Shown here in pieces: positions 1 through 64,000 of a stretch of DNA of 64,000 nucleotides. A program made the translations under genes and the position numbers. How positions within the stretch are numbered: the first letter of the stretch is position 1; every line of letters begins with the position of its first letter. Location of the stretch: the NCBI GenBank assembly GCA_041697335.1, contig JBGUGD010000014.1, forward strand, positions 17,910 through 81,909, read 5' to 3'. Below the pieces are notes generated by a model. The model ran no database searches. It was not told where the DNA came from and saw only the letters and a list, made by a program, of their open reading frames with translations. This stretch comes from Vampirovibrionaceae bacterium NZW_1234. Its GTDB lineage: Bacteria; Cyanobacteriota; Vampirovibrionia; Vampirovibrionales; JAGQHJ01.

Positions 1-2446
1 CTGACTCCGCAAGCATTCGAAAACGTGCTTCACTTTCAGCCAATGCATGCTGGGCCCGAAGTCGCTCTGTCAAATCCGTATGTAAGCCTGACATCCGGAC
101 TGGCAGACCTTGCTCATCCTTGATTACTTTACCCCGAGACCAAACCGTGACATAGGACTGTGTTTTCTTGTTCAGTAAGCGAAATTCAATATCATAAGCC
201 GCACTGGTTTCCATATGTGCCAGTACGGCATCCACCACGCGGGGCTGGTCCTCCGGATGAATCAGCGAAAAGAAATAATCAATTGAAAAGTCCTCTTCCT
301 CCAAACCAATCATGTCACGATATCGTGCATTGGAATAAACAACATTGTTCCCCATATCCCAGTCCCAGATACCATCATTGGATCCCTCAAGAATAAGACG
401 GTATCGCTCTTCAGACTCTTTTAAGGCACGCTCATATTGCTTTTGTTCAGTAATATCAAAACAGGCACCGGTTAAGTAGACGGGTGTCTCGTCATCATCG
501 CGGCGAACAGCACCCTTATCCAAAATCCAGCGAACTTGGCCATCCGGACGTATAATTCGGTATTCCAGGTTGAATTGGCAGTAGTCAGGTTGCTTGCACC
601 GCTCAATCTCTGCCTTGACTGCATCCAACTCATCTTCATGAATTAATTCATAAAAACTTTGAAGTCCCCTAGGACCACTTTCATCAACCCCAAAAAGTTG
701 GTACAGACTACTGTCCCAAACAACATCACCCGTTTGCATATTCCATCGATATGTGCCCATCCCAGCCACATCAATGGCAGCTTGAAGCCGATCCCGACTA
801 TCAATCAAATCTTGTTCCGCCTTCTTTTGCTGCGTTATATCGGCAACCAAGACAAAGAAGCCTTCAACAGAATTGTCCGACGAAAATTTAGGAATATAAT
901 CAGCGTGAATGGTTCTCGTTCCACCCATATGATAGGGTGTGGTCAATTCAAAAGAGACGGTTTCTCCTTGGAGCGCACGAACCATATAGGGCTTTAAGCC
1001 TTCCATGGCTTTTTCACCGAGAACTTCGTAGACCGATTTCCCTAGGATCTGATTAACGGAATATCCAAACCAAACCTCATATGCCTTGTTAGCAAATTGA
1101 TAACACAAGTTCTTATCAATAAAAGAAATGAGAACCGGCAACGCATCTGTTATCAGACGAAGCTGCTCCTCACTGTCCTCTAATGAGGCCTCTGCCCGCT
1201 TTTGATTGGTAATATCTAAAATATAAGCAACCCCAGCCTGTTTGCTTTGGTGGTAATACGCAACAGACAATTGAATATCAATCCGACGTCCATCTTTCGT
1301 AATGTACTGCTTTTCGTAGGGCTCGCACTTGCCGTAGGATTCCATTTGAATAAATGCCCTTTCATCCAGATAGGCGTATTCCGGGGGGGTCATTTCTCGC
1401 CAATTAATGCGTCCCTGCTCCAGTTCTTCACGGCTATACCCTACCATGTCCAAAAACGCATCATTGGCATCGGTAATTTCGCCCGCTTTATTCCAGAACA
1501 CAAACCCCAAAATACCAACTTCCACGACCTGTCGAAATCGTGCCTCAGCCTGGCGTTCACACTGCAATGAAAACAGAGACTGCTCATAAAAATAAATGGC
1601 CATCATAATCACCGTTACAACCAGCGTGAACAATCCAATCGCTGAAAACTCATCGTTTAAGTATATTGACGTCAGCTCACCTAAATTCGCCTGGAAAGAA
1701 GTGTTAATAACGGAATGAAGCCTTAAAATATCCATAAAGCCATCTATCATTAGAAATCCACCAATAACCAGTGCTCCCAATGACAGCCATCGCACCAGAT
1801 TTACAGAAGAAAATAACGGAGAGAAAAGACCACGGCTAGGAATTGTATCAATCAGAAGTATCAAGCTAAAGAGCAAGTATCCCAGTGAGGACGGTATGCT
1901 CATGTAAGAGGCGTAGAGCATAGGAATATCATTAATGTGACCAAGAAGGGCGAAGGAGTGAATACATAATAGGAGTAGGGCCGGGATGCCAACTCCAAAT
2001 ACTTGAACCAGATAAACGCGCCCAAAATAGCGACACGTTAGAGCGATACAGCTCAAAACTAAACTAATTGCACCGATAAGTGTCATTCCCCACCAGGTCA
2101 TTCGCTGTGTCAGTAAAAGTTCCAAATGAAACCCAACTTGCATCATCAGTGCGGTTAAAAAGTAGAGTCCAATCGACCAAGTGACTACTAATGAGCCAAT
2201 CTGCAAACAAGCTTGTCTGCAAGGAGTTTGAGCTCGAGGTATTGTCAGAATCAAAAGGCCGGTAATGCTTAGCGAAACAAGGGCATAGGCAGTGGGTAAC
2301 AGAATAGGAGTACTTGTCCCCAAACTGCGTAAGTTAGGAATATCAAAATAATGCCCAATCAGACCCAAAAACCCAATAGCAAGAACCAGACCAAGTAAAA
2401 CCCGATTCAGTAATAAGATGTTCTCCTTCTGAAATGCAGATAGCAT
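1..2446 (-). CDS. Membrane-anchored multi-PAS sensor protein, partial: the N-terminus is in the window and the C-terminus runs off the left edge
   Basis: Reverse-strand translation from ATG (complement 2444..2446) gives MLSAFQKENILLLNRVLLGLVLAIGFLGL... with about 8 hydrophobic TM segments. At least four PAS/PAC-like units follow (e.g. ...GEITDANDAFLDMVGYSREELEQGRINW..., ...DKNLCYQFANKAYEVWFGYS..., ...VVWDSSLYQLFGVDE..., ...NNVVYSNARYRDMIGLEEE...). The frame stays open to position 1, so the output domain is not visible. The gene is absent from the ORF track because there is no stop codon in the window. Confidence 0.75.
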   Translation of the reverse strand, partial: MLSAFQKENILLLNRVLLGLVLAIGFLGLIGHYFDIPNLRSLGTSTPILLPTAYALVSLSITGLLILTIPRAQTPCRQACLQIGSLVVTWSIGLYFLTALMMQVGFHLELLLTQRMTWWGMTLIGAISLVLSCIALTCRYFGRVYLVQVFGVGIPALLLLCIHSFALLGHINDIPMLYASYMSIPSSLGYLLFSLILLIDTIPSRGLFSPLFSSVNLVRWLSLGALVIGGFLMIDGFMDILRLHSVINTSFQANLGELTSIYLNDEFSAIGLFTLVVTVIMMAIYFYEQSLFSLQCERQAEARFRQVVEVGILGFVFWNKAGEITDANDAFLDMVGYSREELEQGRINWREMTPPEYAYLDERAFIQMESYGKCEPYEKQYITKDGRRIDIQLSVAYYHQSKQAGVAYILDITNQKRAEASLEDSEEQLRLITDALPVLISFIDKNLCYQFANKAYEVWFGYSVNQILGKSVYEVLGEKAMEGLKPYMVRALQGETVSFELTTPYHMGGTRTIHADYIPKFSSDNSVEGFFVLVADITQQKKAEQDLIDSRDRLQAAIDVAGMGTYRWNMQTGDVVWDSSLYQLFGVDESGPRGLQSFYELIHEDELDAVKAEIERCKQPDYCQFNLEYRIIRPDGQVRWILDKGAVRRDDDETPVYLTGACFDITEQKQYERALKESEERYRLILEGSNDGIWDWDMGNNVVYSNARYRDMIGLEEEDFSIDYFFSLIHPEDQPRVVDAVLAHMETSAAYDIEFRLLNKKTQSYVTVWSRGKVIKDEQGLPVRMSGLHTDLTERLRAQHALAESEARFRMLAES

Positions 2447-2930
2447 CGCCACTGAGGATGTCGTCCTGAGAGCTTGGGTCGTTTGTGCAACAGGCGAACT
2501 GTCCTGCCTTAACCCAAACTGATTGGCGTTCTCCCCAATTGATTCTCTATGCTTGTTCAATACTGACTTCACTGATCAGCCTGTTCTCATGGGTTTTGTA
2601 TGGGTTTATTTAATCTACTAAGCCTAAAGCTTTTAACTGCTTAGGATATAACAACCTTCCCTCTTATGGAGCCGAAATGAAAACAGTTCATTCTGCAACA
2701 AACCTAGCCAGCCAGGTATTAGCCAGTTGGGTATTTTGTTTTTTACGCCTAAAGCCTGATCACATAAACACAAGAAAATAAATAATCAGAATTACAAATC
2801 CAGTTCTCACTCATCAGCTATTTTCTGTTCCAGCGTCCCGTGCTTTGAGCTAAGACTTATCGAAAACATGCACATATAACCCTTGAGGCGTTTTTCATAC
2901 AGTATCCTCTAGATTGTCTTCTTCCTGAAT

Positions 2931-3653
2931 ATGGATTCTGCCTATATTATGATATACCGTTCTATGCCATGGCCCATTGGCCGTGATGTTCGCAACACAC
3001 CATTCTTGAAATTTTCTTCACAACAGCCCTCCTCATCCTCTTCGGAATTCACCAGAGCTATGGCTTTACCACGTGGCACTTATTACACTCCCAAAACCAC
3101 ACGCATGCGGCACGAAGAAGTTATTATGATCGGCATGGATCAAACGGCTATCACAAATGCCACCAGCGAAGTTCCAATTATCGGGACCAGAAGCTTGAAC
3201 CCTTGCTACGCCATTATTCTATTCAATCGCACTACCCGAACTGCAATCATGCGTCATCAACCCAGCCCCCCACCAGAAACATTCAATACCTTGATGACAT
3301 TGGTCCGCAAGGACCCCCGAGATAGAGTTGAAGTTCATCTTATTGGAGGCACCCCCAGCGATGATCCCGACCTGAATGAGCGAGCAAAAGACAACACGGA
3401 TCGACTCAACACTCTATATAACTTGGTTACGGCCATTGACAACACAAATAATACCGTTCTTAAGACCTGTGATTGCTATGACAAGCCGAAACCGATTGCT
3501 GTCGCCATCGATAGCAGAAATGGGCGCCTTATTCGAGGCTCAGATTTTTTCATTACACCTGAAGAAGGTGATAAAACCTTTGACTGTTTTCAAGATTACG
3601 GCTACATTAGCGATACTGTCGAAGTCTTTGACGGTACCATTCCCGAATATTAA
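2931..3653 (+). CDS. Hypothetical protein
   Basis: 240-aa ORF with no motif I recognise. Start codon uncertain; an internal Met at MALPRG... is plausible. Confidence 0.3.
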   Translation: MDSAYIMIYRSMPWPIGRDVRNTPFLKFSSQQPSSSSSEFTRAMALPRGTYYTPKTTRMRHEEVIMIGMDQTAITNATSEVPIIGTRSLNPCYAIILFNRTTRTAIMRHQPSPPPETFNTLMTLVRKDPRDRVEVHLIGGTPSDDPDLNERAKDNTDRLNTLYNLVTAIDNTNNTVLKTCDCYDKPKPIAVAIDSRNGRLIRGSDFFITPEEGDKTFDCFQDYGYISDTVEVFDGTIPEY

Positions 3654-3756
3654 CTCTTTTCAAGCCTTCGAACTGATATTTCCTTATTAGGGTCGCTATT
3701 ACAAGGTAACATTCCTTAACCAATTCGTTGGTTCATGGCAATTTCAAAGATTTCCA

Positions 3757-5571
3757 TTGTTTATATATATTATATACAAGCTCCGCTTTGGCGATGCCTC
3801 AGGTAGGTCTTTGAAGGGTTCAATTGTGATTAGCACCAAAGATCTTCTCCTATTTTCCGCAATTCAAAATTTCTCTCGTTCGTCACGAGGGGGAATCTAT
3901 CGTGGGGTAGATGACTCAGGCTCATCTTCAAACAATCCATTCACAACCCTCATCTTCTTGTCGTTTTTAAAGAAATCCAAATCCACCCCAGTCAGTACAA
4001 GCCCCTTTGGCTCGCTCAATCTCCCCTTGAGCAGTGGTGGAAACACGCTCATCATTGGCGGTAATGGCGGGTTGAATTTAGGAGGATACGGCTACTGGAA
4101 TGGCTACGGCCTACCAAGCCAACCCCCAGGCGTGTGCTCCCAACCCGTGTATCCATCCCCTTGCAACACGGTTTGTCTCCCACCGCAACCTACACCGTTG
4201 CCAAGCCCATCACCCACGCCACTGCCACTCCCCACACCAACTCCAGTGCCAGCTCCAGTACCAGTCCCAACACCCGCTCCCACACCAACTCCAACGCCTG
4301 CCACACCCGTTGACCCTTCATCGATACTGGATTTTGCCCCCGTGCTGGTTGGCCGTCAGGCCAATAACAATTTGAATTACACCAATATCGATTCCACCTT
4401 TAACTCGAGTGAGAGCACCCTCAGTAAGACCTACGCTCTCAGCAATTCGCCCTGGGGCGCCAACTACCGTTCTCCTTATATGTATCAGGCCTATCAAGAG
4501 CAAGTCGATTTCTATGCAATGATGGGCCGTAATTTCGACCAAATTGATACCAATCGCGACGGACTGGCATCGGCTTCAGAAATCATGGCACTCGCTGCGA
4601 GATCTGGAAATACAACCAGTATTGAGGCTTCGGACTTTACCCCCGGAACAGCGCCTGCGGATATGACGCCTGTTCCCGTAGGTATTCATGCCCAAACCGG
4701 CGCCATTTTATTTAATGCTACAGCTAATCTTCAAGGAGGTTCATTAGCACCGACACCGAGCCTCAATAAAGCGTACTTTGAAAATCGAAGCCAAGACATC
4801 TTACTCTGGCAAAACTATAATAAATTTCTCTATAGTATCGGAGTCACGTTTGATCACTGGGATACCAATCGAGACGGCAGGTTAAGCAAAGCCGAGCTGG
4901 ATGCTGTTGCAGCCCGCTCAGGTGATCCAACCCGCATTGAAAAATCAGACTTGTTGGGTGCTTCAACGACTCAAACGAACAATACCGGATTCATCCAGTT
5001 CAACCCTGCTAACGTTGGCACCGATCAATTTGGCCAAGTGCAAATTAGCGGTATTTCTCTCGGTGCCAACCAACTGACCACAACGCTGATTGGCCAGTAT
5101 AATGCAACCCCCTGGCAAGAGAGTCAAAATATCACCAACATGTACAGCACTCTCTTCCAGAATTTTAGCCAAGTGGATACCAATAACGACGGTGTTCTCA
5201 GCAGAGCAGAACTCTCAGCCTTTACCGCCAAGTCTGGGGACACAACCAAGTTGGAGGTCACAGATTTTACCCCCGGTACTGTAACGCAGACATTTACCGG
5301 TGTTACCATAAGTTCGAGCAATGATGGGCTTATTTCAATTAATGGCGCCCCTATGTTCGGAACGGACTTCCAGATAACCCGCACAAATCTTCAACAGCGC
5401 CTAAGCGAGTCTGAAAACGGGACCAACTTCAGAAAAATCATGTATAACCTGGGACAAGTAACAAACCGAGTGGATACAAACGGTGATGGCACGCTCAGCC
5501 TTGCTGAACTGAACGCCTTTAAAGCCAGAGCCGGAGATATCACCAAACTGGATTTTGCAGACTTTGCCTGA
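3757..5571 (+). CDS. Large Pro/Thr-linker protein with four EF-hand-like (dockerin-like) Ca-binding repeats
   Basis: PTPLPSPSPTPLPLPTPTPVPAPVPVPTPAPTPTPTP linker, then four spaced repeats matching the 12-residue EF-hand loop: DTNRDGLASASE, DTNRDGRLSKAE, DTNNDGVLSRAE, DTNGDGTLSLAE. Each is followed by a conserved A(A/K)(R/K)SGDxTxIExSDFTPGT tail. No clear signal peptide at the annotated Met, so the start is uncertain. Confidence 0.6.
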   Translation: MFIYIIYKLRFGDASGRSLKGSIVISTKDLLLFSAIQNFSRSSRGGIYRGVDDSGSSSNNPFTTLIFLSFLKKSKSTPVSTSPFGSLNLPLSSGGNTLIIGGNGGLNLGGYGYWNGYGLPSQPPGVCSQPVYPSPCNTVCLPPQPTPLPSPSPTPLPLPTPTPVPAPVPVPTPAPTPTPTPATPVDPSSILDFAPVLVGRQANNNLNYTNIDSTFNSSESTLSKTYALSNSPWGANYRSPYMYQAYQEQVDFYAMMGRNFDQIDTNRDGLASASEIMALAARSGNTTSIEASDFTPGTAPADMTPVPVGIHAQTGAILFNATANLQGGSLAPTPSLNKAYFENRSQDILLWQNYNKFLYSIGVTFDHWDTNRDGRLSKAELDAVAARSGDPTRIEKSDLLGASTTQTNNTGFIQFNPANVGTDQFGQVQISGISLGANQLTTTLIGQYNATPWQESQNITNMYSTLFQNFSQVDTNNDGVLSRAELSAFTAKSGDTTKLEVTDFTPGTVTQTFTGVTISSSNDGLISINGAPMFGTDFQITRTNLQQRLSESENGTNFRKIMYNLGQVTNRVDTNGDGTLSLAELNAFKARAGDITKLDFADFA

Positions 5572-5728
5572 TTCAGACCGGCATTGCGGTTATAAATAAT
5601 TACCCAATGTAACGCGTCTAAAACTATATATTTGACAGCAGCTATACTTTTTCATACAATCAACCGGTTGGGAATTTTATGTGATAGGACGTTTATGCCG
5701 TTCCCCATGAGCCGGCATAACACTAGGT

Positions 5729-6541
5729 ATGGGAGATAATACAATGAAGCTAACCCCGATTCGCTTTGGGGCCATTGCGGTGACCAATGCAACGGTTTCG
5801 AGACAGCAAACTTCACTGGTTACTTTGGGACGTAATACCCAGGCAAATGCAAAGGCCAGCAAAGAGACGAAAATTCAAGTAACTTTGAAAGCATCTGAGG
5901 ACAAGGATCTGGTGTTTAAAACCATCCCTGGCCTACAACCAGGTGCATTAAGAGAGGAACCCATCACGTTAACCTTTTTTCAAAAAGACGGTTCACTTTC
6001 TGTCCAATCCACCTTCAAGGAAGACAAAAAAGCTGTTGTAGGTCAGGAAATTGTCGGCTATAAAGATGTTTTCAAAGGTTATGAAACAGTACAAGCGGGC
6101 TTACCCGCTTGCTGGGAAGGCCCTGTTCCTGAACCCTACGAGCAGCCGGTCTATGAGCGAGAGCCAATCTATGGGCCAAAGATGGGAATTCAACGACAAG
6201 ACAGCCACAAGACAATTGCTCTGGATACTCCTGAAGCATTCCAAGATTTACTGACGCTAACCGAGCAGATTCCGCTGGATAAATCCATCAAGGGTCCCAT
6301 TAAAAAGTTACTTTCTCATACATTCAAGGCTTTTGCCGATCAGAAAGCCAAAGCACTGGAAGCCGAACTGGCTGCACTGGGAGAAAGTAAAGCGGGTGCG
6401 CTGGAAAAATTGAAGCAGGATAAGGCCAGGGAATTAGCAGAACAAACTCGTCAGCTCACAGAAAGCCATGACACAAAGACAAAAAGCCTGAGCAGCACAC
6501 AGGAACTCTTAGCTGCACTCAAAAAGAAACTGCTTCGTTGA
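5729..6541 (+). CDS. Hypothetical protein with C-terminal coiled-coil
   Basis: 270 aa. The C-terminus KAKALEAELAALGESKAGALEKLKQDKARELAEQTRQL is heptad-like. No catalytic motif recognised. Confidence 0.4.
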   Translation: MGDNTMKLTPIRFGAIAVTNATVSRQQTSLVTLGRNTQANAKASKETKIQVTLKASEDKDLVFKTIPGLQPGALREEPITLTFFQKDGSLSVQSTFKEDKKAVVGQEIVGYKDVFKGYETVQAGLPACWEGPVPEPYEQPVYEREPIYGPKMGIQRQDSHKTIALDTPEAFQDLLTLTEQIPLDKSIKGPIKKLLSHTFKAFADQKAKALEAELAALGESKAGALEKLKQDKARELAEQTRQLTESHDTKTKSLSSTQELLAALKKKLLR

Positions 6542-6571
6542 TTCTGATTGCATCTTTTTAAATTAAAACCA

Positions 6572-6653
6572 GTATCGGGTAGACATGACAGAATCCCTCC
6601 TGATTCGACGTCATGTCTGCCTCAGATTCTGAAAAAGCGATACCGACCTAGAA
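6572..6653. terminator. Long imperfect inverted repeat between convergent genes (possible bidirectional terminator or RNA structure)
   Basis: agacatgac (6581..6589) pairs with gtcatgtct (6610..6618), and the outer gtatcg (6572..6577) pairs with cgatac (6648..6653). It lies between the + gene ending at 6541 and the - gene ending at 6662. No clean U-tract on either strand. Confidence 0.3.
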
Positions 6654-6661
6654 CAGAACTC

Positions 6662-7462
6662 TTAGGCTGTCTGAAGATTCCGACCCGGTTTCAACCGTCT
6701 GACTGCGGCTGATAGGGATGCATAATCTTGCATCTTGTCATGGGCCAATAGCGACAAGAGCGAGTAGATACGCTTGTTGGTTGCATCCTTGCCACCCGGC
6801 AATGCCAGATCTTCGTCAATAAAAGTAATGTATCTGGGGTCTTCCAAGCGATCAGTCGTACCGGTCAGCGTCACCGCATGAATATCGCTTGGTGCCTTGG
6901 GATGAAGCATGAATTGGGCTGAACGCAAATAGTTGTATAGGTGCTCGGGAGACCTCTCCAGATCTTTTTGAATAAACTCAAAATATGTCTGCCCATGGCG
7001 AATTTCATCATCGGCAATGAGGGTAAATATGTCCTTCCCAACCGGCTCGTCCAGCCAATTGGCCATACTGCGATACCAATTCGCCAAACGGTGTTCGCTC
7101 AGAAAATGGATCATCAAAATGTTTTCTTTGCTGCTCGGTGGAATACTCATGCGAAGAGCCTGGAATTCGGCCTCCGGAATTTCGATACCCAGATGCGAAA
7201 GGTATTTCTTCAGCACCAGGCAATGCTTCATTTCCTCGTAATACCACACAGAAACATAGCAGGAAAAATCGATGTCATCGTAGAAATCCCGAATAAATGA
7301 TTCTGCGGCAAATAACGACCCAATTTCCGTCTTACAGATATGGTGAATCAAATTGGTTTGCTCCTGGCTAATTCGTGTCGGATCAATTTGATCCCACTGA
7401 ATATCTGTACCAAGATTCCATCGGACCTTTTCTAATTTATCAAAGAATTTCTCATACAGCAT
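6662..7462 (-). CDS. Soluble diiron-carboxylate (ferritin-like) protein, acyl-ACP desaturase-like
   Basis: Two E...ExxH motifs typical of soluble acyl-ACP desaturases (EENRHG / DExRH): VWYYEEMKHC and ADDEIRHGQTY. I trimmed the start to Met-72 of the track ORF (MLYEKFFDKLEKV...), because the longer ORF 6662..7675 overlaps the helicase by 224 bp. Confidence 0.5.
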   Translation of the reverse strand: MLYEKFFDKLEKVRWNLGTDIQWDQIDPTRISQEQTNLIHHICKTEIGSLFAAESFIRDFYDDIDFSCYVSVWYYEEMKHCLVLKKYLSHLGIEIPEAEFQALRMSIPPSSKENILMIHFLSEHRLANWYRSMANWLDEPVGKDIFTLIADDEIRHGQTYFEFIQKDLERSPEHLYNYLRSAQFMLHPKAPSDIHAVTLTGTTDRLEDPRYITFIDEDLALPGGKDATNKRIYSLLSLLAHDKMQDYASLSAAVRRLKPGRNLQTA

Positions 7463-8753
7463 ACGCTTTTCCCCGCTTCTCCTGTGGGTTGTTCGGATTG
7501 TTTTTAGGATTGCCAGGCTTATGAGAACGACCTTTGGCACCATTCTTAGACCGATGCCGATCGGGACGCCCGGTAGAATTTTGATTGGCTTGATTCCCTC
7601 CGAACGAGCGCCTGCGTCGACTGCCATTGGATGACTGTGGACGCGTCGGCACTTGCGACGGATCACCGTTGGCATTCATCAGATCTTGGTATTGTGTTGC
7701 AGAAACAAAGGTAAAGGCTTGCCCCGTCTTACCGGCACGACCCGTTCGTCCGATACGGTGCATGTAGTTTTCTGTATTTTCAGGCAAATCATAGTTAAAT
7801 ACGGCTTGCACATTCTGCACATCAATCCCCCGTGCCGCAACATCAGTCGCCACCAGGAAATGAAAGGCCCCACGACGGAAACGTCCCATCACTTTGTCTC
7901 GCTTCACCTGGGACATTCCTCCATGTAGGCCTTCAGCTCGATAGCCTGCAGATTTCAGGCTTTCAGCCAACTGATCCACTTGACGCTTGGTATTGCAAAA
8001 TACTAAACCCAACTTGAACTGATGGGCATCAATCAATTTGGTCAGGGCCTCAAACTTGGTTCTCGAATTCACCTGGATATATTCCTGCTGAATTCGAGAG
8101 ACATCTTCCTGCGGGGTTTCGATACGGATGTGTTCAGGATTGGTCTGGTACTGGCGTGTCAGCTCAATAATGGCCTTCGGCATCGTTGCAGAGAACAAGA
8201 CCATTTGCCGCTCTTGTGGAATATGGCACAAGATTGATTCGATATCTTCACGAAAGCCCATATCCAGCATCTCATCAGCCTCATCCAAAACAACAGTCTG
8301 CACAGCACTGACGTTAATGGTATCACGCCATAAGTGATCAAGCATACGCCCCGGTGTGGCTACTATCACCTGAGGCCGACTCTGCAAGGCCAGAAGTTGT
8401 CTGTCCATAGGTTGGCCCCCGTAGACAGAGACAATAGAAATACCTTTTTTAAATTTGACCAGCTTACGAAACTCTTCGGTCACCTGGAGCGCCAGCTCAC
8501 GAGTTGGACATAAAACCAGGGCTTGAGCCTCTCTGCGGGACACATCAAGGCGTTCAATAATCGGTATTGCAAACGCTGCAGTTTTACCAGTACCCGTCTG
8601 CGCCTGACCAATAATATCTTTGTTTTCCAGCAGGTGCGGAATCGCCTCTGCCTGAATAGGCGATGGGGCTGTAAATTTCATGGCCTCAAGGGCACGGTTC
8701 AATTCGGGACTGAGCCCCAATGATTCAAACGTTAACATACGTTCGTTCTCCAA
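7452..8753 (-). CDS. DEAD-box ATP-dependent RNA helicase with RG-rich basic C-terminal tail
   Basis: Motif I AQTGTGKT, Ia PTRELA, II VLDEADEMLDMGF, III SAT, VI HRIGRTGRAG. The C-terminus RRRRSFGGNQANQNSTGRPDRHRSKNGAKGRSHKPGNPKNNP resembles the DeaD/RhlE/CrhR-type tail. Confidence 0.9.
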   Translation of the reverse strand: MENERMLTFESLGLSPELNRALEAMKFTAPSPIQAEAIPHLLENKDIIGQAQTGTGKTAAFAIPIIERLDVSRREAQALVLCPTRELALQVTEEFRKLVKFKKGISIVSVYGGQPMDRQLLALQSRPQVIVATPGRMLDHLWRDTINVSAVQTVVLDEADEMLDMGFREDIESILCHIPQERQMVLFSATMPKAIIELTRQYQTNPEHIRIETPQEDVSRIQQEYIQVNSRTKFEALTKLIDAHQFKLGLVFCNTKRQVDQLAESLKSAGYRAEGLHGGMSQVKRDKVMGRFRRGAFHFLVATDVAARGIDVQNVQAVFNYDLPENTENYMHRIGRTGRAGKTGQAFTFVSATQYQDLMNANGDPSQVPTRPQSSNGSRRRRSFGGNQANQNSTGRPDRHRSKNGAKGRSHKPGNPKNNPNNPQEKRGKAYAV

Positions 8754-8887
8754 ATTATGTCATTACTGTCGAGAAATATGCGTTTCAAGTGCTCTTAAGA
8801 CAGCAATGACAGGTTGGAAGGAACAGTATGTCTAAAAGAACTTGAAGTAAAGCGAGTATCCAAGTGGATACTCGCTTTTTCACAGAA

Positions 8888-9040
8888 ATTATTCTGCAGG
8901 AACCTGGGCAGGTGCGCTACCTGATGCCCGGTTACCACCACCGCCGCCGCGGCTACGTCCGAAAGCTGGTTTCTTGCGATACTTTCGAGCGTTTTCTTTG
9001 TTTCGAAGCGCTTTTTCCTTTTTCTGATTATTTTTGGCCA
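8888..9040 (-). CDS. Small basic RGG-containing peptide (50 aa), not in the supplied ORF track
   Basis: Manual reverse-strand translation: MAKNNQKKEKALRNKENARKYRKKPAFGRSRGGGGGNRASGSAPAQVPAE*. A GGGGG-containing Shine-Dalgarno-like sequence sits about 8 nt upstream, and the ORF starts 12 nt after the stop of the zinc-ribbon gene. The 95-aa track ORF 8795..9082, in another frame, looks non-coding. Confidence 0.35.
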
Positions 9041-9051
9041 TCTACAACCCC

Positions 9052-9369
9052 CTAGTAAGAGGATTGGTAGCAATCCCGGCAATAGACAGGTTTGGCACCA
9101 CTAGGTTGGAAAGGAACTTGGGTCTGCACACCGCAACCAGAGCAGACAGCGGGGTACATCTGACGCTGAGGGCGACCGCCGCCACCATAGCCACCGCCGT
9201 AGCCACCACGACCGCCACCACGGGCTTGCTTGGCAGCATCACGGCAAGGCTTGCACTTGCGTGGCTCTTGAAACCCTTTGGATTGATAAAACTCTTGTTC
9301 TTCAACGCTGAAGGTGAAGTCGCTACCACATGACGAGCATTGGATTTGCTTTTCGGTCAACATGTTCAA
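9052..9369 (-). CDS. Double zinc-ribbon protein with central GGY/RGG low-complexity linker
   Basis: CSSCG...CKPC and CSGCG...CRDC pairs flank ARGGGRGGYGGGYGGGGRPQ. An AAGAGG SD sits upstream. It is co-oriented with, and tightly linked to, the small basic ORF and the helicase. Confidence 0.6.
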   Translation of the reverse strand: MNMLTEKQIQCSSCGSDFTFSVEEQEFYQSKGFQEPRKCKPCRDAAKQARGGGRGGYGGGYGGGGRPQRQMYPAVCSGCGVQTQVPFQPSGAKPVYCRDCYQSSY

Positions 9370-9864
9370 TTGGAACCTCTTTATTTCGTATTGATGTTTG
9401 TCACATTTGGATCTTTAGTAGAGGCACCGTTTGAAATGAAGACAGAGACCTACAACTGAAAAATCGCTAACTTTATTATGGATCTTTTTCAATCATTTTA
9501 CAATCCCCCACCCATTGGACCTCGAAATTTTCTTATCCGATCCCCCCTCAAGTGCGCTGTTGATGCGTACTTATTTTGTTACATTTTATTGCAACATTTA
9601 ATCACCAAACATATCTATTAGCCATCCACCTATTCAATAAGACTCCTATATTACTCTCCGCTGAGCAATACCAAATTCATCCTTATCTCCCGCAAGCGTT
9701 GAGCTTTTCATACTGTTTCACTATAAACAGACCCATCTTTGTTGAGCTTACCCAACTCAACACTCCTCAACCGTCCTACTGAACATTATAATCCCCTGGA
9801 GAATAAGCGTTTTTTGTTTCCAGGTCTATACTAAACGTGAATTATGATTCGGAGGGTTTATCAT

Positions 9865-10170
9865 ATGCCAGAAAAATTTCACCGTATTGGACCTGTAACC
9901 GTATTAGGGCTTGGTATTGTACTGCTCAGTGCCTGTACAAGCATGCCTCAGAAAACATCAGAAAACGAACCTGCAAACACCTCCCAAGTCGGGAGTGAGG
10001 CCACAGAAAAATATGCAGAAAAGCCCGTAAGCGTTGAGCGCAATAAAACAACAGATCCGTACACGGGAACTACCAATGAAGAAAATTCTGTAGAGCGCCG
10101 CCCTATCGCTGACGACCAGTCGGTCTTGGACAAGCAACTCGATCGAAAAGAAAAGCAAAGCAACCCATAA
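9865..10170 (+). CDS. Small putative lipoprotein
   Basis: MPEKFHRIGPVTVLGLGIVLLSAC has a hydrophobic h-region plus an LSAC lipobox. The downstream part is a charged low-complexity region. The start is taken at the second Met of track ORF 9844..10170. Confidence 0.45.
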   Translation: MPEKFHRIGPVTVLGLGIVLLSACTSMPQKTSENEPANTSQVGSEATEKYAEKPVSVERNKTTDPYTGTTNEENSVERRPIADDQSVLDKQLDRKEKQSNP

Positions 10171-10261
10171 CAGACAACCAAAGTACATTCACAATTTCTA
10201 ACCTCATCTAAGAGCCCTTTTACTCCATGTTCAGTATGTAGAAGATTAAGGAGGAAATCCC

Positions 10262-11026
10262 ATGGATTGGAATAACCCAAGTCGCAAAACCGTCTCCGGT
10301 ATTTTTAGCTCTGAAGCCAAAGTCCGATCTTTAATCGAAGATTTGGAAGACCGGGGTTATAGCAAGGATCAGATCAGCATGTTGATGTCCGACAAAACGC
10401 GTGATCGATTCCCCCAGCTTGAAAAGTCCTCAAAATTGCCTGAAGGAGCCGCAACAGGTGGATTATCGGGCGGATTGCTCGGCGCATTAATTGGTGGTCT
10501 GACAATGGCCGGAAGTGTCTTGGTTCCTGGAGCTGGACTTTTGATTGCCGGCCCTATCATTGGAGCATTAACAGGAGGAGCCATTGGGACAACAGCAGGA
10601 AGCCTCATTGGTGCCCTGATTGGGGCAGGCATTCCCGAACATGAAGCAAAACACTATGAAGACGCCCTCAAACAAGAAGGCAACGTGTTGCTCATTGCTC
10701 ATGTGGATAAAGATGAAGTCTCTGAAGTCAAAAGTCTTTTCAAAACATATGGCGCAAAAGAGCTGGATGTCAAACGCGAAGATCCGGATGCGCGGCGTGA
10801 AACGGCCGGGTATTCGAAAGAAGATGAACCCGATGTTCGGAGTGGTCGGCAGCACTCTGGTTTCTCATCTGGAGAACTGGGGACAGAAGGTCGCTCGAAT
10901 GTCCAACGTAAGTCGACTGAATATTATCGGGAAGACGAACCCTCGGTCCACCGAGAAACACGTCGGTACACTGAGGAAGATCCCAGTATTCATCGAGAAG
11001 GCTCCCGCTTCAAAACCGATCGATAA
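10262..11026 (+). CDS. General stress protein 17M / YflT-like protein with glycine-zipper membrane segment and C-terminal acidic repeats
   Basis: N-terminus VSGIFSSEAKVRSLIEDLEDRGYSKDQISMLMSDK fits the YflT/Gsp17M N-domain pattern. A G/A-rich GxxxG stretch follows (GGLLGALIGGLTMAGSVLVPGAGLLIAGPIIGALTGGAIG). The C-terminus carries repeats YSKEDEPDVR / YYREDEPSVHRE / YTEEDPSIHRE. Confidence 0.5.
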   Translation: MDWNNPSRKTVSGIFSSEAKVRSLIEDLEDRGYSKDQISMLMSDKTRDRFPQLEKSSKLPEGAATGGLSGGLLGALIGGLTMAGSVLVPGAGLLIAGPIIGALTGGAIGTTAGSLIGALIGAGIPEHEAKHYEDALKQEGNVLLIAHVDKDEVSEVKSLFKTYGAKELDVKREDPDARRETAGYSKEDEPDVRSGRQHSGFSSGELGTEGRSNVQRKSTEYYREDEPSVHRETRRYTEEDPSIHREGSRFKTDR

Positions 11027-11194
11027 TTGCGATTAAAGAACCCTCTACACCATCATCAGCCTCCGATTTCTATCGGAGGCTGACTTTTCTTTTGTCGTTC
11101 AACAAATTTGCCACACGTTTTCTTGCGGCTTGGATGAAAAATCGATTCAATCATTCCGTCTAAAACAATGCCATATCGGCTTTGATGAACACTG

Positions 11195-12574
11195 TCAGTC
11201 TAAGACTTTCTTATTTTTGGGAGAGACCAAACCTAAGAGTTGGTCATAAATACGTTGACTTAAGCCCTCTACTGCCGATTCAGGTGTTCCGGACTTAATT
11301 GTGTCTAAAACATTAATTGGCATCCCGATTGAAATACAAGCACGCCGAGGTATCTCTGTCATGAGCTTTTTTGCTGCTTGCGGATCATGAAGATTAACCA
11401 AAAGAAAGAGGGTTTCGGCAATTCGCTCCGGGGATGGCATCAAGCGAACATAGTTTGGATCATACTTGGCAATTGACAAGCAATCCTTAACTGCGGAAAG
11501 AAAGTTCATCAATTTCTTATGCTCAACAACGGAAGTTTCTGAACGATGCCACTTGGCATATATGGAACGCCTAACCATCGCACATCGTTCCAGTGGATCG
11601 TCTTTTCGGACGGCATCAACAGCAATGTTTAATGATTTCTCCAAGGGCTGTAGGGTTGCTTCAATACAAGCTCTTCTTAACTCCTGCAACGTAGCCGACT
11701 CTGGGAGCCGAATATTACTGCGAGCAAGTATTGCCTTTAAACTGGCACGAGCAACCCCCTCCAATTGCGTTAATTGCGAGACAGGTTCACCTGAGGCAGT
11801 AAAAACCCTTAATCTCTGGCACCATTGGTTTAGATGCCTATTAAGGACCTGAAAAGCATATGAAGGCGAATTAAACTTGAAGTTAATCCCCACAGGAAGA
11901 ATAACAACACGATGATCGGGCTTCTCCTTAATGAGTCTTTTCGCTGCTTTAAGACTCAATTGAGCAACCCCTGAACGAATCGGCAATACGGACTCGGCCT
12001 GAAAACTTTGCATCCCTTCCGGAAAAATAAGTACCGGCGCTTCGCCTTTTTCAATAGCCTGAATAATCGCCTTAATCGCCTTTAAGTCATTTGCATCCCG
12101 GTGAATAGGCACAAATCCCAACCAACTTAGACACTGCTGAATCAGCGGCCTAAAAAACTGCCCCCAGGCATTAAACATGGCCAAATTTCCAACAACCTGA
12201 ATGCGGCTGCTTGCCTGATTTAATACTGAAAACAGAGAAGCCACATCGCCAAAGCCCGGATGCGTGGGAGCAATAATTAAATGCGTTTTTGGGTCATTAA
12301 CAAGGCCCTTCAGCGTATCCAAGTTTGAATGAGACACATCGGTAATGTTATGAACCAAGCGTCGAAAAATATTGGTGTTCAACCCATGTTGCACTGCCCA
12401 ACCCATCAATATGCTTGGATAACTCTGGTAATCCTGAGCTGGAGATTCTGTAATTGGATCAGGCAAAAAATTACCATTCCCAAAGCGTAGACTTGGCTTT
12501 AAAACAATTGCATTCTGGCCCGAATGACCGGAGTTTCTATAAAACACGGAGATCATAGGTATGCACCATATCAA
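11195..12574 (-). CDS. Lysophospholipid/glycerol-phosphate acyltransferase family protein (PlsC-like HX4D) with long C-terminal extension
   Basis: Motif I APTHPGFGD (H-x4-D) and motif III LIFPEG (FPEG). 459 aa. Its start codon overlaps the upstream sulfotransferase stop by 4 bp. Confidence 0.6.
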   Translation of the reverse strand: MIWCIPMISVFYRNSGHSGQNAIVLKPSLRFGNGNFLPDPITESPAQDYQSYPSILMGWAVQHGLNTNIFRRLVHNITDVSHSNLDTLKGLVNDPKTHLIIAPTHPGFGDVASLFSVLNQASSRIQVVGNLAMFNAWGQFFRPLIQQCLSWLGFVPIHRDANDLKAIKAIIQAIEKGEAPVLIFPEGMQSFQAESVLPIRSGVAQLSLKAAKRLIKEKPDHRVVILPVGINFKFNSPSYAFQVLNRHLNQWCQRLRVFTASGEPVSQLTQLEGVARASLKAILARSNIRLPESATLQELRRACIEATLQPLEKSLNIAVDAVRKDDPLERCAMVRRSIYAKWHRSETSVVEHKKLMNFLSAVKDCLSIAKYDPNYVRLMPSPERIAETLFLLVNLHDPQAAKKLMTEIPRRACISIGMPINVLDTIKSGTPESAVEGLSQRIYDQLLGLVSPKNKKVLD

Positions 12575-13500
12575 GTTTGCTTTTCAGCTGTATCCTCCGC
12601 AAGCGGAAAGTCAGCTTCAGCCTGACGAGCCATCTCTTCGTAGATTGGCATCAGTTCAGCTTGAATCTCACTGGCTTCGGCAGCAGAATAATGAGGACGT
12701 TGATTACCCATTAACGTGTGAATTCCCGATGATGACGCTATGGTCCTGTGATTTCCCACCAATTCACTATCTTGAACTTCCTGAGGATGAACCCAAAGAT
12801 TCGGGTTTTTCAGAAACGGCCGCTTCCAATCCAACATTGACTCTTCGAATGGCAGCCCCATTCTCTCACAGAGCTTTTGGGTAATAGCCCTAGGATAAGT
12901 CTGAAGACGCTCCAGGGTTAATACGGCTGTTTTCGAGTTAAGTTCCTTACATTTCTTAACCATAGCAGCAGTATGGCGATAGGCGGCTTTAAAAAGCGCC
13001 AAATTACCGTTGGCAAAGTTGAATCGTTTCCAGGAATCCCATGTCTTCAACGGATCTCGAAAAATAAACAAAGGGTTGTCCTTCTTAACAGCGTCATCAT
13101 TCGGAAATACGGGCATTTGACATTCTTCTGCATTTCGATGCCCAATGGCTTCTTTCACAACCACCACGGAATCTTCTGCTAAATTGGCTAGAAAAGGGTG
13201 AGAAGGCTGTGTGCCATAAACCTGGTCATAATCCAATTCTCCGGTAGCTCGCCACTTGCTTTTAATTGGTTGAAACAGGGCTTTTACCTGGGAATGATTT
13301 CCCAAGACATTCAAGAGTAATGTTGTGCCACTACGACACGGACCAATCACCGTCTGTACTTGTACCATAGCGTCTGTCTCACTTCTGTTATCTGGAGGGG
13401 AATTATTGTTTGTGTGACTTACGTTTTTCTGAGCATCAGGCTTCAATGGGCTTTCAACAAGGAGTTTAGAGCGAAGCGAGATTTCCTGTAAACTCGCCAA
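12571..13500 (-). CDS. Sulfotransferase family protein
   Basis: PAPS 5'-phosphosulfate-binding loop-like VIGPCRSGTTLLLNVLG. Its size and layout resemble small bacterial sulfotransferases of the Stf0 kind. The real start may be the internal Met just before this loop (MVQVQTVIGPCRSGTT). Confidence 0.55.
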   Translation of the reverse strand: MASLQEISLRSKLLVESPLKPDAQKNVSHTNNNSPPDNRSETDAMVQVQTVIGPCRSGTTLLLNVLGNHSQVKALFQPIKSKWRATGELDYDQVYGTQPSHPFLANLAEDSVVVVKEAIGHRNAEECQMPVFPNDDAVKKDNPLFIFRDPLKTWDSWKRFNFANGNLALFKAAYRHTAAMVKKCKELNSKTAVLTLERLQTYPRAITQKLCERMGLPFEESMLDWKRPFLKNPNLWVHPQEVQDSELVGNHRTIASSSGIHTLMGNQRPHYSAAEASEIQAELMPIYEEMARQAEADFPLAEDTAEKQT

Positions 13501-13642
13501 GGTATATCAGGGGTACTCCCGCCCACATGAAAACAACTCACAAAATTTTTGTGATACGCCATGCATTTTTCTTCCTGAATTGTCGAAGGGCTTGGCCCGA
13601 GAGGAGCGGGACATGTTATGATGATGCTCAGAGGCAGTCGGG

Positions 13643-14944
13643 TTGAGTCAAACGGGAGTCACCGTGAATATCATTTTCTTCTTATTGGTTACTATTGCCT
13701 TCTTGGTTGCAGCGTTTCATCAACTGTCATCTGGAATGACGGTCACCCCAAGCCCGATGGATGCAATGACCCAGGCTATTGTGGAAGCTGCAGGAACGGC
13801 TGTAGAGCTGGCCATCAGTTTGATTGGCATTACAGCCTTATTTTTAGGCTTGATGAAAATTGTAGAGGAAGCCGGCCTTCTCACCATTATTGCCCGCATC
13901 GTAAAACCTATCACTATTCGTCTGTTTCCCGATATCCCGGCAGAGCACCCGGCCATGGGGGCCATGATTATGAATCTGTCAGCAAACTTCCTCGGGCTTG
14001 GCAATGCCGCTACACCGTTCGGTATCAAGGCAATGGAAGAACTTAACAAGCTCAATCCGGTTAAAGGCACTGCAACCAATGCCATGGTCTTGTTTCTCGC
14101 TCTGAACACATCCTGTATTACCCTATTGCCAACAACTGTTATTGCCCTGCGAGCCGAAACTGGCTCTCAAAACCCTGCAGGCATTGTGGTCACCACTATT
14201 TTTGCCACTGTGGTTGCAACCATCTGCTCCATTACCGCCAGCAAGTTTCTGCAACGGTTTTGGCCCGGCGGCGAATCCAGATTGTCAGAAAATACAGACG
14301 CTGCTGCTGAAACCAGTGCTCAGAACGTTTCGGTTAAAGCATACCCACTATGGGTTTCCGCTCTTGCCTTTTTAGGGATTATTGCAACAATCCCCCTCAT
14401 GCTCTTGTACGGCAAGCTGATTACCCCTTGGATTATTCCTGCCTTAATCGTAGCCATGCTGGGATTTGGTCTGGCTCGCAAAGTCCCTGTCTATGAGACA
14501 TTCATTACCGGCGCCAAGGAAGGCTTTGATATTGCGATTCGTATTATGCCCTATTTGATTGGGATTCTGGTGGCTATTGGCATGTTTCGAAAAAGCGGCG
14601 CCATGGACACGCTAATTGCGCCCTTAGGACACTTTACAGCGCCATTGGGTCTGCCGGCAGAAGGCCTCACCATGGCCTTTTTACGGACGCTTTCCGGCTC
14701 AGGCTCCTTTGGACTTCTGGCTGACTTTCTTAAAAACCCAGCGATTGGCCCTGACAGTTACACCGGTTATTTGACCAGCACAATGTATGGTTCTTCTGAA
14801 ACCACATTTTATGTTCTTGCCGTCTATTTCGGGGCAGTTCAGATTCAGCGCATTCGCCATGCACTGGTCATTGGCCTATTAGCGGACGTTGCCGCCACCA
14901 TTGCCGCCATTGTGATCTGTACTTTTCTCTACGGTCGAAGCTAA
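13643..14944 (+). CDS. Nucleoside-recognition (Gate) domain membrane protein, SpmA/SpmB-like fusion
   Basis: 433-aa polytopic membrane protein with duplicated halves. The sequence style (...GLGNAATPFGIKAMEELNK...., ...GSGSFGLLADF...) is typical of the YjiH/SpmA/SpmB nucleoside-transporter-like family. Confidence 0.6.
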   Translation: MSQTGVTVNIIFFLLVTIAFLVAAFHQLSSGMTVTPSPMDAMTQAIVEAAGTAVELAISLIGITALFLGLMKIVEEAGLLTIIARIVKPITIRLFPDIPAEHPAMGAMIMNLSANFLGLGNAATPFGIKAMEELNKLNPVKGTATNAMVLFLALNTSCITLLPTTVIALRAETGSQNPAGIVVTTIFATVVATICSITASKFLQRFWPGGESRLSENTDAAAETSAQNVSVKAYPLWVSALAFLGIIATIPLMLLYGKLITPWIIPALIVAMLGFGLARKVPVYETFITGAKEGFDIAIRIMPYLIGILVAIGMFRKSGAMDTLIAPLGHFTAPLGLPAEGLTMAFLRTLSGSGSFGLLADFLKNPAIGPDSYTGYLTSTMYGSSETTFYVLAVYFGAVQIQRIRHALVIGLLADVAATIAAIVICTFLYGRS

Positions 14945-15148
14945 TAATACTGGCATTACCGATACACTATTGAAACCAGCTCCAAATTGTAACAATTCTG
15001 AAACAAACTAGCATCAACTTGGATTGATGACTTTTAGTGCGGGAAATTCAGCTCGACTGAGTTGGATGATTTATTGAGAGCTAGCCTGATCGTACACAGA
15101 GCTAAGAACAGTTGCAGCTTAACAAATTGCAGAAAGTGAAGCGGGATT

Positions 15149-16363
15149 ATGAAGGTACATTCGGTTTCGGGAGTGACACCCTTATTTGGAGCCCATTCCT
15201 TACAAGCCTCCAAGTCTGCGGAGGAGATAAACGGTAAGGCCTCCATCCATCATCAAAACCCTACTTCTTCTGGGAAGGTAGTCTCTATTCGTTTTGGCAG
15301 TAGCGGTTATCCGGCAAATACGTTGAAGCTTATGACCTACAACGTGGATGGCGCAGGCTCGCCAGAAGCTTGCAAATGGTTTGGCTACGGCAAGTCCAAT
15401 AACTTTAAATTGGAAAAACTGGCCGAAATCATCAAGGACAAGTCTCCCCATGACCTACCCGATGTGATTGCCTTGCAAGAAGTCATTATCAAAAAAGCAC
15501 TGAAAAACTATGGGGGCTCTGAGCCCTTGATTCCACGGAAATATGACCAGACAGGTTTTGACGCATGGTTAACTCAGGAGGATGGCCCGGAATGGATTGA
15601 AAACTGGGTTAAAAAGCATCTGGGCGATGCTTATGGGGTTATCTGCTCGGAAGGAACCAATGATCCCTCCGGAAAAGCATTGGCCATCTTGTACAAAAAG
15701 GATATGATCCCCGTGGCTAAAAAATCACATTATGGCCTCAAGAACCAATTCAGCGACAATATTTTCACCCGAGACTTGCAGGAAGTGCATTTTCAGATCC
15801 GCAGTCAGCGGGACCCCAGTAAGGTTGAGAATCTGGTTGTCCTAAACTCCCATTTCTATGCGAACTTAAAACATAATCGTTATGGAGAACAACGCCAAAA
15901 GCGGGAATATTTGCAAACGGCAGATATTATCCAAGAGATCCTCAAGGCCGATCCGAATACCCACATTGCGGCGATGGGTGATTTTAACCTGCCAACCGAT
16001 CACCGACAGCGCAAAGATCTCTTGAACATCCTGACCGATGACGGCAATGCCATGGTTGACAGTTTTATGAAACACCACATGGCTGTTCCAACCTGCCGGT
16101 CCAAAATGGAGGGCTCAACCTTCCGCTCGGATTGTATTCTGCTGACACCCACGTTGGATGCCAACGTACAAGATTTAGGAGTCATCGGCAACTTTGACAC
16201 TGAGGACAAATACCAAAAATCGTCTCCACACTTGCCGGTCTTTGTCGCCACAAACACGTCTATACCCCGGAACGAGTGGCTCCAATTCAAGCGGGTCACC
16301 CCTGCCGCTGCAACAACGAACAAGGCCACTCCCATTGGGAAAAAGCTTGTCGTTAATGGATAA
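15149..16363 (+). CDS. Endonuclease/exonuclease/phosphatase (EEP) family protein
   Basis: EEP signature blocks: LKLMTYNV (N-terminal Mg-binding Asn/Glu region), DVIALQEV, MGDFNLPTDH, and a C-terminal SDC/H motif region. No signal peptide. Confidence 0.6.
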   Translation: MKVHSVSGVTPLFGAHSLQASKSAEEINGKASIHHQNPTSSGKVVSIRFGSSGYPANTLKLMTYNVDGAGSPEACKWFGYGKSNNFKLEKLAEIIKDKSPHDLPDVIALQEVIIKKALKNYGGSEPLIPRKYDQTGFDAWLTQEDGPEWIENWVKKHLGDAYGVICSEGTNDPSGKALAILYKKDMIPVAKKSHYGLKNQFSDNIFTRDLQEVHFQIRSQRDPSKVENLVVLNSHFYANLKHNRYGEQRQKREYLQTADIIQEILKADPNTHIAAMGDFNLPTDHRQRKDLLNILTDDGNAMVDSFMKHHMAVPTCRSKMEGSTFRSDCILLTPTLDANVQDLGVIGNFDTEDKYQKSSPHLPVFVATNTSIPRNEWLQFKRVTPAAATTNKATPIGKKLVVNG

Positions 16364-16550
16364 AACATCCAGGCCCTGCACTATGAGGCTATTTCTTCTT
16401 TAACCTGATCATCCCGCGATCAGAGCTTTCACTTTAGCTTCAGATCTTGATTTTTTTCAAAATCGCCTTTGTGGTTTAGTGGTCACATACCGTCCTATCG
16501 GTTCTGTATGGAAGTGATCTAGTCGTTAGACGTGAGGAGAAAATAAGCCC

Positions 16551-17333
16551 ATGAATTTAGTGAGTTTGCGTCCTGCAATTTCGCCGCAGGCCAAGAAGCC
16601 CATCCTTAACTCCAGCCAGTCTCGGTTTTCAGGTCAAAAGCCCTCTGTCCTCACCGTGCAAGGTGTTGGAACCGTTTATAAAGTGCCTGATACTGTAAGT
16701 GTGACAATGCAAATCCACGATCAGGCCAAGACTCGACGCGAAGTGGCTTCATCCCTGGATGACCGCTCTCGGCGAATGATTGAAATGATTAAAGATATTA
16801 GTCCCAACTTACGGATTAAAACCGATACCCACATCGGACAGCATCATGAATACAACCACCAAACCCATAAAAACGAAAAAGTCGGTTACGCAGGTCGTTA
16901 TATTGTTACCGTGACAGAGCAAGGTGACAATCTGGACGAATTAAAAAAACATGCCTCCCGAATCTCCGAGATTGCCGATGAAACCGAAGCCAATTTTAAT
17001 GGGCCACAATTTGCATACAGCAAAACCCAGCAGGCTGTTTTAGAAGCTATTCCTGAAGCGGTTAAAAACCTTAAAGAAACTGCATTGACGCTCGCCAAAG
17101 CCCTCAATGTCAAACTTGCTAAAAAACCGGTGTCTGTCTCAACAGGTGGAGAGACACCCTCGGTTGCTCATGCCCAGCTTGAAACAGTTGCTCTTGCAGG
17201 CGCTGCCCGTCAGGCGGATGCCCCCGTCGGTGTGAGTCCAGAAACCATGCAAAGTGGCCTGATCCCCATCCAATCTCCAACCGTCCAGGCCGTGTTTCGG
17301 ATTTTGCCCAAACAAGCTGACTCCTTAAAGTAG
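16551..17333 (+). CDS. SIMPL-domain (DUF541/BP26-like) protein
   Basis: LTVQGVGTVYKVPDTVSVTMQI matches the characteristic SIMPL start block (v.G.G.v...PD.a.v). Size is about 26 kDa. Confidence 0.6.
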   Translation: MNLVSLRPAISPQAKKPILNSSQSRFSGQKPSVLTVQGVGTVYKVPDTVSVTMQIHDQAKTRREVASSLDDRSRRMIEMIKDISPNLRIKTDTHIGQHHEYNHQTHKNEKVGYAGRYIVTVTEQGDNLDELKKHASRISEIADETEANFNGPQFAYSKTQQAVLEAIPEAVKNLKETALTLAKALNVKLAKKPVSVSTGGETPSVAHAQLETVALAGAARQADAPVGVSPETMQSGLIPIQSPTVQAVFRILPKQADSLK

Positions 17334-17356
17334 ACGACTTAAAAATTCTCACTTTT

Positions 17357-17394
17357 AAGCAGCCGTCGGAGATGCTCCGGCGGCTGCTTTTTGT
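17357..17394 (+). terminator. Rho-independent terminator (hairpin plus T-run) between convergent genes
   Basis: aagcagccgtcggag-atg-ctccggcggctgctt is followed by tttgt, immediately after the SIMPL stop (17333). The RRM gene converges from the other side at 17422. Confidence 0.6.
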
Positions 17395-17421
17395 AATTCA
17401 TAAGTAAGATAAATACACTCG

Positions 17422-17751
17422 CTAATAGCGATTTCGAGGAGCAAATCCACCGCGGCTCTGACCACCGGAGCGACCATAGCCCCCTCCGGCATTGGCCGGT
17501 TTCGGCTCAGCAAATTTGACAACAATATTTCGACCCTTGAGCTCCCATTCATTAAGAGCATCAACGGCGGATTGAGCTTGTGTATTATCCGCCATGGCAA
17601 TAAAGGCAAAGCCCCGTTTCCGCCCCGTCATTTTATCAACGGGAATGCGAACGGAAACCACCTCCCCATATTGTGCAAACAAATCTCCTAGCTCATTTTC
17701 AGTGACAGACCAATCCAACTGAGCCACAAACAGTTCATTTTGCATGTTCAT
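17422..17751 (-). CDS. RRM-type RNA-binding protein with Gly-rich C-terminus (Rbp-like)
   Basis: RNP2 LFVAQL, RNP1 KRGFAFIAM, and C-terminal ANAGGGYGRSGGQSRGGF. The start is likely the internal Met (MQNELFVAQL). Confidence 0.85.
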   Translation of the reverse strand: MNMQNELFVAQLDWSVTENELGDLFAQYGEVVSVRIPVDKMTGRKRGFAFIAMADNTQAQSAVDALNEWELKGRNIVVKFAEPKPANAGGGYGRSGGQSRGGFAPRNRY

Positions 17752-17850
17752 TATCCTCTTGCATTCAATAACACATTAAAAAACCGAATTTACTGATAAA
17801 AATTCAATGGATACGGAGCCTCCTCTCGCTGTCTATCGTGAGTGCAACGA

Positions 17851-18180
17851 TTATGCCGTTGCTCCTTCTTCCGGCCCAGCCCAATCCGACGAACGAGACA
17901 TGTCCGCTTCGAAATGACAGTCGATAGTCAGCTCTCTGGGTAAAGGTAAAACCAAGGCAACGGTTAGTACATCCGAAAAATGAAATTGCCAGAGCATCCC
18001 GTTGCAACACCCATTGTGGAACAACGTAAACGTATCTTGTTCAATACTACGTACCGTGCCCCGAAAGACATCCTGAATCCCTCGGATGTAGACAACAATA
18101 TCGCTACCAGCATCATATGCCGATTGAATCATGGTTTTCATAGGCCTCAAAGCTCCTTTTTCATGGAATGTGGTTATCAT
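17851..18180 (-). CDS. Hypothetical protein
   Basis: 109-aa ORF with no motifs I recognise. It may be spurious. Confidence 0.2.
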   Translation of the reverse strand: MITTFHEKGALRPMKTMIQSAYDAGSDIVVYIRGIQDVFRGTVRSIEQDTFTLFHNGCCNGMLWQFHFSDVLTVALVLPLPRELTIDCHFEADMSRSSDWAGPEEGATA

Positions 18181-18446
18181 TGTGACGCATGTTTTGCATT
18201 ATTGCAACATTGTTGCATTAATACAATTTAATCGTATGATAGTGCTGTTCCGCAAACAGAATCGCTTGGAGATACTCCGATGAGACAACCTGTTGAAGCT
18301 GTTCTCACAGCACTTTTAGGGTTAAACCCGATTGAAACACCCAGCACCTGTCATCGCTGGACCAGGGGTTTTTATGACTTGCCTATTGTCCGACCGTATC
18401 GGACTTGGATACACTAAAGACGCTTTAGGACATTGGGAGCCTATCC

Positions 18447-19250
18447 GTGTTTATCTCCATGCCTGTCAGGCCATACAAACCCATCAACGGTTTTCCAAAA
18501 CCGGTTTCTTATGAAGACGTGAAGGGGAAACCTTACCAAACTACTGAGGTCAATATTCCTCAAAATTCGCAGATTCCCCCCACATTGTGCCAAGTCTATT
18601 TTGGGGTGTCAGAACCCGATAAGGCCCTTGGCAATTTAAAACAACGTATTCAAACTCTCGTTCACACCTATCGCACCCAAGTCGAAGCTATCCCGACATT
18701 AATGCGTGACAACCGCATCAATCACCGCGTTCATCTACGCATCATCGGCACCCTGCTTGGGTATTTACCACCCACCGCCTCACCCAAGGAATCCTACCAT
18801 CAGTACCAGCTAATCTTTAATGCCGTCCAGCGGGCTGTCGCACCGGGTAAAAAAGACTATCGCATGGTGTGCTATACAAAATCCAAGCCCGTTTCCGACG
18901 ACACCTATTGGATACAACAGTACGGCTATCATGTGCTCGTGTTTGCACCCAACGGTGCTGTCGAGTCGTACCGACGGATAACCCCGCCTGATGTTGAAAT
19001 TGATGGCGTCACACCTACAAACTTTCAAAAACGCTTGCAGCTTTTTAGCAAAACTGAAGAAGATGTCAAAGCGGTTTTAAAGCAACTGAATACTGAGAAC
19101 CCAATGCCACACAGCCCACCCGAACCGCTTTCAGATCCAAACCACTACTCCCGCACCCTGTTTAAACTTAGTGCCAACGGCCTGGATGCTTGGTCTCAGC
19201 CAGCCACCCTCACCTTGCCGTCCCTTTCTCTGGATGAGCCTGTGGGTTAA
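18447..19250 (+). CDS. Hypothetical protein
   Basis: 267 aa with no motif recognised. Confidence 0.35.
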   Translation: MFISMPVRPYKPINGFPKPVSYEDVKGKPYQTTEVNIPQNSQIPPTLCQVYFGVSEPDKALGNLKQRIQTLVHTYRTQVEAIPTLMRDNRINHRVHLRIIGTLLGYLPPTASPKESYHQYQLIFNAVQRAVAPGKKDYRMVCYTKSKPVSDDTYWIQQYGYHVLVFAPNGAVESYRRITPPDVEIDGVTPTNFQKRLQLFSKTEEDVKAVLKQLNTENPMPHSPPEPLSDPNHYSRTLFKLSANGLDAWSQPATLTLPSLSLDEPVG

Positions 19251-19279
19251 GCACCTTCCATGTTCCACCCCTGGGCAAT

Positions 19280-19831
19280 GTGAATATGCACAACTCCCCC
19301 CATAATACCCAAGGAGATGGAGTCAACCGGGAGGTGAGAAGAATGACAGCATCCGCACTCGAAGCCATTTTTTCAGAGATTAAACATTTTTCCAACGCCA
19401 TGCTGGTAACGTATGGTACCAATGGCATGATGCATGCACGGCCGATGGTCATCACCGACATTGAGACACCTTCTTGCGTCTGGTTTATTACAGCCAGCGA
19501 AACGGCCAAGACCTATGAGATAGCAAAAGATAATCGAGTTCTCGTAACCTGCCAGGATGACGATTACTGCTACCTGACCCTCAGTGGCATAGCAAATGTG
19601 GTCTACAACCGGCAAAAAGTTGCATCGCTGTGGAAAGACTTTTATTCCCAATGGTTCCCCCAAGGCCCCTCGGATCCAGATATTGCTTTGATTCGGGTAG
19701 ACGTGGACGCCGCAGAATACTGGGATCATAGCGGTTTTCAAAAAGCCCAGGAACCGGTGTCTACCCAACAAAGCAAAGCCAAACAAAATCAGGGCTCTTC
19801 TACCAACAAGATTGAAACCGGTGCGAGCTAA
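19280..19831 (+). CDS. Pyridoxamine 5'-phosphate oxidase-like / general stress protein 26 family (FMN-binding split barrel)
   Basis: AMLVTYGTNGMMHARPMVI...VWFITASETAKTYEIAKDNRVLVT is typical of the Gsp26/PNPOx-like family. The start is probably the internal Met (MTASALEAIF). Confidence 0.5.
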   Translation: MNMHNSPHNTQGDGVNREVRRMTASALEAIFSEIKHFSNAMLVTYGTNGMMHARPMVITDIETPSCVWFITASETAKTYEIAKDNRVLVTCQDDDYCYLTLSGIANVVYNRQKVASLWKDFYSQWFPQGPSDPDIALIRVDVDAAEYWDHSGFQKAQEPVSTQQSKAKQNQGSSTNKIETGAS

Positions 19832-20082
19832 ACACGGGATCGGAATACACAACATAGAGGCCGTCTTGGTTATTCAGACGGCCTCTTGAAGCTATGAAGC
19901 GATTTGCTTGAAATTAATCAAACAATCTACCAAAAAATCCGCCGACAGCCCGGCCCGCATCCGCAATCCCTTCACCAACAGCACAAACCAGCACTAAACT
20001 CCTGGCCTAATACGGTGGCACCAGCCTAGGCCGACTTACAGCCGCCCCTAATTTATACCCTGTCACAATGAAAAGTGACGTT

Positions 20083-21735
20083 TTAAGGTGTGGTTACCTG
20101 CTGGCCTTGAATGGCTTGATAGGCTTCCAGAATCTTGGCAGGAATGGCTCGAACCACTTCCGCATCAATAAAAGGGGACATCATATAGGACTTCAAGGCC
20201 ACAATGGGCTTATCATAGCTGCTGGAGCGATAGTTCTCCGTCAAAGAGAATGCAACACCACGGCCCTCCAGAGATTCTTTATAGAGATAATCAAAAATCG
20301 CCCGGTTAAGTTCGTTATGCCGCTCCAACGACTCCGCATAGGCCGGATCGCGCATTTCATTTAAAAACATCGCCGAGGCATCAATGTCGTCAGGATAAAT
20401 GCGGAACAACGTCACAGAACCATAATTATAGGTGTTCACGCAGGTGATATTGGGGAAAACCTCCAGGGATTCCCGCAACAATTCAGCCATTTCCACCAGA
20501 TGGCCCAGTAAGGACTGATAGCCCTCCTTGCCAAAAAGCAACATATTCGCCATAGCAGCCAGCGGTGCCGCCCCACCTCGAGACGCTTCTAGAGTGTATA
20601 CGCCAGGACAATATTCATCGGCTTGGCGAATATAGGGGATCGTCTCTTTTGAACGGTTCAGCAACTCTAACTCCGAGCGATTTTTCAATAAGAACAGGCT
20701 GGATGTATAAGGAGCAAAGCCGGTTTTATGGAAGTCAATCCCCATAGAGTCAGCCAGATGCAAGTGCCGAATTTTTCGCATCGAATCAGACAGGCGCCGT
20801 AAGGTTCGGACAGAGAAATTCAATTCATTGCGAGAGAAGTCATAGTCGTTAAAGACACTCCAAATCCATCCGATGACGGAATCTGCGTGCACATGGGGCA
20901 CGTAATCAAGCTGGTACTCCTCCACACAGCGATCCCGAATCTCAACCATTTCCTTGAGAGGGTCAATTCCAAAGGAATCGGTTGTCCCCATCGTCGCCAC
21001 AATACAAGCCACCCGGGTGCCTTCAGCCAATACTTCACGTAATTTGGCTTCAAAACACTTGATATCCATATCGTTGTTTTCTGTGGTGGGAATTAAAATT
21101 ACGTTATCCATACCAATTCCAAGCCACGCTGCAATACTCAGCTTGCAATAGTGGGCTGTACCCGAAGCAAAGACCACGGTCTTCTGTGTAATTCCGGTCT
21201 TTAATGTATTGGGGCAAGCTTTTTCCAAACCAATTTTGGTGCCGTAGAAATTGGTTCCGGTCCCCCCAAAGGTGAAAAGTCCCACTGATTCCTCCGGATC
21301 ATAGCCGATTAAATCGGCACACATCCGTGAAACTTCCAATTCGGCCATAGCAACCTGGTTGCTGTATTCAATCCCCACCATGTTGGGGTTATAAATCGCC
21401 CCAATCAGATTTCCCACAATCGAGGGGATGGTCGTCGGTGGGACCACATTGGTCTGAGCATTGGGGTGTCCCCAAATTGTCATGCCACTTAAGTAACGAA
21501 TAATCTGATGAATAGACCATTCAACATTGGAGAAGTTTTCGGGAATCCGATCATGGGACTCGGTATCTGCAGGCTCTTTGGCATAGCCTAAGATGGGAGC
21601 ACTACTTTTGAGTGTATCCACTTGGTCCAAGGCCCGCAAAATGGTATGAATAAAATAAGCATCATGCACTTTATCCGAAGTGGGCTTTGGAAAGGCAAGG
21701 CGGATCTTATCTAAAATTGTTTTGTAATCGCTCAT
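20083..21735 (-). CDS. Pyridoxal-dependent amino-acid decarboxylase (group II; Glu/Tyr/aromatic decarboxylase family)
   Basis: 550 aa. PLP-lysine block DSMGIDFHKTGFAPY (S-x-x-HK). Overall layout is that of group II decarboxylases. Confidence 0.7.
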   Translation of the reverse strand: MSDYKTILDKIRLAFPKPTSDKVHDAYFIHTILRALDQVDTLKSSAPILGYAKEPADTESHDRIPENFSNVEWSIHQIIRYLSGMTIWGHPNAQTNVVPPTTIPSIVGNLIGAIYNPNMVGIEYSNQVAMAELEVSRMCADLIGYDPEESVGLFTFGGTGTNFYGTKIGLEKACPNTLKTGITQKTVVFASGTAHYCKLSIAAWLGIGMDNVILIPTTENNDMDIKCFEAKLREVLAEGTRVACIVATMGTTDSFGIDPLKEMVEIRDRCVEEYQLDYVPHVHADSVIGWIWSVFNDYDFSRNELNFSVRTLRRLSDSMRKIRHLHLADSMGIDFHKTGFAPYTSSLFLLKNRSELELLNRSKETIPYIRQADEYCPGVYTLEASRGGAAPLAAMANMLLFGKEGYQSLLGHLVEMAELLRESLEVFPNITCVNTYNYGSVTLFRIYPDDIDASAMFLNEMRDPAYAESLERHNELNRAIFDYLYKESLEGRGVAFSLTENYRSSSYDKPIVALKSYMMSPFIDAEVVRAIPAKILEAYQAIQGQQVTTP

Positions 21736-21971
21736 ACGGGTAACTCTCCAAGGGTTTTATCGGTGAGGGGCGAGGGGACTCTATCAACAATAGCACGAGA
21801 CAGTCACTAAAAAAGCAGCCAGGACTCTATGGAAAATCAAACCGGTGCAGGCCTTAAAATTGCGCGTCGGTCTTCGCATCCGTCAACACAATCACTCTTT
21901 ATTTTTCTTTGCACAGGCCACTCAAAGGACTACAATAACGATAGCCTCAATAGAAAATAATTTGTATCGTC

Positions 21972-22418
21972 ATGAATTTTACCTACGCACATTTGCTCGT
22001 AAATCACATCCCCATTATTGGCGTGATGATTGTTCTCTTCTATATGGCCATGGGTTTTTTGCTAAAAAGCGATAAGCTCTTTCTCGCCAGTTGGATAGCC
22101 CTACTCGGCCTAACCATCGTTACCGCCTTTGCCTACTGGACAGGCACCCAAGCATTCGGTGGCCTGGCTAAATTCCAGGAAATTAATGTTCAAGCCATCG
22201 GTCATCACGCCCAATGGGCTGGCTATACACTCTGGGGAATGGGAATCAACGCCATCGCGTCGCTGCTAAGTCTATTCTCAGCTTGGAGCAATCAAGGCCA
22301 GACACGGCCTCTTTGTCGCTGGGGCCTATTGATCTACAATCTGCTCCTCTTAGCCGTACTCCTCCAAACAGCCATGCTTGGCGGAAGCATCCGCCATATT
22401 GAAGTGCACAGTCATTGA
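21972..22418 (+). CDS. Small integral membrane protein (4 TM)
   Basis: Hydrophobic segments IPIIGVMIVLFYMAMGFLL, LASWIALLGLTIVTAFAYW, LWGMGINAIASLLSLF and LLIYNLLLLAVLLQTAMLGG. Confidence 0.4.
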   Translation: MNFTYAHLLVNHIPIIGVMIVLFYMAMGFLLKSDKLFLASWIALLGLTIVTAFAYWTGTQAFGGLAKFQEINVQAIGHHAQWAGYTLWGMGINAIASLLSLFSAWSNQGQTRPLCRWGLLIYNLLLLAVLLQTAMLGGSIRHIEVHSH

Positions 22419-22456
22419 GCAGTACCTACGTTTACTTCAATTCAGTCTAAGCAGGA

Positions 22457-24031
22457 TTAATCAAAAAGGGCGTCAAACATATCCGAAATTTCGGAGAAAA
22501 ACCCGCCCATTGCTGAACTACTTTTCTTATCGTCAAGCATATCCATCAACATGACTGTGGTCATCATATCGTTCCCACTTCTGCTCGAACTCTGAGGCCG
22601 GTATTGAGGACGTGGTTGTGGACGGGCCCCCTGGGCTGATGCTGGCCGTGCCCGTCTTGGACGAGATGGAGCAGAAGCCGGCTGGCTCGGGGTATTCATC
22701 AACATCATCAACAACAACAATTCAGTGTCGTCATCACCTTTTTTCTTGCTGGTACCGCTTGCACCCGTGGTGCCTACCGGGCCGGATGCGCCACTGGTAC
22801 CAGTAGTGCCCGTCGTCCCGCCGGGACCCGATGTACCTGTTGCACCTGTGGTTCCCCCAGGGCCGGATGTGCCCGTAGCTCCAGTCGTTCCCCCTGGCCC
22901 CGATGTGCCTGTTGCACCCGTGGTTCCCCCAGGGCCGGATGCGCCACTGGTACCAGTAGTGCCCGTCGTCCCACCGGGGCCAGACGTTCCACTAGAGCCG
23001 CTTGTCCCCGTGGGACCCGTGGTTCCGCTGGGACCGGTTACCCCATCAATGACGGCTGTGGGGTCATTCACCAATGGCAAGCCAGCTCTGGCTCTTAAAT
23101 CGTTAATGGTCTCATGCGTCGGGGTATCATCCATGTACCATATGGTCAGATTGACGCCATTTTTCACAGTGACTTCATCACCACTGGACCGATCGGTGAG
23201 AATACAGTCCCCGTTGGCATCAAAGCGGACATCAATATCGGTGTCCATATAGATAACGTCGGCATTATCGGCACTATTAATAACCAGCCTGTTCTGCAGC
23301 CCCTGACTACTGGCTCCAGACTCCGTCATATCGATGCGATCAATATTATTGCCATTTAAATTCAGGTTAAATACGTTGTTTGCTGCGGTGGCCCCCAATC
23401 GAGTGAAAGTGTCCCGCTTCGACGCAGACGTATCGATATTTACCTGATTCTGGTTACCCAGGATGGACCAGCTGGGTGGGGACTGAAACACAGTGGTATC
23501 CATGGTGGCATCTGCCTTTAAATTCAATGTATTCTGGTTACCCAGGACATCGATATACATCATGCCACTGCCATCCGTATTTAAAGTGTTTCCAGTACCG
23601 GATAGCGAAACAGAACTGCCAAAATTCCCGAGATTCGAAAAGGTCAACGTATTGTTATTGCTGTTCTCCCGCAGGTCAATTCCCTTAAACGTGCCCGATA
23701 CGTTAAACCTATTATTCTGCACACTGGCAAAATGAAAGTAGGCATAGGTAGAATCACCGGAAATATTAACCTGATTATTATTGAACTGATAGTTGAGGGT
23801 TGAAAACGGAAATTCCTGAGATTGGCTGCTGCCAAAGTACATGGCACCTAGTTGCTGTTCCTGGATGGATGTCAAATCAAAGGTCTGCCCAACAGCATCC
23901 ATAAACTGCCTGCCATGGGCTACAGGTAAATTATTGCTCAAGAAAAACCGGATAAAATCTGAATTCGACATCTCTTCGCTTCTCTTTACTCTCCGTTTTC
24001 CAGCCGAGTAACATCGGCATGCAGATCCCAA
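22457..24031 (-). CDS. Surface-fibre-like protein: N-terminal beta-helix-type repeats (LGNQN / N-rich), central collagen-like G-X-T repeats, Pro/Arg-rich plus Met-rich C-terminus
   Basis: The repeat run [55 protein letters not shown]... is an uninterrupted Gly-X-Y run of about 35 triplets. The N-terminus holds repeated NxxLxLxG / LGNQN segments. Likely start at the internal Met MSNSDF. Confidence 0.55.
22770..23010. repeat. Imperfect tandem 36-nt repeats (with a larger ~40-nt duplicated block) encoding the collagen-like region
   Basis: The + strand shows the unit ggnccngatgtncc(t/c)gt(t/a)gc(a/t)cc(t/a)gt(g/c)gttcccccn about four times. The block gggccggatgcgccactggtaccagtagtgcccgtcgtccc occurs at about 22778 and 22938. 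Confidence 0.7.
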
Positions 24032-24154
24032 AAATAACGACCTACATGAATAAAAACCAGAGATATCAAAAAATTGCCTTATTATATCATTCAGATTTAC
24101 AAATTTTCAAAACCGCCCCTTCATTGGCAGACATTCGCACTCATCTCGGGATGA

Positions 24155-25255
24155 TTAATCCCGAATCGGTGTTTTGGGAATGATCACTTTGGGCATCAAA
24201 GCGCTGCCACGAACCACCTGGTTCTTGCCTTGTTTTTTCGCTTCATACAAGGCCTTATCTGCCAGCTCTACCAACTCGAATGCGGTATGATGCCGAGGAT
24301 CCAGTTGGGCAACCCCAACACTAATGGTGATGGTTAAAGGGTTTTCAGGCAGGCAAAACACGGTCTGAGACACCAAGAGACGGATCCGCTCCAGTAATTC
24401 ATAGGCTTCGGTTTCACGCGTCTCGGGCAAAATCAGGGCAAATTCTTCCCCGCCATAGCGAGCCGCCAAGTCGGACTCACGGATATTGTTACGAATCAGG
24501 CGCCCCAACTCTCTCAGGATTCTATCACCTACCGGATGGCCATAGAAGTCATTGAGCCGCTTAAAGTCATCCAGGTCAAACAACGCCAAGGTTAAAGGTG
24601 CTTCATGGCGCCGGGCACGGGCAATTTCCTCATGAAGACGACTGTTAAACTGCCGCCGGTTGGTTAACCCTGTCAAGGCATCGGTTGCAGCCATCGATTG
24701 AAGCTTACCCACTTGTGTCGAGTGGGAGCGCAACAACGACGAGAGCATCAATCCATAAGCATACAGGCAGGCGCCCCAAGCCACCGCTGTCACAATCATC
24801 TCGGCTAGCCCCAAGGTAAAAGACCTCGGGTAAGACAATGGAATACTGCCCAGCAACAGGACCCCGTGCCAGGCCATCAGTATCTTACTGAGCTTGGTCT
24901 GGCCTAAAAACTGGGCCTGCAGCACCGCAAAAAGCCCAAAGGAATAGACCAAAAAACTGCCTGTTAACAGGTAATTGATGGTTGTATAAAGCGCCAAAAC
25001 AACGGGAATAAAGACACTTAAATGCAAAACAGTCTGAAGTTCAGCATCTCGAAGGCGCTTGACAACTTTGAGTAAAAATTCATTGCCCATTAAAAAGCCA
25101 AAATGGACCACCGCCAAACTCATTAAAATGGCTTTCCCACCCCAACCCGGATGATGCCACATCTGCGCAACAGTCAGCCCCACCAGAGTCAACACCAATA
25201 GGCGATTAAAGCGGAAAATCGACTTAAATTGTGTTTCCACCATGGCAAGCATCAC
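24155..25255 (-). CDS. Diguanylate cyclase (GGDEF) with N-terminal 5-6 TM sensor domain
   Basis: RYGGEEFALILPE (GGEEF active site) and DALTGLTNRRQF upstream block. The N-terminal half is polytopic membrane. Confidence 0.85.
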   Translation of the reverse strand: MMLAMVETQFKSIFRFNRLLVLTLVGLTVAQMWHHPGWGGKAILMSLAVVHFGFLMGNEFLLKVVKRLRDAELQTVLHLSVFIPVVLALYTTINYLLTGSFLVYSFGLFAVLQAQFLGQTKLSKILMAWHGVLLLGSIPLSYPRSFTLGLAEMIVTAVAWGACLYAYGLMLSSLLRSHSTQVGKLQSMAATDALTGLTNRRQFNSRLHEEIARARRHEAPLTLALFDLDDFKRLNDFYGHPVGDRILRELGRLIRNNIRESDLAARYGGEEFALILPETRETEAYELLERIRLLVSQTVFCLPENPLTITISVGVAQLDPRHHTAFELVELADKALYEAKKQGKNQVVRGSALMPKVIIPKTPIRD

Positions 25256-25285
25256 CCCAGGTTGTTGGTCTTGGCATCCAGGAAA

Positions 25286-26614
25286 TTATACTACGTCTTC
25301 CCAGCCGTCACCACCGGCCAGCATTTCACGGTTCAATTCGCCTTCACTGGCGGCAACAACGGTGGCAACCACACAATCATCCATCACATTCACCGTCGTC
25401 CGGCACATATCCATAATCCGATCGACGGCCCAAAGCAAGGACAAGCCCTCCATCACCTGATCCGGACGAAAACCACCGATGCCATTCAGAATGACGGCCA
25501 TGGTAATCATCCCGGCTGCGGGTACCCCGGCCGCTCCAATGGAGGCAATAATCGAGAGAATAATGATGGCCACAATGGTGGTGAAATCCAGGGGAATATG
25601 ATAGAGCTGCGCCAAAAACATAACAGAGATCACTTCGAACATCGTGGTCCCGTTCATATTCATACTAACCCCGGCCGGAAGCACAAAACTGGCAATGCGA
25701 TTTGAGACCCCGGCTCGCCGTTCGATACAGGCCAGGGTAACCGGCAACGTGGCCGAACTGGAGGCTGTTCCAAAAGCCACCAGGATGGCTTCGGAAATGG
25801 CCCGGTACAGATCCATAAAATTCACCCGGGCCAGGACATACAGCAGCACCGGGTAGACAAGCACAATCTGCAACATCAGGGCCAGCAACAATGCCCCCAT
25901 GTAGGGCATCATCTCGGTAAACAACTTGGTTCCACCGTGAGAGACGGCTGTAAACGTCAGTGCGAAGACCCCTGGGACAGCAAAAATCATAACCCAGTCG
26001 ACAATTTTCATGGTGGCCGCAAAGACCCCTTCAAAAAAGGCAATGAAGGGACGAGCCGTGTCGCCAATGAAGGACATGGCCGAGCCAAACAGCAGAGTGA
26101 ACACGATAACCGGAACCAGGTCCCGTTTGGCCAGAGATTCAAAAGGGTTCTGCGGAATCAGGTTGAGCAAGACATCCTTTAATGAGCGAATATGCCCGGC
26201 ATCCGTCGGCATAAAAGGATTAATGCCGGTGACAATATGAAATTCCTTGGGGAAATTTGCCCCGGGTGCCACATAATAAGCAATCAAGGCAGCAACAGAT
26301 GCTGAAATGGTCATGGTCAAGGCAAACAGGGCGATGGTTTTAAAACCAATTTTGCCAAGCTGCCGTCCATCTCCCAGAGAGCTCATCCCAATAATCAGAG
26401 AGCTGATAATCAGCGGAATGGCCAACATCGCCACAAGACGAATAAACATCTGCCCGACCAGTTCAAAGGCCTGATGGGCAAATGTGGGATGCTCGGGATT
26501 ATAAGGTAACCATGCGCCCAGCACGACACCCAATAAAATGGCAATGAAAATATGCCAATGACGCTTGGTGCCAAGCCCCAGCGCAACGAGAATCATCAAT
26601 AAATTCCGCATCAA
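25286..26614 (-). CDS. Dicarboxylate/amino acid:cation symporter (DAACS / GltP family)
   Basis: 442-aa polytopic protein with blocks typical of the sodium:dicarboxylate symporter family (...GTASSSATLPVT..., ...VDRIMDMCRTTVNV...). Confidence 0.8.
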   Translation of the reverse strand: MMRNLLMILVALGLGTKRHWHIFIAILLGVVLGAWLPYNPEHPTFAHQAFELVGQMFIRLVAMLAIPLIISSLIIGMSSLGDGRQLGKIGFKTIALFALTMTISASVAALIAYYVAPGANFPKEFHIVTGINPFMPTDAGHIRSLKDVLLNLIPQNPFESLAKRDLVPVIVFTLLFGSAMSFIGDTARPFIAFFEGVFAATMKIVDWVMIFAVPGVFALTFTAVSHGGTKLFTEMMPYMGALLLALMLQIVLVYPVLLYVLARVNFMDLYRAISEAILVAFGTASSSATLPVTLACIERRAGVSNRIASFVLPAGVSMNMNGTTMFEVISVMFLAQLYHIPLDFTTIVAIIILSIIASIGAAGVPAAGMITMAVILNGIGGFRPDQVMEGLSLLWAVDRIMDMCRTTVNVMDDCVVATVVAASEGELNREMLAGGDGWEDVV

Positions 26615-26715
26615 CTCGTCCGATTTTCCACTACATCAACTGCTTTCCATTATAAGAAGGTTTGAGGCAATGGGGAATCCGTCGATGCGGAATTTACTCT
26701 TTTAGAATGACAAAC

Positions 26716-26934
26716 TTATTGCCAAGCGTCTTTGCGGCGAACCCCCTTCATTTGCTTAGCACGCTTGTGTGTTTTGTTGTACAGCTTCGACAAAGCTTCA
26801 TGGGCGTCTTCTAAGAATTCAGTATTGACGGGGGCATCATCCATCTCCACCAAATCAGACATATGACCCATCCGGGGGTTATTCGACACTTCATATGCCT
26901 GATCGTCCCAAATATTGCGCCGTCGCTTAGTCAC
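26716..26934 (-). CDS. Small hypothetical protein
   Basis: 72-aa acidic/basic ORF with no motif. Confidence 0.25.
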   Translation of the reverse strand: MTKRRRNIWDDQAYEVSNNPRMGHMSDLVEMDDAPVNTEFLEDAHEALSKLYNKTHKRAKQMKGVRRKDAWQ

Positions 26935-27045
26935 GGGTACTATCTCCTATTCATTCGATTGTTTGACTTCGAGGAATCACTCACAGTGATCTACCCCCCA
27001 TATCGTCGAAACAGGGACCAAACTTTAGGGTTTTGCATATAAAAT

Positions 27046-28071
27046 TTATAGACAATTGATCTCTTTGGTCAGGTGACAGTGGGCCGAATGTCCCGGGAGG
27101 TAGTCTGTCATCTGGGGAATATCGTGAGAACATATTTCAATCTTATATGGACACCGCGTGTGGAAGCGACATCCGGATGGAGGATTTGCCGGGGACGGTA
27201 GGTCACCTTCCAACAGCAAGCGTTTTGAGTAGTCGTAATTGGGATCGGGTACGGCTACGGCGCTTAACAAAGCCTTTGTATACGGATGCAGTGGCCGATC
27301 GTACAATTCACCAGCCTTAGCCACTTCCACCACTTCACCCAGGTACATCACCGCCACCCGATCGCTAATATACTCAACCACACTCAAATTATGAGCAATG
27401 AACAAGTAGGTCAGGCCGAATTCTTTTTTCAAATCCATCATCAGATTCAGAATTTGAGCTTGAACACTAACGTCCAAAGCACTGACAGGCTCATCAGCGA
27501 CAATAAATTTGGGTTTCAAAGCCAATGCCCGGGCAATGCCCACGCGTTGTCGCTGCCCACCTGACAATTCATGAGGGTAACGACCATAGGCATCCTTGGG
27601 CAAGCCTACCAAGTCTAACAAACGACGAACTTCATTTTGCAGGGCAACCCCACGGAAGACCCGATGAATGCGAAAGGGTTCGGCAATGGAATCCCCGATA
27701 GACATCCGGGGGTCCAGGCTGGAATAGGGATTTTGAAAGACAATCTGCATATCCCGACGCCAGGCACGAAGCTCCCTGGGACTCAATTGGGTTAAATCCT
27801 GCCCTTCAAACAAAACCCGTCCAGACGTGGGGCGAAGCAACTGAAGGATGCATCGGCCCAAAGTCGACTTTCCACAACCGGACTCACCCACCACACCCAA
27901 CGTTTCCCCTTTATAGATGTCCAAAGAGACGTTGGTCACCGCCTGAATCTGCCCTACCGTCCGGTTAAAAAATCCTTTTCGTATGGGAAATTCCTTGGTC
28001 ACATTCTCCAGCCGGATCAGGGTCTCCTGCTGAGCACGGGATTGATTCTCGGTCGCCGCCTGTGTGGCCAT
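27046..28071 (-). CDS. Oligopeptide/dipeptide-type ABC transporter ATP-binding protein (OppF/DppF-like), apparently orphan
   Basis: Walker A GESGCGKST, signature LSGGQRQRVGIARAL, Walker B FIVADEPVSALD, and the Opp C-terminal extension with GCRFHTRCPYKIEICSHDIP. No permease or substrate-binding protein genes are adjacent. Confidence 0.85.
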   Translation of the reverse strand: MATQAATENQSRAQQETLIRLENVTKEFPIRKGFFNRTVGQIQAVTNVSLDIYKGETLGVVGESGCGKSTLGRCILQLLRPTSGRVLFEGQDLTQLSPRELRAWRRDMQIVFQNPYSSLDPRMSIGDSIAEPFRIHRVFRGVALQNEVRRLLDLVGLPKDAYGRYPHELSGGQRQRVGIARALALKPKFIVADEPVSALDVSVQAQILNLMMDLKKEFGLTYLFIAHNLSVVEYISDRVAVMYLGEVVEVAKAGELYDRPLHPYTKALLSAVAVPDPNYDYSKRLLLEGDLPSPANPPSGCRFHTRCPYKIEICSHDIPQMTDYLPGHSAHCHLTKEINCL

Positions 28072-28214
28072 CTTACCTCACTGATATAAGGGATGTCGCA
28101 TCCTGCCTCGAACATCCCTATTGTATCGTATTTAGTCCGGTTGGCATAATAAACGACAAGGGCTAAGCCGACTTATATGTGCCTATCCCTAACAGACTCC
28201 CGAGCCAGACACGC

Positions 28215-28556
28215 TTACCGATGAAAAGCAAAATACACGGCGCCAACCAGGCACAGGAACGACCACAGATGATTCCACCCCAGCTGTTCCTTAAAATACC
28301 AGGTTGTAAACCCGGCAAAAACCACCAAGGTAATACACTCTTGCAGCACTTTTAACTGGGACGGGCTCATCACACCATAACCAATGCGATTTGCCGGGAC
28401 CTGGAAGCAGTACTCAAAAAAGGCCAGCCCCCAGCTCATTAGAATGGCCACTAACAGGGACCACTTGGGAAACTTTAAATGACTGTACCAGGCAAAGGTC
28501 ATAAAAATATTCGCAATAATCAATAGAATCAGGGTCCAAAGTGGGATGCCAAACAT
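28215..28556 (-). CDS. Small 4-TM membrane protein (DUF486/DMT-like)
   Basis: 113 aa with four hydrophobic helices; it resembles the small DMT-superfamily half-transporter-like family. Confidence 0.45.
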   Translation of the reverse strand: MFGIPLWTLILLIIANIFMTFAWYSHLKFPKWSLLVAILMSWGLAFFEYCFQVPANRIGYGVMSPSQLKVLQECITLVVFAGFTTWYFKEQLGWNHLWSFLCLVGAVYFAFHR

Positions 28557-28696
28557 AAACTACCCAAGCCACAATCCTAATGTTGATCATTTAATTATAA
28601 AGGACATTCAATAGGGGCAACACACTTGCCTTGCAGATGCCACATGTTTTTGGGATAGTGTCCTCCAAATAGCATCGGTTTTGGGAGTGAGACATT

Positions 28697-29665
28697 ATGC
28701 CTTGGGATGTCACGGCATTACATTCTGCCAATAATAGTTGTTTTTATAGCCCTAAAACTCAAAATTTCACTCATAGCGTTCCCAGGATCGCTTCTAAACA
28801 CGATGGGATTTATTTTGGAAAGGCAATAACCCTGATCCCCATCACACGCCTGGTCATTGATGGCAAGCCAACTCCCCAATCAGCGGAACAAAGCTTGCTT
28901 CTGGCTTTAAAACAGTGGCCCAAAGGAACACGTTCTACCTTTTTGATGACTCCAGGCGGTTTCCTAACCGTCCAGGCAGCCACAAATGTCTTTCGAAAAA
29001 CCGGATGGGAAAGCCAACCCGTAGACTTGGCACGGGCCAAAAACCTGGCAGAGGAGGCTATTAAGACAACCCTGACACAGGAATTCTACCGCGCAGCTCA
29101 GTCCAAGATTCGTTACCTGACCCTGGGCGTGGATGTTGTGACAGATACGACCTTCAAGACACCTCATGCGGAACTGGTCGCCGTTGTTGACATTCAACAG
29201 CGAAAAATCGTCCACTGGACAGGGAAGTCTTATCCCCACAGTAAGCAGGAACACACGCTGGTCCACGAAACCAATCTCAACAGTCATCTCTTTACCACAG
29301 ATACCCAAGACAAAGTGTTGATTTTGGGCTGCCACGACCTCAATCTGTTTAGCCCTCGCGCATTTCATAACCAAAGTCCCGGCAGCATGCGGCGTCGCAG
29401 GACCGAAGCTATGGAAACCACTGTGGCACCTCACCCGGATATCCGGTTCATTCTCCAACACCCACACGGCACAGATACCCCCAATATCTGGCGTGGTGCC
29501 TGGAGTGCCATCCAGCGTAAATTTCCCCATCTTACCGCCTGGGCCAGCGCCGTTGGCTATTTCAACTTCAATGGCGGCAAGCCAAGGCAGCCTCTGGCAC
29601 GTGTTCTCACCCAAACCCGAGACAGCGCCCAGCACGTTCAGGACATCGTGGTGAAGCTCCCTTGA
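28697..29665 (+). CDS. Hypothetical protein
   Basis: 322 aa with no motif recognised. The overlapping antisense ORF 28964..29779 is judged spurious. Confidence 0.35.
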   Translation: MPWDVTALHSANNSCFYSPKTQNFTHSVPRIASKHDGIYFGKAITLIPITRLVIDGKPTPQSAEQSLLLALKQWPKGTRSTFLMTPGGFLTVQAATNVFRKTGWESQPVDLARAKNLAEEAIKTTLTQEFYRAAQSKIRYLTLGVDVVTDTTFKTPHAELVAVVDIQQRKIVHWTGKSYPHSKQEHTLVHETNLNSHLFTTDTQDKVLILGCHDLNLFSPRAFHNQSPGSMRRRRTEAMETTVAPHPDIRFILQHPHGTDTPNIWRGAWSAIQRKFPHLTAWASAVGYFNFNGGKPRQPLARVLTQTRDSAQHVQDIVVKLP

Positions 29666-29730
29666 GGTTTCCAGCGTCTTATGGGATAGTCTAAACAAAG
29701 CGTTCACCCCAACCTCTGGAAAATGCCTCA

Positions 29731-30459
29731 ATGCCCTCAACTGTCCCAAAAGCTCAGACAATAGCCCCCTCCAAGTCACCGGACGTTATTTCAGGGATGT
29801 TCAACCGCATCGCCAAGACCTATGACTTGTTGAATGATTGCATGACCGGCGGCATGCACCGGATTTGGAAGCAACAAGCCTGCCAGGCTCTCCAACTAAA
29901 GCCAGGCCAGCGTGTTTTGGATGTGTGCACAGGCACCGGGGATTTGGCCTCCTATCTCAGCACCCTGGTTGGCCCTCAAGGCCAGGTGACCGGCATCGAT
30001 TTTTCTGCCCAAATGCTGCATGTGGCCCGCAAACGCTTTGGACACATTCCCCAGATCGATTGGATCCAGGGCGACGCTCTGGCCTTGCCCTTTGAAGACA
30101 ACTGTTTTGATGGATGCATCATTAGTTTTGGTTTACGCAATGTATCTTCCGTGGAACAAGCCTTGTCTGAAATGGCTCGTGTGACGCGCCCCGGCGGCTG
30201 GGTGATCAACCTGGATACCGCTTCGGACTGTAAAAATCCGTTATTTTGGCTTTATTTTTCAACCATCATGCCTCTTTTAGGCAAACTCCTTGCCCGGGAT
30301 CAACAGGCCTACCAATACTTATGCCGATCGACCCAAAGTTTTGCCCCGCCGCCTCAGTTGGCCCAAACCCTCTCTGGCCTTGGGCTTCAGGATGTCGAAA
30401 TCGTTTACATGGGATTCGGTTCGGTATCCTATCAACGAGGCCAAAAGCCTTTAGCTTAA
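29731..30459 (+). CDS. ubiE: Demethylmenaquinone / ubiquinone C-methyltransferase (UbiE/MenG family)
   Basis: VISGMFNRIAKTYDLLNDCMTGGMHRIWK (the UbiE N-terminal block), the SAM motif VLDVCTGTGD, and ALPFEDNCFD. Confidence 0.85.
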   Translation: MPSTVPKAQTIAPSKSPDVISGMFNRIAKTYDLLNDCMTGGMHRIWKQQACQALQLKPGQRVLDVCTGTGDLASYLSTLVGPQGQVTGIDFSAQMLHVARKRFGHIPQIDWIQGDALALPFEDNCFDGCIISFGLRNVSSVEQALSEMARVTRPGGWVINLDTASDCKNPLFWLYFSTIMPLLGKLLARDQQAYQYLCRSTQSFAPPPQLAQTLSGLGLQDVEIVYMGFGSVSYQRGQKPLA

Positions 30460-30826
30460 AGCCTGATTTCTATAATGAATCACATTCACAAAGTATTTAC
30501 CTGGACTTACAGGTTTAAAAAGCGGGCTTTTTTGGAATAATAGTAAAAACGACATTTACCTTCAACAAAAAGGACATCCCACAACCCATGACAACAAAAG
30601 CACTGCCCTGAGGCCCAACTCAATCTGGATAGATATGGACAAAACGCGTCGAATTTCTCCAGCTTCTACAGCTAAAACCCGAAAAACCTCACAGAGAAAT
30701 GATTTCGCCAGATCGACGCAAGCAAAAACGACGCGAACTCGACGCGATTTCAACGCTGTTTTGTCGATCAACCATCGATCAAACGTCGATCAATCCCACG
30801 CTTCCTCTCTGCCGGGTCCACGTTTT

Positions 30827-31141
30827 TCAGGAGGAAACCTCGTTAAACTGATGAGGCTTTATCTGGTGCAGCCAACGACCAAACTGCCACCGCTCATAGC
30901 TTTCGCAATAAAAATACAGGGTCTTCAACAGCGTGTCACCGGTCGAAGACTTACCAATAAACACCGGATGCCCTGCCAATTCAAATAATTCGATTTCCGT
31001 ATGGATCACCTTGCTCACCTGGGTAGAGGGTGTTGGCTCAGCAAGGACGTTTAACAGCCAGGCATGAAGTATTTCGACAGCCGAGCTGTCCATGTCTTCA
31101 AACTGGTCTTTTAAAACATCGCTAAAGGCTTCTAAAATCAT
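30827..31141 (-). CDS. Hypothetical protein
   Basis: 104 aa with no motif. Confidence 0.3.
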   Translation of the reverse strand: MILEAFSDVLKDQFEDMDSSAVEILHAWLLNVLAEPTPSTQVSKVIHTEIELFELAGHPVFIGKSSTGDTLLKTLYFYCESYERWQFGRWLHQIKPHQFNEVSS

Positions 31142-31191
31142 ACCGTTCTCTTACGCTCCCCCACCATCCAGGGGTCCATACGAATTAGACT

Positions 31192-31911
31192 CTATTGTAC
31201 CAGACCGGGTTCCATAGGGACTGAATGATAGCAAACCCCACGGACACAATACTTCAGATGCACGACTTGCGGATGCACCGGATCTCCGGGCTCAACAACC
31301 AACTCCACAGTCGACTCCCCTTTTTTCAACTTCTTGAGTGGGGCCGACGAAGATTTGACAGGCAAAACCACCTCAATACTTCCCTTTTGTTTGACCACTA
31401 AGCAAACTTGGGCGCCTGCTCCGTCGTCTCGCCCTGAATCCTCTTGGGAGCCGATTTCCGGATACTGCTTTCGTTTCTTCGGCTTATCGCCATCATCAGC
31501 GTGGGGTGTTCGAAAATGCTCTTTACCCGCTTCAAAACTTCGCACCGGAACTTCCGGCCGGGTTTTCTGCAAGTGCTTATTAATGGTTTCGTCAATAATA
31601 TCCAACTTAACGTGGTGGTAGCCTGTCGGCAAGGTAATTTCTCCAACCTGAAGGGGTTGGTAAACCAAGAGCAAGGCATAGGGAGAATAATGTTGCCGAT
31701 AGTAATCCTGAAATTCTTTGAAGTCGGTATTTTCATATGGCGGGACCGGCAGCGGGTAAAACTCCCTTGGCGTCTTAACGGTTGATTTTCCCACAGTGCT
31801 TCGGGGATCAATAATATAGCTACTCTCATATTCAGCCCAGGCGGCCCATCCTGAGTTCAGGATCAGCACCAAGAATACAACCAAAGAAATTGGGCGAACT
31901 AGCCAGGGCAT
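31192..31911 (-). CDS. Secreted hypothetical protein (signal peptide)
   Basis: Start taken at [26 protein letters not shown] (signal-peptide-like). There is a KPKKRK basic patch. Confidence 0.4.
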
Positions 31912-32591
31912 GGAGCAGGGTTTCCTTGCGGCCAACGCAATTGATCGATCACTGTTTTCATATCGACCGATGCGTTAAAAACTGCAGACCCCGCAACTAA
32001 AACCTGGGCTCCCGCGTCGCGGATGGCTTGGGCATTTTTGGGCGACACCCCGCCATCGACTTCGATAAAAATATTCCGCCCAGCCACCATGGCCTTTAAA
32101 CGCCGGAGCTTGTCCAGGGTGGAGGGAATAAAAGATTGCCCGCCAAACCCGGGACTGACCGACATAATCAAGACCAGATCCACAATGTCGAGAACTTCTT
32201 CCAGGACCACCAAGGGCGTCGACGGGTTCAAAGAGACACCTGCCAGGGCCCCCAATTCTTTAATCTGATGCAAGGTCCGATTCAAATGGGGGCAAGCTTC
32301 GGCATGGACCGTAATCACGTCGGCTCCCGCTGCCTTGAAGTCCGCCAAATAGCGCTCAGGTTTCTCAATCATCAAATGCACATCAAAGGGAAGCTTGCTG
32401 TAATGGCGAAGGCTTTCAATGACCGGGGGTCCAATGGTCAGATTGGGCACAAAATGCCCATCCATCACATCCACATGAATCCAATCCGCCTGGGCGTCTT
32501 CGAGATCCCGCAAGGCCTCAGCCAGGCGAGCAAAATCTGCTGAAAGTATGGATGGTGAAACCAGCGGACGGTCCGTATAGGTCAGCGCCAT
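31899..32591 (-). CDS. rpe: Ribulose-phosphate 3-epimerase
   Basis: [27 protein letters not shown] and [10 protein letters not shown] blocks. Start trimmed to MALTYTD. Confidence 0.85.
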
Positions 32592-32723
32592 GGAAAGCCC
32601 CTCGTCTTGTTGCCAATGCTCTTCGATTGTACCACTTGAAGGGTTTGATTCACACCTGAACAAAAGCGCCCCCAAATAGGCAGGCGCTTTTCCAAATCTC
32701 CACAGTAAACCGTGTACCCAAAT

Positions 32724-32960
32724 CTAGCCCATACCTAGCGTCCGTTTTTCTTGATCAGGATTCTGGTTCATCATGCCAAAGTTATCCGGCTTCTTATCGG
32801 ACCAGCCAGCCACATAAGCCATTTGATCCTTGAAGCCCTTTTGACCCGGTAAATTTACATTCTCGGAATTTTGCGTCGATTGCGTATTATTTAAAAACGG
32901 ATTTCCCGATACTGCCTTAGTCGGATCGAATCCCATTCTCATATGCCTTGCGTCCTCCAT
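32724..32960 (-). CDS. Small hypothetical protein
   Basis: 78-aa ORF, weakly supported. Confidence 0.2.
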   Translation of the reverse strand: MEDARHMRMGFDPTKAVSGNPFLNNTQSTQNSENVNLPGQKGFKDQMAYVAGWSDKKPDNFGMMNQNPDQEKRTLGMG

Positions 32961-33424
32961 CTGCTAAAAAGTGTCTTAACGCTGACGTCTCTCAACCAAT
33001 ACCAGGAGCATCGTCTTGAATACGATTTTGGCCGATGTCCACTTGGTATTTGTATAAAAACAGATCACGCCAACCTTCGTGATACTCCAAGGCCCAATTT
33101 AATAGACTCTTTAGAATGATTAGGGCTCTAAAAAAGCCCCTTATTAAGGCAGTATCACTTCATCCGCTGATTTCTGCATCTCACCTCTTAATAAAATGTC
33201 TCAACAGCGTCCAAAAAGTGCCTTTCAATTGACATCCTGGTTGATATCACAACCAATATCACAGCGTACACAATAATATATCTATTTTCCTCAAAGCTCA
33301 ATATAGGTACTTTTTAGCAGATCATCAATGCTCTGCTGGGCCCGTGTAAAAATCAAAACGAGGTGCCTTGGACACCTCGTTTTGTTTACTTGGATTCATG
33401 TGATTTAATGGATACCCGAATTTG

Positions 33425-34108
33425 TTATCGCACCCAGGGTACAATGACCCCACGTTTGGCCATCTCACAGGCAAACAAAATGCCATTGGCACTGTAAATC
33501 CAGCGATTCCGAGGAATTTGCTCAGAAAGCGGCCGGAAGTATTGCTGTAAAGACGGATCCTGCAACCAAGCCGGGTTAAACCCTTCCGGTAAACCATAGG
33601 GATTATTGGCCGGAAGTCCACCGCCCATTCCAAAGCCAGGCGTTCCAGTAATCCCAGGCGTTACCACCCCAGGAACACCAATGGCAGGCATGCCTGTAAT
33701 TCCCACGGTGGGTGCCGCCCCAAAGCCAACTCCTGGTGTCACGCCATAAGAGTATCCAGGTATAACACCTGTCGCTCCATAAGGAGCATAGCCACCTGCG
33801 ACACCGGGCATCACAGTCGCCCCGTAAGGTGCATAACCTGAAACGACGCCAGGCATCGTTGGAACGCTACCCCCAGCAGACATGGCTCCAAGAGGCAACG
33901 TAAAGGTTATGCTTGTGGGAGCACCGGCTCCAGCCGAAATCATTGGGAAAGTTGTCCCTGCGGGAACACCACCTGTGGATCCACTGAATAGAATAGGTGC
34001 ACCGACACCCGGACTGCCACCAATTGCTCCCCCAGTGGGATTAGACCCAACGCTGCAGTTAAAATTAAACGTGCAGCTCATTTGCATATAACTCATGCTG
34101 TCCTCCAA
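33425..34108 (-). CDS. Gly/Pro/Ala/Tyr-rich low-complexity protein
   Basis: Repeats such as GYAPYGAT and GVxPGxxG. An AT-rich putative promoter region lies upstream (34109..34401). Confidence 0.4.
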   Translation of the reverse strand: MEDSMSYMQMSCTFNFNCSVGSNPTGGAIGGSPGVGAPILFSGSTGGVPAGTTFPMISAGAGAPTSITFTLPLGAMSAGGSVPTMPGVVSGYAPYGATVMPGVAGGYAPYGATGVIPGYSYGVTPGVGFGAAPTVGITGMPAIGVPGVVTPGITGTPGFGMGGGLPANNPYGLPEGFNPAWLQDPSLQQYFRPLSEQIPRNRWIYSANGILFACEMAKRGVIVPWVR

Positions 34109-34401
34109 AAGTCCCTGCGTGATTAACCCCTTGTATCATCCGAAATGAGAAAAATGATTTTCTATATGTACAAAAACAAATTTTTTATTAATACTGACCA
34201 TTTGTTAATATTTTTTTTAAACTTGTTACAATCCGCTAAAAAACCGAACCACGCATATTTCAACCATATTTTTATATAAACAATAATTAAAAATCTTTAG
34301 CCTTCACTCACCTCTGATTCAAGCGGGGCACTAATTATTACAACCAAAAGCCCTTGCTTTGTACTCAGAGCAAGGGCTTGAAACTTTTGATAAGGTTGCC
34401 T

Positions 34402-35043
34402 CTAGTAGGTATACACCAGCTTTTCTTGAGCTTCCCGGATACGGGCATACTCAGGATCCTTGAAAAAGGCCGAGGCAGCGGTAGACATCTTCCGGCTGTA
34501 CTTGGTCAATTTCTTTTGACCATAGGGCAGGCGGGTTTCAACACTTTGGAAGAAACACAATTGCCCAATTCGAACCCCAGGATAAAGCTGAATCGGAACA
34601 GTACTCACGTTCGACAACTCAAAGGTCAACGCGCCCGAAAACCCGGGATCGACAAAACCCGCCGTGGCATGAATCTGTAACCCCAGTCTACCCCAGGTGC
34701 TGCGACCTTCCAAACGAGCCGCCAAATCCAGGGGGATGGAAAGGTATTCCAACGTTGACGCCAATGCAAACTCACCCGGGTGCAACACAAAGGGTTGGGT
34801 CGGATTGACCTTTACCGCCGACATGTATTTACCCATATCCCGAGCCACCTGGTCCGGCGCATTTACCAAATCCAGGTGCGTAATGTTGGACCGGTGGAGG
34901 ACCTGAAAGTCCGTCCCCAGACGAACATCCACCGAGGTTGGGCCAAATTGCTCTTCAGGATAAATCATCGGTGTAATAATAATCCGCCGTTCCGGATCCG
35001 GATCGAGCAAGCGTTCTAAAATCTGGATTTCGTTAAGAATCAT
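34402..35043 (-). CDS. dcd: dCTP deaminase
   Basis: GFVDPGFSGALTFEL and a GQLCFF-like C-terminus. About 190-200 aa, which is typical for Dcd. Confidence 0.8.
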   Translation of the reverse strand: MILNEIQILERLLDPDPERRIIITPMIYPEEQFGPTSVDVRLGTDFQVLHRSNITHLDLVNAPDQVARDMGKYMSAVKVNPTQPFVLHPGEFALASTLEYLSIPLDLAARLEGRSTWGRLGLQIHATAGFVDPGFSGALTFELSNVSTVPIQLYPGVRIGQLCFFQSVETRLPYGQKKLTKYSRKMSTAASAFFKDPEYARIREAQEKLVYTY

Positions 35044-35063
35044 CGGGACGAAAACTCCTTTCT

Positions 35064-36350
35064 CTACACCGGCATTAAGGCATCACTTTCCTCAAAGGAA
35101 AGCACGCGATGCACTTCGGCAATCTCGATACTCTTGAGCAGAATGTTATCCAACTCCGCGATACGAGTGCGAAAGACACTCCATTCATCCTGTGGCGCCA
35201 TTAACACCGCTTGCAACCAGGCAGGAGACTGATCCAGTTTATGCAGCCACCCGGCATTAATAATCTCTCTGGGTGATGCTGGCGTTTCCTGAATTTGATG
35301 CAAGATACCATAGACATCAATACCTTCCTGCTCCAGCTTCTGAAGATCCTCACGCAACTGAGCAGGGCTGCCTAGCATCGGCACAGCGCTAATGAGCATC
35401 CCGCGTTCAAGGCGTTCTTCCAGCAATTGACTCTTAAGCAAGGCTTTTTCTGTATACGCCAAGCGTTCCGGAATCACTTTTTCAATGGCTTTCAGGATGC
35501 GATCGGCCACATCTTCTTTACCAAACAGTTGCACAACACTATGGGCTTCTTCGGATACCGGCAAAGACTGCCGCAGACGCTCCAAGGACTGATGAAGAAT
35601 GACCAGATCCTTATTCACCAGACCGAAGCGGTTTAAAGCTTGAAATAAGACCGGCTCCACAGCCTGTAAAACACTAAACTGCTTCAATTCCAAGCTCTTC
35701 AAGACAAAGTAGGCATAATAACCGGGCCCTAACAAACGCAGATTGAGGACCGGGGTAATATACTTTGCTTCTGACTGAGGCACCCCAATTTCCTCAAACA
35801 ACGAGGCCATTTGAATCGACTGAACGGAAAAATACTCGGTAAAACGATCAGCCAGTCCAAACCACGGCAACGGGCTTTGGGCGTCCAAGATGGGGAGGCT
35901 TGACACGATTAAGGACTCAAACGTAGGCAAGTCAGCCTGCTGAGCCTGAGACTCCACGGGAATCACAACCACACCAGGCGCATCCGGCACAAGCTTGGTT
36001 AGCCCAAGGCTGTTGAGATAGAGTTCGGTCTCGGGCAAGACTTCACGCTTCTTCAATTGATACAACGCTTTTCTTACCGGCGCCAAGGAACTGCGGATTT
36101 CAGGAAAAATACTGTTAATACAGTCGTGGATAAACGCCTCGTCCAGCGTGGCTTCCTGGAATGCCAGCAAAAACTGCTCCCGCTGAGCAAAAACACGCTC
36201 TTTAACCCCTTCCATATGGCGCACCAATTGGGTGACATAGGGCAAAATGTTGGCCTCTGCCTGATTTTCCAATTCGTTGAGTTGAAGCTCTAAGCGGCCA
36301 ATTTCCTCTAACAACTCATATAGCAGGCGTTTTAGCAATATTTTATTCAT
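35064..36350 (-). CDS. Hypothetical protein (N-terminal coiled-coil)
   Basis: 428 aa with no motif recognised. Confidence 0.4.
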   Translation of the reverse strand: MNKILLKRLLYELLEEIGRLELQLNELENQAEANILPYVTQLVRHMEGVKERVFAQREQFLLAFQEATLDEAFIHDCINSIFPEIRSSLAPVRKALYQLKKREVLPETELYLNSLGLTKLVPDAPGVVVIPVESQAQQADLPTFESLIVSSLPILDAQSPLPWFGLADRFTEYFSVQSIQMASLFEEIGVPQSEAKYITPVLNLRLLGPGYYAYFVLKSLELKQFSVLQAVEPVLFQALNRFGLVNKDLVILHQSLERLRQSLPVSEEAHSVVQLFGKEDVADRILKAIEKVIPERLAYTEKALLKSQLLEERLERGMLISAVPMLGSPAQLREDLQKLEQEGIDVYGILHQIQETPASPREIINAGWLHKLDQSPAWLQAVLMAPQDEWSVFRTRIAELDNILLKSIEIAEVHRVLSFEESDALMPV

Positions 36351-36587
36351 GGGTGGATTAGCCTATCTTTGTCTTGTGACGCTATGATCTCAGTGACAGT
36401 GTGTATTACCGGCCCCGGATGAAGCCCGTCCGCTACGGACATCACCGACTGCTTTATACATCCCCTGAACTGTTCTTTTTTATACATCACCGGGTAATGC
36501 CACGGAGTCAACCTGAGTGGGGGGATACCACTTGCACCCTAAGTATAGGGAGGACTCCCCCCTGCGACAAGCAAAAGCATGCGTTTG

Positions 36588-37925
36588 TTAAGTAAAGCTT
36601 TGATAAGTGCCCATGGCATCGTAGCACGCACCGCCAGTATACAAGGATCCGGTCACCACTTTCAGCTTGCCTCTTGGGCAGGGTTCTTCTAGGAACTGGG
36701 CAATACTCTGGAGATCAAGATTCACACCGGATGGCAACCTCGGTTCCAAAGCCTTGCTCAAGTTCTCAGGCGAATGGTAGCGATGCACATCCACATCCGC
36801 CAGCACAGTAACCCGACTTGTGGCAGGATAAGCAAGTAGCGGAGCCAAAAGCCCTGGGTCGCGATTTTTCAGCAAACTGATCCCCCAGTGAACCGAGATG
36901 CCGGAAAAATCAGCCGAAAGCGTTTCCAAAAGGGTCTCGATACCCGCTGCATTATGAGAACCATCAATTATAAGCCGCTTTTCCGGATCATACTGGAAGC
37001 GTGCGGGCCAGGTAACATGAGCCAACCCAGCATCCCGTTGTGAAGCAGACCATGGCAAGACAGAGGCCAAGGCTTCCAGAACAGAAAGAACCACAGCCAG
37101 GTTCATGGCCTGATAACGCCCCAGCAACGACAAGTAGAACTCCTCCCCTGTGGGCAGATATTTAACTTGACGCAAAAATCGCCCCTCTTTGAAAACCAGC
37201 GGGCCCAATTCCACTTGATTCGGCTGTACCCATTGTAATCGGGCCTCAATCCGGCGGGCCTGAGCTTCAATCACAACCGCCGCATCGTGTGACTGCAACG
37301 GACTAAACACCAAGCCCCCGGGCTTCATTACCGCCGCTTTCTCCGAGGCAATCTGTCCCAGGGTCTGCCCCAATCGCTCCATATGATCGAAGGACACCGA
37401 AGTCACAATCACAGCGTCGGGGGCAGCCAGCACATTGGTGGAATCCAGTCGTCCCCCCAAGCCCGCCTCGATAACAGCAATATCGACTTGCTGTTCTTGA
37501 AACAGCCAGAAAGCCATTACGGTTAAAAACTCGAAATAGGTCAGCCAGTCTTGTGGCTCGGGCAGAGCAACCAGCATCGCTTCCTGACAAACTTGAGCCG
37601 CTTGCACAAACAAGGCCTCCGACACGGGCAAAGCGTTTAGCCGGATACGTTCTTTCACATCCTGCAAATGGGGACTGGTGAACAACCCCACCCGATAGCC
37701 AGCATGGGTATACACGGACGACAGCATGGCACTCACCGATCCTTTGCCATTGGTCCCAACCACATGAATACTTCGGACCCTGTCCTGGGGGGTATTCAAT
37801 TCAGCCAAAACCCTGGCCACGCGCTCGGTGCCCAGCTTCATTACAGAAACATCCAATTGGTTCAGGTAAGCCTCTACCTGCCCTTGGGACTCAAATGGCA
37901 CTCTTGTATCAGTCAACACCATCAC
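36588..37925 (-). CDS. folC: Folylpolyglutamate synthase / dihydrofolate synthase (Mur ligase family)
   Basis: HVVGTNGKGSVSAMLSSV...TSPHL P-loop block and overall Mur-ligase layout. Confidence 0.75.
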   Translation of the reverse strand: MMVLTDTRVPFESQGQVEAYLNQLDVSVMKLGTERVARVLAELNTPQDRVRSIHVVGTNGKGSVSAMLSSVYTHAGYRVGLFTSPHLQDVKERIRLNALPVSEALFVQAAQVCQEAMLVALPEPQDWLTYFEFLTVMAFWLFQEQQVDIAVIEAGLGGRLDSTNVLAAPDAVIVTSVSFDHMERLGQTLGQIASEKAAVMKPGGLVFSPLQSHDAAVVIEAQARRIEARLQWVQPNQVELGPLVFKEGRFLRQVKYLPTGEEFYLSLLGRYQAMNLAVVLSVLEALASVLPWSASQRDAGLAHVTWPARFQYDPEKRLIIDGSHNAAGIETLLETLSADFSGISVHWGISLLKNRDPGLLAPLLAYPATSRVTVLADVDVHRYHSPENLSKALEPRLPSGVNLDLQSIAQFLEEPCPRGKLKVVTGSLYTGGACYDAMGTYQSFT

Positions 37926-38018
37926 TGCGCTTGAGATACATTCTCTGGAAACAATCCAACTCAGCTCTCATCATGGCATAAAGACAATCGCTCTGAACAC
38001 ATCGGTCCAAAGAGAGAC

Positions 38019-39128
38019 TTAAACCAATTCCCGAGACTTTCCAGTCTGCTCTAAGCGCTGTACCTTGGTTTCTACTAAGGACGCCAGTCGCTTGGCATCA
38101 TGTACAGGAACCGTTTGTACCTCCGGAGCTTGATTTAGCCGCAACCAAGTTCCATTAGGCAAGCCTACGGTCTGATATAAGTTTGCTCTTCGCCCCGAAG
38201 CATCTAACCAGCTACGCGGGTGTAACGATAAACGAGCCCCATTAGGCAGGCTCAAGGCATCCTGATCCACCCTCAGGCCCAATATCGGAGCAACAAATCG
38301 GGCAAAACCACGAATGGCCAAACCTTGCAACGGATGTTCCATGGGAACGAAACCCGCCTGTTGAGGATTCTCTTGAGACAGTACGCGAAGCACATCGCCG
38401 GCTTGATGAACCCATCGTGGTGTAGCCCGTTCCCAGCCGGCTGTTGCATAAGCCATATCGAGTTGATGGAAGAACTGGGGCTTAATCATTTGGCCGGTAA
38501 GATGATGCAAATCAACCTGAGTCAGGCGGGGAGCAGACTCTTTCAACGGTGCTGAATTTTTTGATGTTAACGAACGACCAAAGACAGGCCAACTGGATGT
38601 ATACAGACGGGTCTTACCGGAAAACGGGTTTGAGACAGGGGTTGCAAATCGCTTAGCTTTCTTGGCAGACGGTTGTTTCTCTAACGCATCCGGTGACACA
38701 ACACGCTGTGGCGCCATCGCCTCGTTTAAGGCCGATTCAAACGGGTTGGATGTCTGTGACACCGTTCCCTTGGAAACCCTGGGCTTAGAAACGAACCCTT
38801 GTTTTTGCGCTTCCTTGGGCTTGTCATCCGAAGCCCCAGAAACCCCATGAGGGTCTCGGGCCTGATCCATCTGTGGCTTTAAAAGCAGCACATCACGTTG
38901 ACTGGGGGGCAATACTTTGTCCCAAATCGGGGCGTGGTCATGATTGACGAACGTGAACATGAGCGGTTGCGGAGCCTTCTGAGCAAAAAGGGACATCACT
39001 TTTGCCCGGACCGAGTCGCCAGAAAAGAAGACATCTTTATGTTGTAAAAATTCCAAGCTCCGGCTTGGTTGCGACGCCTTCGGTTGGGTAAAAAAGGGAG
39101 CCGCATGTACACGAGACACAGGTCTCAT
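38019..39128 (-). CDS. Hypothetical Pro/Ser-rich protein downstream of pilO
   Basis: 369 aa. Not a secretin and has no signal peptide. Confidence 0.35.
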   Translation of the reverse strand: MRPVSRVHAAPFFTQPKASQPSRSLEFLQHKDVFFSGDSVRAKVMSLFAQKAPQPLMFTFVNHDHAPIWDKVLPPSQRDVLLLKPQMDQARDPHGVSGASDDKPKEAQKQGFVSKPRVSKGTVSQTSNPFESALNEAMAPQRVVSPDALEKQPSAKKAKRFATPVSNPFSGKTRLYTSSWPVFGRSLTSKNSAPLKESAPRLTQVDLHHLTGQMIKPQFFHQLDMAYATAGWERATPRWVHQAGDVLRVLSQENPQQAGFVPMEHPLQGLAIRGFARFVAPILGLRVDQDALSLPNGARLSLHPRSWLDASGRRANLYQTVGLPNGTWLRLNQAPEVQTVPVHDAKRLASLVETKVQRLEQTGKSRELV

Positions 39129-39245
39129 GGTAATCTCCTAACTCTCCGCTGAAGACACCCGTTGGGTATCGTTCCTACAATATACCGTAAATGATGATGA
39201 TTGTTTAGCAAAAGTTCATGAGAACCATGAGGGATTAACAATTCT

Positions 39246-39788
39246 TTACAAGGATTTCTCAATCACATACATATCCAACCGAACGACACCCAGCAGCATA
39301 GAGCCTTTATCCTCTTTGATTGTGGGGTCTTTTGCGGGCAATGAGCCCAGATTCTTCAGCTCTACCATTTGTACCACCACATTGGGAAAGTGCTGAATAA
39401 CCTGGGACAGAAATTTCTGGATGGAAAAATAGGGTCCACTCAACTGCACCGTAATAGGAATTCGCTTCACCATAGACGGAAACCGGGGATCAGAAACCGC
39501 CTTGGAAGGATCGCCTGCGATTTCAGTGAGATAAATCCCTGCTTCCACACTCTGGTTAAACAACGGAGATACAATACGAGACTGCCAGGCCTCTGTATGT
39601 TTTAAGCGAAGCTCCGGCAACGTCGCCAGTGGCTTGGGGATGTAATTAACCGGGTCATTCAACTCCACTTGATAACGTCCATGGGCTTCAATGGCCGGCT
39701 TGAGCACCAGCACCGAAATCACCGAGGAAGCAGCCAGCATGGCCAACAACAGAAACCATTGACGAAGCGTCAATCCGGATGTGCTCAT
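39246..39788 (-). CDS. pilO: Type IV pilus assembly protein PilO-like
   Basis: 180 aa with N-terminal TM LTLRQWFLLLAMLAASSVISVLVL followed by a periplasmic domain. Placed immediately after the PilM-N gene, with start and stop overlapping. Confidence 0.5.
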   Translation of the reverse strand: MSTSGLTLRQWFLLLAMLAASSVISVLVLKPAIEAHGRYQVELNDPVNYIPKPLATLPELRLKHTEAWQSRIVSPLFNQSVEAGIYLTEIAGDPSKAVSDPRFPSMVKRIPITVQLSGPYFSIQKFLSQVIQHFPNVVVQMVELKNLGSLPAKDPTIKEDKGSMLLGVVRLDMYVIEKSL

Positions 39789-41239
39789 GGTTTTTTAGTC
39801 TCCTGCTTAGCTTGAGCCTGACCCGAGCCTGTTGCATCTTGAAGAATTTTCCCCGTAAAGCTGAATTGGCTTAAAATCTTCTCCCCATCCGAAGGCATCA
39901 CAAATCGTTTTTGGGCTTTGATTTGAAACGGCTTGAGCTCAGAGGCGGAAACAAGTGCGTCGATAAAGGCATTTGCCTTTTGGGCTTGCGCCGCCTTTCC
40001 GGAAATGTTCACCCGCTCAGGCATCTCAACCCGCAAGTAATCAATCTGGACTTGAGCCGCATTTTTATTAATCACGTCCATCAGTTTTTGATAAAACCCA
40101 TTCTGCTGGTGTAAAGCTGAAATGGTAGATGACAGTGCTTCATCACGTTGGCGGAGCTGAGCATCCAGCTGTGTATTTTGAAAAATATAATACCCGCTCG
40201 TCCCTAAAACCCCGAGCATCACAAAAAACGAGATTATCAATAAAAAGCGCAATACCGTTGCTTTGGCACGCACCGCTGTTCGATGAGAAACATGATGCTT
40301 GGCTGAAGCCCCACGTCTGGATGCTAAAAAATCCCAGGCCAAAGGGAAAGGCACTTCCTGCTTTAATGCAGCCCCTAGAGCCGCTGCCGATGGCTGATTG
40401 GGGTAACTTCCATACAAGGGCCCTAAAACCGCCTGACGAACAGGAGCGCCCAACTTCAGCTGAAGCAGATCCATCGGCTGCTTGACACCCTGCTCGGACC
40501 AGGCAAACCAGAGATTCGGCTGACTGATGCCCATTCCTAACATGGGTTCCATGAGTCGCTCCTGCATACTCGCCATATCCGCGGGTATGGTAAACGTGCC
40601 AATGTAGATCAGGTTGGTCCCCTGCCAAATGGTCTGCCACGTTTGAGAACCGACCACACCAAAGCAACCCCACACCGCATCGGAACCTAGGCGCCGCAGC
40701 AATGCGTCCAACACGCCTGAGGCCGCCATGCCCCGCAAGACCGCCAAGGGCAAAATATCCACTCCCTGCAAGGGATAGCCTGCCTCTTCAAAGACTTGAA
40801 AAAAGTGTTTAAGCTCATTATCACCATAAAACGCATACGCAATGGCCGCATGGTCCCCATGTTGCCAAAGCATAGAGTATTGCACAATGGGCGTATCTCC
40901 GGCCAAAACCCCTTCTTCAGAAATTAATTGGGGTAAGCCCTCTCTCAAGGCATGCACATCGCCCACCGAAAAGGCACGGGTGGCTAAAAAAGGTGTGTAA
41001 AATGTTAAATACACGGGATAGGCAACATCGGGCTGTCCTAAAGCAGCAAAAAGCCCACGAATCGCTGCCACCAACGTGGGTGTATCCAGAATCCGTTTGC
41101 CGTCGTGCGCCATCGTCGCTGGGGGCAATGGCTGGTGTTCATAGGCTTGGAGAGAAAAATCCTCAGCCGAAACTTTGACCCCACTAATATGGGTGGGCGA
41201 GATGGAAATACCGATTAAACTGGATGACGACTTGCTCAC
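39785..41239 (-). CDS. pilMN: PilM-PilN fusion (actin-like ATPase domain, then TM and coiled-coil)
   Basis: N-terminus LIGISISPTHISGVKV resembles the PilM start (iGiDiGs..ik.v). An internal TM (VLRFLLIISFFVMLGVLGTSGYYIF) plus a coiled-coil and C-terminal domain resemble PilN. Confidence 0.55.
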   Translation of the reverse strand: MSKSSSSLIGISISPTHISGVKVSAEDFSLQAYEHQPLPPATMAHDGKRILDTPTLVAAIRGLFAALGQPDVAYPVYLTFYTPFLATRAFSVGDVHALREGLPQLISEEGVLAGDTPIVQYSMLWQHGDHAAIAYAFYGDNELKHFFQVFEEAGYPLQGVDILPLAVLRGMAASGVLDALLRRLGSDAVWGCFGVVGSQTWQTIWQGTNLIYIGTFTIPADMASMQERLMEPMLGMGISQPNLWFAWSEQGVKQPMDLLQLKLGAPVRQAVLGPLYGSYPNQPSAAALGAALKQEVPFPLAWDFLASRRGASAKHHVSHRTAVRAKATVLRFLLIISFFVMLGVLGTSGYYIFQNTQLDAQLRQRDEALSSTISALHQQNGFYQKLMDVINKNAAQVQIDYLRVEMPERVNISGKAAQAQKANAFIDALVSASELKPFQIKAQKRFVMPSDGEKILSQFSFTGKILQDATGSGQAQAKQETKKP

Positions 41240-41253
41240 AAACGACGCAGCAC

Positions 41254-41940
41254 CTATCGACGACGTCCTGCGGCCATAAACCGCAATACCATCAGAAACA
41301 GATTGATAATGCTGAGATAAAGCCCCAGTGTTGCAGCAACCACGCTGTTATTATCATAGCGGTTCACCATGTCACTGGTCTGCAGCAAAATATAGCCTGA
41401 AAAAATGACAATTCCGACACCGGAATAAACCAAATCAGAGATGGGCAACGTAAAAAACAAGCCAAGAACCCCAACCAACACCAGGGCCAATAAGCCAATG
41501 AATAAAAAGCCTCTCAAGAAGGAGAAGTCCTTTTTCGTCACATTCACAAAGAGACTCAGCCCACCAAAGGTAACCGCGGTGGTTCCTGCCGCTACAGGTA
41601 TCAGATCACCCATTCCCATCCGCACATAGGCATTTAATACCGGCCCCAAGATAACGCCGGAAAAGATTGTGAACAAGAACAACAGCATGATGTTCAAGGG
41701 ATAGGTTCTTTGGCACAGGGTCGCTGCAAAATAAGTCACAAAGTACACGACGATCATAGGCAAATACAAACTCGGTGGCATGGAGAGACCCAAGTAGCTG
41801 CCAGCCGAGCAAAACAACAGGGACACACCCAAAAGCGTATAAACCCGGCTCACAAACTCCGATCGATCTTGAACAGCGGTTTTATCCAGACGGACCAGGC
41901 TCATTTTCGAGACCTCGCTTTCTCCAGTAGCCACAATCAT
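41254..41940 (-). CDS. Bax-inhibitor-1 / YccA (TMBIM) family membrane protein
   Basis: 7-TM layout and the conserved C-terminal basic tail pattern. The start is likely the internal MSLVRLDK. Confidence 0.7.
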   Translation of the reverse strand: MIVATGESEVSKMSLVRLDKTAVQDRSEFVSRVYTLLGVSLLFCSAGSYLGLSMPPSLYLPMIVVYFVTYFAATLCQRTYPLNIMLLFLFTIFSGVILGPVLNAYVRMGMGDLIPVAAGTTAVTFGGLSLFVNVTKKDFSFLRGFLFIGLLALVLVGVLGLFFTLPISDLVYSGVGIVIFSGYILLQTSDMVNRYDNNSVVAATLGLYLSIINLFLMVLRFMAAGRRR

Positions 41941-42202
41941 CTATTTTTAGAATATCAGGTTTTTCCAAGAGGGCAATGTACAGCCCGCACCTAAGCCTCT
42001 GATAGACAACAGCGTTCCCCCCGACCACGGTTGCTTCAACACTAAGACCCGCAAACCGCCCTTCCAATGCGGCTTTTTACATTCACATCATGACCCTGGA
42101 ACACAGGTCCATGGAAACAAAACTTAATATAGTAGCAACGGATTTTCTTGAGGATGCTTTATACCGACACAAAGACACGAAGAGCACGGGGGAAAGTTAC
42201 GG

Positions 42203-42811
42203 ATGCTACCAGGATTACAAGGCAATAACGTCGGTGGAAATCACGCCACGTTTAAAACAGGGGCCTCAAGACATGGCCAAGCCTGTTTATGCGGCGGATG
42301 CTCCAATGGCAGCCTGCAACCCCGGTTCTCCAGCAACACTCCTACAAGCAAGCCCATTGACCTACCCAGAACAAATGCAACCCTCGGGTATGCACTCAGT
42401 GGGGGACAAAATCAGTTCCAGGCTCTGAATGACACCTTCCCCGGAGGCCAAAGAGCGACGGAGGAATTCCATCATAAAGTCCATCATGGTCTTGATGGCT
42501 ACGGTGTTACCCCGGGCACGGCTGCTCTTGGCGAAACCCCAGAGAACTTGGCCCATATCGGATCTCCCGGACTGTTTGAAAGTTCGGTGCGATTAACGGA
42601 ACTCCATAAACAGGCTCGCCAGGATTACGCCAATGCCCTTGCTGCCAGCGTGTCGTCCGGCCAAATGACTCCTGATCGAGCCAAATCAGAACTGGATCTC
42701 TTTGACAGTGAATGGGATCACACGTTCACCTTAGGCCAATATGCCCATAAAAAAGGAATTGAAGAAATTGCAGGAGCCCGATCTGATATCCATACCTTGG
42801 CTCAAGCTTAA
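42203..42811 (+). CDS. Hypothetical protein
   Basis: 202 aa. It overlaps track ORF 42090..42428 in another frame, so frame choice is uncertain. Confidence 0.3.
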   Translation: MLPGLQGNNVGGNHATFKTGASRHGQACLCGGCSNGSLQPRFSSNTPTSKPIDLPRTNATLGYALSGGQNQFQALNDTFPGGQRATEEFHHKVHHGLDGYGVTPGTAALGETPENLAHIGSPGLFESSVRLTELHKQARQDYANALAASVSSGQMTPDRAKSELDLFDSEWDHTFTLGQYAHKKGIEEIAGARSDIHTLAQA

Positions 42812-43303
42812 ACCCCGCAAACAAAAGTTTTCTCTGCTACATACTACCTCACCACACACATACACTTACTTTCTCCTCTGAAACAAATGACACTTGCGCT
42901 CACTACCCCCCCTAGAGCGCATTTTTTTTGCGCATTTTTACCCTCCTCGAATTCAGATTTACAAAACTTAAGCAAGTAGCATCCAAAAATCTTGAGAGGG
43001 CTTTATGTAGGCACAACGAGAGATGGTCGGGCGAACACCAGATTTTCCACACACACTATCTCTGCTACCTACACTCACTCTTCTGAATGTTACCCCCTCG
43101 CCCCCCCTCATTCGTATACGCAGGAGGATGTGAACCGAGATGATGACTTCATTGGATACGCTTTACAGCTATGTTTTTGACAATCTGCTAATCCGTGCCG
43201 GTCTTGCGACTGTTGATTCCATTGCAAACCTGCCGGATCCGCTTATTTTGGCCCCACAACAGGCCGATAGGATTTCTTAGCTCTCCTCCTAAAACTAATG
43301 ACG

Positions 43304-43345
43304 CTGGCGCTCTCTCCCCCTATACTGAGCGCCTTTTTCTTTTTG
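43304..43345 (+). terminator. Terminator-like hairpin with T-tract inside an ORF-free 800-bp interval
   Basis: ggcgctc-tctccccctatact-gagcgcc followed by tttttctttttgt. Confidence 0.4.
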
Positions 43346-43613
43346 TCGGATTCACAGCCTACTATTCCCGCCAAGCAGCTGACGTGGAGACTCTTGCGGT
43401 TGAGCGCAACATCAGTCATAATACAATCAGATATTCAAATTTGAATGCTCATAAAAGCATGAAGCCATAAAACATCTACAATTTGTTGATTAATTAATTT
43501 AATGAGGCAATTTCTTGTTGAAGCTTCCCGGCGAGTCATGGTAGGCTAGACCATGGAAGTGGGGATGTTTCCACCGACCTTGAATCACACAAAACGGATA
43601 GGGATTTATAGGG

Positions 43614-44420
43614 ATGCCGCAAACGCTTACTGCAGAAATACTTTTTGAACTTCGCCATATCCTTGCCCAAGATAGTCGTGAGGATGTTCCTGCGGTCAAA
43701 ATGGTGTCCCTGGAATTCTGGGAACATGTGAAACAGTGGGTGCATCTTATCTGCGAAGTTCCTAAGCCCTTCACTATTGGTCTCACCGGCGGATCCGGCT
43801 CCGGAAAATCCATGGTTCGCGAGGTCTTGGTCAATGCCTTAAGCGACGTGGCCCAAGTGTCTTCATTTACCCAGGATAACTATTATCGAGACTTCGAAAA
43901 AGACTTTCCACACCTTCCTCTGGAACGCTTTTATGACGAAATTGACTTCGATGATCCGGCCCACATCCAGTTTGAACAACTGGTTCAGGATTTAACCCAC
44001 TTAAAAACCTTGCAATTTGGGCAAACCTTACATATTCCCAAGCTGGTCTACGGAACTCCCTCCTCAATGCCGACCAGTATTCCCCAGGGTCTTGCCGTAC
44101 CGATTCGACCCTTTATCGTAACCGAGGGAATCCACGCGTTTTACAACCCCTCTTTGCGGGCCTTATATGATTTCAAGATTTATGTCGATGTTGATGAAAC
44201 CGAACGTCGGGAACGCTGGCTGGCCCGAAATCGCCAGGAAAACCGAGGCACCACCGATAACATGTGGCAAACGACGGTGGATTGTCTCCATCAGCATATT
44301 CTGCCGAACCGGGCCCATGCCGACTTGGTGCTGAATAACGCCGCACCTCAGGATCAGATTGAGCACTTCATCTACCAGGTGATTCAACTCCTGCAACAGG
44401 CCGCTCAGCGGGCTGCCTGA
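43614..44420 (+). CDS. Uridine kinase / phosphoribulokinase-family P-loop kinase
   Basis: P-loop IGLTGGSGSGKS near residue 55, and a PRK/UDK-type layout (...IVTEGIHAFYNPSLRALYDFKIYVDVD...). Confidence 0.6.
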   Translation: MPQTLTAEILFELRHILAQDSREDVPAVKMVSLEFWEHVKQWVHLICEVPKPFTIGLTGGSGSGKSMVREVLVNALSDVAQVSSFTQDNYYRDFEKDFPHLPLERFYDEIDFDDPAHIQFEQLVQDLTHLKTLQFGQTLHIPKLVYGTPSSMPTSIPQGLAVPIRPFIVTEGIHAFYNPSLRALYDFKIYVDVDETERRERWLARNRQENRGTTDNMWQTTVDCLHQHILPNRAHADLVLNNAAPQDQIEHFIYQVIQLLQQAAQRAA

Positions 44421-44486
44421 TTCTTGCTCCCTCAGATCATTATCACCAATATAAATTTATAGCCTCTCAGCCACATCGTCTTGAAA

Positions 44487-44520
44487 AGGAACGGCAGAAT
44501 CTGCCGTTCCTCTGGTTTTG
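44487..44520 (+). terminator. Rho-independent terminator
   Basis: ggaacggcaga-atc-tgccgttcc followed by tctggtttt, about 70 nt after the kinase stop. Confidence 0.65.
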
Positions 44521-44713
44521 TTGGTGTATCCTCGCTACGGGTCGGATGGACCCGGTACCATGACGAGTCCTCGACCTTGCCTTCTTGGATTACCGCTGCA
44601 ATCACGCAGATACGCCCCTCACAGGAGAGACATCATCGGCGACTACTAACACAAAACGGTGTTCAGGCGATTTAAAAGACTAGTGATTTGTGACGAGAGA
44701 GATTACTGCCTGA

Positions 44714-46039
44714 ATGAGTTCTCCCATAACATTACCACCTGTTCAGCTTCCTGTTGTGACACCCTACAATGCGGCACAAGCCATTTATGGGCTGAACAAA
44801 CAATTCAGCCCCTACCGGAAATGGGCCATAGAACCTCTGGCAACCTCACAAAAGCTGATTGAAGAAGCCTATGATCTATTTAAACCCCAGATTGAAAGCG
44901 TTTTGGAAGACCTCCCTGAAGGAGACTCACGAAAAATGGGCTTTATCGATGCCATTTCGTCCCAAAACCAAGCTCGATTGAGTAAACTGCCTTCGCCACT
45001 AAAACCCTTAATCGATAAACTCGTCGCACTCCGGGCAGCAGCCTTCCCCGAAAGCCAACGCCGGGAAAAGGTTGTCACGAATCAGGTTCGGCCTTATCTC
45101 CCCTTTGTCAAAAATCATATTCGCGATGTTCAATTTAACCAGGCGTTACTCCAAATGGACCCGGATTCCGTGGCCTTGGCTCATCCCAAAAACGTTCGCG
45201 TGGTGGCCCCGGTCGGCCAGAATTATGGCTCTACAGGCCCTCATGGTATGACTGGCCCCCACGATCTGACCTTGGGCAACAAAGCTTGGCAACGAGCCCT
45301 TCAAAAAACCGCCAGTATGGATGAGGCCGTCTCCCACTATCTTAACTGGTCAGTCATTCCTGCGGATGCCGACCCGGCTGTTCCCGATTCCGGTCTCCAA
45401 GTGGTCGCTCCGGTAGCCACACGCCGCAGCAACCCCTATGCTTGGCGAAAGGCTGACAACACTAACCCTAACGTCCGTCGGATTGCGGTCTTCATAGATG
45501 ACGCCGAAGAAAACATGAAAGACCAAACCGATGGCTTGATGAAGAACTTTATTAAACAGCCCTGGAATGCCTTTAACGCTCAAAGCGGATTCTCGGGGTA
45601 TCGGGTGGATGAGATCCTGATTGTACGGCCCCCAACGGCTGAAGAATCGAAGCGAGGGATTACCGTTTATGACAAATTGACACATGCCTTTGCACAAATG
45701 CATGCCTTCACCGAGGACCAAAGAAAACAGGCTAGAGCGCAAGGCCAGGACCCCAAGGCCTTATCGTTTGAAAGTTATATCTCCTGGGCGGTTCATGGGT
45801 CTTCAGAGCTGCCTAAGCACTTGGAACTTCAAGAAAAACAGACTGGGCAAACGTGTCCAGAAAGATTCCGCGAGGGCAGCATGGAATTCCGGGCCTTGTT
45901 TAAACCCCTGGTCCCTGAAAACCACAAGGAAAATGTATCTGAAACGACCCTCAAACACCTGGAACATCAGTATCTCAGCAACTTCCGCTACGTTGTCCAG
46001 CATCTGACCTCGTGCACCTCGGGAAGCTTTACCGCCTAA
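44714..46039 (+). CDS. Hypothetical protein
   Basis: 441 aa with no motif recognised. Confidence 0.45.
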   Translation: MSSPITLPPVQLPVVTPYNAAQAIYGLNKQFSPYRKWAIEPLATSQKLIEEAYDLFKPQIESVLEDLPEGDSRKMGFIDAISSQNQARLSKLPSPLKPLIDKLVALRAAAFPESQRREKVVTNQVRPYLPFVKNHIRDVQFNQALLQMDPDSVALAHPKNVRVVAPVGQNYGSTGPHGMTGPHDLTLGNKAWQRALQKTASMDEAVSHYLNWSVIPADADPAVPDSGLQVVAPVATRRSNPYAWRKADNTNPNVRRIAVFIDDAEENMKDQTDGLMKNFIKQPWNAFNAQSGFSGYRVDEILIVRPPTAEESKRGITVYDKLTHAFAQMHAFTEDQRKQARAQGQDPKALSFESYISWAVHGSSELPKHLELQEKQTGQTCPERFREGSMEFRALFKPLVPENHKENVSETTLKHLEHQYLSNFRYVVQHLTSCTSGSFTA

Positions 46040-46044
46040 TACGA

Positions 46045-46085
46045 CACCAGGCCTTGCTGAACAGCAAGGCCTGGTGTTTGTATTT
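46045..46085 (+). terminator. Rho-independent terminator (perfect 14-bp stem) between convergent genes
   Basis: caccaggccttgct-gaac-agcaaggcctggtg followed by tttgtattt. gyrA converges at 46101. Confidence 0.7.
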
Positions 46086-46100
46086 ATGCCGGATTGAAGA

Positions 46101-48584
46101 CTATTCTTCTTCAATGGGCACAATTTTAGTGACCGAGGCAATCGAATCGTCATCATCCAGGTTCTGGAGTCGGACGCCCGTTGCCGGACGACCTTGACGG
46201 GAAATATCCTTGGCTGTCAGACGAACCACGATGCCTTTAGCAGTAACCAGCATCAGCTCATCGTCTTCCTGCACCACCATAATGTTGGTGAGGCGGCTGA
46301 GTTCGTTCTTGAACTTGGTAGCAATCAACCCGATGCCACCACGATTCTGGGCACGAAACTCGGTGAGGCTGGTCCGCTTACCAAAGCCATCGGTAGTGAC
46401 CACCAAGAGGTCGACGTTATTGAGGTCGCAGGGAACAATGCTAAAGTCAACCATATGGTCGCCTTGGCGTAGCTTCATTGCCGTCACCCCTCGGGCTGTC
46501 CGCCCCAGTGGCCGCAAATCGGAGCAGGGGAAACGAATGGCCATCCCCATCGCCGTACCAATAATGACATTGTCATTCTCGGTGCTGGACAGAGCAACCC
46601 AGTTGAGCTTGTCCCCTTCTTCAAGGTGAATGGCAATCAGACCATTGCGACGGATATTGTCGAAGTTTTCCAACAGAATCCGCTTAATCCAGCCCTTGCG
46701 GGTCAACATGACCAGGGATTTTCCATTGTTGTCCTGCTTGGACGGAATGGGGATAATCGCCGTGATCTTTTCGTCCTGGTTGAGCGGCAAGAGGTTTATC
46801 ATCGGCAAGCCCCGTGCTGTACGCCCGCCTTCAGGGAAATCATAGACGTTGAGCTTGTAGGCCACGCCCCGATCGCTGAAGAAAAGTACCGAGTCGTGCA
46901 TGCCCGCCATAAAGATGTTGACGACATCGTCTTCATCCTTGGTCTTCATGCCACCTTTGCCTCGGGTCGCCCGATTCTGACGCTCGAAGGTATCCAGGGG
47001 AATCCGCTTGATGTAACCCATCCGAGTCACAAAGATAGCCATGGCTTCGTTGGGGGTTAAATCTTCAATGCGGAACTCGCCTTCTTCGGGCAGGATCTGG
47101 GTTTTGCGCCGGTCGCCATATTTTTCCTTCAGCTCCAGCAATTCGCCTTTAATGATGCCAAGGACTTTCTGACGGTCAGCCAGAATGGCCCGGTATTCCG
47201 CAATTTTGCGAGTCAACTCGTCGTGCTCGGCCGCGATTTTCTCACGCTCCAAGCCGGTCAAGCGGCGTAATTGCATTTCCAAAATGGCGTTAGCCTGCTC
47301 CAAATCCAAGCCGTAATTGCTCATCAACTGCTGACGCGCATTTTCCGTGGACTCGGCTTCCCGGATCATCTGAATCACCCGATCCAGGTCACCAATGGCG
47401 ATAATCAAGCCTGCCAGAATGTGAGCCCGTGCTTCGGCTTTGTTCAACTCAAAGCGGGTGCGGCGAACCACCACATCCACCCGGTGTTCCACGAACTCCG
47501 TCAGGATATCGGGAAGGCTCAGCAAGCGAGGCTGCTTGTTCACCAGGGCCAGCATGTTGATACCAAAGGAGGTTTGAAGCTGGGTTTGTTTGTACAGGTT
47601 ATTCAAGACAACATCGGGCTTGGCATCACGTTTCAGCTCGATGACAACTCGCATCCCTTCACGGTCGGATTCGTTTCGGAGGTCACTGATGCCCTCAATT
47701 TTCTTCTCACGAACCAGTTCAGCAATTTTCTCGATGAGGGTGGTGAGGTTAACCTGATACGGAATCTCCGTGATGACAATGGCCGTACGCTCTTGACGGC
47801 CACCACCGCCAGGAATTTGCTCGATGGTCGTTACGCCCCGCATTAGGACACTGCCTCGGCCCGTACGGAAAGCTTCACGGATACCGCCACTGCCGACAAT
47901 GGTTGCCGCTGTTGGGAAGTCAGGACCTTTGACATATTGCATCAGGTCATCGGCTTCCAAGGTGGGGTTGTCAATCATGGCAACCACCCCATCAATGACC
48001 TCGCCGGCATTAAAGGGTGGAATATTGGTGGCCATCCCCACGGCAATCCCGCTGGAGCCGTTCAGCAACAGCATGGGCAAGCGACAGGGAAGGACAGAAG
48101 GCTCTTCCAAAGAACCGTCAAAGTTCGGAACAAAGTCAACGGTGTCCTGATCGATGTCTTGCAGCATCGTCAGGGCAATCGGGGTTAAGCGGCTTTCGGT
48201 ATAACGCATGGCTGCTGCGTTATCCCCTTCAATACTGCCAAAGTTCCCGTGGCCGTCAATCAGGGGGTAGCGACTTGCAAAGTCCTGAGCCAGACGAACC
48301 AGGGCATCATATACCGCCGTATCGCCGTGTGGGTGGTACTTACCCAGCACTTCCCCGACGATTCTGGCGCATTTCTTATAGGGCTTGTCCGGGGTCATCC
48401 CCAGCTCGTTCATGGCGTATAAAATGCGTCGGTGAACCGGCTTTAAACCGTCCCGAACATCCGGTAACGCCCGCCCCACAATGACGCTCATCGCATAGTC
48501 GATATACGAGCGCCGCATCTCTTCCCGAATACTGATGGGCTGAATGTTCCCATCACCGAATAAAGTGGGTTGTTTGGTACTCAA
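46101..48584 (-). CDS. gyrA: DNA gyrase subunit A
   Basis: [28 protein letters not shown] (active-site Tyr region), a QRDR-like block, and the C-terminal GyrA-box-like RATRGKGG. Confidence 0.95.
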
Positions 48585-48720
48585 GGGTCATGATCCTCTT
48601 CTATCTAGGTCCTGGGCTATTATACTGCAAGGACGGACGAATGCCTAATCTCTGGTTACGGTTCAGGACGAATAGATACAAATTGTCACCAAAGAGCTCT
48701 AAAATTTGCTATTTCCAGCC

Positions 48721-49230
48721 TTATACCCGCTCTTGGCCGATAGCTGGCTCATCGGATTCGACCACATGATGCTCTGATGCAGGCTGTTTCCAGAATTTTT
48801 GCATTTCGATATACACAAAAGAGGTAGACCAGCCCAGCATCATCAGCCCGGTCAATGTCTCCATTGAGGTGGTGAAGCGAATGGGTCCATTGGGAATGAT
48901 ATCGCCAAAGCCAAGTGACGTGTAAACCACTGCCGAATAATAAACATAATCCAGAAGGCGAAACAGGCCGATACCCTCAAGATGGCCAATATGGAGCACA
49001 TCCGTAACAAACATCAGGTTAAAGGCAAAAAGCCAAATTTCGATCAAGTGAACGGTTAACAAGCCAAAGATGAGAAACACCAACCTTAAGCGGGAGGGAA
49101 CTTTGAGCCTGGGCAATGCCGCTGTCATCAATTGCAGGCATTCAAAATGGGTCATAACGGCCAGCACCACGGCAAAACCCGTCATGAGAAAGACAATAAA
49201 TACCTCCATCCCGTCCATGAACAACAGCAC
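48721..49230 (-). CDS. Two-TM potassium channel (pore-loop) protein
   Basis: Selectivity-filter-like TSLGFGD between two hydrophobic helices. 169 aa. Confidence 0.6.
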   Translation of the reverse strand: MLLFMDGMEVFIVFLMTGFAVVLAVMTHFECLQLMTAALPRLKVPSRLRLVFLIFGLLTVHLIEIWLFAFNLMFVTDVLHIGHLEGIGLFRLLDYVYYSAVVYTSLGFGDIIPNGPIRFTTSMETLTGLMMLGWSTSFVYIEMQKFWKQPASEHHVVESDEPAIGQERV

Positions 49231-49436
49231 TCTTTCTTAGAACTTATCGAATGACATTGGGCTTCATCATTAACACCCTACATGCCCGCTTTTGAAAAAG
49301 CAAGGTTATCCATGAGAACAAGCACCTTCCCCAAACGGCTAATAACACAATGTTGGTGTTTGCTGAGCCTGTGCTTGGCTACAGTGTAAATAATGCTGTA
49401 ACCCTTAATAACGCATTCAGAAAGGAAATCTTAGCA

Positions 49437-49829
49437 ATGTCACAATATCATGCCGCCGTTTGGATCGATCATGCCGAAGCCCGGGTATTTCAGTTTGACG
49501 TGGACCATGTGGAAAAAACCATCGTGCATCCGGATCAACCGCATAAGAAACTGCATCACAAAGCAGGGGCCGTAGGCTCAGGCAACACAGCTGAAGACAG
49601 GCACTTTTATCAAAGCGTTGTAGAAGCCCTTGAGGGTGCCCATGAAATTTTAATTCTCGGCCCTGGTCAAGCGAAACTCCAATTGGTGAAATACGTACAC
49701 AAATTCCAGCCGAAACTGGAGGAATTTATTGTGGGCGTTGAATCGTCGGATCATCCCACCGACGGTCAGATTGTTGCGTATGCTCGAAAATACTTCAAAA
49801 AAGCAGATATGATGTTGTCGCAGATGTAG
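49437..49829 (+). CDS. Hypothetical protein
   Basis: Start taken at MSQYHAAVWIDH. No motif assigned with confidence. Confidence 0.4.
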   Translation: MSQYHAAVWIDHAEARVFQFDVDHVEKTIVHPDQPHKKLHHKAGAVGSGNTAEDRHFYQSVVEALEGAHEILILGPGQAKLQLVKYVHKFQPKLEEFIVGVESSDHPTDGQIVAYARKYFKKADMMLSQM

Positions 49830-50369
49830 CTACCTTGAGCCGGAACCCAATTATTCGAAGTGACCATCCGGTGAATTCACGCATTGATATTTACCGCAAG
49901 CCAAATGGTGATGATTGGCATTCCTGGATGAGTTACCTGCTTGGGAACTCCGGCGGACACCGACTCTGATTTTTCGGCAAACCAACCTCATATTTGGGGT
50001 AGTACGTAGTACAAGAATTATTTTTTGAATGCCTTGGGTTGTCCAGCGCCCAAGGCATCACATTGGTTATCTGTGTTGCGAAAAACACCCGTCTGGTTTA
50101 GCAAGATAGTTATTATTCACACCTTGAATTTTTTTACTTTAAATTCTATAGAGCTTTGTTTTGAAAACAGGTTCCTCGCAAAATGCAATCTGAGAGGCAA
50201 CTATTCCTTGTTTTGAAATCAAATTTTTGAAATCAAACTGGGATACAAAACGTGTCTTCAGGAGACGCGATATCCACTATAACGTCAAAGCCATCAAGCT
50301 CAATTTCTGTCAACGTTTAAGCTCAGCAACCGCACTTATGGCGACATCAACCTGAATCTGATCAAAAGA

Positions 50370-53300
50370 CTAAGTTGAGTAGTACTTGGCCTCGGGATGG
50401 TGGACCACCATAGCGGAGGTGGATTGCTCGGGCTCGATTTGGTAGGCCTCGGTAAGGCGGATGCCTGTGTATTTACTGACTTCCATCAGTTCGAACTGTT
50501 TCGCCTGATCAGCGAGATCGGGGCAGGCAGGGTAGCCGAAGCTGTAGCGCTTGCCTTGGCCAATGGGGAGACCCAGCTCCGTAAGAATCATCCGGTGAGA
50601 CCATTCAGCCAGGGCCTCGGCCATCTGAACAGCCAATCCATGAAGGTAATAACTGCGGGAGTATTCACCCTGACGATCCAGAGCATTACCCACTTCACCC
50701 ACCCGATGGCCCATAGTGACCAATTGCAAGGGCAGCACATCCACCTGGCCTTGATCCAGAAAGTAATCGGATAAGCACAGCAAATCTCTATCGGTCTGAC
50801 GAGGGAAGCTAAAGCGCATGCGCTCAGTTTTTTGGTCCTCGTGCAAAACAACTAAATCATTGTTGTCCCGGTGGCAAGGAAAGTAGCCATACAAGACCTG
50901 GGGCTGCAAGATGGCATCATCCTTGCACTCGTTGAGCAAATTCACCAACAAGGGGTAAAACTCCTCCTGCACCAGTTTGTCATACTCTTCCTTGGGCTTG
51001 TTTTTAAGGCCCCAGGACAGACGAAACAGCGAGGGGAAATCCATCAGTTTGAAAATCTCGTCTAAATCCAGATCCGTCGGATTTAACAAACGCATGCCCC
51101 AGAACGGAGGCGCCGGAATGGAGGGCGCAGGCTTGACCTGCCGTTCGGTGGTAATCACCGGAACCGGGGCGTTGGCCTTGTAACGTTCGGACTTCTCGCG
51201 CCGGGCAGTCAAATCGGCCTGGTACTCCGCCATCAGGCCCTCTTTCTGAGCCGGATCCATCAGGCGGTTCATAATTCCAAGCCCCTCAAAGGCGTCCTTG
51301 GAGTAAAACACCCCGCCAGGATAGGTCAGCTCCTCACCCAGGCAGGAAATCCGAAACCCGAAATCCCGGTTAATCGCCGCCCCACCAATAATAATGGGGT
51401 AATGCAAATCCTGTTTGTTGCACTCTTCCACACAATAGGCCATTTGCTTGGATGTGGTCACCAGCAGTGCACTTAAGCCAATCGCATCGGCATTCACCTC
51501 TTTGGCCTTGGCCAAAATCGTCGGCAAGGGCACTTGTTTTCCCAAATCGTGAACAACGTAGCCATTGTTACTGAAAATGGTTTTCACCAGGTTCTTGCCA
51601 ATATCGTGAACGTCGCCATAGACCGTGGCCAGGACCAACGTCCCTTTGGCCACCTGGTCGGATTTATCCAGAAACTGCTCCAAATAGGCCACCGATTTTT
51701 TCATGACTTCCGCCGATTGAAGAACAAAGGGCAAAATCAACTCACCGGTTGCCATCTTGTCACCGACTTCTTTCATTGCCGGTAACAAAATTGTGTTAAT
51801 AATTTCAGCCGGAGCATATGTCTCCAGTGCCTTGGCAAGAACATCTTCGATGCCTTCTTTCCGGCGGTTCAAGATTTGGTAGTGAATTTGCTCTTCAATG
51901 GTACGCTCAACGTTGTCTTCTTCCACAGCCTGTTTGGCGTTGAAGGAACCTCCATGGGTTTCAAAGTAGGCAATAAAATCGGCAAGTGCCTGTTCATTTT
52001 CGTTTAACACAAGAGCATCCGCGAGTTTTCGTTCCTGTTCAGTCAGCATAGGGTAGGGAATAATCTCCTTGGCATTCACAATTGCCAAATCAAGGCCGGC
52101 TTTTGTGGCGTGATAAAGGTACACACTATTTAACACTCTTCTGGCCTGCGGCGTCAAACCGAAAGATGCGTTACTAACCCCTAAGACCGTATACGTCCCC
52201 GGCAGATTGGCTTTAATCCAGCGAATGGCATTGAAAGTTTCAATGGCAGAATTGCGAAATTCTTCGTCTCCGGTGGCCAACGTGAAGGTCAAAGGGTCAT
52301 AAATCAAGGTATGCGGAGGCAAGCCGTAGTCCCCGGTAACAATGTCATACAGTTTCTGGGCCACTTCGATTTTCCGATCTGTGGTTTTAGCCATGCCGTC
52401 AGCATCAATGAGCATCGCGACAGCCGAGCCGCCATAGGTTTTCAGCAACGGAACTATCTTATGAACCCGTTCGCCGTCGCCTTCCAAGTGGATTGAATTG
52501 ACAATGGGACGCCCGGGAACCAATTTCAAGGCTTCTTCAATGACCGGGTACTCGGTGGAATCAATCACCAGAGGTGCCTCAACCATTTGAGACAGATCTT
52601 TCACCAGTCGGCACATCTGAACCGATTCATCATCTCGCTCGTTCAGGGCCACACACACATCAAGCAAGTGAGCCCCCTCTTCCACCTGGGTGCGCCCCAT
52701 CAGGGCCATGGTTTCGTAGTCATCTTCCATCAACAGGGTCTTGAATTTGCGGCTGCCCTGGGAGTTCAGGCGTTCGCCCACAATTATAGGCCGATTGGGC
52801 ATATCCAAACTTACGGCCTTAATGGGACTGCTCACAGCCCGAACCTCTTCTATGTTACGGGTCTTTGGTTGACGCTCTCCCAAGGCCTTTACTACCGCCC
52901 CCACATGGTCTGGCGTCGTGCCACAACAGCCCCCCACAATGTTCACACCAAAGGTATCCACAAACTCCACCAGGGCCTTGGCAAAGGGATCCGGCGCCAG
53001 GTTATACCGAGCCTGACCTTCAATATTTTCCGGCAAACCGGCATTGGGAATCACGGAAATGGGAATCGGAGAAAAGTCGGACAAATAGCGAACCGGCTCA
53101 CGCATTTCATCAGGACCTGTGCTGCAATTCAAGCCGAAAACATCCACTTTCAGGTCCATAAACAACGGCAGTGCCGCCGCCACATCGGTTCCCAAAAGCA
53201 TCCGCCCTGAAGTATCCAGCGTCGGCTGGGCAATTAACAAAATGTCTTTGCCACTGGCCGCAATGGCTTCTTTTGCCCCGATGACGGCATGTTTCATTTC

Positions 53301-53864
53301 CAAAATATCTTGGCCCGTTTCAATAATGAGGCCATGCACCCCTGCCTCAATCAAAATCTGAGCTTGCTCCCGGTAAACGGCCCGCAGGGTATCGACACTC
53401 ATATTGCCCAACGTCGGATCACTGGAAGAAGGAAGGTATCCCGTGGGTCCCAGCGAACCAATAATATAGCGGGGTGTTTCCGAATCAGGCATGCTCAAGA
53501 TAGCTTCTTGCGCAACGCGCACAGCAGCGGTGTTGATCTCGACAATTTGGTCCTCAAGGCCATATTCTTCAAGCTTGATTCGATTAGAGCCAAAGGTATT
53601 GGTCTCCAGACAGTCGCACCCAACCTTAAGATAGCTGGCATGAATTTCCCGGATGATTTCGGGCCGAATCAGCGCCAAGTAATCATTACACCCATCTTTT
53701 CCCAAAAAATCCTCGGCCGTCAGATTATAGGTTTGAATACTGGTTCCCATGGCGCCATCAAAGACCAAAACCTTCTGATGTAAGCGCTCTCGAAGGGGAA
53801 TGGAAACCGGAGGACATGCGAGAGAGGGAGGGGCTTCTGACACGGCGATGCTCTTCGTAACCAC
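50370..53864 (-). CDS. metH: Methionine synthase, cobalamin-dependent
   Basis: 1164 aa carrying the Hcy-binding, pterin-binding, B12-binding (DVHDIGKNLV, GLSALL) and AdoMet-activation domains. Confidence 0.95.
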   Translation of the reverse strand: MVTKSIAVSEAPPSLACPPVSIPLRERLHQKVLVFDGAMGTSIQTYNLTAEDFLGKDGCNDYLALIRPEIIREIHASYLKVGCDCLETNTFGSNRIKLEEYGLEDQIVEINTAAVRVAQEAILSMPDSETPRYIIGSLGPTGYLPSSSDPTLGNMSVDTLRAVYREQAQILIEAGVHGLIIETGQDILEMKHAVIGAKEAIAASGKDILLIAQPTLDTSGRMLLGTDVAAALPLFMDLKVDVFGLNCSTGPDEMREPVRYLSDFSPIPISVIPNAGLPENIEGQARYNLAPDPFAKALVEFVDTFGVNIVGGCCGTTPDHVGAVVKALGERQPKTRNIEEVRAVSSPIKAVSLDMPNRPIIVGERLNSQGSRKFKTLLMEDDYETMALMGRTQVEEGAHLLDVCVALNERDDESVQMCRLVKDLSQMVEAPLVIDSTEYPVIEEALKLVPGRPIVNSIHLEGDGERVHKIVPLLKTYGGSAVAMLIDADGMAKTTDRKIEVAQKLYDIVTGDYGLPPHTLIYDPLTFTLATGDEEFRNSAIETFNAIRWIKANLPGTYTVLGVSNASFGLTPQARRVLNSVYLYHATKAGLDLAIVNAKEIIPYPMLTEQERKLADALVLNENEQALADFIAYFETHGGSFNAKQAVEEDNVERTIEEQIHYQILNRRKEGIEDVLAKALETYAPAEIINTILLPAMKEVGDKMATGELILPFVLQSAEVMKKSVAYLEQFLDKSDQVAKGTLVLATVYGDVHDIGKNLVKTIFSNNGYVVHDLGKQVPLPTILAKAKEVNADAIGLSALLVTTSKQMAYCVEECNKQDLHYPIIIGGAAINRDFGFRISCLGEELTYPGGVFYSKDAFEGLGIMNRLMDPAQKEGLMAEYQADLTARREKSERYKANAPVPVITTERQVKPAPSIPAPPFWGMRLLNPTDLDLDEIFKLMDFPSLFRLSWGLKNKPKEEYDKLVQEEFYPLLVNLLNECKDDAILQPQVLYGYFPCHRDNNDLVVLHEDQKTERMRFSFPRQTDRDLLCLSDYFLDQGQVDVLPLQLVTMGHRVGEVGNALDRQGEYSRSYYLHGLAVQMAEALAEWSHRMILTELGLPIGQGKRYSFGYPACPDLADQAKQFELMEVSKYTGIRLTEAYQIEPEQSTSAMVVHHPEAKYYST

Positions 53865-54099
53865 TTGTGACCTGTGCCCTCTTATTATACTCGCTGATAG
53901 AGAAAGCTACTCGCTTGGCTCAAAGAATCGTCTGAATTCTCAAGTATTTCAGGCTATTTCATAGACCATGTAAAGATAAGATACATAACAATAAATAAAA
54001 AACAAACAAAACCAAATTCCCAAATCCGGGGTGATACGATGAATTATGAAAGCACCACATTTTTATGGTCAGTAGTTTCGAGTAAGCAATCACATTGGG

Positions 54100-54981
54100 G
54101 TGTATATGAGGAAGCAGCAACCAGTCCCGGTAGGTGACGGCTTTGACGCGACCTTGGCCTATCTTTTTTATGGCCTGGATCCGGCACATGACGTCTTAAA
54201 CGAATCGACCTACATTTTTGATATCCTGAACTCCGAGTCCAAAACCAAAGGCCTTTCAATGACGCGTGTCTTAGGCGATGACATTCAATTCGTCAGCCGT
54301 TGGCCTGAAAACAAATTCCCCCTCAAAATATTTATTAGCCCGGATTATGGGGTCCTCTTCTCTCCGGGAGAATTAAAACAACTGCGTACCATTATTGGCG
54401 AGGTTGTCGGTGAGATTGAAGCCATTAACCCGGACCAGTTTCGCTTTACGTATGTGTCCCAGCGTCACCAAGCCGATATTGTGATGCTTTGCCGTCGGGA
54501 TGATAAAAAATTACTTCATCACACGTTTCCCGCACTTGGTGCCGAAAAAGAACTCACATACGCCGAAATCACATTGACGATTACCACCCAAGTCAGTCAT
54601 GACAGTGTGCGGTATCAAGTGATGCACCAACTCCTTCACGCCTTAGGCATGTTGGGACACAGTGATAATCCCTTTGACTCGGGCTACATCACCTGGAATC
54701 CTCAACAGGCACTCCTGACGCCTCGGGATATTGCCACCCTGAGGTTACTGTATCGCTGTCCCATTGGTATGAGTGAGTCCGATTTAAAGTTACTTTGGGA
54801 TCAATATCAGGCTCGCTACCCTGGGCTCAAGCTCAATGCCCAAGTACAGGCTGTCCTTGGGAACCCGAATCAGGTTCCAACGCCAATGCCTGCCATGTTT
54901 GGTACTGCAACACTGTCCGCCCAAGAACGCCAGCTGCAAGAGTCAGTGCGCCATAGCCTTCGCCACGTTAAAACCGCCTGA
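54100..54981 (+). CDS. Hypothetical protein with degenerate metzincin-like motif
   Basis: HQLLHALGMLGHSD resembles HExxHxxGxxH, but with Q in place of the catalytic E and the register shifted by one. Confidence 0.35.
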   Translation: MYMRKQQPVPVGDGFDATLAYLFYGLDPAHDVLNESTYIFDILNSESKTKGLSMTRVLGDDIQFVSRWPENKFPLKIFISPDYGVLFSPGELKQLRTIIGEVVGEIEAINPDQFRFTYVSQRHQADIVMLCRRDDKKLLHHTFPALGAEKELTYAEITLTITTQVSHDSVRYQVMHQLLHALGMLGHSDNPFDSGYITWNPQQALLTPRDIATLRLLYRCPIGMSESDLKLLWDQYQARYPGLKLNAQVQAVLGNPNQVPTPMPAMFGTATLSAQERQLQESVRHSLRHVKTA

Positions 54982-54993
54982 TTTAATTGCAAA

Positions 54994-56217
54994 TCACTCT
55001 CTTAACGCATCGTCAACGAATTGGCGTAATTTGGAAGCAGTCACACAATAGCCAATACTGCTTCCCGGGCTCAAAAGTGCCGTATTCATCCCGAGAACCT
55101 TTCCATCCGTTGTCACCAAAGGCCCTCCGGAATTGCCGGGGTTAATTGCAGCATCGGTCTGAATCATATTGGGATTGGCTGGGCCATCCAGCCCCTGCAA
55201 GGGAATCGTTCGCCCGGTGGCAGACACCAAGCCCATGGTCACGGTCCAACCATGAGAATGGGGGTGCCCGACCGCGAGAACAATTTCCCCAACGATGTCC
55301 TCTTCTGACTCTGCCAGGGACAAGGTGGGCAAATCAACCGGGGCTGCAACTTTCACCAGGGCAATATCCTGATCCTTGTCGCGTTTTACCACGACGGCAT
55401 CGTATTGACGGCCGTCCAGCAACTTCACCGTTACCCGAGGCCTGTCTTGAACCACATGGGCATTGGTTAAAATCAACCCATCCCGGCGAATCACGAACCC
55501 ACTGCCTCGGAAGGATGAACGCCGTCCATAGACTTCCTCCGAAGGCAGTGGATAATCAATACCCACCACAGCCGGTTTTACTTTTTTTGCCAGGGTCTTC
55601 AATTCCCGTGACATTGCGTTCAGCACATTTGGAGAGCGTGTTACCTGTGCCTGAAAAGCCTCATCGACTTCTCGAAGGCGCTTGGGATCCAAAGCGTGCG
55701 GCTCAATACCGTCGGTTTTTGTCTTTTCGGCCAGAGCCACTTCCATCCGATGCAGTTTTTGTTCGGCTCGATACAACATAATGCCCTGAGCCAAAATAAG
55801 CGCGGAGGGTGGAAATAGCAAAGCCCCTAAAAATATCGCTTTTCTAACCCACCGAGGCCTGGAACGCTGATAATTATTTTCCCGAGGCACAGCCTCATCG
55901 CCAGGGAGCGCTTCTGGTGGCATCTTCAAAGGCTGATCTTCGTCCTGAACATGCCCAAAACGCACTTGAGCCTGGTAATTTAAATTGCGCCCCAAGCACA
56001 CATTCTGTGAGGCGTTAATAACCCTCAGCCCAGTCATAAAATCGTCTCCTGACGAAATTCCAGCATGTCGAAACGAATATCCATTACACTCCCCTGTGTC
56101 CTTCTTCGTGATGTTACCGGGAAGGCAGAGTCCATGCAAGGCTTCATGATGGTAATAGCCGCCCCCGTGGTATGAAGAATTGTTACAAGGCGGCCAGACT
56201 TTGGCATCTCCATACAT
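54994..56217 (-). CDS. HtrA-like S1C serine protease lacking PDZ domain, with Cys/His-rich N-terminal extension and TM anchor
   Basis: Catalytic triad blocks LTNAHVV, DIALVKV and GNSGGPLV. The protein ends just after the protease domain. N-terminus: CNNSSYHGGGYYHHEALHGLC...C, then the TM AIFLGALLFPPSALILAQGIMLY. Confidence 0.75.
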   Translation of the reverse strand: MYGDAKVWPPCNNSSYHGGGYYHHEALHGLCLPGNITKKDTGECNGYSFRHAGISSGDDFMTGLRVINASQNVCLGRNLNYQAQVRFGHVQDEDQPLKMPPEALPGDEAVPRENNYQRSRPRWVRKAIFLGALLFPPSALILAQGIMLYRAEQKLHRMEVALAEKTKTDGIEPHALDPKRLREVDEAFQAQVTRSPNVLNAMSRELKTLAKKVKPAVVGIDYPLPSEEVYGRRSSFRGSGFVIRRDGLILTNAHVVQDRPRVTVKLLDGRQYDAVVVKRDKDQDIALVKVAAPVDLPTLSLAESEEDIVGEIVLAVGHPHSHGWTVTMGLVSATGRTIPLQGLDGPANPNMIQTDAAINPGNSGGPLVTTDGKVLGMNTALLSPGSSIGYCVTASKLRQFVDDALRE

Positions 56218-56272
56218 TTAGAGGAATTTATATTCAAAAGGCCCAATGGGCAAATGTTACCGGTATTCCTGA

Positions 56273-57352
56273 ATGTTACACTTGCACATCTCTCCCCGAC
56301 GGACTGATTATCCCTATTCCACACAATTGCAGCCGAAGTTTGCCTCCAGCACACCTCGGCATAAACACTTGCGAGACAATGCCCTGGGGACCGATCAGCG
56401 TCCGGTCCTTGGGGCCGAAACCACGCGTAAATCATTTCTCAGTTCTGTCATTGATGGGATTCACCGATTTTTTCAAAACGTTTTATTTCTGGGAGCCATT
56501 GTTCTTGCCTCCTGGATTCCGAGCCAACGCCTGCGGAACTACATAGAGACCCGTGCACTGTACGAACCTTCCAAAGGTGTTGCTTTGGATCATTTGGGAG
56601 ATAAGGCGTTAGAGAAAAAAATTCGGATTCAGCATTTTAAAGCCCCAGATGGTACAGCATTAGAAGGCTGGTATATTCCAGCGAAGAAAGGTAAACCGAC
56701 CATTTTATATGCCCATGGACGTTCCAGTAACATGGCTGACACAAAGCCGGTTATTCTTGCCTTTAGCCAGCGCGGGTATGGGATTATGGTGGTTGATTAT
56801 CGAGGCTTCGGCAACAGCGCAGGCACCCCCACAGAGCAAGGCGTCAGCATGGATTTGGAAGCTGCCAGCACTCATCTGGCTAAAAAACTGGGTGTTCCAT
56901 CCTCTCAGCAAGTTCTCGTCGGGAACTCCCTGGGCGGCGCTATTGCGGCGGATGTTGCCACTCGAAAGCCCTTTAAAGCCGTTATGCTGACGTCCACCTT
57001 TACGAGCCTGAAAGAGACGTTGAAATACCACCGGGAAAAATGTAACTGGCTATTACGCCATCTGGTCGCCGAGAACATTGTGAAAGCCCAGTTCGACACG
57101 CTGAAGAAAATCCCGCTCATCCAATCCCCGCTTCTCATTGCCCAAGGGGAAGCAGACGATGTAACGCCCCCCAGTATGGGGGAACGCCTAATCCGCCATG
57201 CGAGAGGGACCCGGCTTAAGCATTTATTCAGGATAAAAGCCTGTGATCATTACCAAGTCTTTCGCTCTGCTGCAAACAAGGTCATCGATCGTCTGGAATG
57301 GCTTCTCAAAAAAATTGATGACATCCATGGTTCAGCCCCAGTAACCCAGTAA
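56273..57352 (+). CDS. Alpha/beta hydrolase
   Basis: Nucleophile elbow GNSLGG, HGRSSN oxyanion region, and C-terminal D/H blocks (EADDV, CDHYQ). Confidence 0.7.
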   Translation: MLHLHISPRRTDYPYSTQLQPKFASSTPRHKHLRDNALGTDQRPVLGAETTRKSFLSSVIDGIHRFFQNVLFLGAIVLASWIPSQRLRNYIETRALYEPSKGVALDHLGDKALEKKIRIQHFKAPDGTALEGWYIPAKKGKPTILYAHGRSSNMADTKPVILAFSQRGYGIMVVDYRGFGNSAGTPTEQGVSMDLEAASTHLAKKLGVPSSQQVLVGNSLGGAIAADVATRKPFKAVMLTSTFTSLKETLKYHREKCNWLLRHLVAENIVKAQFDTLKKIPLIQSPLLIAQGEADDVTPPSMGERLIRHARGTRLKHLFRIKACDHYQVFRSAANKVIDRLEWLLKKIDDIHGSAPVTQ

Positions 57353-57478
57353 CCCTCCAGCTGAACCTTCCTATCCAACAGAACAGGAACAATTAGCGAG
57401 GGTCTATCGTCAACGGGCACAGCCCTCAGAAAACACTGGACGTGTCTGTTTGGGGCATTTAAAATCGTACCAAGCACG

Positions 57479-58336
57479 ATGAAGGAGATTTTTTACATTA
57501 TGCCCGTCACTCGCTTTGCTCTGACCCTCTCGCTCGCTGGATTCTTCTTGCTGAATGCGCCCGCATTTACGGCAGACCCTACTCCAACACAAACGCCTCC
57601 TTCGAGTGCCCAGAAGACAGACACTTCAACCGCTGCAACTTCCGCAACAACGTCCAATTCAAATAACACAGGCAAGACTAAGAAAGTGTTTGCCATGACC
57701 GCCTCTCAGGATGCGCTTAAGATCACCGACGACATTGCTTTAGCTGAAAAGCAAGCCCAGGAAAACCCGGATGACCCTGAGGCCCACTTTCTTTTGGCTG
57801 CGGCCTACAGCCGTAGTCCTCACCTCGACAAAGCTTTTTGGGAAATGAAAAAGACCAAAGAGCTTCTCAAAGCGAAACAGGATTTTGAATTCATCGATCG
57901 GACCATTACTGACTACGAAGCCGTGCGTCAAGAACAGCCAAATGACACTGTGGTGTTATATCGCCTGGCAATGGCTTATTTTTTCAAAGGCTACACCATT
58001 GAAAAGTACCCGCATCACTACAAAAACGCTCCAACCGGCGCTGCTATTGATTTTTACGACAAAGCCCAGACCATGATGCGTCAAGTTATTGCCCTCGACC
58101 CTCAAGACACCTGGGCAATGAACTATCTGGGCTATCTGGTCTCTGACAACGGAAAGCATTTGTCAAAAGGCATTGATCTGTGGCAGGAATCTCTTCGGAT
58201 CAATGACCGAGACAATGCGGGGGCCTACCTGTTATTAAGCCAAGCCTACATGCAGAAAGGTGACATCCAAAAAGCTTTGGTGTATGGTGCCAAAGGCCTT
58301 GCTATTCAACAGTCTGTAGGACTTACCCTGCCATGA
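57479..58336 (+). CDS. Secreted TPR-like protein with Thr/Pro-rich N-terminal region
   Basis: Signal-peptide-like MPVTRFALTLSLAGFFLLNAPAFTA, then PTPTQTPPSS, then TPR-like helices. Confidence 0.5.
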   Translation: MKEIFYIMPVTRFALTLSLAGFFLLNAPAFTADPTPTQTPPSSAQKTDTSTAATSATTSNSNNTGKTKKVFAMTASQDALKITDDIALAEKQAQENPDDPEAHFLLAAAYSRSPHLDKAFWEMKKTKELLKAKQDFEFIDRTITDYEAVRQEQPNDTVVLYRLAMAYFFKGYTIEKYPHHYKNAPTGAAIDFYDKAQTMMRQVIALDPQDTWAMNYLGYLVSDNGKHLSKGIDLWQESLRINDRDNAGAYLLLSQAYMQKGDIQKALVYGAKGLAIQQSVGLTLP

Positions 58337-58929
58337 AACTCAAAAACCTTGGTGTTTTCCTCTTTATTGCCCTGCTGGTTCTGGCCGGTAGCAGCGCCAT
58401 GCTCTACACACACTTTCGGCTAAAAGCTCAGCAAACCTCCGAATTTTCACCCGATATCAAAAAAATAGAGCGTGCCAAAGGGGAAACCATCACCTTGACC
58501 GAAACCCAAAATGGGAATCGCAAGTGGGTGCTTAAGATGAATGAAGTGAAATACAGCAAGGACAACAATACGGCCCATATGTCCAAAGTGCAGGGCCTGG
58601 TCTATGGCGACAAAAAAGGAGACACGCAAGAGGTTCTCTTTACCTTTGAAGCTCCGGCCGGCACGTATTTTAAAGACAAAAATCATGTGTATCTGACAGA
58701 TGGCGCCAAAATGGTATCGCCCAGTGCCAAAATCATCATTATGGCTCCCAATATGGACTGGTCCTCCCAAACCAATACCGTCAATGCCTCTGGCGGTGTG
58801 AAGATGCGTAAAGAGCACTTTGGGGAGTCCTCCGCCAATAAAGCCGTTTTCGCCATGGACTTCTCTAAAATTCAATTTCTGGGCCAAGCAACATCTGTCT
58901 TGGGAAGTCCTCCAAATACCCGAGATTAG
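58333..58929 (+). CDS. Membrane-anchored periplasmic protein, LptC-like (tentative)
   Basis: N-terminal TM LGVFLFIALLVLAGSSAMLY plus an approximately 170-aa beta-rich domain. Size and layout fit LptC. Confidence 0.35.
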   Translation: MKLKNLGVFLFIALLVLAGSSAMLYTHFRLKAQQTSEFSPDIKKIERAKGETITLTETQNGNRKWVLKMNEVKYSKDNNTAHMSKVQGLVYGDKKGDTQEVLFTFEAPAGTYFKDKNHVYLTDGAKMVSPSAKIIIMAPNMDWSSQTNTVNASGGVKMRKEHFGESSANKAVFAMDFSKIQFLGQATSVLGSPPNTRD

Positions 58930-59053
58930 AAAAGCTCGAAGCCTTGTATACTTATGGATGTACCCCTATGCCTTTGTCCCGGCATGGCGGTTTCGGGTTG
59001 TGGGAAACCGGTTCCCCGCGATCGTAACACCGATACTGACATGACAGGCCTTT

Positions 59054-59977
59054 ATGTTTTCCAAACTCCTTGGACTGATTAAGCCCAAATCCCCGGAAAC
59101 ATTGTATAACCAATCCCTGGATCTTTACGATCGGGGACGTTATGACAAGGCCTTGAAAACCCTGAGAAAGGCCATCAAGCAAAAACCGGATCTGGCCATC
59201 GTCCACTACACTCAAGGACTCTGTCATGAAAAGCTCGGAGATTTAGAAAGCGCTAAAAAAGCCTTTCAAACCTGCCTGCAATATGACCCTCAGGATCAGG
59301 ACTGTCTTTACAATTTAGCTCGCATCCTCTACAACCAGCAGGAGCTGGAAACAGCCATGGCCTATGCCGAATATGCGGACAGCCTGGTCGAGGATCCGGG
59401 GGATGATCAAATTGCCTACTTGCTGGGGCTGATTTACGAAGAAATTGGTGATCACCCCCTGGCCATTGCGGCGTACAAAAAATCCCTTGCCATTAATCCG
59501 GAGCAAATCATTGCCGGCCTGTTCCTGGGAAAGCTCTACCTCCAGCTTCAACAGGTAGACGAGGCGATTGACCTTTTGCGCCAATTGGCAGAATCTGATC
59601 CGGGACACCTGGAAGTGAATTATGAATTGGCCATGAGCTTGGCTAAGAAAAACCAGTGGGAAGAGGCGATTGGGTATTTTCAACGGGTCATTGAAATCGA
59701 TTCGACCTACATTACGGCCTACAACCAGTTAGGTTTATGCTTTTACTGTACTGACAGACTCCCGGAGGCTGTCGACTGCTATGAACGAGCCCTTTCCTTC
59801 CAGCCAGACTATGCCACTGTCATCAATAACCTGGCGTATACCTACGAAAAAATGAAGCAATACGACAAAGCCATCGAGAAGTTCAAAGCCTACCGGCCCT
59901 TTGTGGAAGATCAGCCCGGCGAATTGGTTGAGTTGGACGAGCATATTTTACTCCTGGAACAAAAACTTAAAGAGTAA
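59054..59977 (+). CDS. Tetratricopeptide repeat protein
   Basis: Multiple 34-aa TPR units (e.g. AYNQLGLCFYCTDRLPEAVDCYERALSFQPDYA). Confidence 0.8.
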   Translation: MFSKLLGLIKPKSPETLYNQSLDLYDRGRYDKALKTLRKAIKQKPDLAIVHYTQGLCHEKLGDLESAKKAFQTCLQYDPQDQDCLYNLARILYNQQELETAMAYAEYADSLVEDPGDDQIAYLLGLIYEEIGDHPLAIAAYKKSLAINPEQIIAGLFLGKLYLQLQQVDEAIDLLRQLAESDPGHLEVNYELAMSLAKKNQWEEAIGYFQRVIEIDSTYITAYNQLGLCFYCTDRLPEAVDCYERALSFQPDYATVINNLAYTYEKMKQYDKAIEKFKAYRPFVEDQPGELVELDEHILLLEQKLKE

Positions 59978-60042
59978 AACCCCGTCAACGCCAAGTGCTG
60001 GAAGCATCTTGGCGTTGATATAGCTGTTTCTGCGGTTTGAAT

Positions 60043-62121
60043 TTAGCCTTCCAATCCCTCATCCTGAGGAACGGTCAACCAGGGATAAATGAAATCCTGG
60101 GCATCAATGAAGCGATCAAAGGGACTGGAGTTAGCGGCCAGGGCAGTAAAAACGTTATTGGTTTCAGTACCCAGATCAATCATCCCATCGCCATCGGGAT
60201 CCACCAGCGAAGCACTGGTCCCGAAGAGATCCTTCATCCATGAAGCCTGGTTCAATACATTTTCAATGGCTTGTGCAATCAAATATTGACTTACTTGGCC
60301 ATTGTTGCCTGCAGCTTCACGTCCCAAGGCCAATTCTTCGGCACTGACTTTATTGTCGTTGTTAGTATCGTACTTTTTGAACCAACTGCGAACCGTCGAT
60401 GCCGTTTCTGGCATCCAATCAAACTGCACTGCTTTCGTATCTTCTATGGAAAGCCGGTCAGAATCACCGAATGCCGCTGCCAAGTGATTGGCTTCGCTAT
60501 AGCGACGATTTTCACCACTGCAACCGCAGTCATAATTCAACTTACCATCACCGTTGATATCCAGAACTGGTGAGCCCATCTTGAGAAGATCTGCCAGATG
60601 GCGAGCTGCATTGGCAAAGTCATCCTGATTTTTGCTTGCAAAGAACTTGGCTGCTTCACTCAGTTCCCGAACACTCAAAGCGTTATCTTTATTTTTGTCA
60701 AAATCATTGGCTTTGGTCATTGCGAAAATCAGGTTGTTAACATTGACTTCATCAAACTTGGGCAGGAAGGGCATGTAACTGCCAATTTTACGTAATAACC
60801 CGGTTAAAGGCTGAGTTCTGGCATTGAAGGTTTCACCCAGAATACCTTCCGGCAAATCATCTGCTTTAACACCCTTGGCACCGGATTTGACTTCAATACT
60901 CAGGCTGTTACCGTCCACTTCAGAGCCTTGATGAGACTTCACAATCGTAGTCATCCCATCCGGAGTTGTGATTTCAACCTGATCGGCTGCAATCAACTTG
61001 TAAACAGTGCCATCTTCTGTGGTATGTGTTGCTTTCGCCGTTGTCAGCGTAATGGTCTTCAGAGCAAACGGTGCATCTTTGTCCGTAATCTTGAGTTGAG
61101 CGATATTGTCGGCATTCAACTCAACAACGTTGGCCCCGGATTTGATGGAAAGCGTTCTCGGCAATAAGGCAGATCCTTTTACTTCAGCCAGGGCTTGCTG
61201 ATAGGCTTCATTATTAATGGCCGTGATGTCGACAGGATCCTCTTCACCGTCGATCTCTTCGCCCTCGTCAACCCCTTCGATGTCGCCGCCTTCTAAAATG
61301 GTTACCGGGGCACTATCTTTGAGAGGAGCAAGATTACGTTGATAACCAACGGAAATCATAATTTCTGCTAAACCATTGTCCTCATCATTATGATAGACAA
61401 TAAATTCCTGTAAGCCCGTGATTTGTTCTTCCGTCTCAACACTTGTATCTAAGGGCAGCGTGTATTTTTCACCCTTGGCACCGGTAATCTGGTTCCCGAC
61501 CAGAGTTGCTGATTTATTGGCAGCCACCAGTGTTGAAGTCGGATTGTTGACAGGTGCAGGCGTAATATCATCGTCATCGTCATCATCCTCGTCGTCATCG
61601 ACATCTTGGACGTTATCCGTTTTCTTGGGGCTGGCGGCCTTCAGTATGGCGCTCAAGATCAACATATTCACCAAATCATCGGTCAAACCGAATAACGATC
61701 CTAAACCTTGATTGCTCTTCGGTAAGCCACTGATGCTGTTACCGGCAATGGCCGTGGCTGAACCGAAGAAATTGCGAAGTGCGCCTAAGCCACTGCCTCG
61801 AGCCAGTGTGGAAGCAGGAAAGAAACCGCCCGGGGATGCAAGTGCAAGCTTGGCTCTCGGATCGGCATAGGCGTTGGGAAATCCTTGAGGGTTGCTAAAC
61901 CAGGAGTTGATAGGTGTGTTAGGCATGCCATAAGCCATTTCAGGCAGCATGGTGAAATCCACCATGTCAAAGGGCATGGGTTCAATTCTCGGATCAGAAT
62001 ACCCTCCAGGATTCACAGGAGGAAAAGAAGCACCCGGATAATTTCCAGGAGCACCATAAAATGCGGCCCCAGGAAAGCCACCTGCTTGATAGGCTGATCT
62101 GACAAAATCCATCACACACAA
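60043..62121 (-). CDS. Large low-complexity surface protein: G/P/Y-rich N-terminus, poly-Asp/Glu tract, C-terminal EF-hand/dockerin-like loops
   Basis: N-terminus GGFPGAAFYGAPGNYPGASFPP..., acidic run DVDDDEDDDDDDDITP. Loops: DKNKDNALSVRE, DTNNDNKVSAEE (canonical 12-residue EF loops with N at position 6), and the degenerate DINGDGKLNYDC and DPDGDGMIDLGTE. Confidence 0.5.
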   Translation of the reverse strand: MCVMDFVRSAYQAGGFPGAAFYGAPGNYPGASFPPVNPGGYSDPRIEPMPFDMVDFTMLPEMAYGMPNTPINSWFSNPQGFPNAYADPRAKLALASPGGFFPASTLARGSGLGALRNFFGSATAIAGNSISGLPKSNQGLGSLFGLTDDLVNMLILSAILKAASPKKTDNVQDVDDDEDDDDDDDITPAPVNNPTSTLVAANKSATLVGNQITGAKGEKYTLPLDTSVETEEQITGLQEFIVYHNDEDNGLAEIMISVGYQRNLAPLKDSAPVTILEGGDIEGVDEGEEIDGEEDPVDITAINNEAYQQALAEVKGSALLPRTLSIKSGANVVELNADNIAQLKITDKDAPFALKTITLTTAKATHTTEDGTVYKLIAADQVEITTPDGMTTIVKSHQGSEVDGNSLSIEVKSGAKGVKADDLPEGILGETFNARTQPLTGLLRKIGSYMPFLPKFDEVNVNNLIFAMTKANDFDKNKDNALSVRELSEAAKFFASKNQDDFANAARHLADLLKMGSPVLDINGDGKLNYDCGCSGENRRYSEANHLAAAFGDSDRLSIEDTKAVQFDWMPETASTVRSWFKKYDTNNDNKVSAEELALGREAAGNNGQVSQYLIAQAIENVLNQASWMKDLFGTSASLVDPDGDGMIDLGTETNNVFTALAANSSPFDRFIDAQDFIYPWLTVPQDEGLEG

Positions 62122-62232
62122 TCCTTTTGTTTACACACATCTCTGTATCAATAAAAAAACAGGGATGTAAAAGATTGCTCAAAAACAACGCCTTGTTAAA
62201 TAATATTTACATATAAAATATATAACTAAGAC

Positions 62233-63891
62233 TTAGTGAGGCAGGGGTAGGGTTACCGTAAAGAGATACCCCAAGCCAGGGGTTGAGTCGAATGTCAGAT
62301 TGCCACCATGAAGTTCAATCAGTTGTTTTGCAAGAGCGACACCATGCCCCAAACCGTGACTCATCTGTGCTGACGTGTGGAAATCGAAGTCTTCAGACAA
62401 GGCATCCGGTATGTGTTCCGACACACGCTGGCCCGAATCCTTGATCGTCAAGACTAGAGCACTCTGCTGAGACTGCTTTTGAATAGTCACTTCCACACCC
62501 CCATGCGTTGGGCTTAATTGAATCCCATGTTTAATGAGTTGATACAGGATTTGACGCAACCGGATTGGATCAGCCAAGACCCTTGTTAAATTGGGCTGAA
62601 CATCAAACGTCAAGTTTATCTCACGGCTCTGAGCCAATTCTCTGAAAATTTTTTCAAGATTTGTAACCAGCGCCGGCAATTCAATCCACTCGTAAAACAA
62701 GGTCATCTCGCCAGATTCCAGCTTGGCCATATCCATAGTCGTATTCATCATGTCCAGTAAATAGCGACTACTGAGTCTCATATTTTCGACAAAGCGTGTC
62801 ACTTTCGGGTCAGCATGCTGATGTAAAACGCTGTCCAGCAGGTCTGCATAACCAATTATCGCCGTCAAAGGGGTTCGACACTGATGTGACAGCATGGCCA
62901 AAAATTGTGTCTGACGCTGCTTTAACACCCAGAGTTCATGGCATTTTTCTTCCAACATCAGGCCCAATTGACTGAAGTCGGCCAGGCAAGAGACCTGGGA
63001 TACCATGACTTTGAGCAATTCCAAAGCCTCTGGCGACCATGAAACATCTTCTCCCCGGCACCAAACCTGAAACAGACCCAGACATTGTCCCTGAACTCGA
63101 ACCGGAACATTAATGACTTGAGTAACCTTCGCGTCCAACCACTCTGCTCGATCCACAGGGTGTCCCGCGGCCAAAAGGTCTTTGGCATGCCAGACTCCCC
63201 ATTGGGATAGTACAGCAGTATGGCGCATCAGAGGCAAATTACCGGATTGAACAGATTCCTGGGTATTCGAAGATGCCGACGGAAAAAACGTATAGGTTTC
63301 ATTCGCTTCACCATCACAGGCGTACCACCAATAATGCACGGATTCGGTCTGACTCATCACGCGAATCTGGTTCAAAATCTGTTCGATCAGTTGCTGTGCG
63401 TCAGACCGCTTTGGTTTATCCTGAAAAAAATGACACACGTTAGCAAAAACCGCATTTTTTGCGTATGTTGCCATCGGCAGTGTCGTCAGACAGGCGTCCT
63501 GATGCTCTGCCTCAGGTACCCACAGGATAATCTGGGGCGTCCCCCCGGCATGTTTATAGCAGACACATCGAACGTTTTGGGTATACCCTGCGGGGTGAAG
63601 GAACTGTAGTTCAATGTGGGCCAAATCGGCCTCTCCAATCTCATCGGCCAGGTAAGTATAAAAACTACCGATCTGTGCCAGCTCCGAAGCCAGTCGTGAT
63701 TTTATGCTCTGTCCGAGAATCGGCTGCCCAGCAATGCCCAAAAAAGAGAGTGCGGCGGGGTTTAAATAAACAACCCGATCATGTTGATCGATGCCCAACA
63801 CGACATCCGATAATTGGTCCACGAGCTGCCGAAACGGATTGAATTCCTCAGGAATGGAGGAACACTGGGGTTCCTCGGAGTATGCCAACAT
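62233..63891 (-). CDS. Sensor histidine kinase with N-terminal PAS/GAF sensing domains
   Basis: H-box [22 protein letters not shown], and G-box/ATP-lid [35 protein letters not shown]. Confidence 0.85.
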   Translation of the reverse strand: [552 protein letters not shown]

Positions 63892-64000
63892 GAATGACGT
63901 TAATTACCTACCAATACGCAACAAGCACAGGGTTATTATATTCTTGAGCCCGATATTGAACTATCGCCCTGGTGACTAATAGCCCAAAATGCAAATTTGT

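Follow-up and report, generated by a model that had tools for sequence, protein, structure and literature searches.

In this work we have analysed a gene for a collagen-like protein in a window of bacterial DNA (the whole stretch under study, 64,000 nucleotides). The protein consists of an N-terminal head modelled as a beta-solenoid, an unbroken run of Gly-X-Y triplets and a C-terminal tail, and the only relative that we found, P0002, has conserved the head and the tail while its middle is of another kind. Our preferred reading, to which we give roughly an even chance, is that of a trimeric surface fibre with a head, a stalk and a tail which leaves the cell by a non-Sec route. The retention of head and tail around a swapped stalk in P0002 appears to fit this reading, but the same relative also speaks against it: as it has no Gly-X-Y triplets, a triple helix would not be required by the family. 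A sequence-only reading of this DNA had come to a picture which proved largely right, and which has to be corrected with regard to the DNA repeats, the position of a GGDEF gene and the resemblance to BclA.

The open reading frame is real. It extends over 22457..24031 on the minus strand and encodes 524 residues if it is read from the TTG at 24031, and the source annotation begins at Met44 (23902), which gives 481 residues. The most likely start is the ATG at 23971, because the N-terminus read from there aligns with the N-terminus of P0002, the only homologue; the product would then have 504 residues, followed by the stop codon. The assignment to the minus strand follows from the length of the ORF (1.5 kb), from the homology and from the folded head of the structure model. 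The following features belong to the gene and its surroundings:

22457..23971, minus strand: coding sequence (ORF scan, N-terminal alignment with P0002, host-like codon usage)
24081..24110, minus strand: sigma-70-type promoter-like site (TTGAAA, an 18-nt spacer and a TG-extended TATAAT; a consensus match only)
22725..23252, plus strand: antisense shadow ORF of 175 residues with a 12-residue repeat (ORF scan)

The promoter-like site matches the consensus at 11 of 12 positions, is the best one in 21700..24400 and sits in the spacer of about 180 nt that separates the GGDEF gene from the collagen-like gene. The shadow ORF was considered as a gene and dismissed as an artefact of the Gly-X-Y run, since nothing beyond the repeat supports it. 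We also rejected the use of third-position differences among the repeat units as proof of the coding strand, since the shadow ORF shares those third positions. The GC3 of the collagen-like gene is 0.50-0.55, compared with 0.56 for host genes, and its codon usage is host-like as well. The whole protein has a pI of 4.5 and a single Cys and is rich in Gly, Thr, Ser and Asn; such an acidic, Cys-poor and Asn/Ser/Thr-rich composition seems to fit what is usual for extracellular proteins. No paralogue of the protein is encoded within the 64-kb window, for which the Rfam and tRNA scans were also empty.

The most conspicuous part of the protein is its stalk:

22748..23044, minus strand: collagen-like stalk of 33 unbroken Gly-X-Y triplets (translation; PF01391 above cutoff)

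These triplets occupy residues 310-408 of the 504-residue protein (residues 330-428 of the 524-residue ORF), and the Pfam Collagen model PF01391 scores 36 bits against a gathering cutoff of 27.2. The collagen-like repeat protein that had been noticed from the letters of the DNA is thus borne out, and the run is indeed uninterrupted, but it comprises 33 triplets rather than the estimated 35 or so. Over the 33 triplets the X position is taken by Thr (17), Pro (8) and Ala (6) and the Y position by Thr (14), Ser (13) and Gly (5), which makes Y 42 % Thr and X 24 % Pro. According to a review, X in bacterial collagen-like regions is most often Pro, and Thr predominates at Y (PMC8968730). Judged by its residues, the composition of the stalk would be typical of such regions, except for the excess of Thr at X. 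Host-guest peptide work by Persikov and Brodsky is said to assign a low triple-helix propensity to Thr at X and to Ser or Gly at Y. Unglycosylated (Gly-Pro-Thr)10 reportedly does not form the helix. Since Thr and Ser abound in the stalk, charged residues are missing and there are only 8 prolines, flanking domains would probably be needed for its stability, perhaps together with O-glycosylation. Of the known families, the protein belongs only to the bacterial collagen-like proteins in the broad sense, among which novel flanking domains are common.

The relative P0002 has 582 residues and is the sole one that emerged from searches across about 15 billion proteins. It was detected at E 9.6e-6 when 1.84 billion representatives were searched exhaustively with HMMER, and the pairwise comparison gave E 1e-14 with 30 % identity over 174 residues. 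P0002 shares the head, and its tail is 43 % identical to that of the window protein. At the place of the Gly-X-Y run it carries a middle which is rich in Ser, Thr, Gln and Gly and which shows no Gly periodicity. P0002 has no signal peptide and gave no Pfam match. From the shared head and tail on either side of a different middle it follows that the collagen run is an exchangeable stalk, and that it is head and tail which have been conserved and which presumably carry the function. Could the run then be something other than a collagen, that is, a flexible and possibly O-glycosylated Ser/Thr/Gly spacer of the PT or mucin-like kind, with a monomeric beta-solenoid held on a disordered tether? We regard this as possible but doubtful. 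The aperiodic, Ser/Thr/Gln-rich middle of P0002 would suit such a spacer, as would the scarcity of proline and the absence of charge in the run of the window protein; in addition, the monomer model is disordered over residues 304-494, but a single-chain model is unable to show a triple helix anyway. Against the spacer stands the Gly at every third residue, which continues unbroken for 99 residues and is kept also in the non-repeated flanks (ORF residues 330-350 and 417-428). A spacer needs no such periodicity, and the Pfam Collagen score, which is above the cutoff, speaks against it as well.

We return to the fibre as our preferred reading, and to the question of whether the length of its stalk varies. 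In the DNA the Gly-X-Y run contains three 36-nt units flanked by two 45-nt units, and it is not a tract of identical tandem units. Near-identical 36-nt tandem repeats had been claimed for it, which overstates the similarity: adjacent units (offset 36) are 75-78 % identical, with 77 % matches by TRF, and share no exact run longer than 8 nt. Alternate 36-nt units (offset 72) are 94 % identical with a longest exact run of 22 nt, and the two 45-nt units (offset 153) are 96 % identical with an exact run of 41 nt, which is the sole long exact repeat:

22932..22972, minus strand: copy 1 of the exact 41-nt direct repeat, within a 45-nt unit (sequence self-comparison)
22779..22819, minus strand: copy 2 of the same repeat, at a distance of 153 nt from copy 1 (sequence self-comparison)

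Units which encode the same peptide differ at 21 nucleotides, and all 21 lie at codon position 3, which indicates that the peptide was conserved while the copies drifted, rather than that they were recently copied. This drift would argue against recent slippage or homogenisation. It had been proposed that the locus is hypervariable by slipped-strand mispairing, and such a contingency locus, in which mispairing of the 36-nt units would alter the length of the stalk, is compatible with the other readings of the protein. We consider it unlikely. Units of 36 and 45 nt are present, and the 41-nt repeat as well as the 22-nt exact run at offset 72 could allow in-frame recombination; between the 41-nt copies, this could add or remove 17 triplets. 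However, the idea is weakened by the DNA itself, as adjacent units are only 75-78 % identical, with 8 nt as the longest exact run at offset 36, and their synonymous differences point to copies which are old and unhomogenised. Neither was a second allele of the gene present in any collection searched. Every protein of the contig that we looked up was a singleton cluster at 90 % identity in the collection searched.

In front of the stalk, two regions can be distinguished:

23786..23971, minus strand: N-terminal 62 residues, predicted disordered (pLDDT below 50 at residues 1-28 and 35-62)
23063..23785, minus strand: beta-solenoid head, residues 63-303 (structure model; repeat motif)

The head is acidic and rich in Asn, Ser and Thr, and is composed of about eight coils of 19-28 residues, each with the pattern [GNQ]-N-x-hydrophobic-N-hydrophobic. 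In the model, which was built on an alignment of two sequences, its end is formed by a small beta cap, with a short helix at residues 289-296. The N/Q-rich, beta-helix-like N-terminal domain recognised earlier is therefore supported both by the motif repeats and by the modelled fold. A Foldseek search with the head model found nothing significant, either in the PDB (best E 0.17) or in BFVD. Adhesin structures (Awp1, Ag43, UpaB, Hap, PfbA and SRRP) were among the entries of the fold search, as generic matches with 5-17 % identity. A sequence-profile search of the PDB gave no useful match either. When the head was used in a word-index search of 5.8 billion proteins only the protein itself was recovered, and the same was true of a profile built from the heads of the window protein and P0002. 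Related loci were absent from the genome, metagenome and viral (IMG/VR) contigs searched, tblastn against phage and plasmid records found no match, and Pfam and NCBIfam match the window protein at the collagen-like repeat alone.

The genes around the locus were also inspected. The neighbour at 24155..25255 encodes a GGDEF protein (PF00990, E 4.9e-50), a membrane cyclase with a GGEEF motif and a RESD I-site. The sequence-only reading had named this protein correctly but had placed it immediately downstream; both genes are on the minus strand, which puts the GGDEF gene upstream of the collagen-like gene. A functional link between the two, suggested by their adjacency, is not supported. Co-transcription of both genes was likewise considered and is unsupported, as the promoter-like site separates them. 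The other neighbours encode a PLP-dependent decarboxylase, a dicarboxylate symporter and an oligopeptide ABC ATPase, and a gene for a small membrane protein is convergent with the collagen-like gene. By their predicted products these are ordinary chromosomal genes, and in the window ORFs that we scanned there was no recognisable phage or secretion-system gene. Is it conceivable that the protein is what is left of a phage, tailocin or contractile injection system, or a cargo of one, and represents a tail fibre or tailspike whose shaft is collagen-like? This seems very improbable to us. Nearly all PHROG matches of the protein, including the strongest, are confined essentially to the Gly-X-Y region, and a sequence relation to phage tail fibres and tailspikes with such shafts or with beta-helix depolymerase heads is absent outside the repeat. 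The head has no tblastn match among 50,697 phage records, no match in IMG/VR and no significant fold match in BFVD. There is no phage context, the neighbours (decarboxylase, GGDEF, symporter and ABC transporter) being chromosomal, and the codon usage of the gene is that of the host.

What is this host? The GyrA encoded in the window is 69 % identical to that of Melainabacteria/Gastranaerophilales and at most 56 % identical to the next group or to Bacillota among the pattern-matched loci listed, a comparison which was restricted to loci matching its peptide patterns, and closer relatives may exist. Hence the host is probably a non-photosynthetic relative of cyanobacteria (Vampirovibrionia), from a poorly sampled lineage. 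A literature search found nothing on collagen-like proteins in Melainabacteria or Vampirovibrionia.

By the order of its parts, the protein would work most like the streptococcal Scl1 and Scl2, which have an N-terminal globular head, a collagen-like stalk free of hydroxyproline and a C-terminal region which holds the protein to the envelope, in the same order. The differences are considerable. The models NF038329 (48.4 bits, cutoff 325) and NF038330 (43.8 bits, cutoff 400) remain far below their cutoffs and match the Gly-X-Y part only; the window protein has neither a signal peptide nor LPXTG; the head of Scl is a helical V domain, whereas that of the window protein is a modelled beta-solenoid; and charged as well as polar residues abound in Scl stalks (PMC8968730), whereas the present stalk is uncharged. 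A resemblance to BclA and the exosporium had been suggested earlier, and there is some likeness, namely a Gly-X-Y stalk rich in Thr and the lack of a signal peptide. In contrast to BclA, however, the run includes just one GPT triplet, and the polarity is opposite, since BclA has its C1q-like trimerisation domain at the C-terminus and its anchor at the N-terminus. The window protein has its head at the N-terminus and no C1q-like C-terminal domain, and the BclA structure 1wck matches query residues 308-416 only, that is, the repeat (E 0.007). The host also argues against an exosporium, as the GyrA matches listed are closest to Melainabacteria and not to spore-forming Bacillota. Lcl of Legionella differs in carrying a signal peptide and in leaving the cell by type II secretion. 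Its model NF046116 stays at 42.5 bits, where the cutoff is 500, again on the repeat only, and its globular domain is C-terminal. What makes it comparable is that Lcl is a peripheral collagen-like surface protein of a Gram-negative bacterium which has no covalent anchor and binds glycans (PMC11162425). With the fibrillar adhesins of the autotransporter and serine-rich-repeat types the protein has in common a beta-solenoid head on a repetitive or low-complexity stalk, as well as the swapping of the type of stalk between homologues, but it has no autotransporter barrel, no LPXTG and no signal peptide.

The remaining part of the protein is the tail of 96 residues, in which a hydrophobic patch, an Arg/Pro-rich linker, a second hydrophobic patch and a terminal helix follow one another:

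22694..22729, minus strand: tail motif 1, acidic then hydrophobic, residues 415-426 (aligns with P0002, DTLDELLPLFLLQN)
22574..22693, minus strand: Arg/Pro-rich linker of the tail, residues 427-466 (aligns with P0002, SRRRSVSRSPFGAPMRRQPQPP)
22529..22570, minus strand: tail motif 2, hydrophobic with an acidic end, residues 468-481 (aligns with P0002, FNLFLLFLLLDD)
22460..22507, minus strand: amphipathic helix at the extreme C-terminus, residues 489-504 (AF2 helix 489-503, low confidence)

The description of an RP-rich and then Met-rich C-terminus is confirmed, with the Arg/Pro-rich part flanked on both sides by patches rich in Leu and Met. It is the hydrophobicity of the tail that is conserved with respect to P0002, and not the methionine; the idea that the Met-rich patches are copper-binding 'Mets' motifs was accordingly rejected, as P0002 has Leu and Phe there. 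The helix at the extreme C-terminus has no counterpart in P0002, and the tail is modelled as disordered and of low complexity. We found in the protein no LPXTG, PEP-CTERM or RTX (GGxGxD) motif and no transmembrane segment, the sorting-signal models of NCBIfam gave no match, and a profile of the tails of the window protein and P0002 returned nothing at E 10 or better. At the other end of the protein a signal peptide is absent; the highest 19-residue Kyte-Doolittle mean of the entire protein is 0.7. The unexplained conserved tail and the missing export signal are the only unusual points of the protein.

It may be that these two points belong together. The tail could be an undescribed C-terminal export-and-anchor signal of Melainabacteria-like bacteria, used for fibres which have no signal peptide and whose collagen or Ser/Thr stalk can be swapped; its pattern would then be DT-x-ELL-hydrophobic-N, the Arg/Pro-rich linker and a hydrophobic patch ending in DD. 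This is an improbable reading in our view. Substrates of type I secretion of the RTX kind have GGxGxD nonapeptide repeats and an ABC/MFP exporter close by. Such repeats are absent from the protein, and the window yielded a single ABC ATPase, one of the oligopeptide-importer type; a C-terminal signal for export which is not cleaved may be present all the same. Alternatively, the protein may not be exported at all but may act as an intracellular scaffold or envelope-associated protein, whose tail holds to the inner face of the membrane. Neither the window protein nor P0002 has a signal peptide, secretion genes were not recognised among the window ORFs scanned, and an in-plane membrane anchor could be built from the two short hydrophobic patches and the Arg-rich linker. 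However, the acidic, Cys-poor and Asn/Ser/Thr-rich composition fits an extracellular protein. To our knowledge, collagen-like stalks and beta-solenoid heads occur in proteins of surfaces, spores or virions, which also counts against a place inside the cell, and we think the intracellular explanation quite unlikely.

How, then, would the fibre that we prefer be made and used? The gene would be transcribed from its own predicted promoter, and three chains would assemble in parallel. Their 33 triplets would wind into a collagen-type triple helix, which over 99 residues at about 0.29 nm each would give a stalk of about 28 nm. The beta-solenoid heads would be at the distal end, where they could bind a glycan or some other ligand on a surface, or perhaps cut it. 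The conserved part of the tail, 70-96 residues, would anchor the fibre to the envelope, would be the uncleaved C-terminal export signal, or both. As a Sec signal peptide is absent, we infer export by a non-Sec route. Apart from the shared head and tail of P0002, the fibre is favoured by the unbroken triplets with their Collagen score, the typical composition of the run, the synonymous drift of its units, the extracellular character of the protein, the host-like codon usage and the promoter-like site. Against it count the absence of any recognised export signal and, among the window ORFs scanned, of secretion genes, the few prolines, the missing charged pairs and the low helix propensity of the run, and a head model which was built on two sequences and has no significant fold match in the PDB or BFVD.

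On the whole, the lineage is unusual and the kind of protein ordinary, and with a family of two members only its significance is a matter of inference. If the fibre reading is true, it would add a collagen-like surface fibre to the Melainabacteria, where our literature search had found none. The window protein and P0002 would be two natural homologues in which the same head and tail can go with either a collagen stalk or a Ser/Thr-rich one. The charge-free and proline-poor stalk of G-T-T, G-A-T and G-T-S triplets would be a useful test case for the stabilisation of bacterial triple helices. Perhaps the tail, too, has a wider meaning, as it might indicate an unrecognised route of export or anchoring.

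The collagen-like gene and the following features of the window are considered here.

3757..5571, plus strand: large protein (604 aa) with multiple EF-hand calcium-binding motifs
21972..22418, plus strand: multi-pass membrane protein (148 aa), convergent with the collagen-like gene
22725..23252, plus strand: antisense shadow ORF (175 aa), whose repetitive peptide mirrors the Gly-X-Y run
24155..25255, minus strand: membrane GGDEF protein whose GGEEF motif is intact and which has a RESD I-site
35064..41239, minus strand: run of ORFs (428, 369, 180 and 484 aa) with no Pfam or NCBIfam family
60043..62121, minus strand: second large protein (692 aa), likewise carrying multiple EF-hand calcium-binding motifs

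The only homologue of the collagen-like protein is P0002, a protein of 582 aa encoded on an NCBI contig of 223,883 bp. Where the collagen run would be, it has a tandem pair of modules, each about 90-95 aa long (VVQVNNG...VQTSQTTASGTTN); this could be another kind of stalk domain. The Gly-X-Y run itself is overlain by the shadow ORF, which shares its codon third positions with the real minus-strand frame; arguments from synonymous sites therefore cannot separate the two frames.

The GGDEF gene and the collagen-like gene share a strand, the GGDEF gene being the upstream one of the two. A promoter-like site separates them, and adjacency is their sole link. The I-site of the GGDEF protein is placed five residues upstream of the GGEEF motif. 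On the other side, the stop codons of the collagen-like gene and the membrane protein gene are only 38 nt apart; no convincing terminator was found in this interval, and the 148-aa protein gave no family match.

Multiple EF-hand motifs in one large protein are unusual for bacteria; outside these motifs, neither EF-hand protein matched any family. The run of family-less ORFs is broken by one gene with a Mur-ligase middle domain, and the N-terminus of its 484-aa member gave a faint PilM-like match, to TIGR01175 at E 1.8e-4 and well short of the cutoff. One possible reading of this run is a divergent cluster of pilus or assembly genes.

Clustered at 90% identity, every window protein that the collection contains is a singleton, and all come from a single NCBI contig of 145,801 bp; this also holds for housekeeping enzymes, among them dCTP deaminase and UbiE. 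GyrA is only 69% identical to that of the nearest genomes retrieved (Melainabacteria). The host lineage appears to have been sampled once.

Follow-up and report, generated by a model that had tools for sequence, protein, structure and literature searches.

A lineage-restricted, extremely acidic orphan protein with a putative four-EF-hand module in a Vampirovibrionales-type bacterium

On the minus strand of the window, which here means the whole analysed stretch of 64,000 nucleotides, an open reading frame of 692 codons extends over positions 60043..62121 from a TTG at 62121. An initial annotation described its product as a candidate Ca-binding surface protein, and this raises the questions whether a genuine gene is present, what kind of protein it encodes and where that protein would act. 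We find a lineage-restricted gene whose product is modular and extremely acidic, with a pI of 4.3 and a net charge of about -51, and a host that is a Vampirovibrionales-type bacterium.

The region 60043..62121 encodes a real gene. From the local sequence, the most likely start is the ATG at 62112, which gives a product of 689 aa; an AAGGA motif lies 9 nt upstream of it, and the NCBI annotation (P0001) holds an identical 689-aa product. The 692-aa protein originally proposed does exist as a frame from the TTG, but the shorter product is likelier. Codon-usage log-odds amount to +0.28 in the annotated frame, the only positive one of six (the other five range from -0.16 to -0.88), and they stay above zero in all 150-codon windows of the gene. 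The suspicion of a chance or decayed frame that is no genuine gene carries a negligible probability and is already effectively refuted: homologues are absent outside the protein's own record, as such a frame would have it, whereas 692 codons remain open at 47% GC, the codon bias is specific to this frame over its full length, a ribosome-binding site precedes the ATG and the C-terminal domain is conserved and common to another genome. The flanking genes encode TPR proteins, an LptC-like protein and a histidine kinase, and no secretion-system genes adjoin the locus. A promoter and terminator scan returned a count no higher than the chance expectation, and neither Rfam and tRNA scans nor PHROGs and PADLOC gave any match.

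Judging from protein identities, the host is Vampirovibrionales-like, a poorly sampled relative of the predator Vampirovibrio. Its MetH is 80% and 77% identical to those of Vampirovibrionales MAGs, where 80% marks the closest genome found. A search for syntenic loci with the histidine kinase next to our gene reached no more than 34% identity in its best match.

All three regions described in the initial annotation, i.e., a G/P/Y-rich head, a poly-Asp tract and a set of DxNxD loops, are present in the protein (Table 1). The head, composed of 14% Ala, 14% Gly, 13% Pro and 9% Phe over aa 1-130, is predicted to be largely unstructured; AlphaFold2 (AF2) assigns it a pLDDT of about 30-38, and no Pfam model matches there. 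The poly-Asp tract DVDDDEDDDDDDD is not a pure triplet repeat, because its codons are a mixture of GAT, GAC and GAG. In the middle region, for which a low-confidence AF2 model predicts strands, a linker EGGDIEGVDEGEEIDGEEDPVD occupies aa 274-295.

Table 1. Features of the acidic protein gene and of its remote relative in the window.
Feature	Residues (aa)	Position	Strand	Remarks
Coding sequence, 689-aa acidic protein	1-689	60043..62112	-	ATG 62112..62110, stop 60045..60043
AAGGA, ribosome-binding-site-like motif		62122..62126	-	Read from sequence
Low-complexity head rich in G, P, A, F, Y	1-130	61723..62112	-	GFPG, GAPG, YPG, PGG motifs
Short hydrophobic helix SLFGLTDDLVNMLILSAILKAA	139-160	61633..61698	-	Kyte-Doolittle; AF2 helix 145-159, low confidence
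Poly-Asp tract DVDDDEDDDDDDD	170-182	61567..61605	-	13 residues, net charge -12
Acidic orphan middle region	183-428	60829..61566	-	No known domain, no homologue found
Putative calmodulin-like module	429-676	60085..60828	-	Four EF-hand-type units, two lobes of ~110 aa each
Loop A1, DKNKDNALSVRE	472-483	60664..60699	-	Canonical EF-hand loop
Loop B1, DINGDGKLNYDC	518-529	60526..60561	-	Degenerate, Cys at position 12
Lobe 1 tail motif FGDSDRLSIEDT	548-559	60436..60471	-	Counterpart of SGxxxxIExSDF in the L002 and 3757..5571 proteins
Loop A2, DTNNDNKVSAEE	582-593	60334..60369	-	Canonical EF-hand loop, strongest Pfam match
Loop B2, DPDGDGMIDLGT	638-649	60166..60201	-	Degenerate, Thr at position 12, Glu at position 13
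Lobe 2 tail motif NSSPFDRFIDAQDF	661-674	60091..60132	-	
Remote relative		3757..5571	+	Four exact 105-aa repeats, after a G/Y-rich stretch and a Pro/Thr linker

No signal for export is apparent in this architecture, in line with what had been noted initially. The maximal Kyte-Doolittle hydropathy over 10 residues reaches 0.69 in the first 45 aa, compared with 2.1-3.6 for the clear signal and anchor proteins of the window. A signal peptide hidden upstream of the TTG was considered and is ruled out, because the stop-to-stop frame closes after just three extra codons. The protein lacks a transmembrane segment, since its best 19-residue window scores 1.54 and contains two Asp. The hydrophobic helix was likewise rejected as a transmembrane anchor, being too short and too charged, with two Asp inside. 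Neither Sec, Tat or lipoprotein signals nor membrane segments were found in the protein or in its standalone homologue introduced below.

The putative four-EF-hand, calmodulin-like module is the sole recognisable part of the protein. Its DxNxD loops start at aa 472, 518, 582 and 638. A canonical EF-hand loop has 12 residues with ligands at positions 1, 3, 5, 9 and 12 (position 12 being Glu or Asp), and position 8 is hydrophobic. This holds for 472-483 and 582-593, while 518-529 and 638-649 deviate at position 12, where DINGDGKLNYDC and DPDGDGMIDLGT carry no acidic residue. The PROSITE-type EF-hand pattern fits DKNKDNALSVREL at 472 and DTNNDNKVSAEEL at 582 and classes these two as canonical; the count of two canonical and two degenerate loops was therefore correct. 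Such an arrangement hardly arises by chance from the composition: when aa 440-689 were shuffled 20,000 times, more than two loose loops never appeared (four are observed), and two or more strict loops, the number observed being two, occurred in 1 of 20,000. Of the 131 six-frame segments in the window that reach 100 aa, this frame and 3757..5571 are the only ones to carry loops of the type.

Profile comparison with the Pfam EF-hand models (PF00036, PF13202, PF13405 and PF13499 were tested) is in good agreement with the pattern search. EF-hand_1, EF-hand_5, EF-hand_6 and EF-hand_7 all match above their gathering thresholds, with E about 2e-9; the full protein scores 36.6 bits with EF-hand_1 (cut-off 25.4), 36.8 with EF-hand_5 (25.9) and 37.9 with EF-hand_7 (30), and the isolated C-terminal module reaches 43.5 bits (cut-offs 25-30) with four EF-hand_1 stretches. 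By these profile matches the protein is shown to belong to the EF-hand family, and its loops are of the Ca-binding type, as first suggested; that they bind Ca2+ is a prediction from their sequence. AF2, run in single-sequence mode for the whole protein and for aa 446-689, gave a mean pLDDT of about 35 in both models. DSSP places helices on the flanks of each loop in both, but models of this confidence are unusable, and the four-EF-hand fold stays putative. The loops follow each other at distances of 46, 64 and 56 aa. Classical EF-hand pairs have a loop spacing of roughly 36-40 aa, shorter than the 46 and 56 aa seen here.

Homologues are rare. When 1.84 billion representatives were searched exhaustively with phmmer, the protein itself and a single, marginal EF-hand protein (E 9.5e-4) came up, and for 60% of the sequence there was no homologue. 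With the full-length query, a word-indexed search of 5.8 billion proteins gave no match beyond the protein itself; with the C-terminal module alone it gave nothing at E<=10 and missed even the protein itself, so this second run is uninformative. A scan of genome contigs with the protein, metagenome scans with the alignment labelled A1 and with the L002 protein (see below), and a scan of viral contigs had no match, and a PDB sequence search with the full-length query found only spurious poly-Asp and weak EF-hand matches. Within the collections searched, the protein is thereby shown to be an orphan.

One relative was found in a related Vampirovibrionales MAG, where a standalone protein of 244-271 aa is encoded near metH (L002:5148-5963, hereafter the L002 protein). 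The C-terminal ~250 aa of our protein align with it end to end at 27% identity, where all four loops and the tail motifs of both lobes fall in register, and BLASTP gives E 7e-7 with and 2e-10 without composition adjustment. Homology of the two proteins is shown by this similarity. The end-to-end match with loops and tails in register also shows that the module is an autonomous, conserved domain. It has been kept at a divergence that leaves MetH 77% identical and one neighbouring gene only 41%. The canonical loop of the L002 protein is its loop B1, i.e., a B-position loop and neither of the A-position loops. The canonical loops thus differ between the two homologues, and the predicted Ca2+-binding sites are not conserved.

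The initial annotation had also suggested that the protein and that of 3757..5571 form a lineage-specific family. Each 105-aa repeat of the latter ends in an EF-hand loop followed by A(R/K)SGDxTxIExSDF. Direct similarity is weak in BLASTP (E 0.03 composition-adjusted, 1e-4 unadjusted) and absent in phmmer. The L002 protein bridges both: its BLASTP match to the 3757..5571 protein has E 3e-4 (adjusted) and 4e-8 (unadjusted). With hhalign, one loop-plus-tail unit is aligned with a probability of 90% and E 1.8e-6; the alignment is 43 columns long and takes in the tail motif. An HMM of the 105-aa repeat, however, scores only 11 bits on our protein, against 29.6 bits on the L002 protein. The idea of a family is thus right in part, in that the two proteins would be remotely linked by a unit of EF-loop and SGxxxxIExxDF, and we group them with the L002 protein in a provisional, sequence-defined Vampirovibrionales "EF-loop + SGxxxxIExxDF" repeat family. 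An N-terminal "RFGAV" family that would join 5729..6541 to paralogues in L002 was dropped, as no similarity was found. The Pro/Thr linker of the 3757..5571 protein has a weak match to the TonB proline-rich region. Two further surface-like orphans of the window have no signal peptide, a collagen-like one at 22457..24031 and a G/P/Y-rich one at 33425..34108.

Among the closest known systems are calmodulin, the calmodulin-like domain of apicomplexan and plant CDPKs, and CaBP1, with which the module shares canonical 12-residue loops and, by prediction, four helix-loop-helix units in two lobes. A profile of the alignment with the L002 protein, compared with the PDB, has CDPK calmodulin-like domains and CaBP1 as its best matches; these are marginal (E about 0.01), and the alignments (E 0.013-0.1) cover two to three EF-hands. 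In one CDPK N-lobe pair among the profile matches, the linker between the loops is about as long as ours. In contrast to calmodulin-like domains, our module has one degenerate loop per lobe, longer linkers of 46 and 56 aa, and a fusion to an orphan region of 430 aa. Unlike those of classical EF-hand proteins, its lobes end in the family-specific SGxxxxIExxDF-type motif.

Bacterial EF-hand proteins are found in the cytoplasm, in the periplasm and outside the cell (table in PMC9132961). EfhP of P. aeruginosa is periplasmic and has 2 EF-hands with a Kd of 13.7 uM, calsymin CasA of R. etli is secreted, and CabD and calerythrin of actinomycetes are cytoplasmic; the characterised members have canonical DxDxDG-type loops and act as Ca2+ sensors or buffers (PMC9132961). 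Our protein shares canonical EF-hand loops with these four, with no detectable kinship beyond the loop. It lacks the signal peptide that EfhP has, is 3-4 times larger than the characterised bacterial proteins, and adds a disordered head, a poly-Asp tract and an orphan middle region. In our classification it is an ordinary EF-hand protein of bacteria whose orphan architecture is unusual.

Other families were compared and set aside. XopAW, a family of T3SS calcium-binding effectors (NCBIfam NF041410), combines EF-hands with the lack of a Sec signal, as our protein does, and the likeness is limited to the EF-hand region; it is the sole NCBIfam model touched by either protein, with 25.4 bits for ours and 57 bits for that of 3757..5571 against a cut-off of 120, so membership is rejected. 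No T3SS genes were found among the window proteins scanned. The Ca-binding loop of type I dockerin (PF00404) resembles our loops 518 and 638 (DxNGDGxL/I-N/D). The dockerin-like label given at first is not supported, since Dockerin_1 scores 12.7 bits on the isolated parts against a cut-off of 22.9 and has no match at E<=1 in the full protein. A dockerin is a compact, duplicated pair of two ~22-residue segments in ~60-70 aa, whereas the loops here lie 46-64 aa apart with EF-hand-type helices between them. No cohesin domain was detected in 40 window proteins scanned against Pfam. An RTX or type I substrate was rejected too, as HemolysinCabind (PF00353, GGxGxD) has no match at E<=1 in the full protein or at E<=10 in its parts, and an ABC/MFP exporter is absent beside the gene. 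Calsequestrin and Asp-rich biomineralisation proteins are acidic poly-Asp Ca2+ binders, and SPARC joins an acidic domain to an EF-hand pair. The likeness of our protein to this group is a poly-acidic tract together with an EF-hand module, with no homology beyond the EF-hand; SPARC_Ca_bdg scores 14.8 bits on our protein, below the cut-off of 22, and its threshold is exceeded by the 3757..5571 protein through summed EF-hand repeats.

How, then, might the protein work? We give an even chance to an EF-hand Ca2+ switch or buffer whose module acts for the orphan N-terminal 430 aa, with a lean towards the cytoplasm; that the protein binds Ca2+, that its conformation switches and where it is located are what we infer here. 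Each lobe would combine a canonical (A1, A2) with a degenerate loop (B1, B2). The two canonical sites would take up Ca2+, while their degenerate partners would mainly provide the structural second half of each EF-hand pair, and Ca2+ may order or re-shape the module, as in calmodulin-like domains. The module could in this way serve as a switch or buffer for the N-terminal 430 aa, i.e., for a disordered G/P/aromatic head, a short hydrophobic helix, the poly-Asp tract, which may bind further cations at low affinity, and an acidic region rich in predicted strands. As both the protein and its standalone homologue are devoid of Sec, Tat and lipoprotein signals and of membrane segments, our slight preference is for a Ca2+ sensor or buffer in the cytoplasm, with signal-peptide-independent export as the alternative. 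It counts against this preference that such extreme acidity, G/P/Y segments of low complexity and a Pro/Thr linker like that of the 3757..5571 protein are more typical of extracytoplasmic proteins. These properties would suit an exported, Ca2+-stabilised surface adhesin, scaffold or prey-directed effector whose EF-hand module would need the high Ca2+ outside the cell or in a host in order to fold, an option we hold to be rather unlikely. It would have to leave the cell without a classical signal, for instance by a type I-like route, through the flagellar export apparatus or through the T4SS proposed for Vampirovibrio predation. Type I secretion substrates follow a similar logic, being acidic with a C-terminal Ca-binding part and no N-terminal signal, and all of this applies to our protein (pI 4.3). 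The collagen-like and G/P/Y-rich orphans of the window, likewise without signal peptides, hint at a non-classical export route, the weakly TonB-like linker fits as well, and the sole NCBIfam match is to a T3SS EF-hand effector family. A precedent is the secreted calsymin CasA (PMC9132961), and effector delivery via a T4SS has been proposed for Vampirovibrio chlorellavorus (PMC4451040). Our host, however, is merely a relative of Vampirovibrio, with a MetH 80% identical to that of the closest Vampirovibrionales MAG; XopAW and Dockerin_1 both stay below their cut-offs; the flanks hold no secretion system; and recognised export signals, anchor, adhesin, cohesin and RTX domains are all absent. The extracellular adhesin or scaffold of the initial annotation is hence unsupported rather than refuted. 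A bolder version would see a Vampirovibrionales-specific, non-classically exported set in our protein, that of 3757..5571 and perhaps those of 22457..24031 and 33425..34108, forming an attachment structure or being injected into prey; the eukaryote-style calmodulin-like module would be a switch thrown by external or prey Ca2+, and the short D/K-flanked Leu/Met-rich helix that they share a tag for export or assembly. We regard this as a long shot.

The protein might also be an acidic orphan that evolves fast and is mostly disordered, for instance a polyanionic spacer or a protein that forms condensates; its loops would then be structural relics, and its function would be independent of specific Ca2+ binding. 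Two of the four loops are degenerate, the canonical set differs from that of the L002 protein, 60% of the protein is without homologues and both AF2 models are of low confidence throughout; a GC3 of 0.46, compared with 0.56 for the conserved genes of the window, would fit a young or weakly constrained gene. Against this, loops 472 and 582 retain all liganding positions including Glu12 together with the hydrophobic position 8, and the module, its loop positions and its tail motifs have persisted at the divergence given above for MetH and the neighbouring gene, which makes this explanation improbable.

There are few bacterial EF-hand proteins, understanding of them is poor, and the non-photosynthetic Cyanobacteria (Vampirovibrionia) have barely been studied. 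As a calmodulin-like four-EF-hand module seems to occur both standalone and fused to large orphan regions, it would offer a tractable entry to Ca2+ sensing in the Vampirovibrionia. If the protein were exported, it would bear on the molecular basis of prey attachment or attack. On present evidence we are dealing with an EF-hand protein that is uncharacterised and lineage-specific, which helps annotation and is of an unsurprising kind. A minor observation concerns the segment at aa 139-160: two further orphans of the window have similar D/K-flanked, L/M-rich mini-helices.

The minus-strand ORF 60043..62121 encodes 692 aa when read from its TTG, upstream of which the frame closes after three further codons. 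An AAGGA motif is located 9 nt before the ATG at 62112, and a start there yields a 689-aa product that is also annotated by NCBI (P0001) and whose numbering is used here. Scored against the conserved genes of the window, codon-usage log-odds are positive in this frame only and throughout its entire length; the gene is therefore real. Sequence inspection recovered all three regions described in the initial annotation, namely the low-complexity head, the poly-Asp tract and the C-terminal loop cluster, in a protein that is extremely acidic (pI 4.3, net charge approximately -51).

Features of the 689-aa protein, its neighbour and its relatives
Feature	Location	Strand	Sequence or remark
Head	aa 1-130	-	rich in A, G, P, F
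Poly-Asp tract	aa 170-182	-	DVDDDEDDDDDDD; encoded by mixed Asp/Glu codons
Four DxNxD loops	starts aa 472, 518, 582, 638	-	
Lobe tail motifs, 689-aa protein			FGDSDRLSIEDT or NSSPFDRFIDAQDF
Lobe tail motifs, L002 protein			SGQPDILEPSDL or SGSPNQIETSDF
Short hydrophobic motif, 689-aa protein			DDLVNMLILSAILK; resembles mini-helices of 22457..24031 protein
Short hydrophobic motifs, 3757..5571 protein			KDLLLFSAIQNF, TTLIFLSFLKKSK; resemble mini-helices of 22457..24031 protein
Standalone EF-hand ORF, 244-271 aa	L002:5148-5963	+	contig CALAJO010000092.1, related Vampirovibrionia MAG
PAS-GAF histidine kinase	62233..63891	-	just upstream of the 689-aa gene, same strand

The loops at 472 and 582 match the strict EF-hand pattern while those at 518 and 638 depart from it at position 12, in agreement with the two canonical and two degenerate loops originally described. 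Among 20,000 shuffles of aa 440-689, more than two loose loops were never obtained, and two strict loops occurred once. Pfam EF-hand models score above threshold and Dockerin_1 below it (12.7 bits versus 22.9), and the defining features of dockerins were not found. Thus, of the proposed EF-hand/dockerin-like character the former half holds and the latter is dropped; by profile score and loop pattern, the protein belongs to the EF-hand superfamily. SPARC_Ca_bdg and FG-GAP both remained below threshold, the XopAW family, as the sole NCBIfam match, scored 25 bits where 120 are required, and the features that define RTX proteins were absent; the protein thus falls into neither of these last two groups.

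Via MetH, we retrieved a locus from a related MAG (L002) that carries a standalone EF-hand ORF approximately 4 kb upstream of metH; with respect to metH, it is oriented like the 689-aa gene in the window. Its product consists of the four-loop module alone, with an internal duplication of a ~105-aa unit, and aligns end to end with aa 429-676 (27% identity), all four loops and both lobe-ending motifs being in register. The C-terminal 250 aa thus form an autonomous conserved domain, and the N-terminal 430 aa, for which no relatives were detectable, are a lineage-specific addition. The unit is a lobe of ~110 aa, composed of helix, loop A, helices, loop B, helix and tail motif. The 689-aa protein has its canonical loops at the A positions and its degenerate ones at the B positions, whereas in the L002 protein B1 is the only canonical loop, which suggests at most one working site per lobe, with the partner loop being mainly structural. 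When a profile built from the alignment of both proteins was compared with solved structures, calmodulin-like domains of calcium-dependent protein kinases ranked first, ahead of CaBP1, S100 and polcalcin; these matches cover two or three EF-hands at E-values of only 0.013-0.1. Both single-sequence AlphaFold runs flanked each loop with helices, at a pLDDT of ~35, which is too low for fold comparison.

The L002 ORF adjoins an orthologue of window gene 54100..54981 (+). This protein, conserved in both genomes with 41% identity (L002:6463-7347), has no Pfam or NCBIfam match. It contains HQLLHALGMLGH (HNMLHALGIYGH in the L002 copy), a zincin-like motif with Gln or Asn where HExxH normally has its catalytic Glu.

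A word-indexed protein search found no relative of the 689-aa protein besides itself, an exhaustive HMMER search of 1.84 billion representatives added one generic EF-hand protein (E 9.5e-4), and genome, metagenome and viral scans yielded nothing further. We thus regard it as an orphan, and as a new lineage-specific bacterial EF-hand protein. Its unusual traits are an N-terminal part of 430 aa that is itself orphan and includes the poly-Asp tract, the family-specific motif at the end of each lobe, and the fact that very large databases hold no relatives at all. The latter is largely an effect of poor lineage sampling, to which the neighbouring histidine kinase also points: in a collection of 5.8 billion proteins its relatives reach at most 34% identity, and its own sequence is absent among the matches. 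The neighbouring methionine synthase shares 80% identity with a Vampirovibrionales MAG, 77% with an 'uncultured cyanobacterium' MAG and 69% with another Cyanobacteria MAG, so the window derives from one of the non-photosynthetic Cyanobacteria (Vampirovibrionia) that lacks a close sequenced relative. The flanks encode two TPR proteins, an LptC-like protein, the PAS-GAF histidine kinase, a trypsin-like protease, an alpha/beta hydrolase, MetH and GyrA, and no secretion system. In keeping with such a host, Pfam scans left many window ORFs without a domain; the 64 kb contain neither tRNA nor tmRNA genes nor any Rfam family above gathering score, and cumulative GC skew falls monotonically over the entire window.

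The initial annotation grouped the protein with the 3757..5571 product, a second Ca-binding candidate, in a lineage-specific family. This holds for a unit in common and not for close paralogy. Direct similarity is weak, yet the L002 protein matches both, and in profile-profile comparison loop B1 plus tail of the combined 689-aa/L002 profile aligns at 90% probability with the end of the 105-aa repeat of the 3757..5571 protein, which is made up of four exact copies, each ending in DTNxDGxLSxAEL-xAxxA(R/K)SGDxTxIExSDF. The two proteins thus probably have a lineage-specific EF-hand-plus-tail unit in common, as remote relatives. They are also alike in style: both have a stretch of low complexity composed of G/P/Y, a hydrophobic helix of short length and a linker of acidic or Pro/Thr type.

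In the best-supported reading, a calmodulin-like module would bind Ca2+ as a switch or buffer, joined to a large acidic, partly disordered orphan region; we infer Ca2+ binding, the conformational switch and a function for the poly-Asp tract. That the protein is instead a relic, acidic and non-binding, seems improbable. As to its location, the chances are about even that it is cytoplasmic or at a site that the data leave undecided. In accordance with the lack of an obvious signal peptide noted before, a hydrophobic core is missing from the N-terminus (10-residue hydropathy peaks at 0.69, versus 2.1-3.6 in signal-bearing proteins of the window), and hydropathy indicates no transmembrane segment. 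The standalone L002 homologue likewise has no signal peptide. The absence of every classical export signal from both counts for the cytoplasm and fits a sensor or buffer of the calerythrin or CabD kind. It speaks against export with an adhesin or effector role, which we consider rather unlikely. Room for signal-independent export is left by the acidity, low-complexity composition and C-terminal Ca module, by the Pro/Thr linker of the 3757..5571 relative and by other signal-less 'surface-like' orphans of the window. Precedents exist in calsymin, which is secreted, and in XopAW, a T3SS effector, and the T4SS-based predation proposed for Vampirovibrio chlorellavorus (PMC4451040) would fit as well.

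Several further window proteins deserve mention. The 524-aa orphan 22457..24031 (-) combines Asn-rich beta-helix-like repeats with a GTTGxxG tract of collagen type (Pfam Collagen, E 6e-9) and two D/K-flanked, Met/Leu-rich mini-helices; Scl/Lcl adhesin models fall far short of their cut-offs, and it has no signal peptide. A 227-aa ORF, 33425..34108 (-), is extremely rich in G/P/Y/A/V, e.g., GYAPYGATVMPGVAGGYAPYGATGVIPGYSYG, and lacks a signal peptide and any Pfam or NCBIfam match. Just upstream of the 3757..5571 gene, 2931..3653 (+) shows a sub-threshold match to eukaryote-type protein N-terminal asparagine amidohydrolase (18.8 bits versus a cut-off of 24). At 39246..41239 (-), two overlapping ORFs of 484 aa and 180 aa resemble, on visual inspection, a PilM/PilN fusion and PilO from a type IV pilus apparatus; neither has a Pfam match at E<=1e-5.
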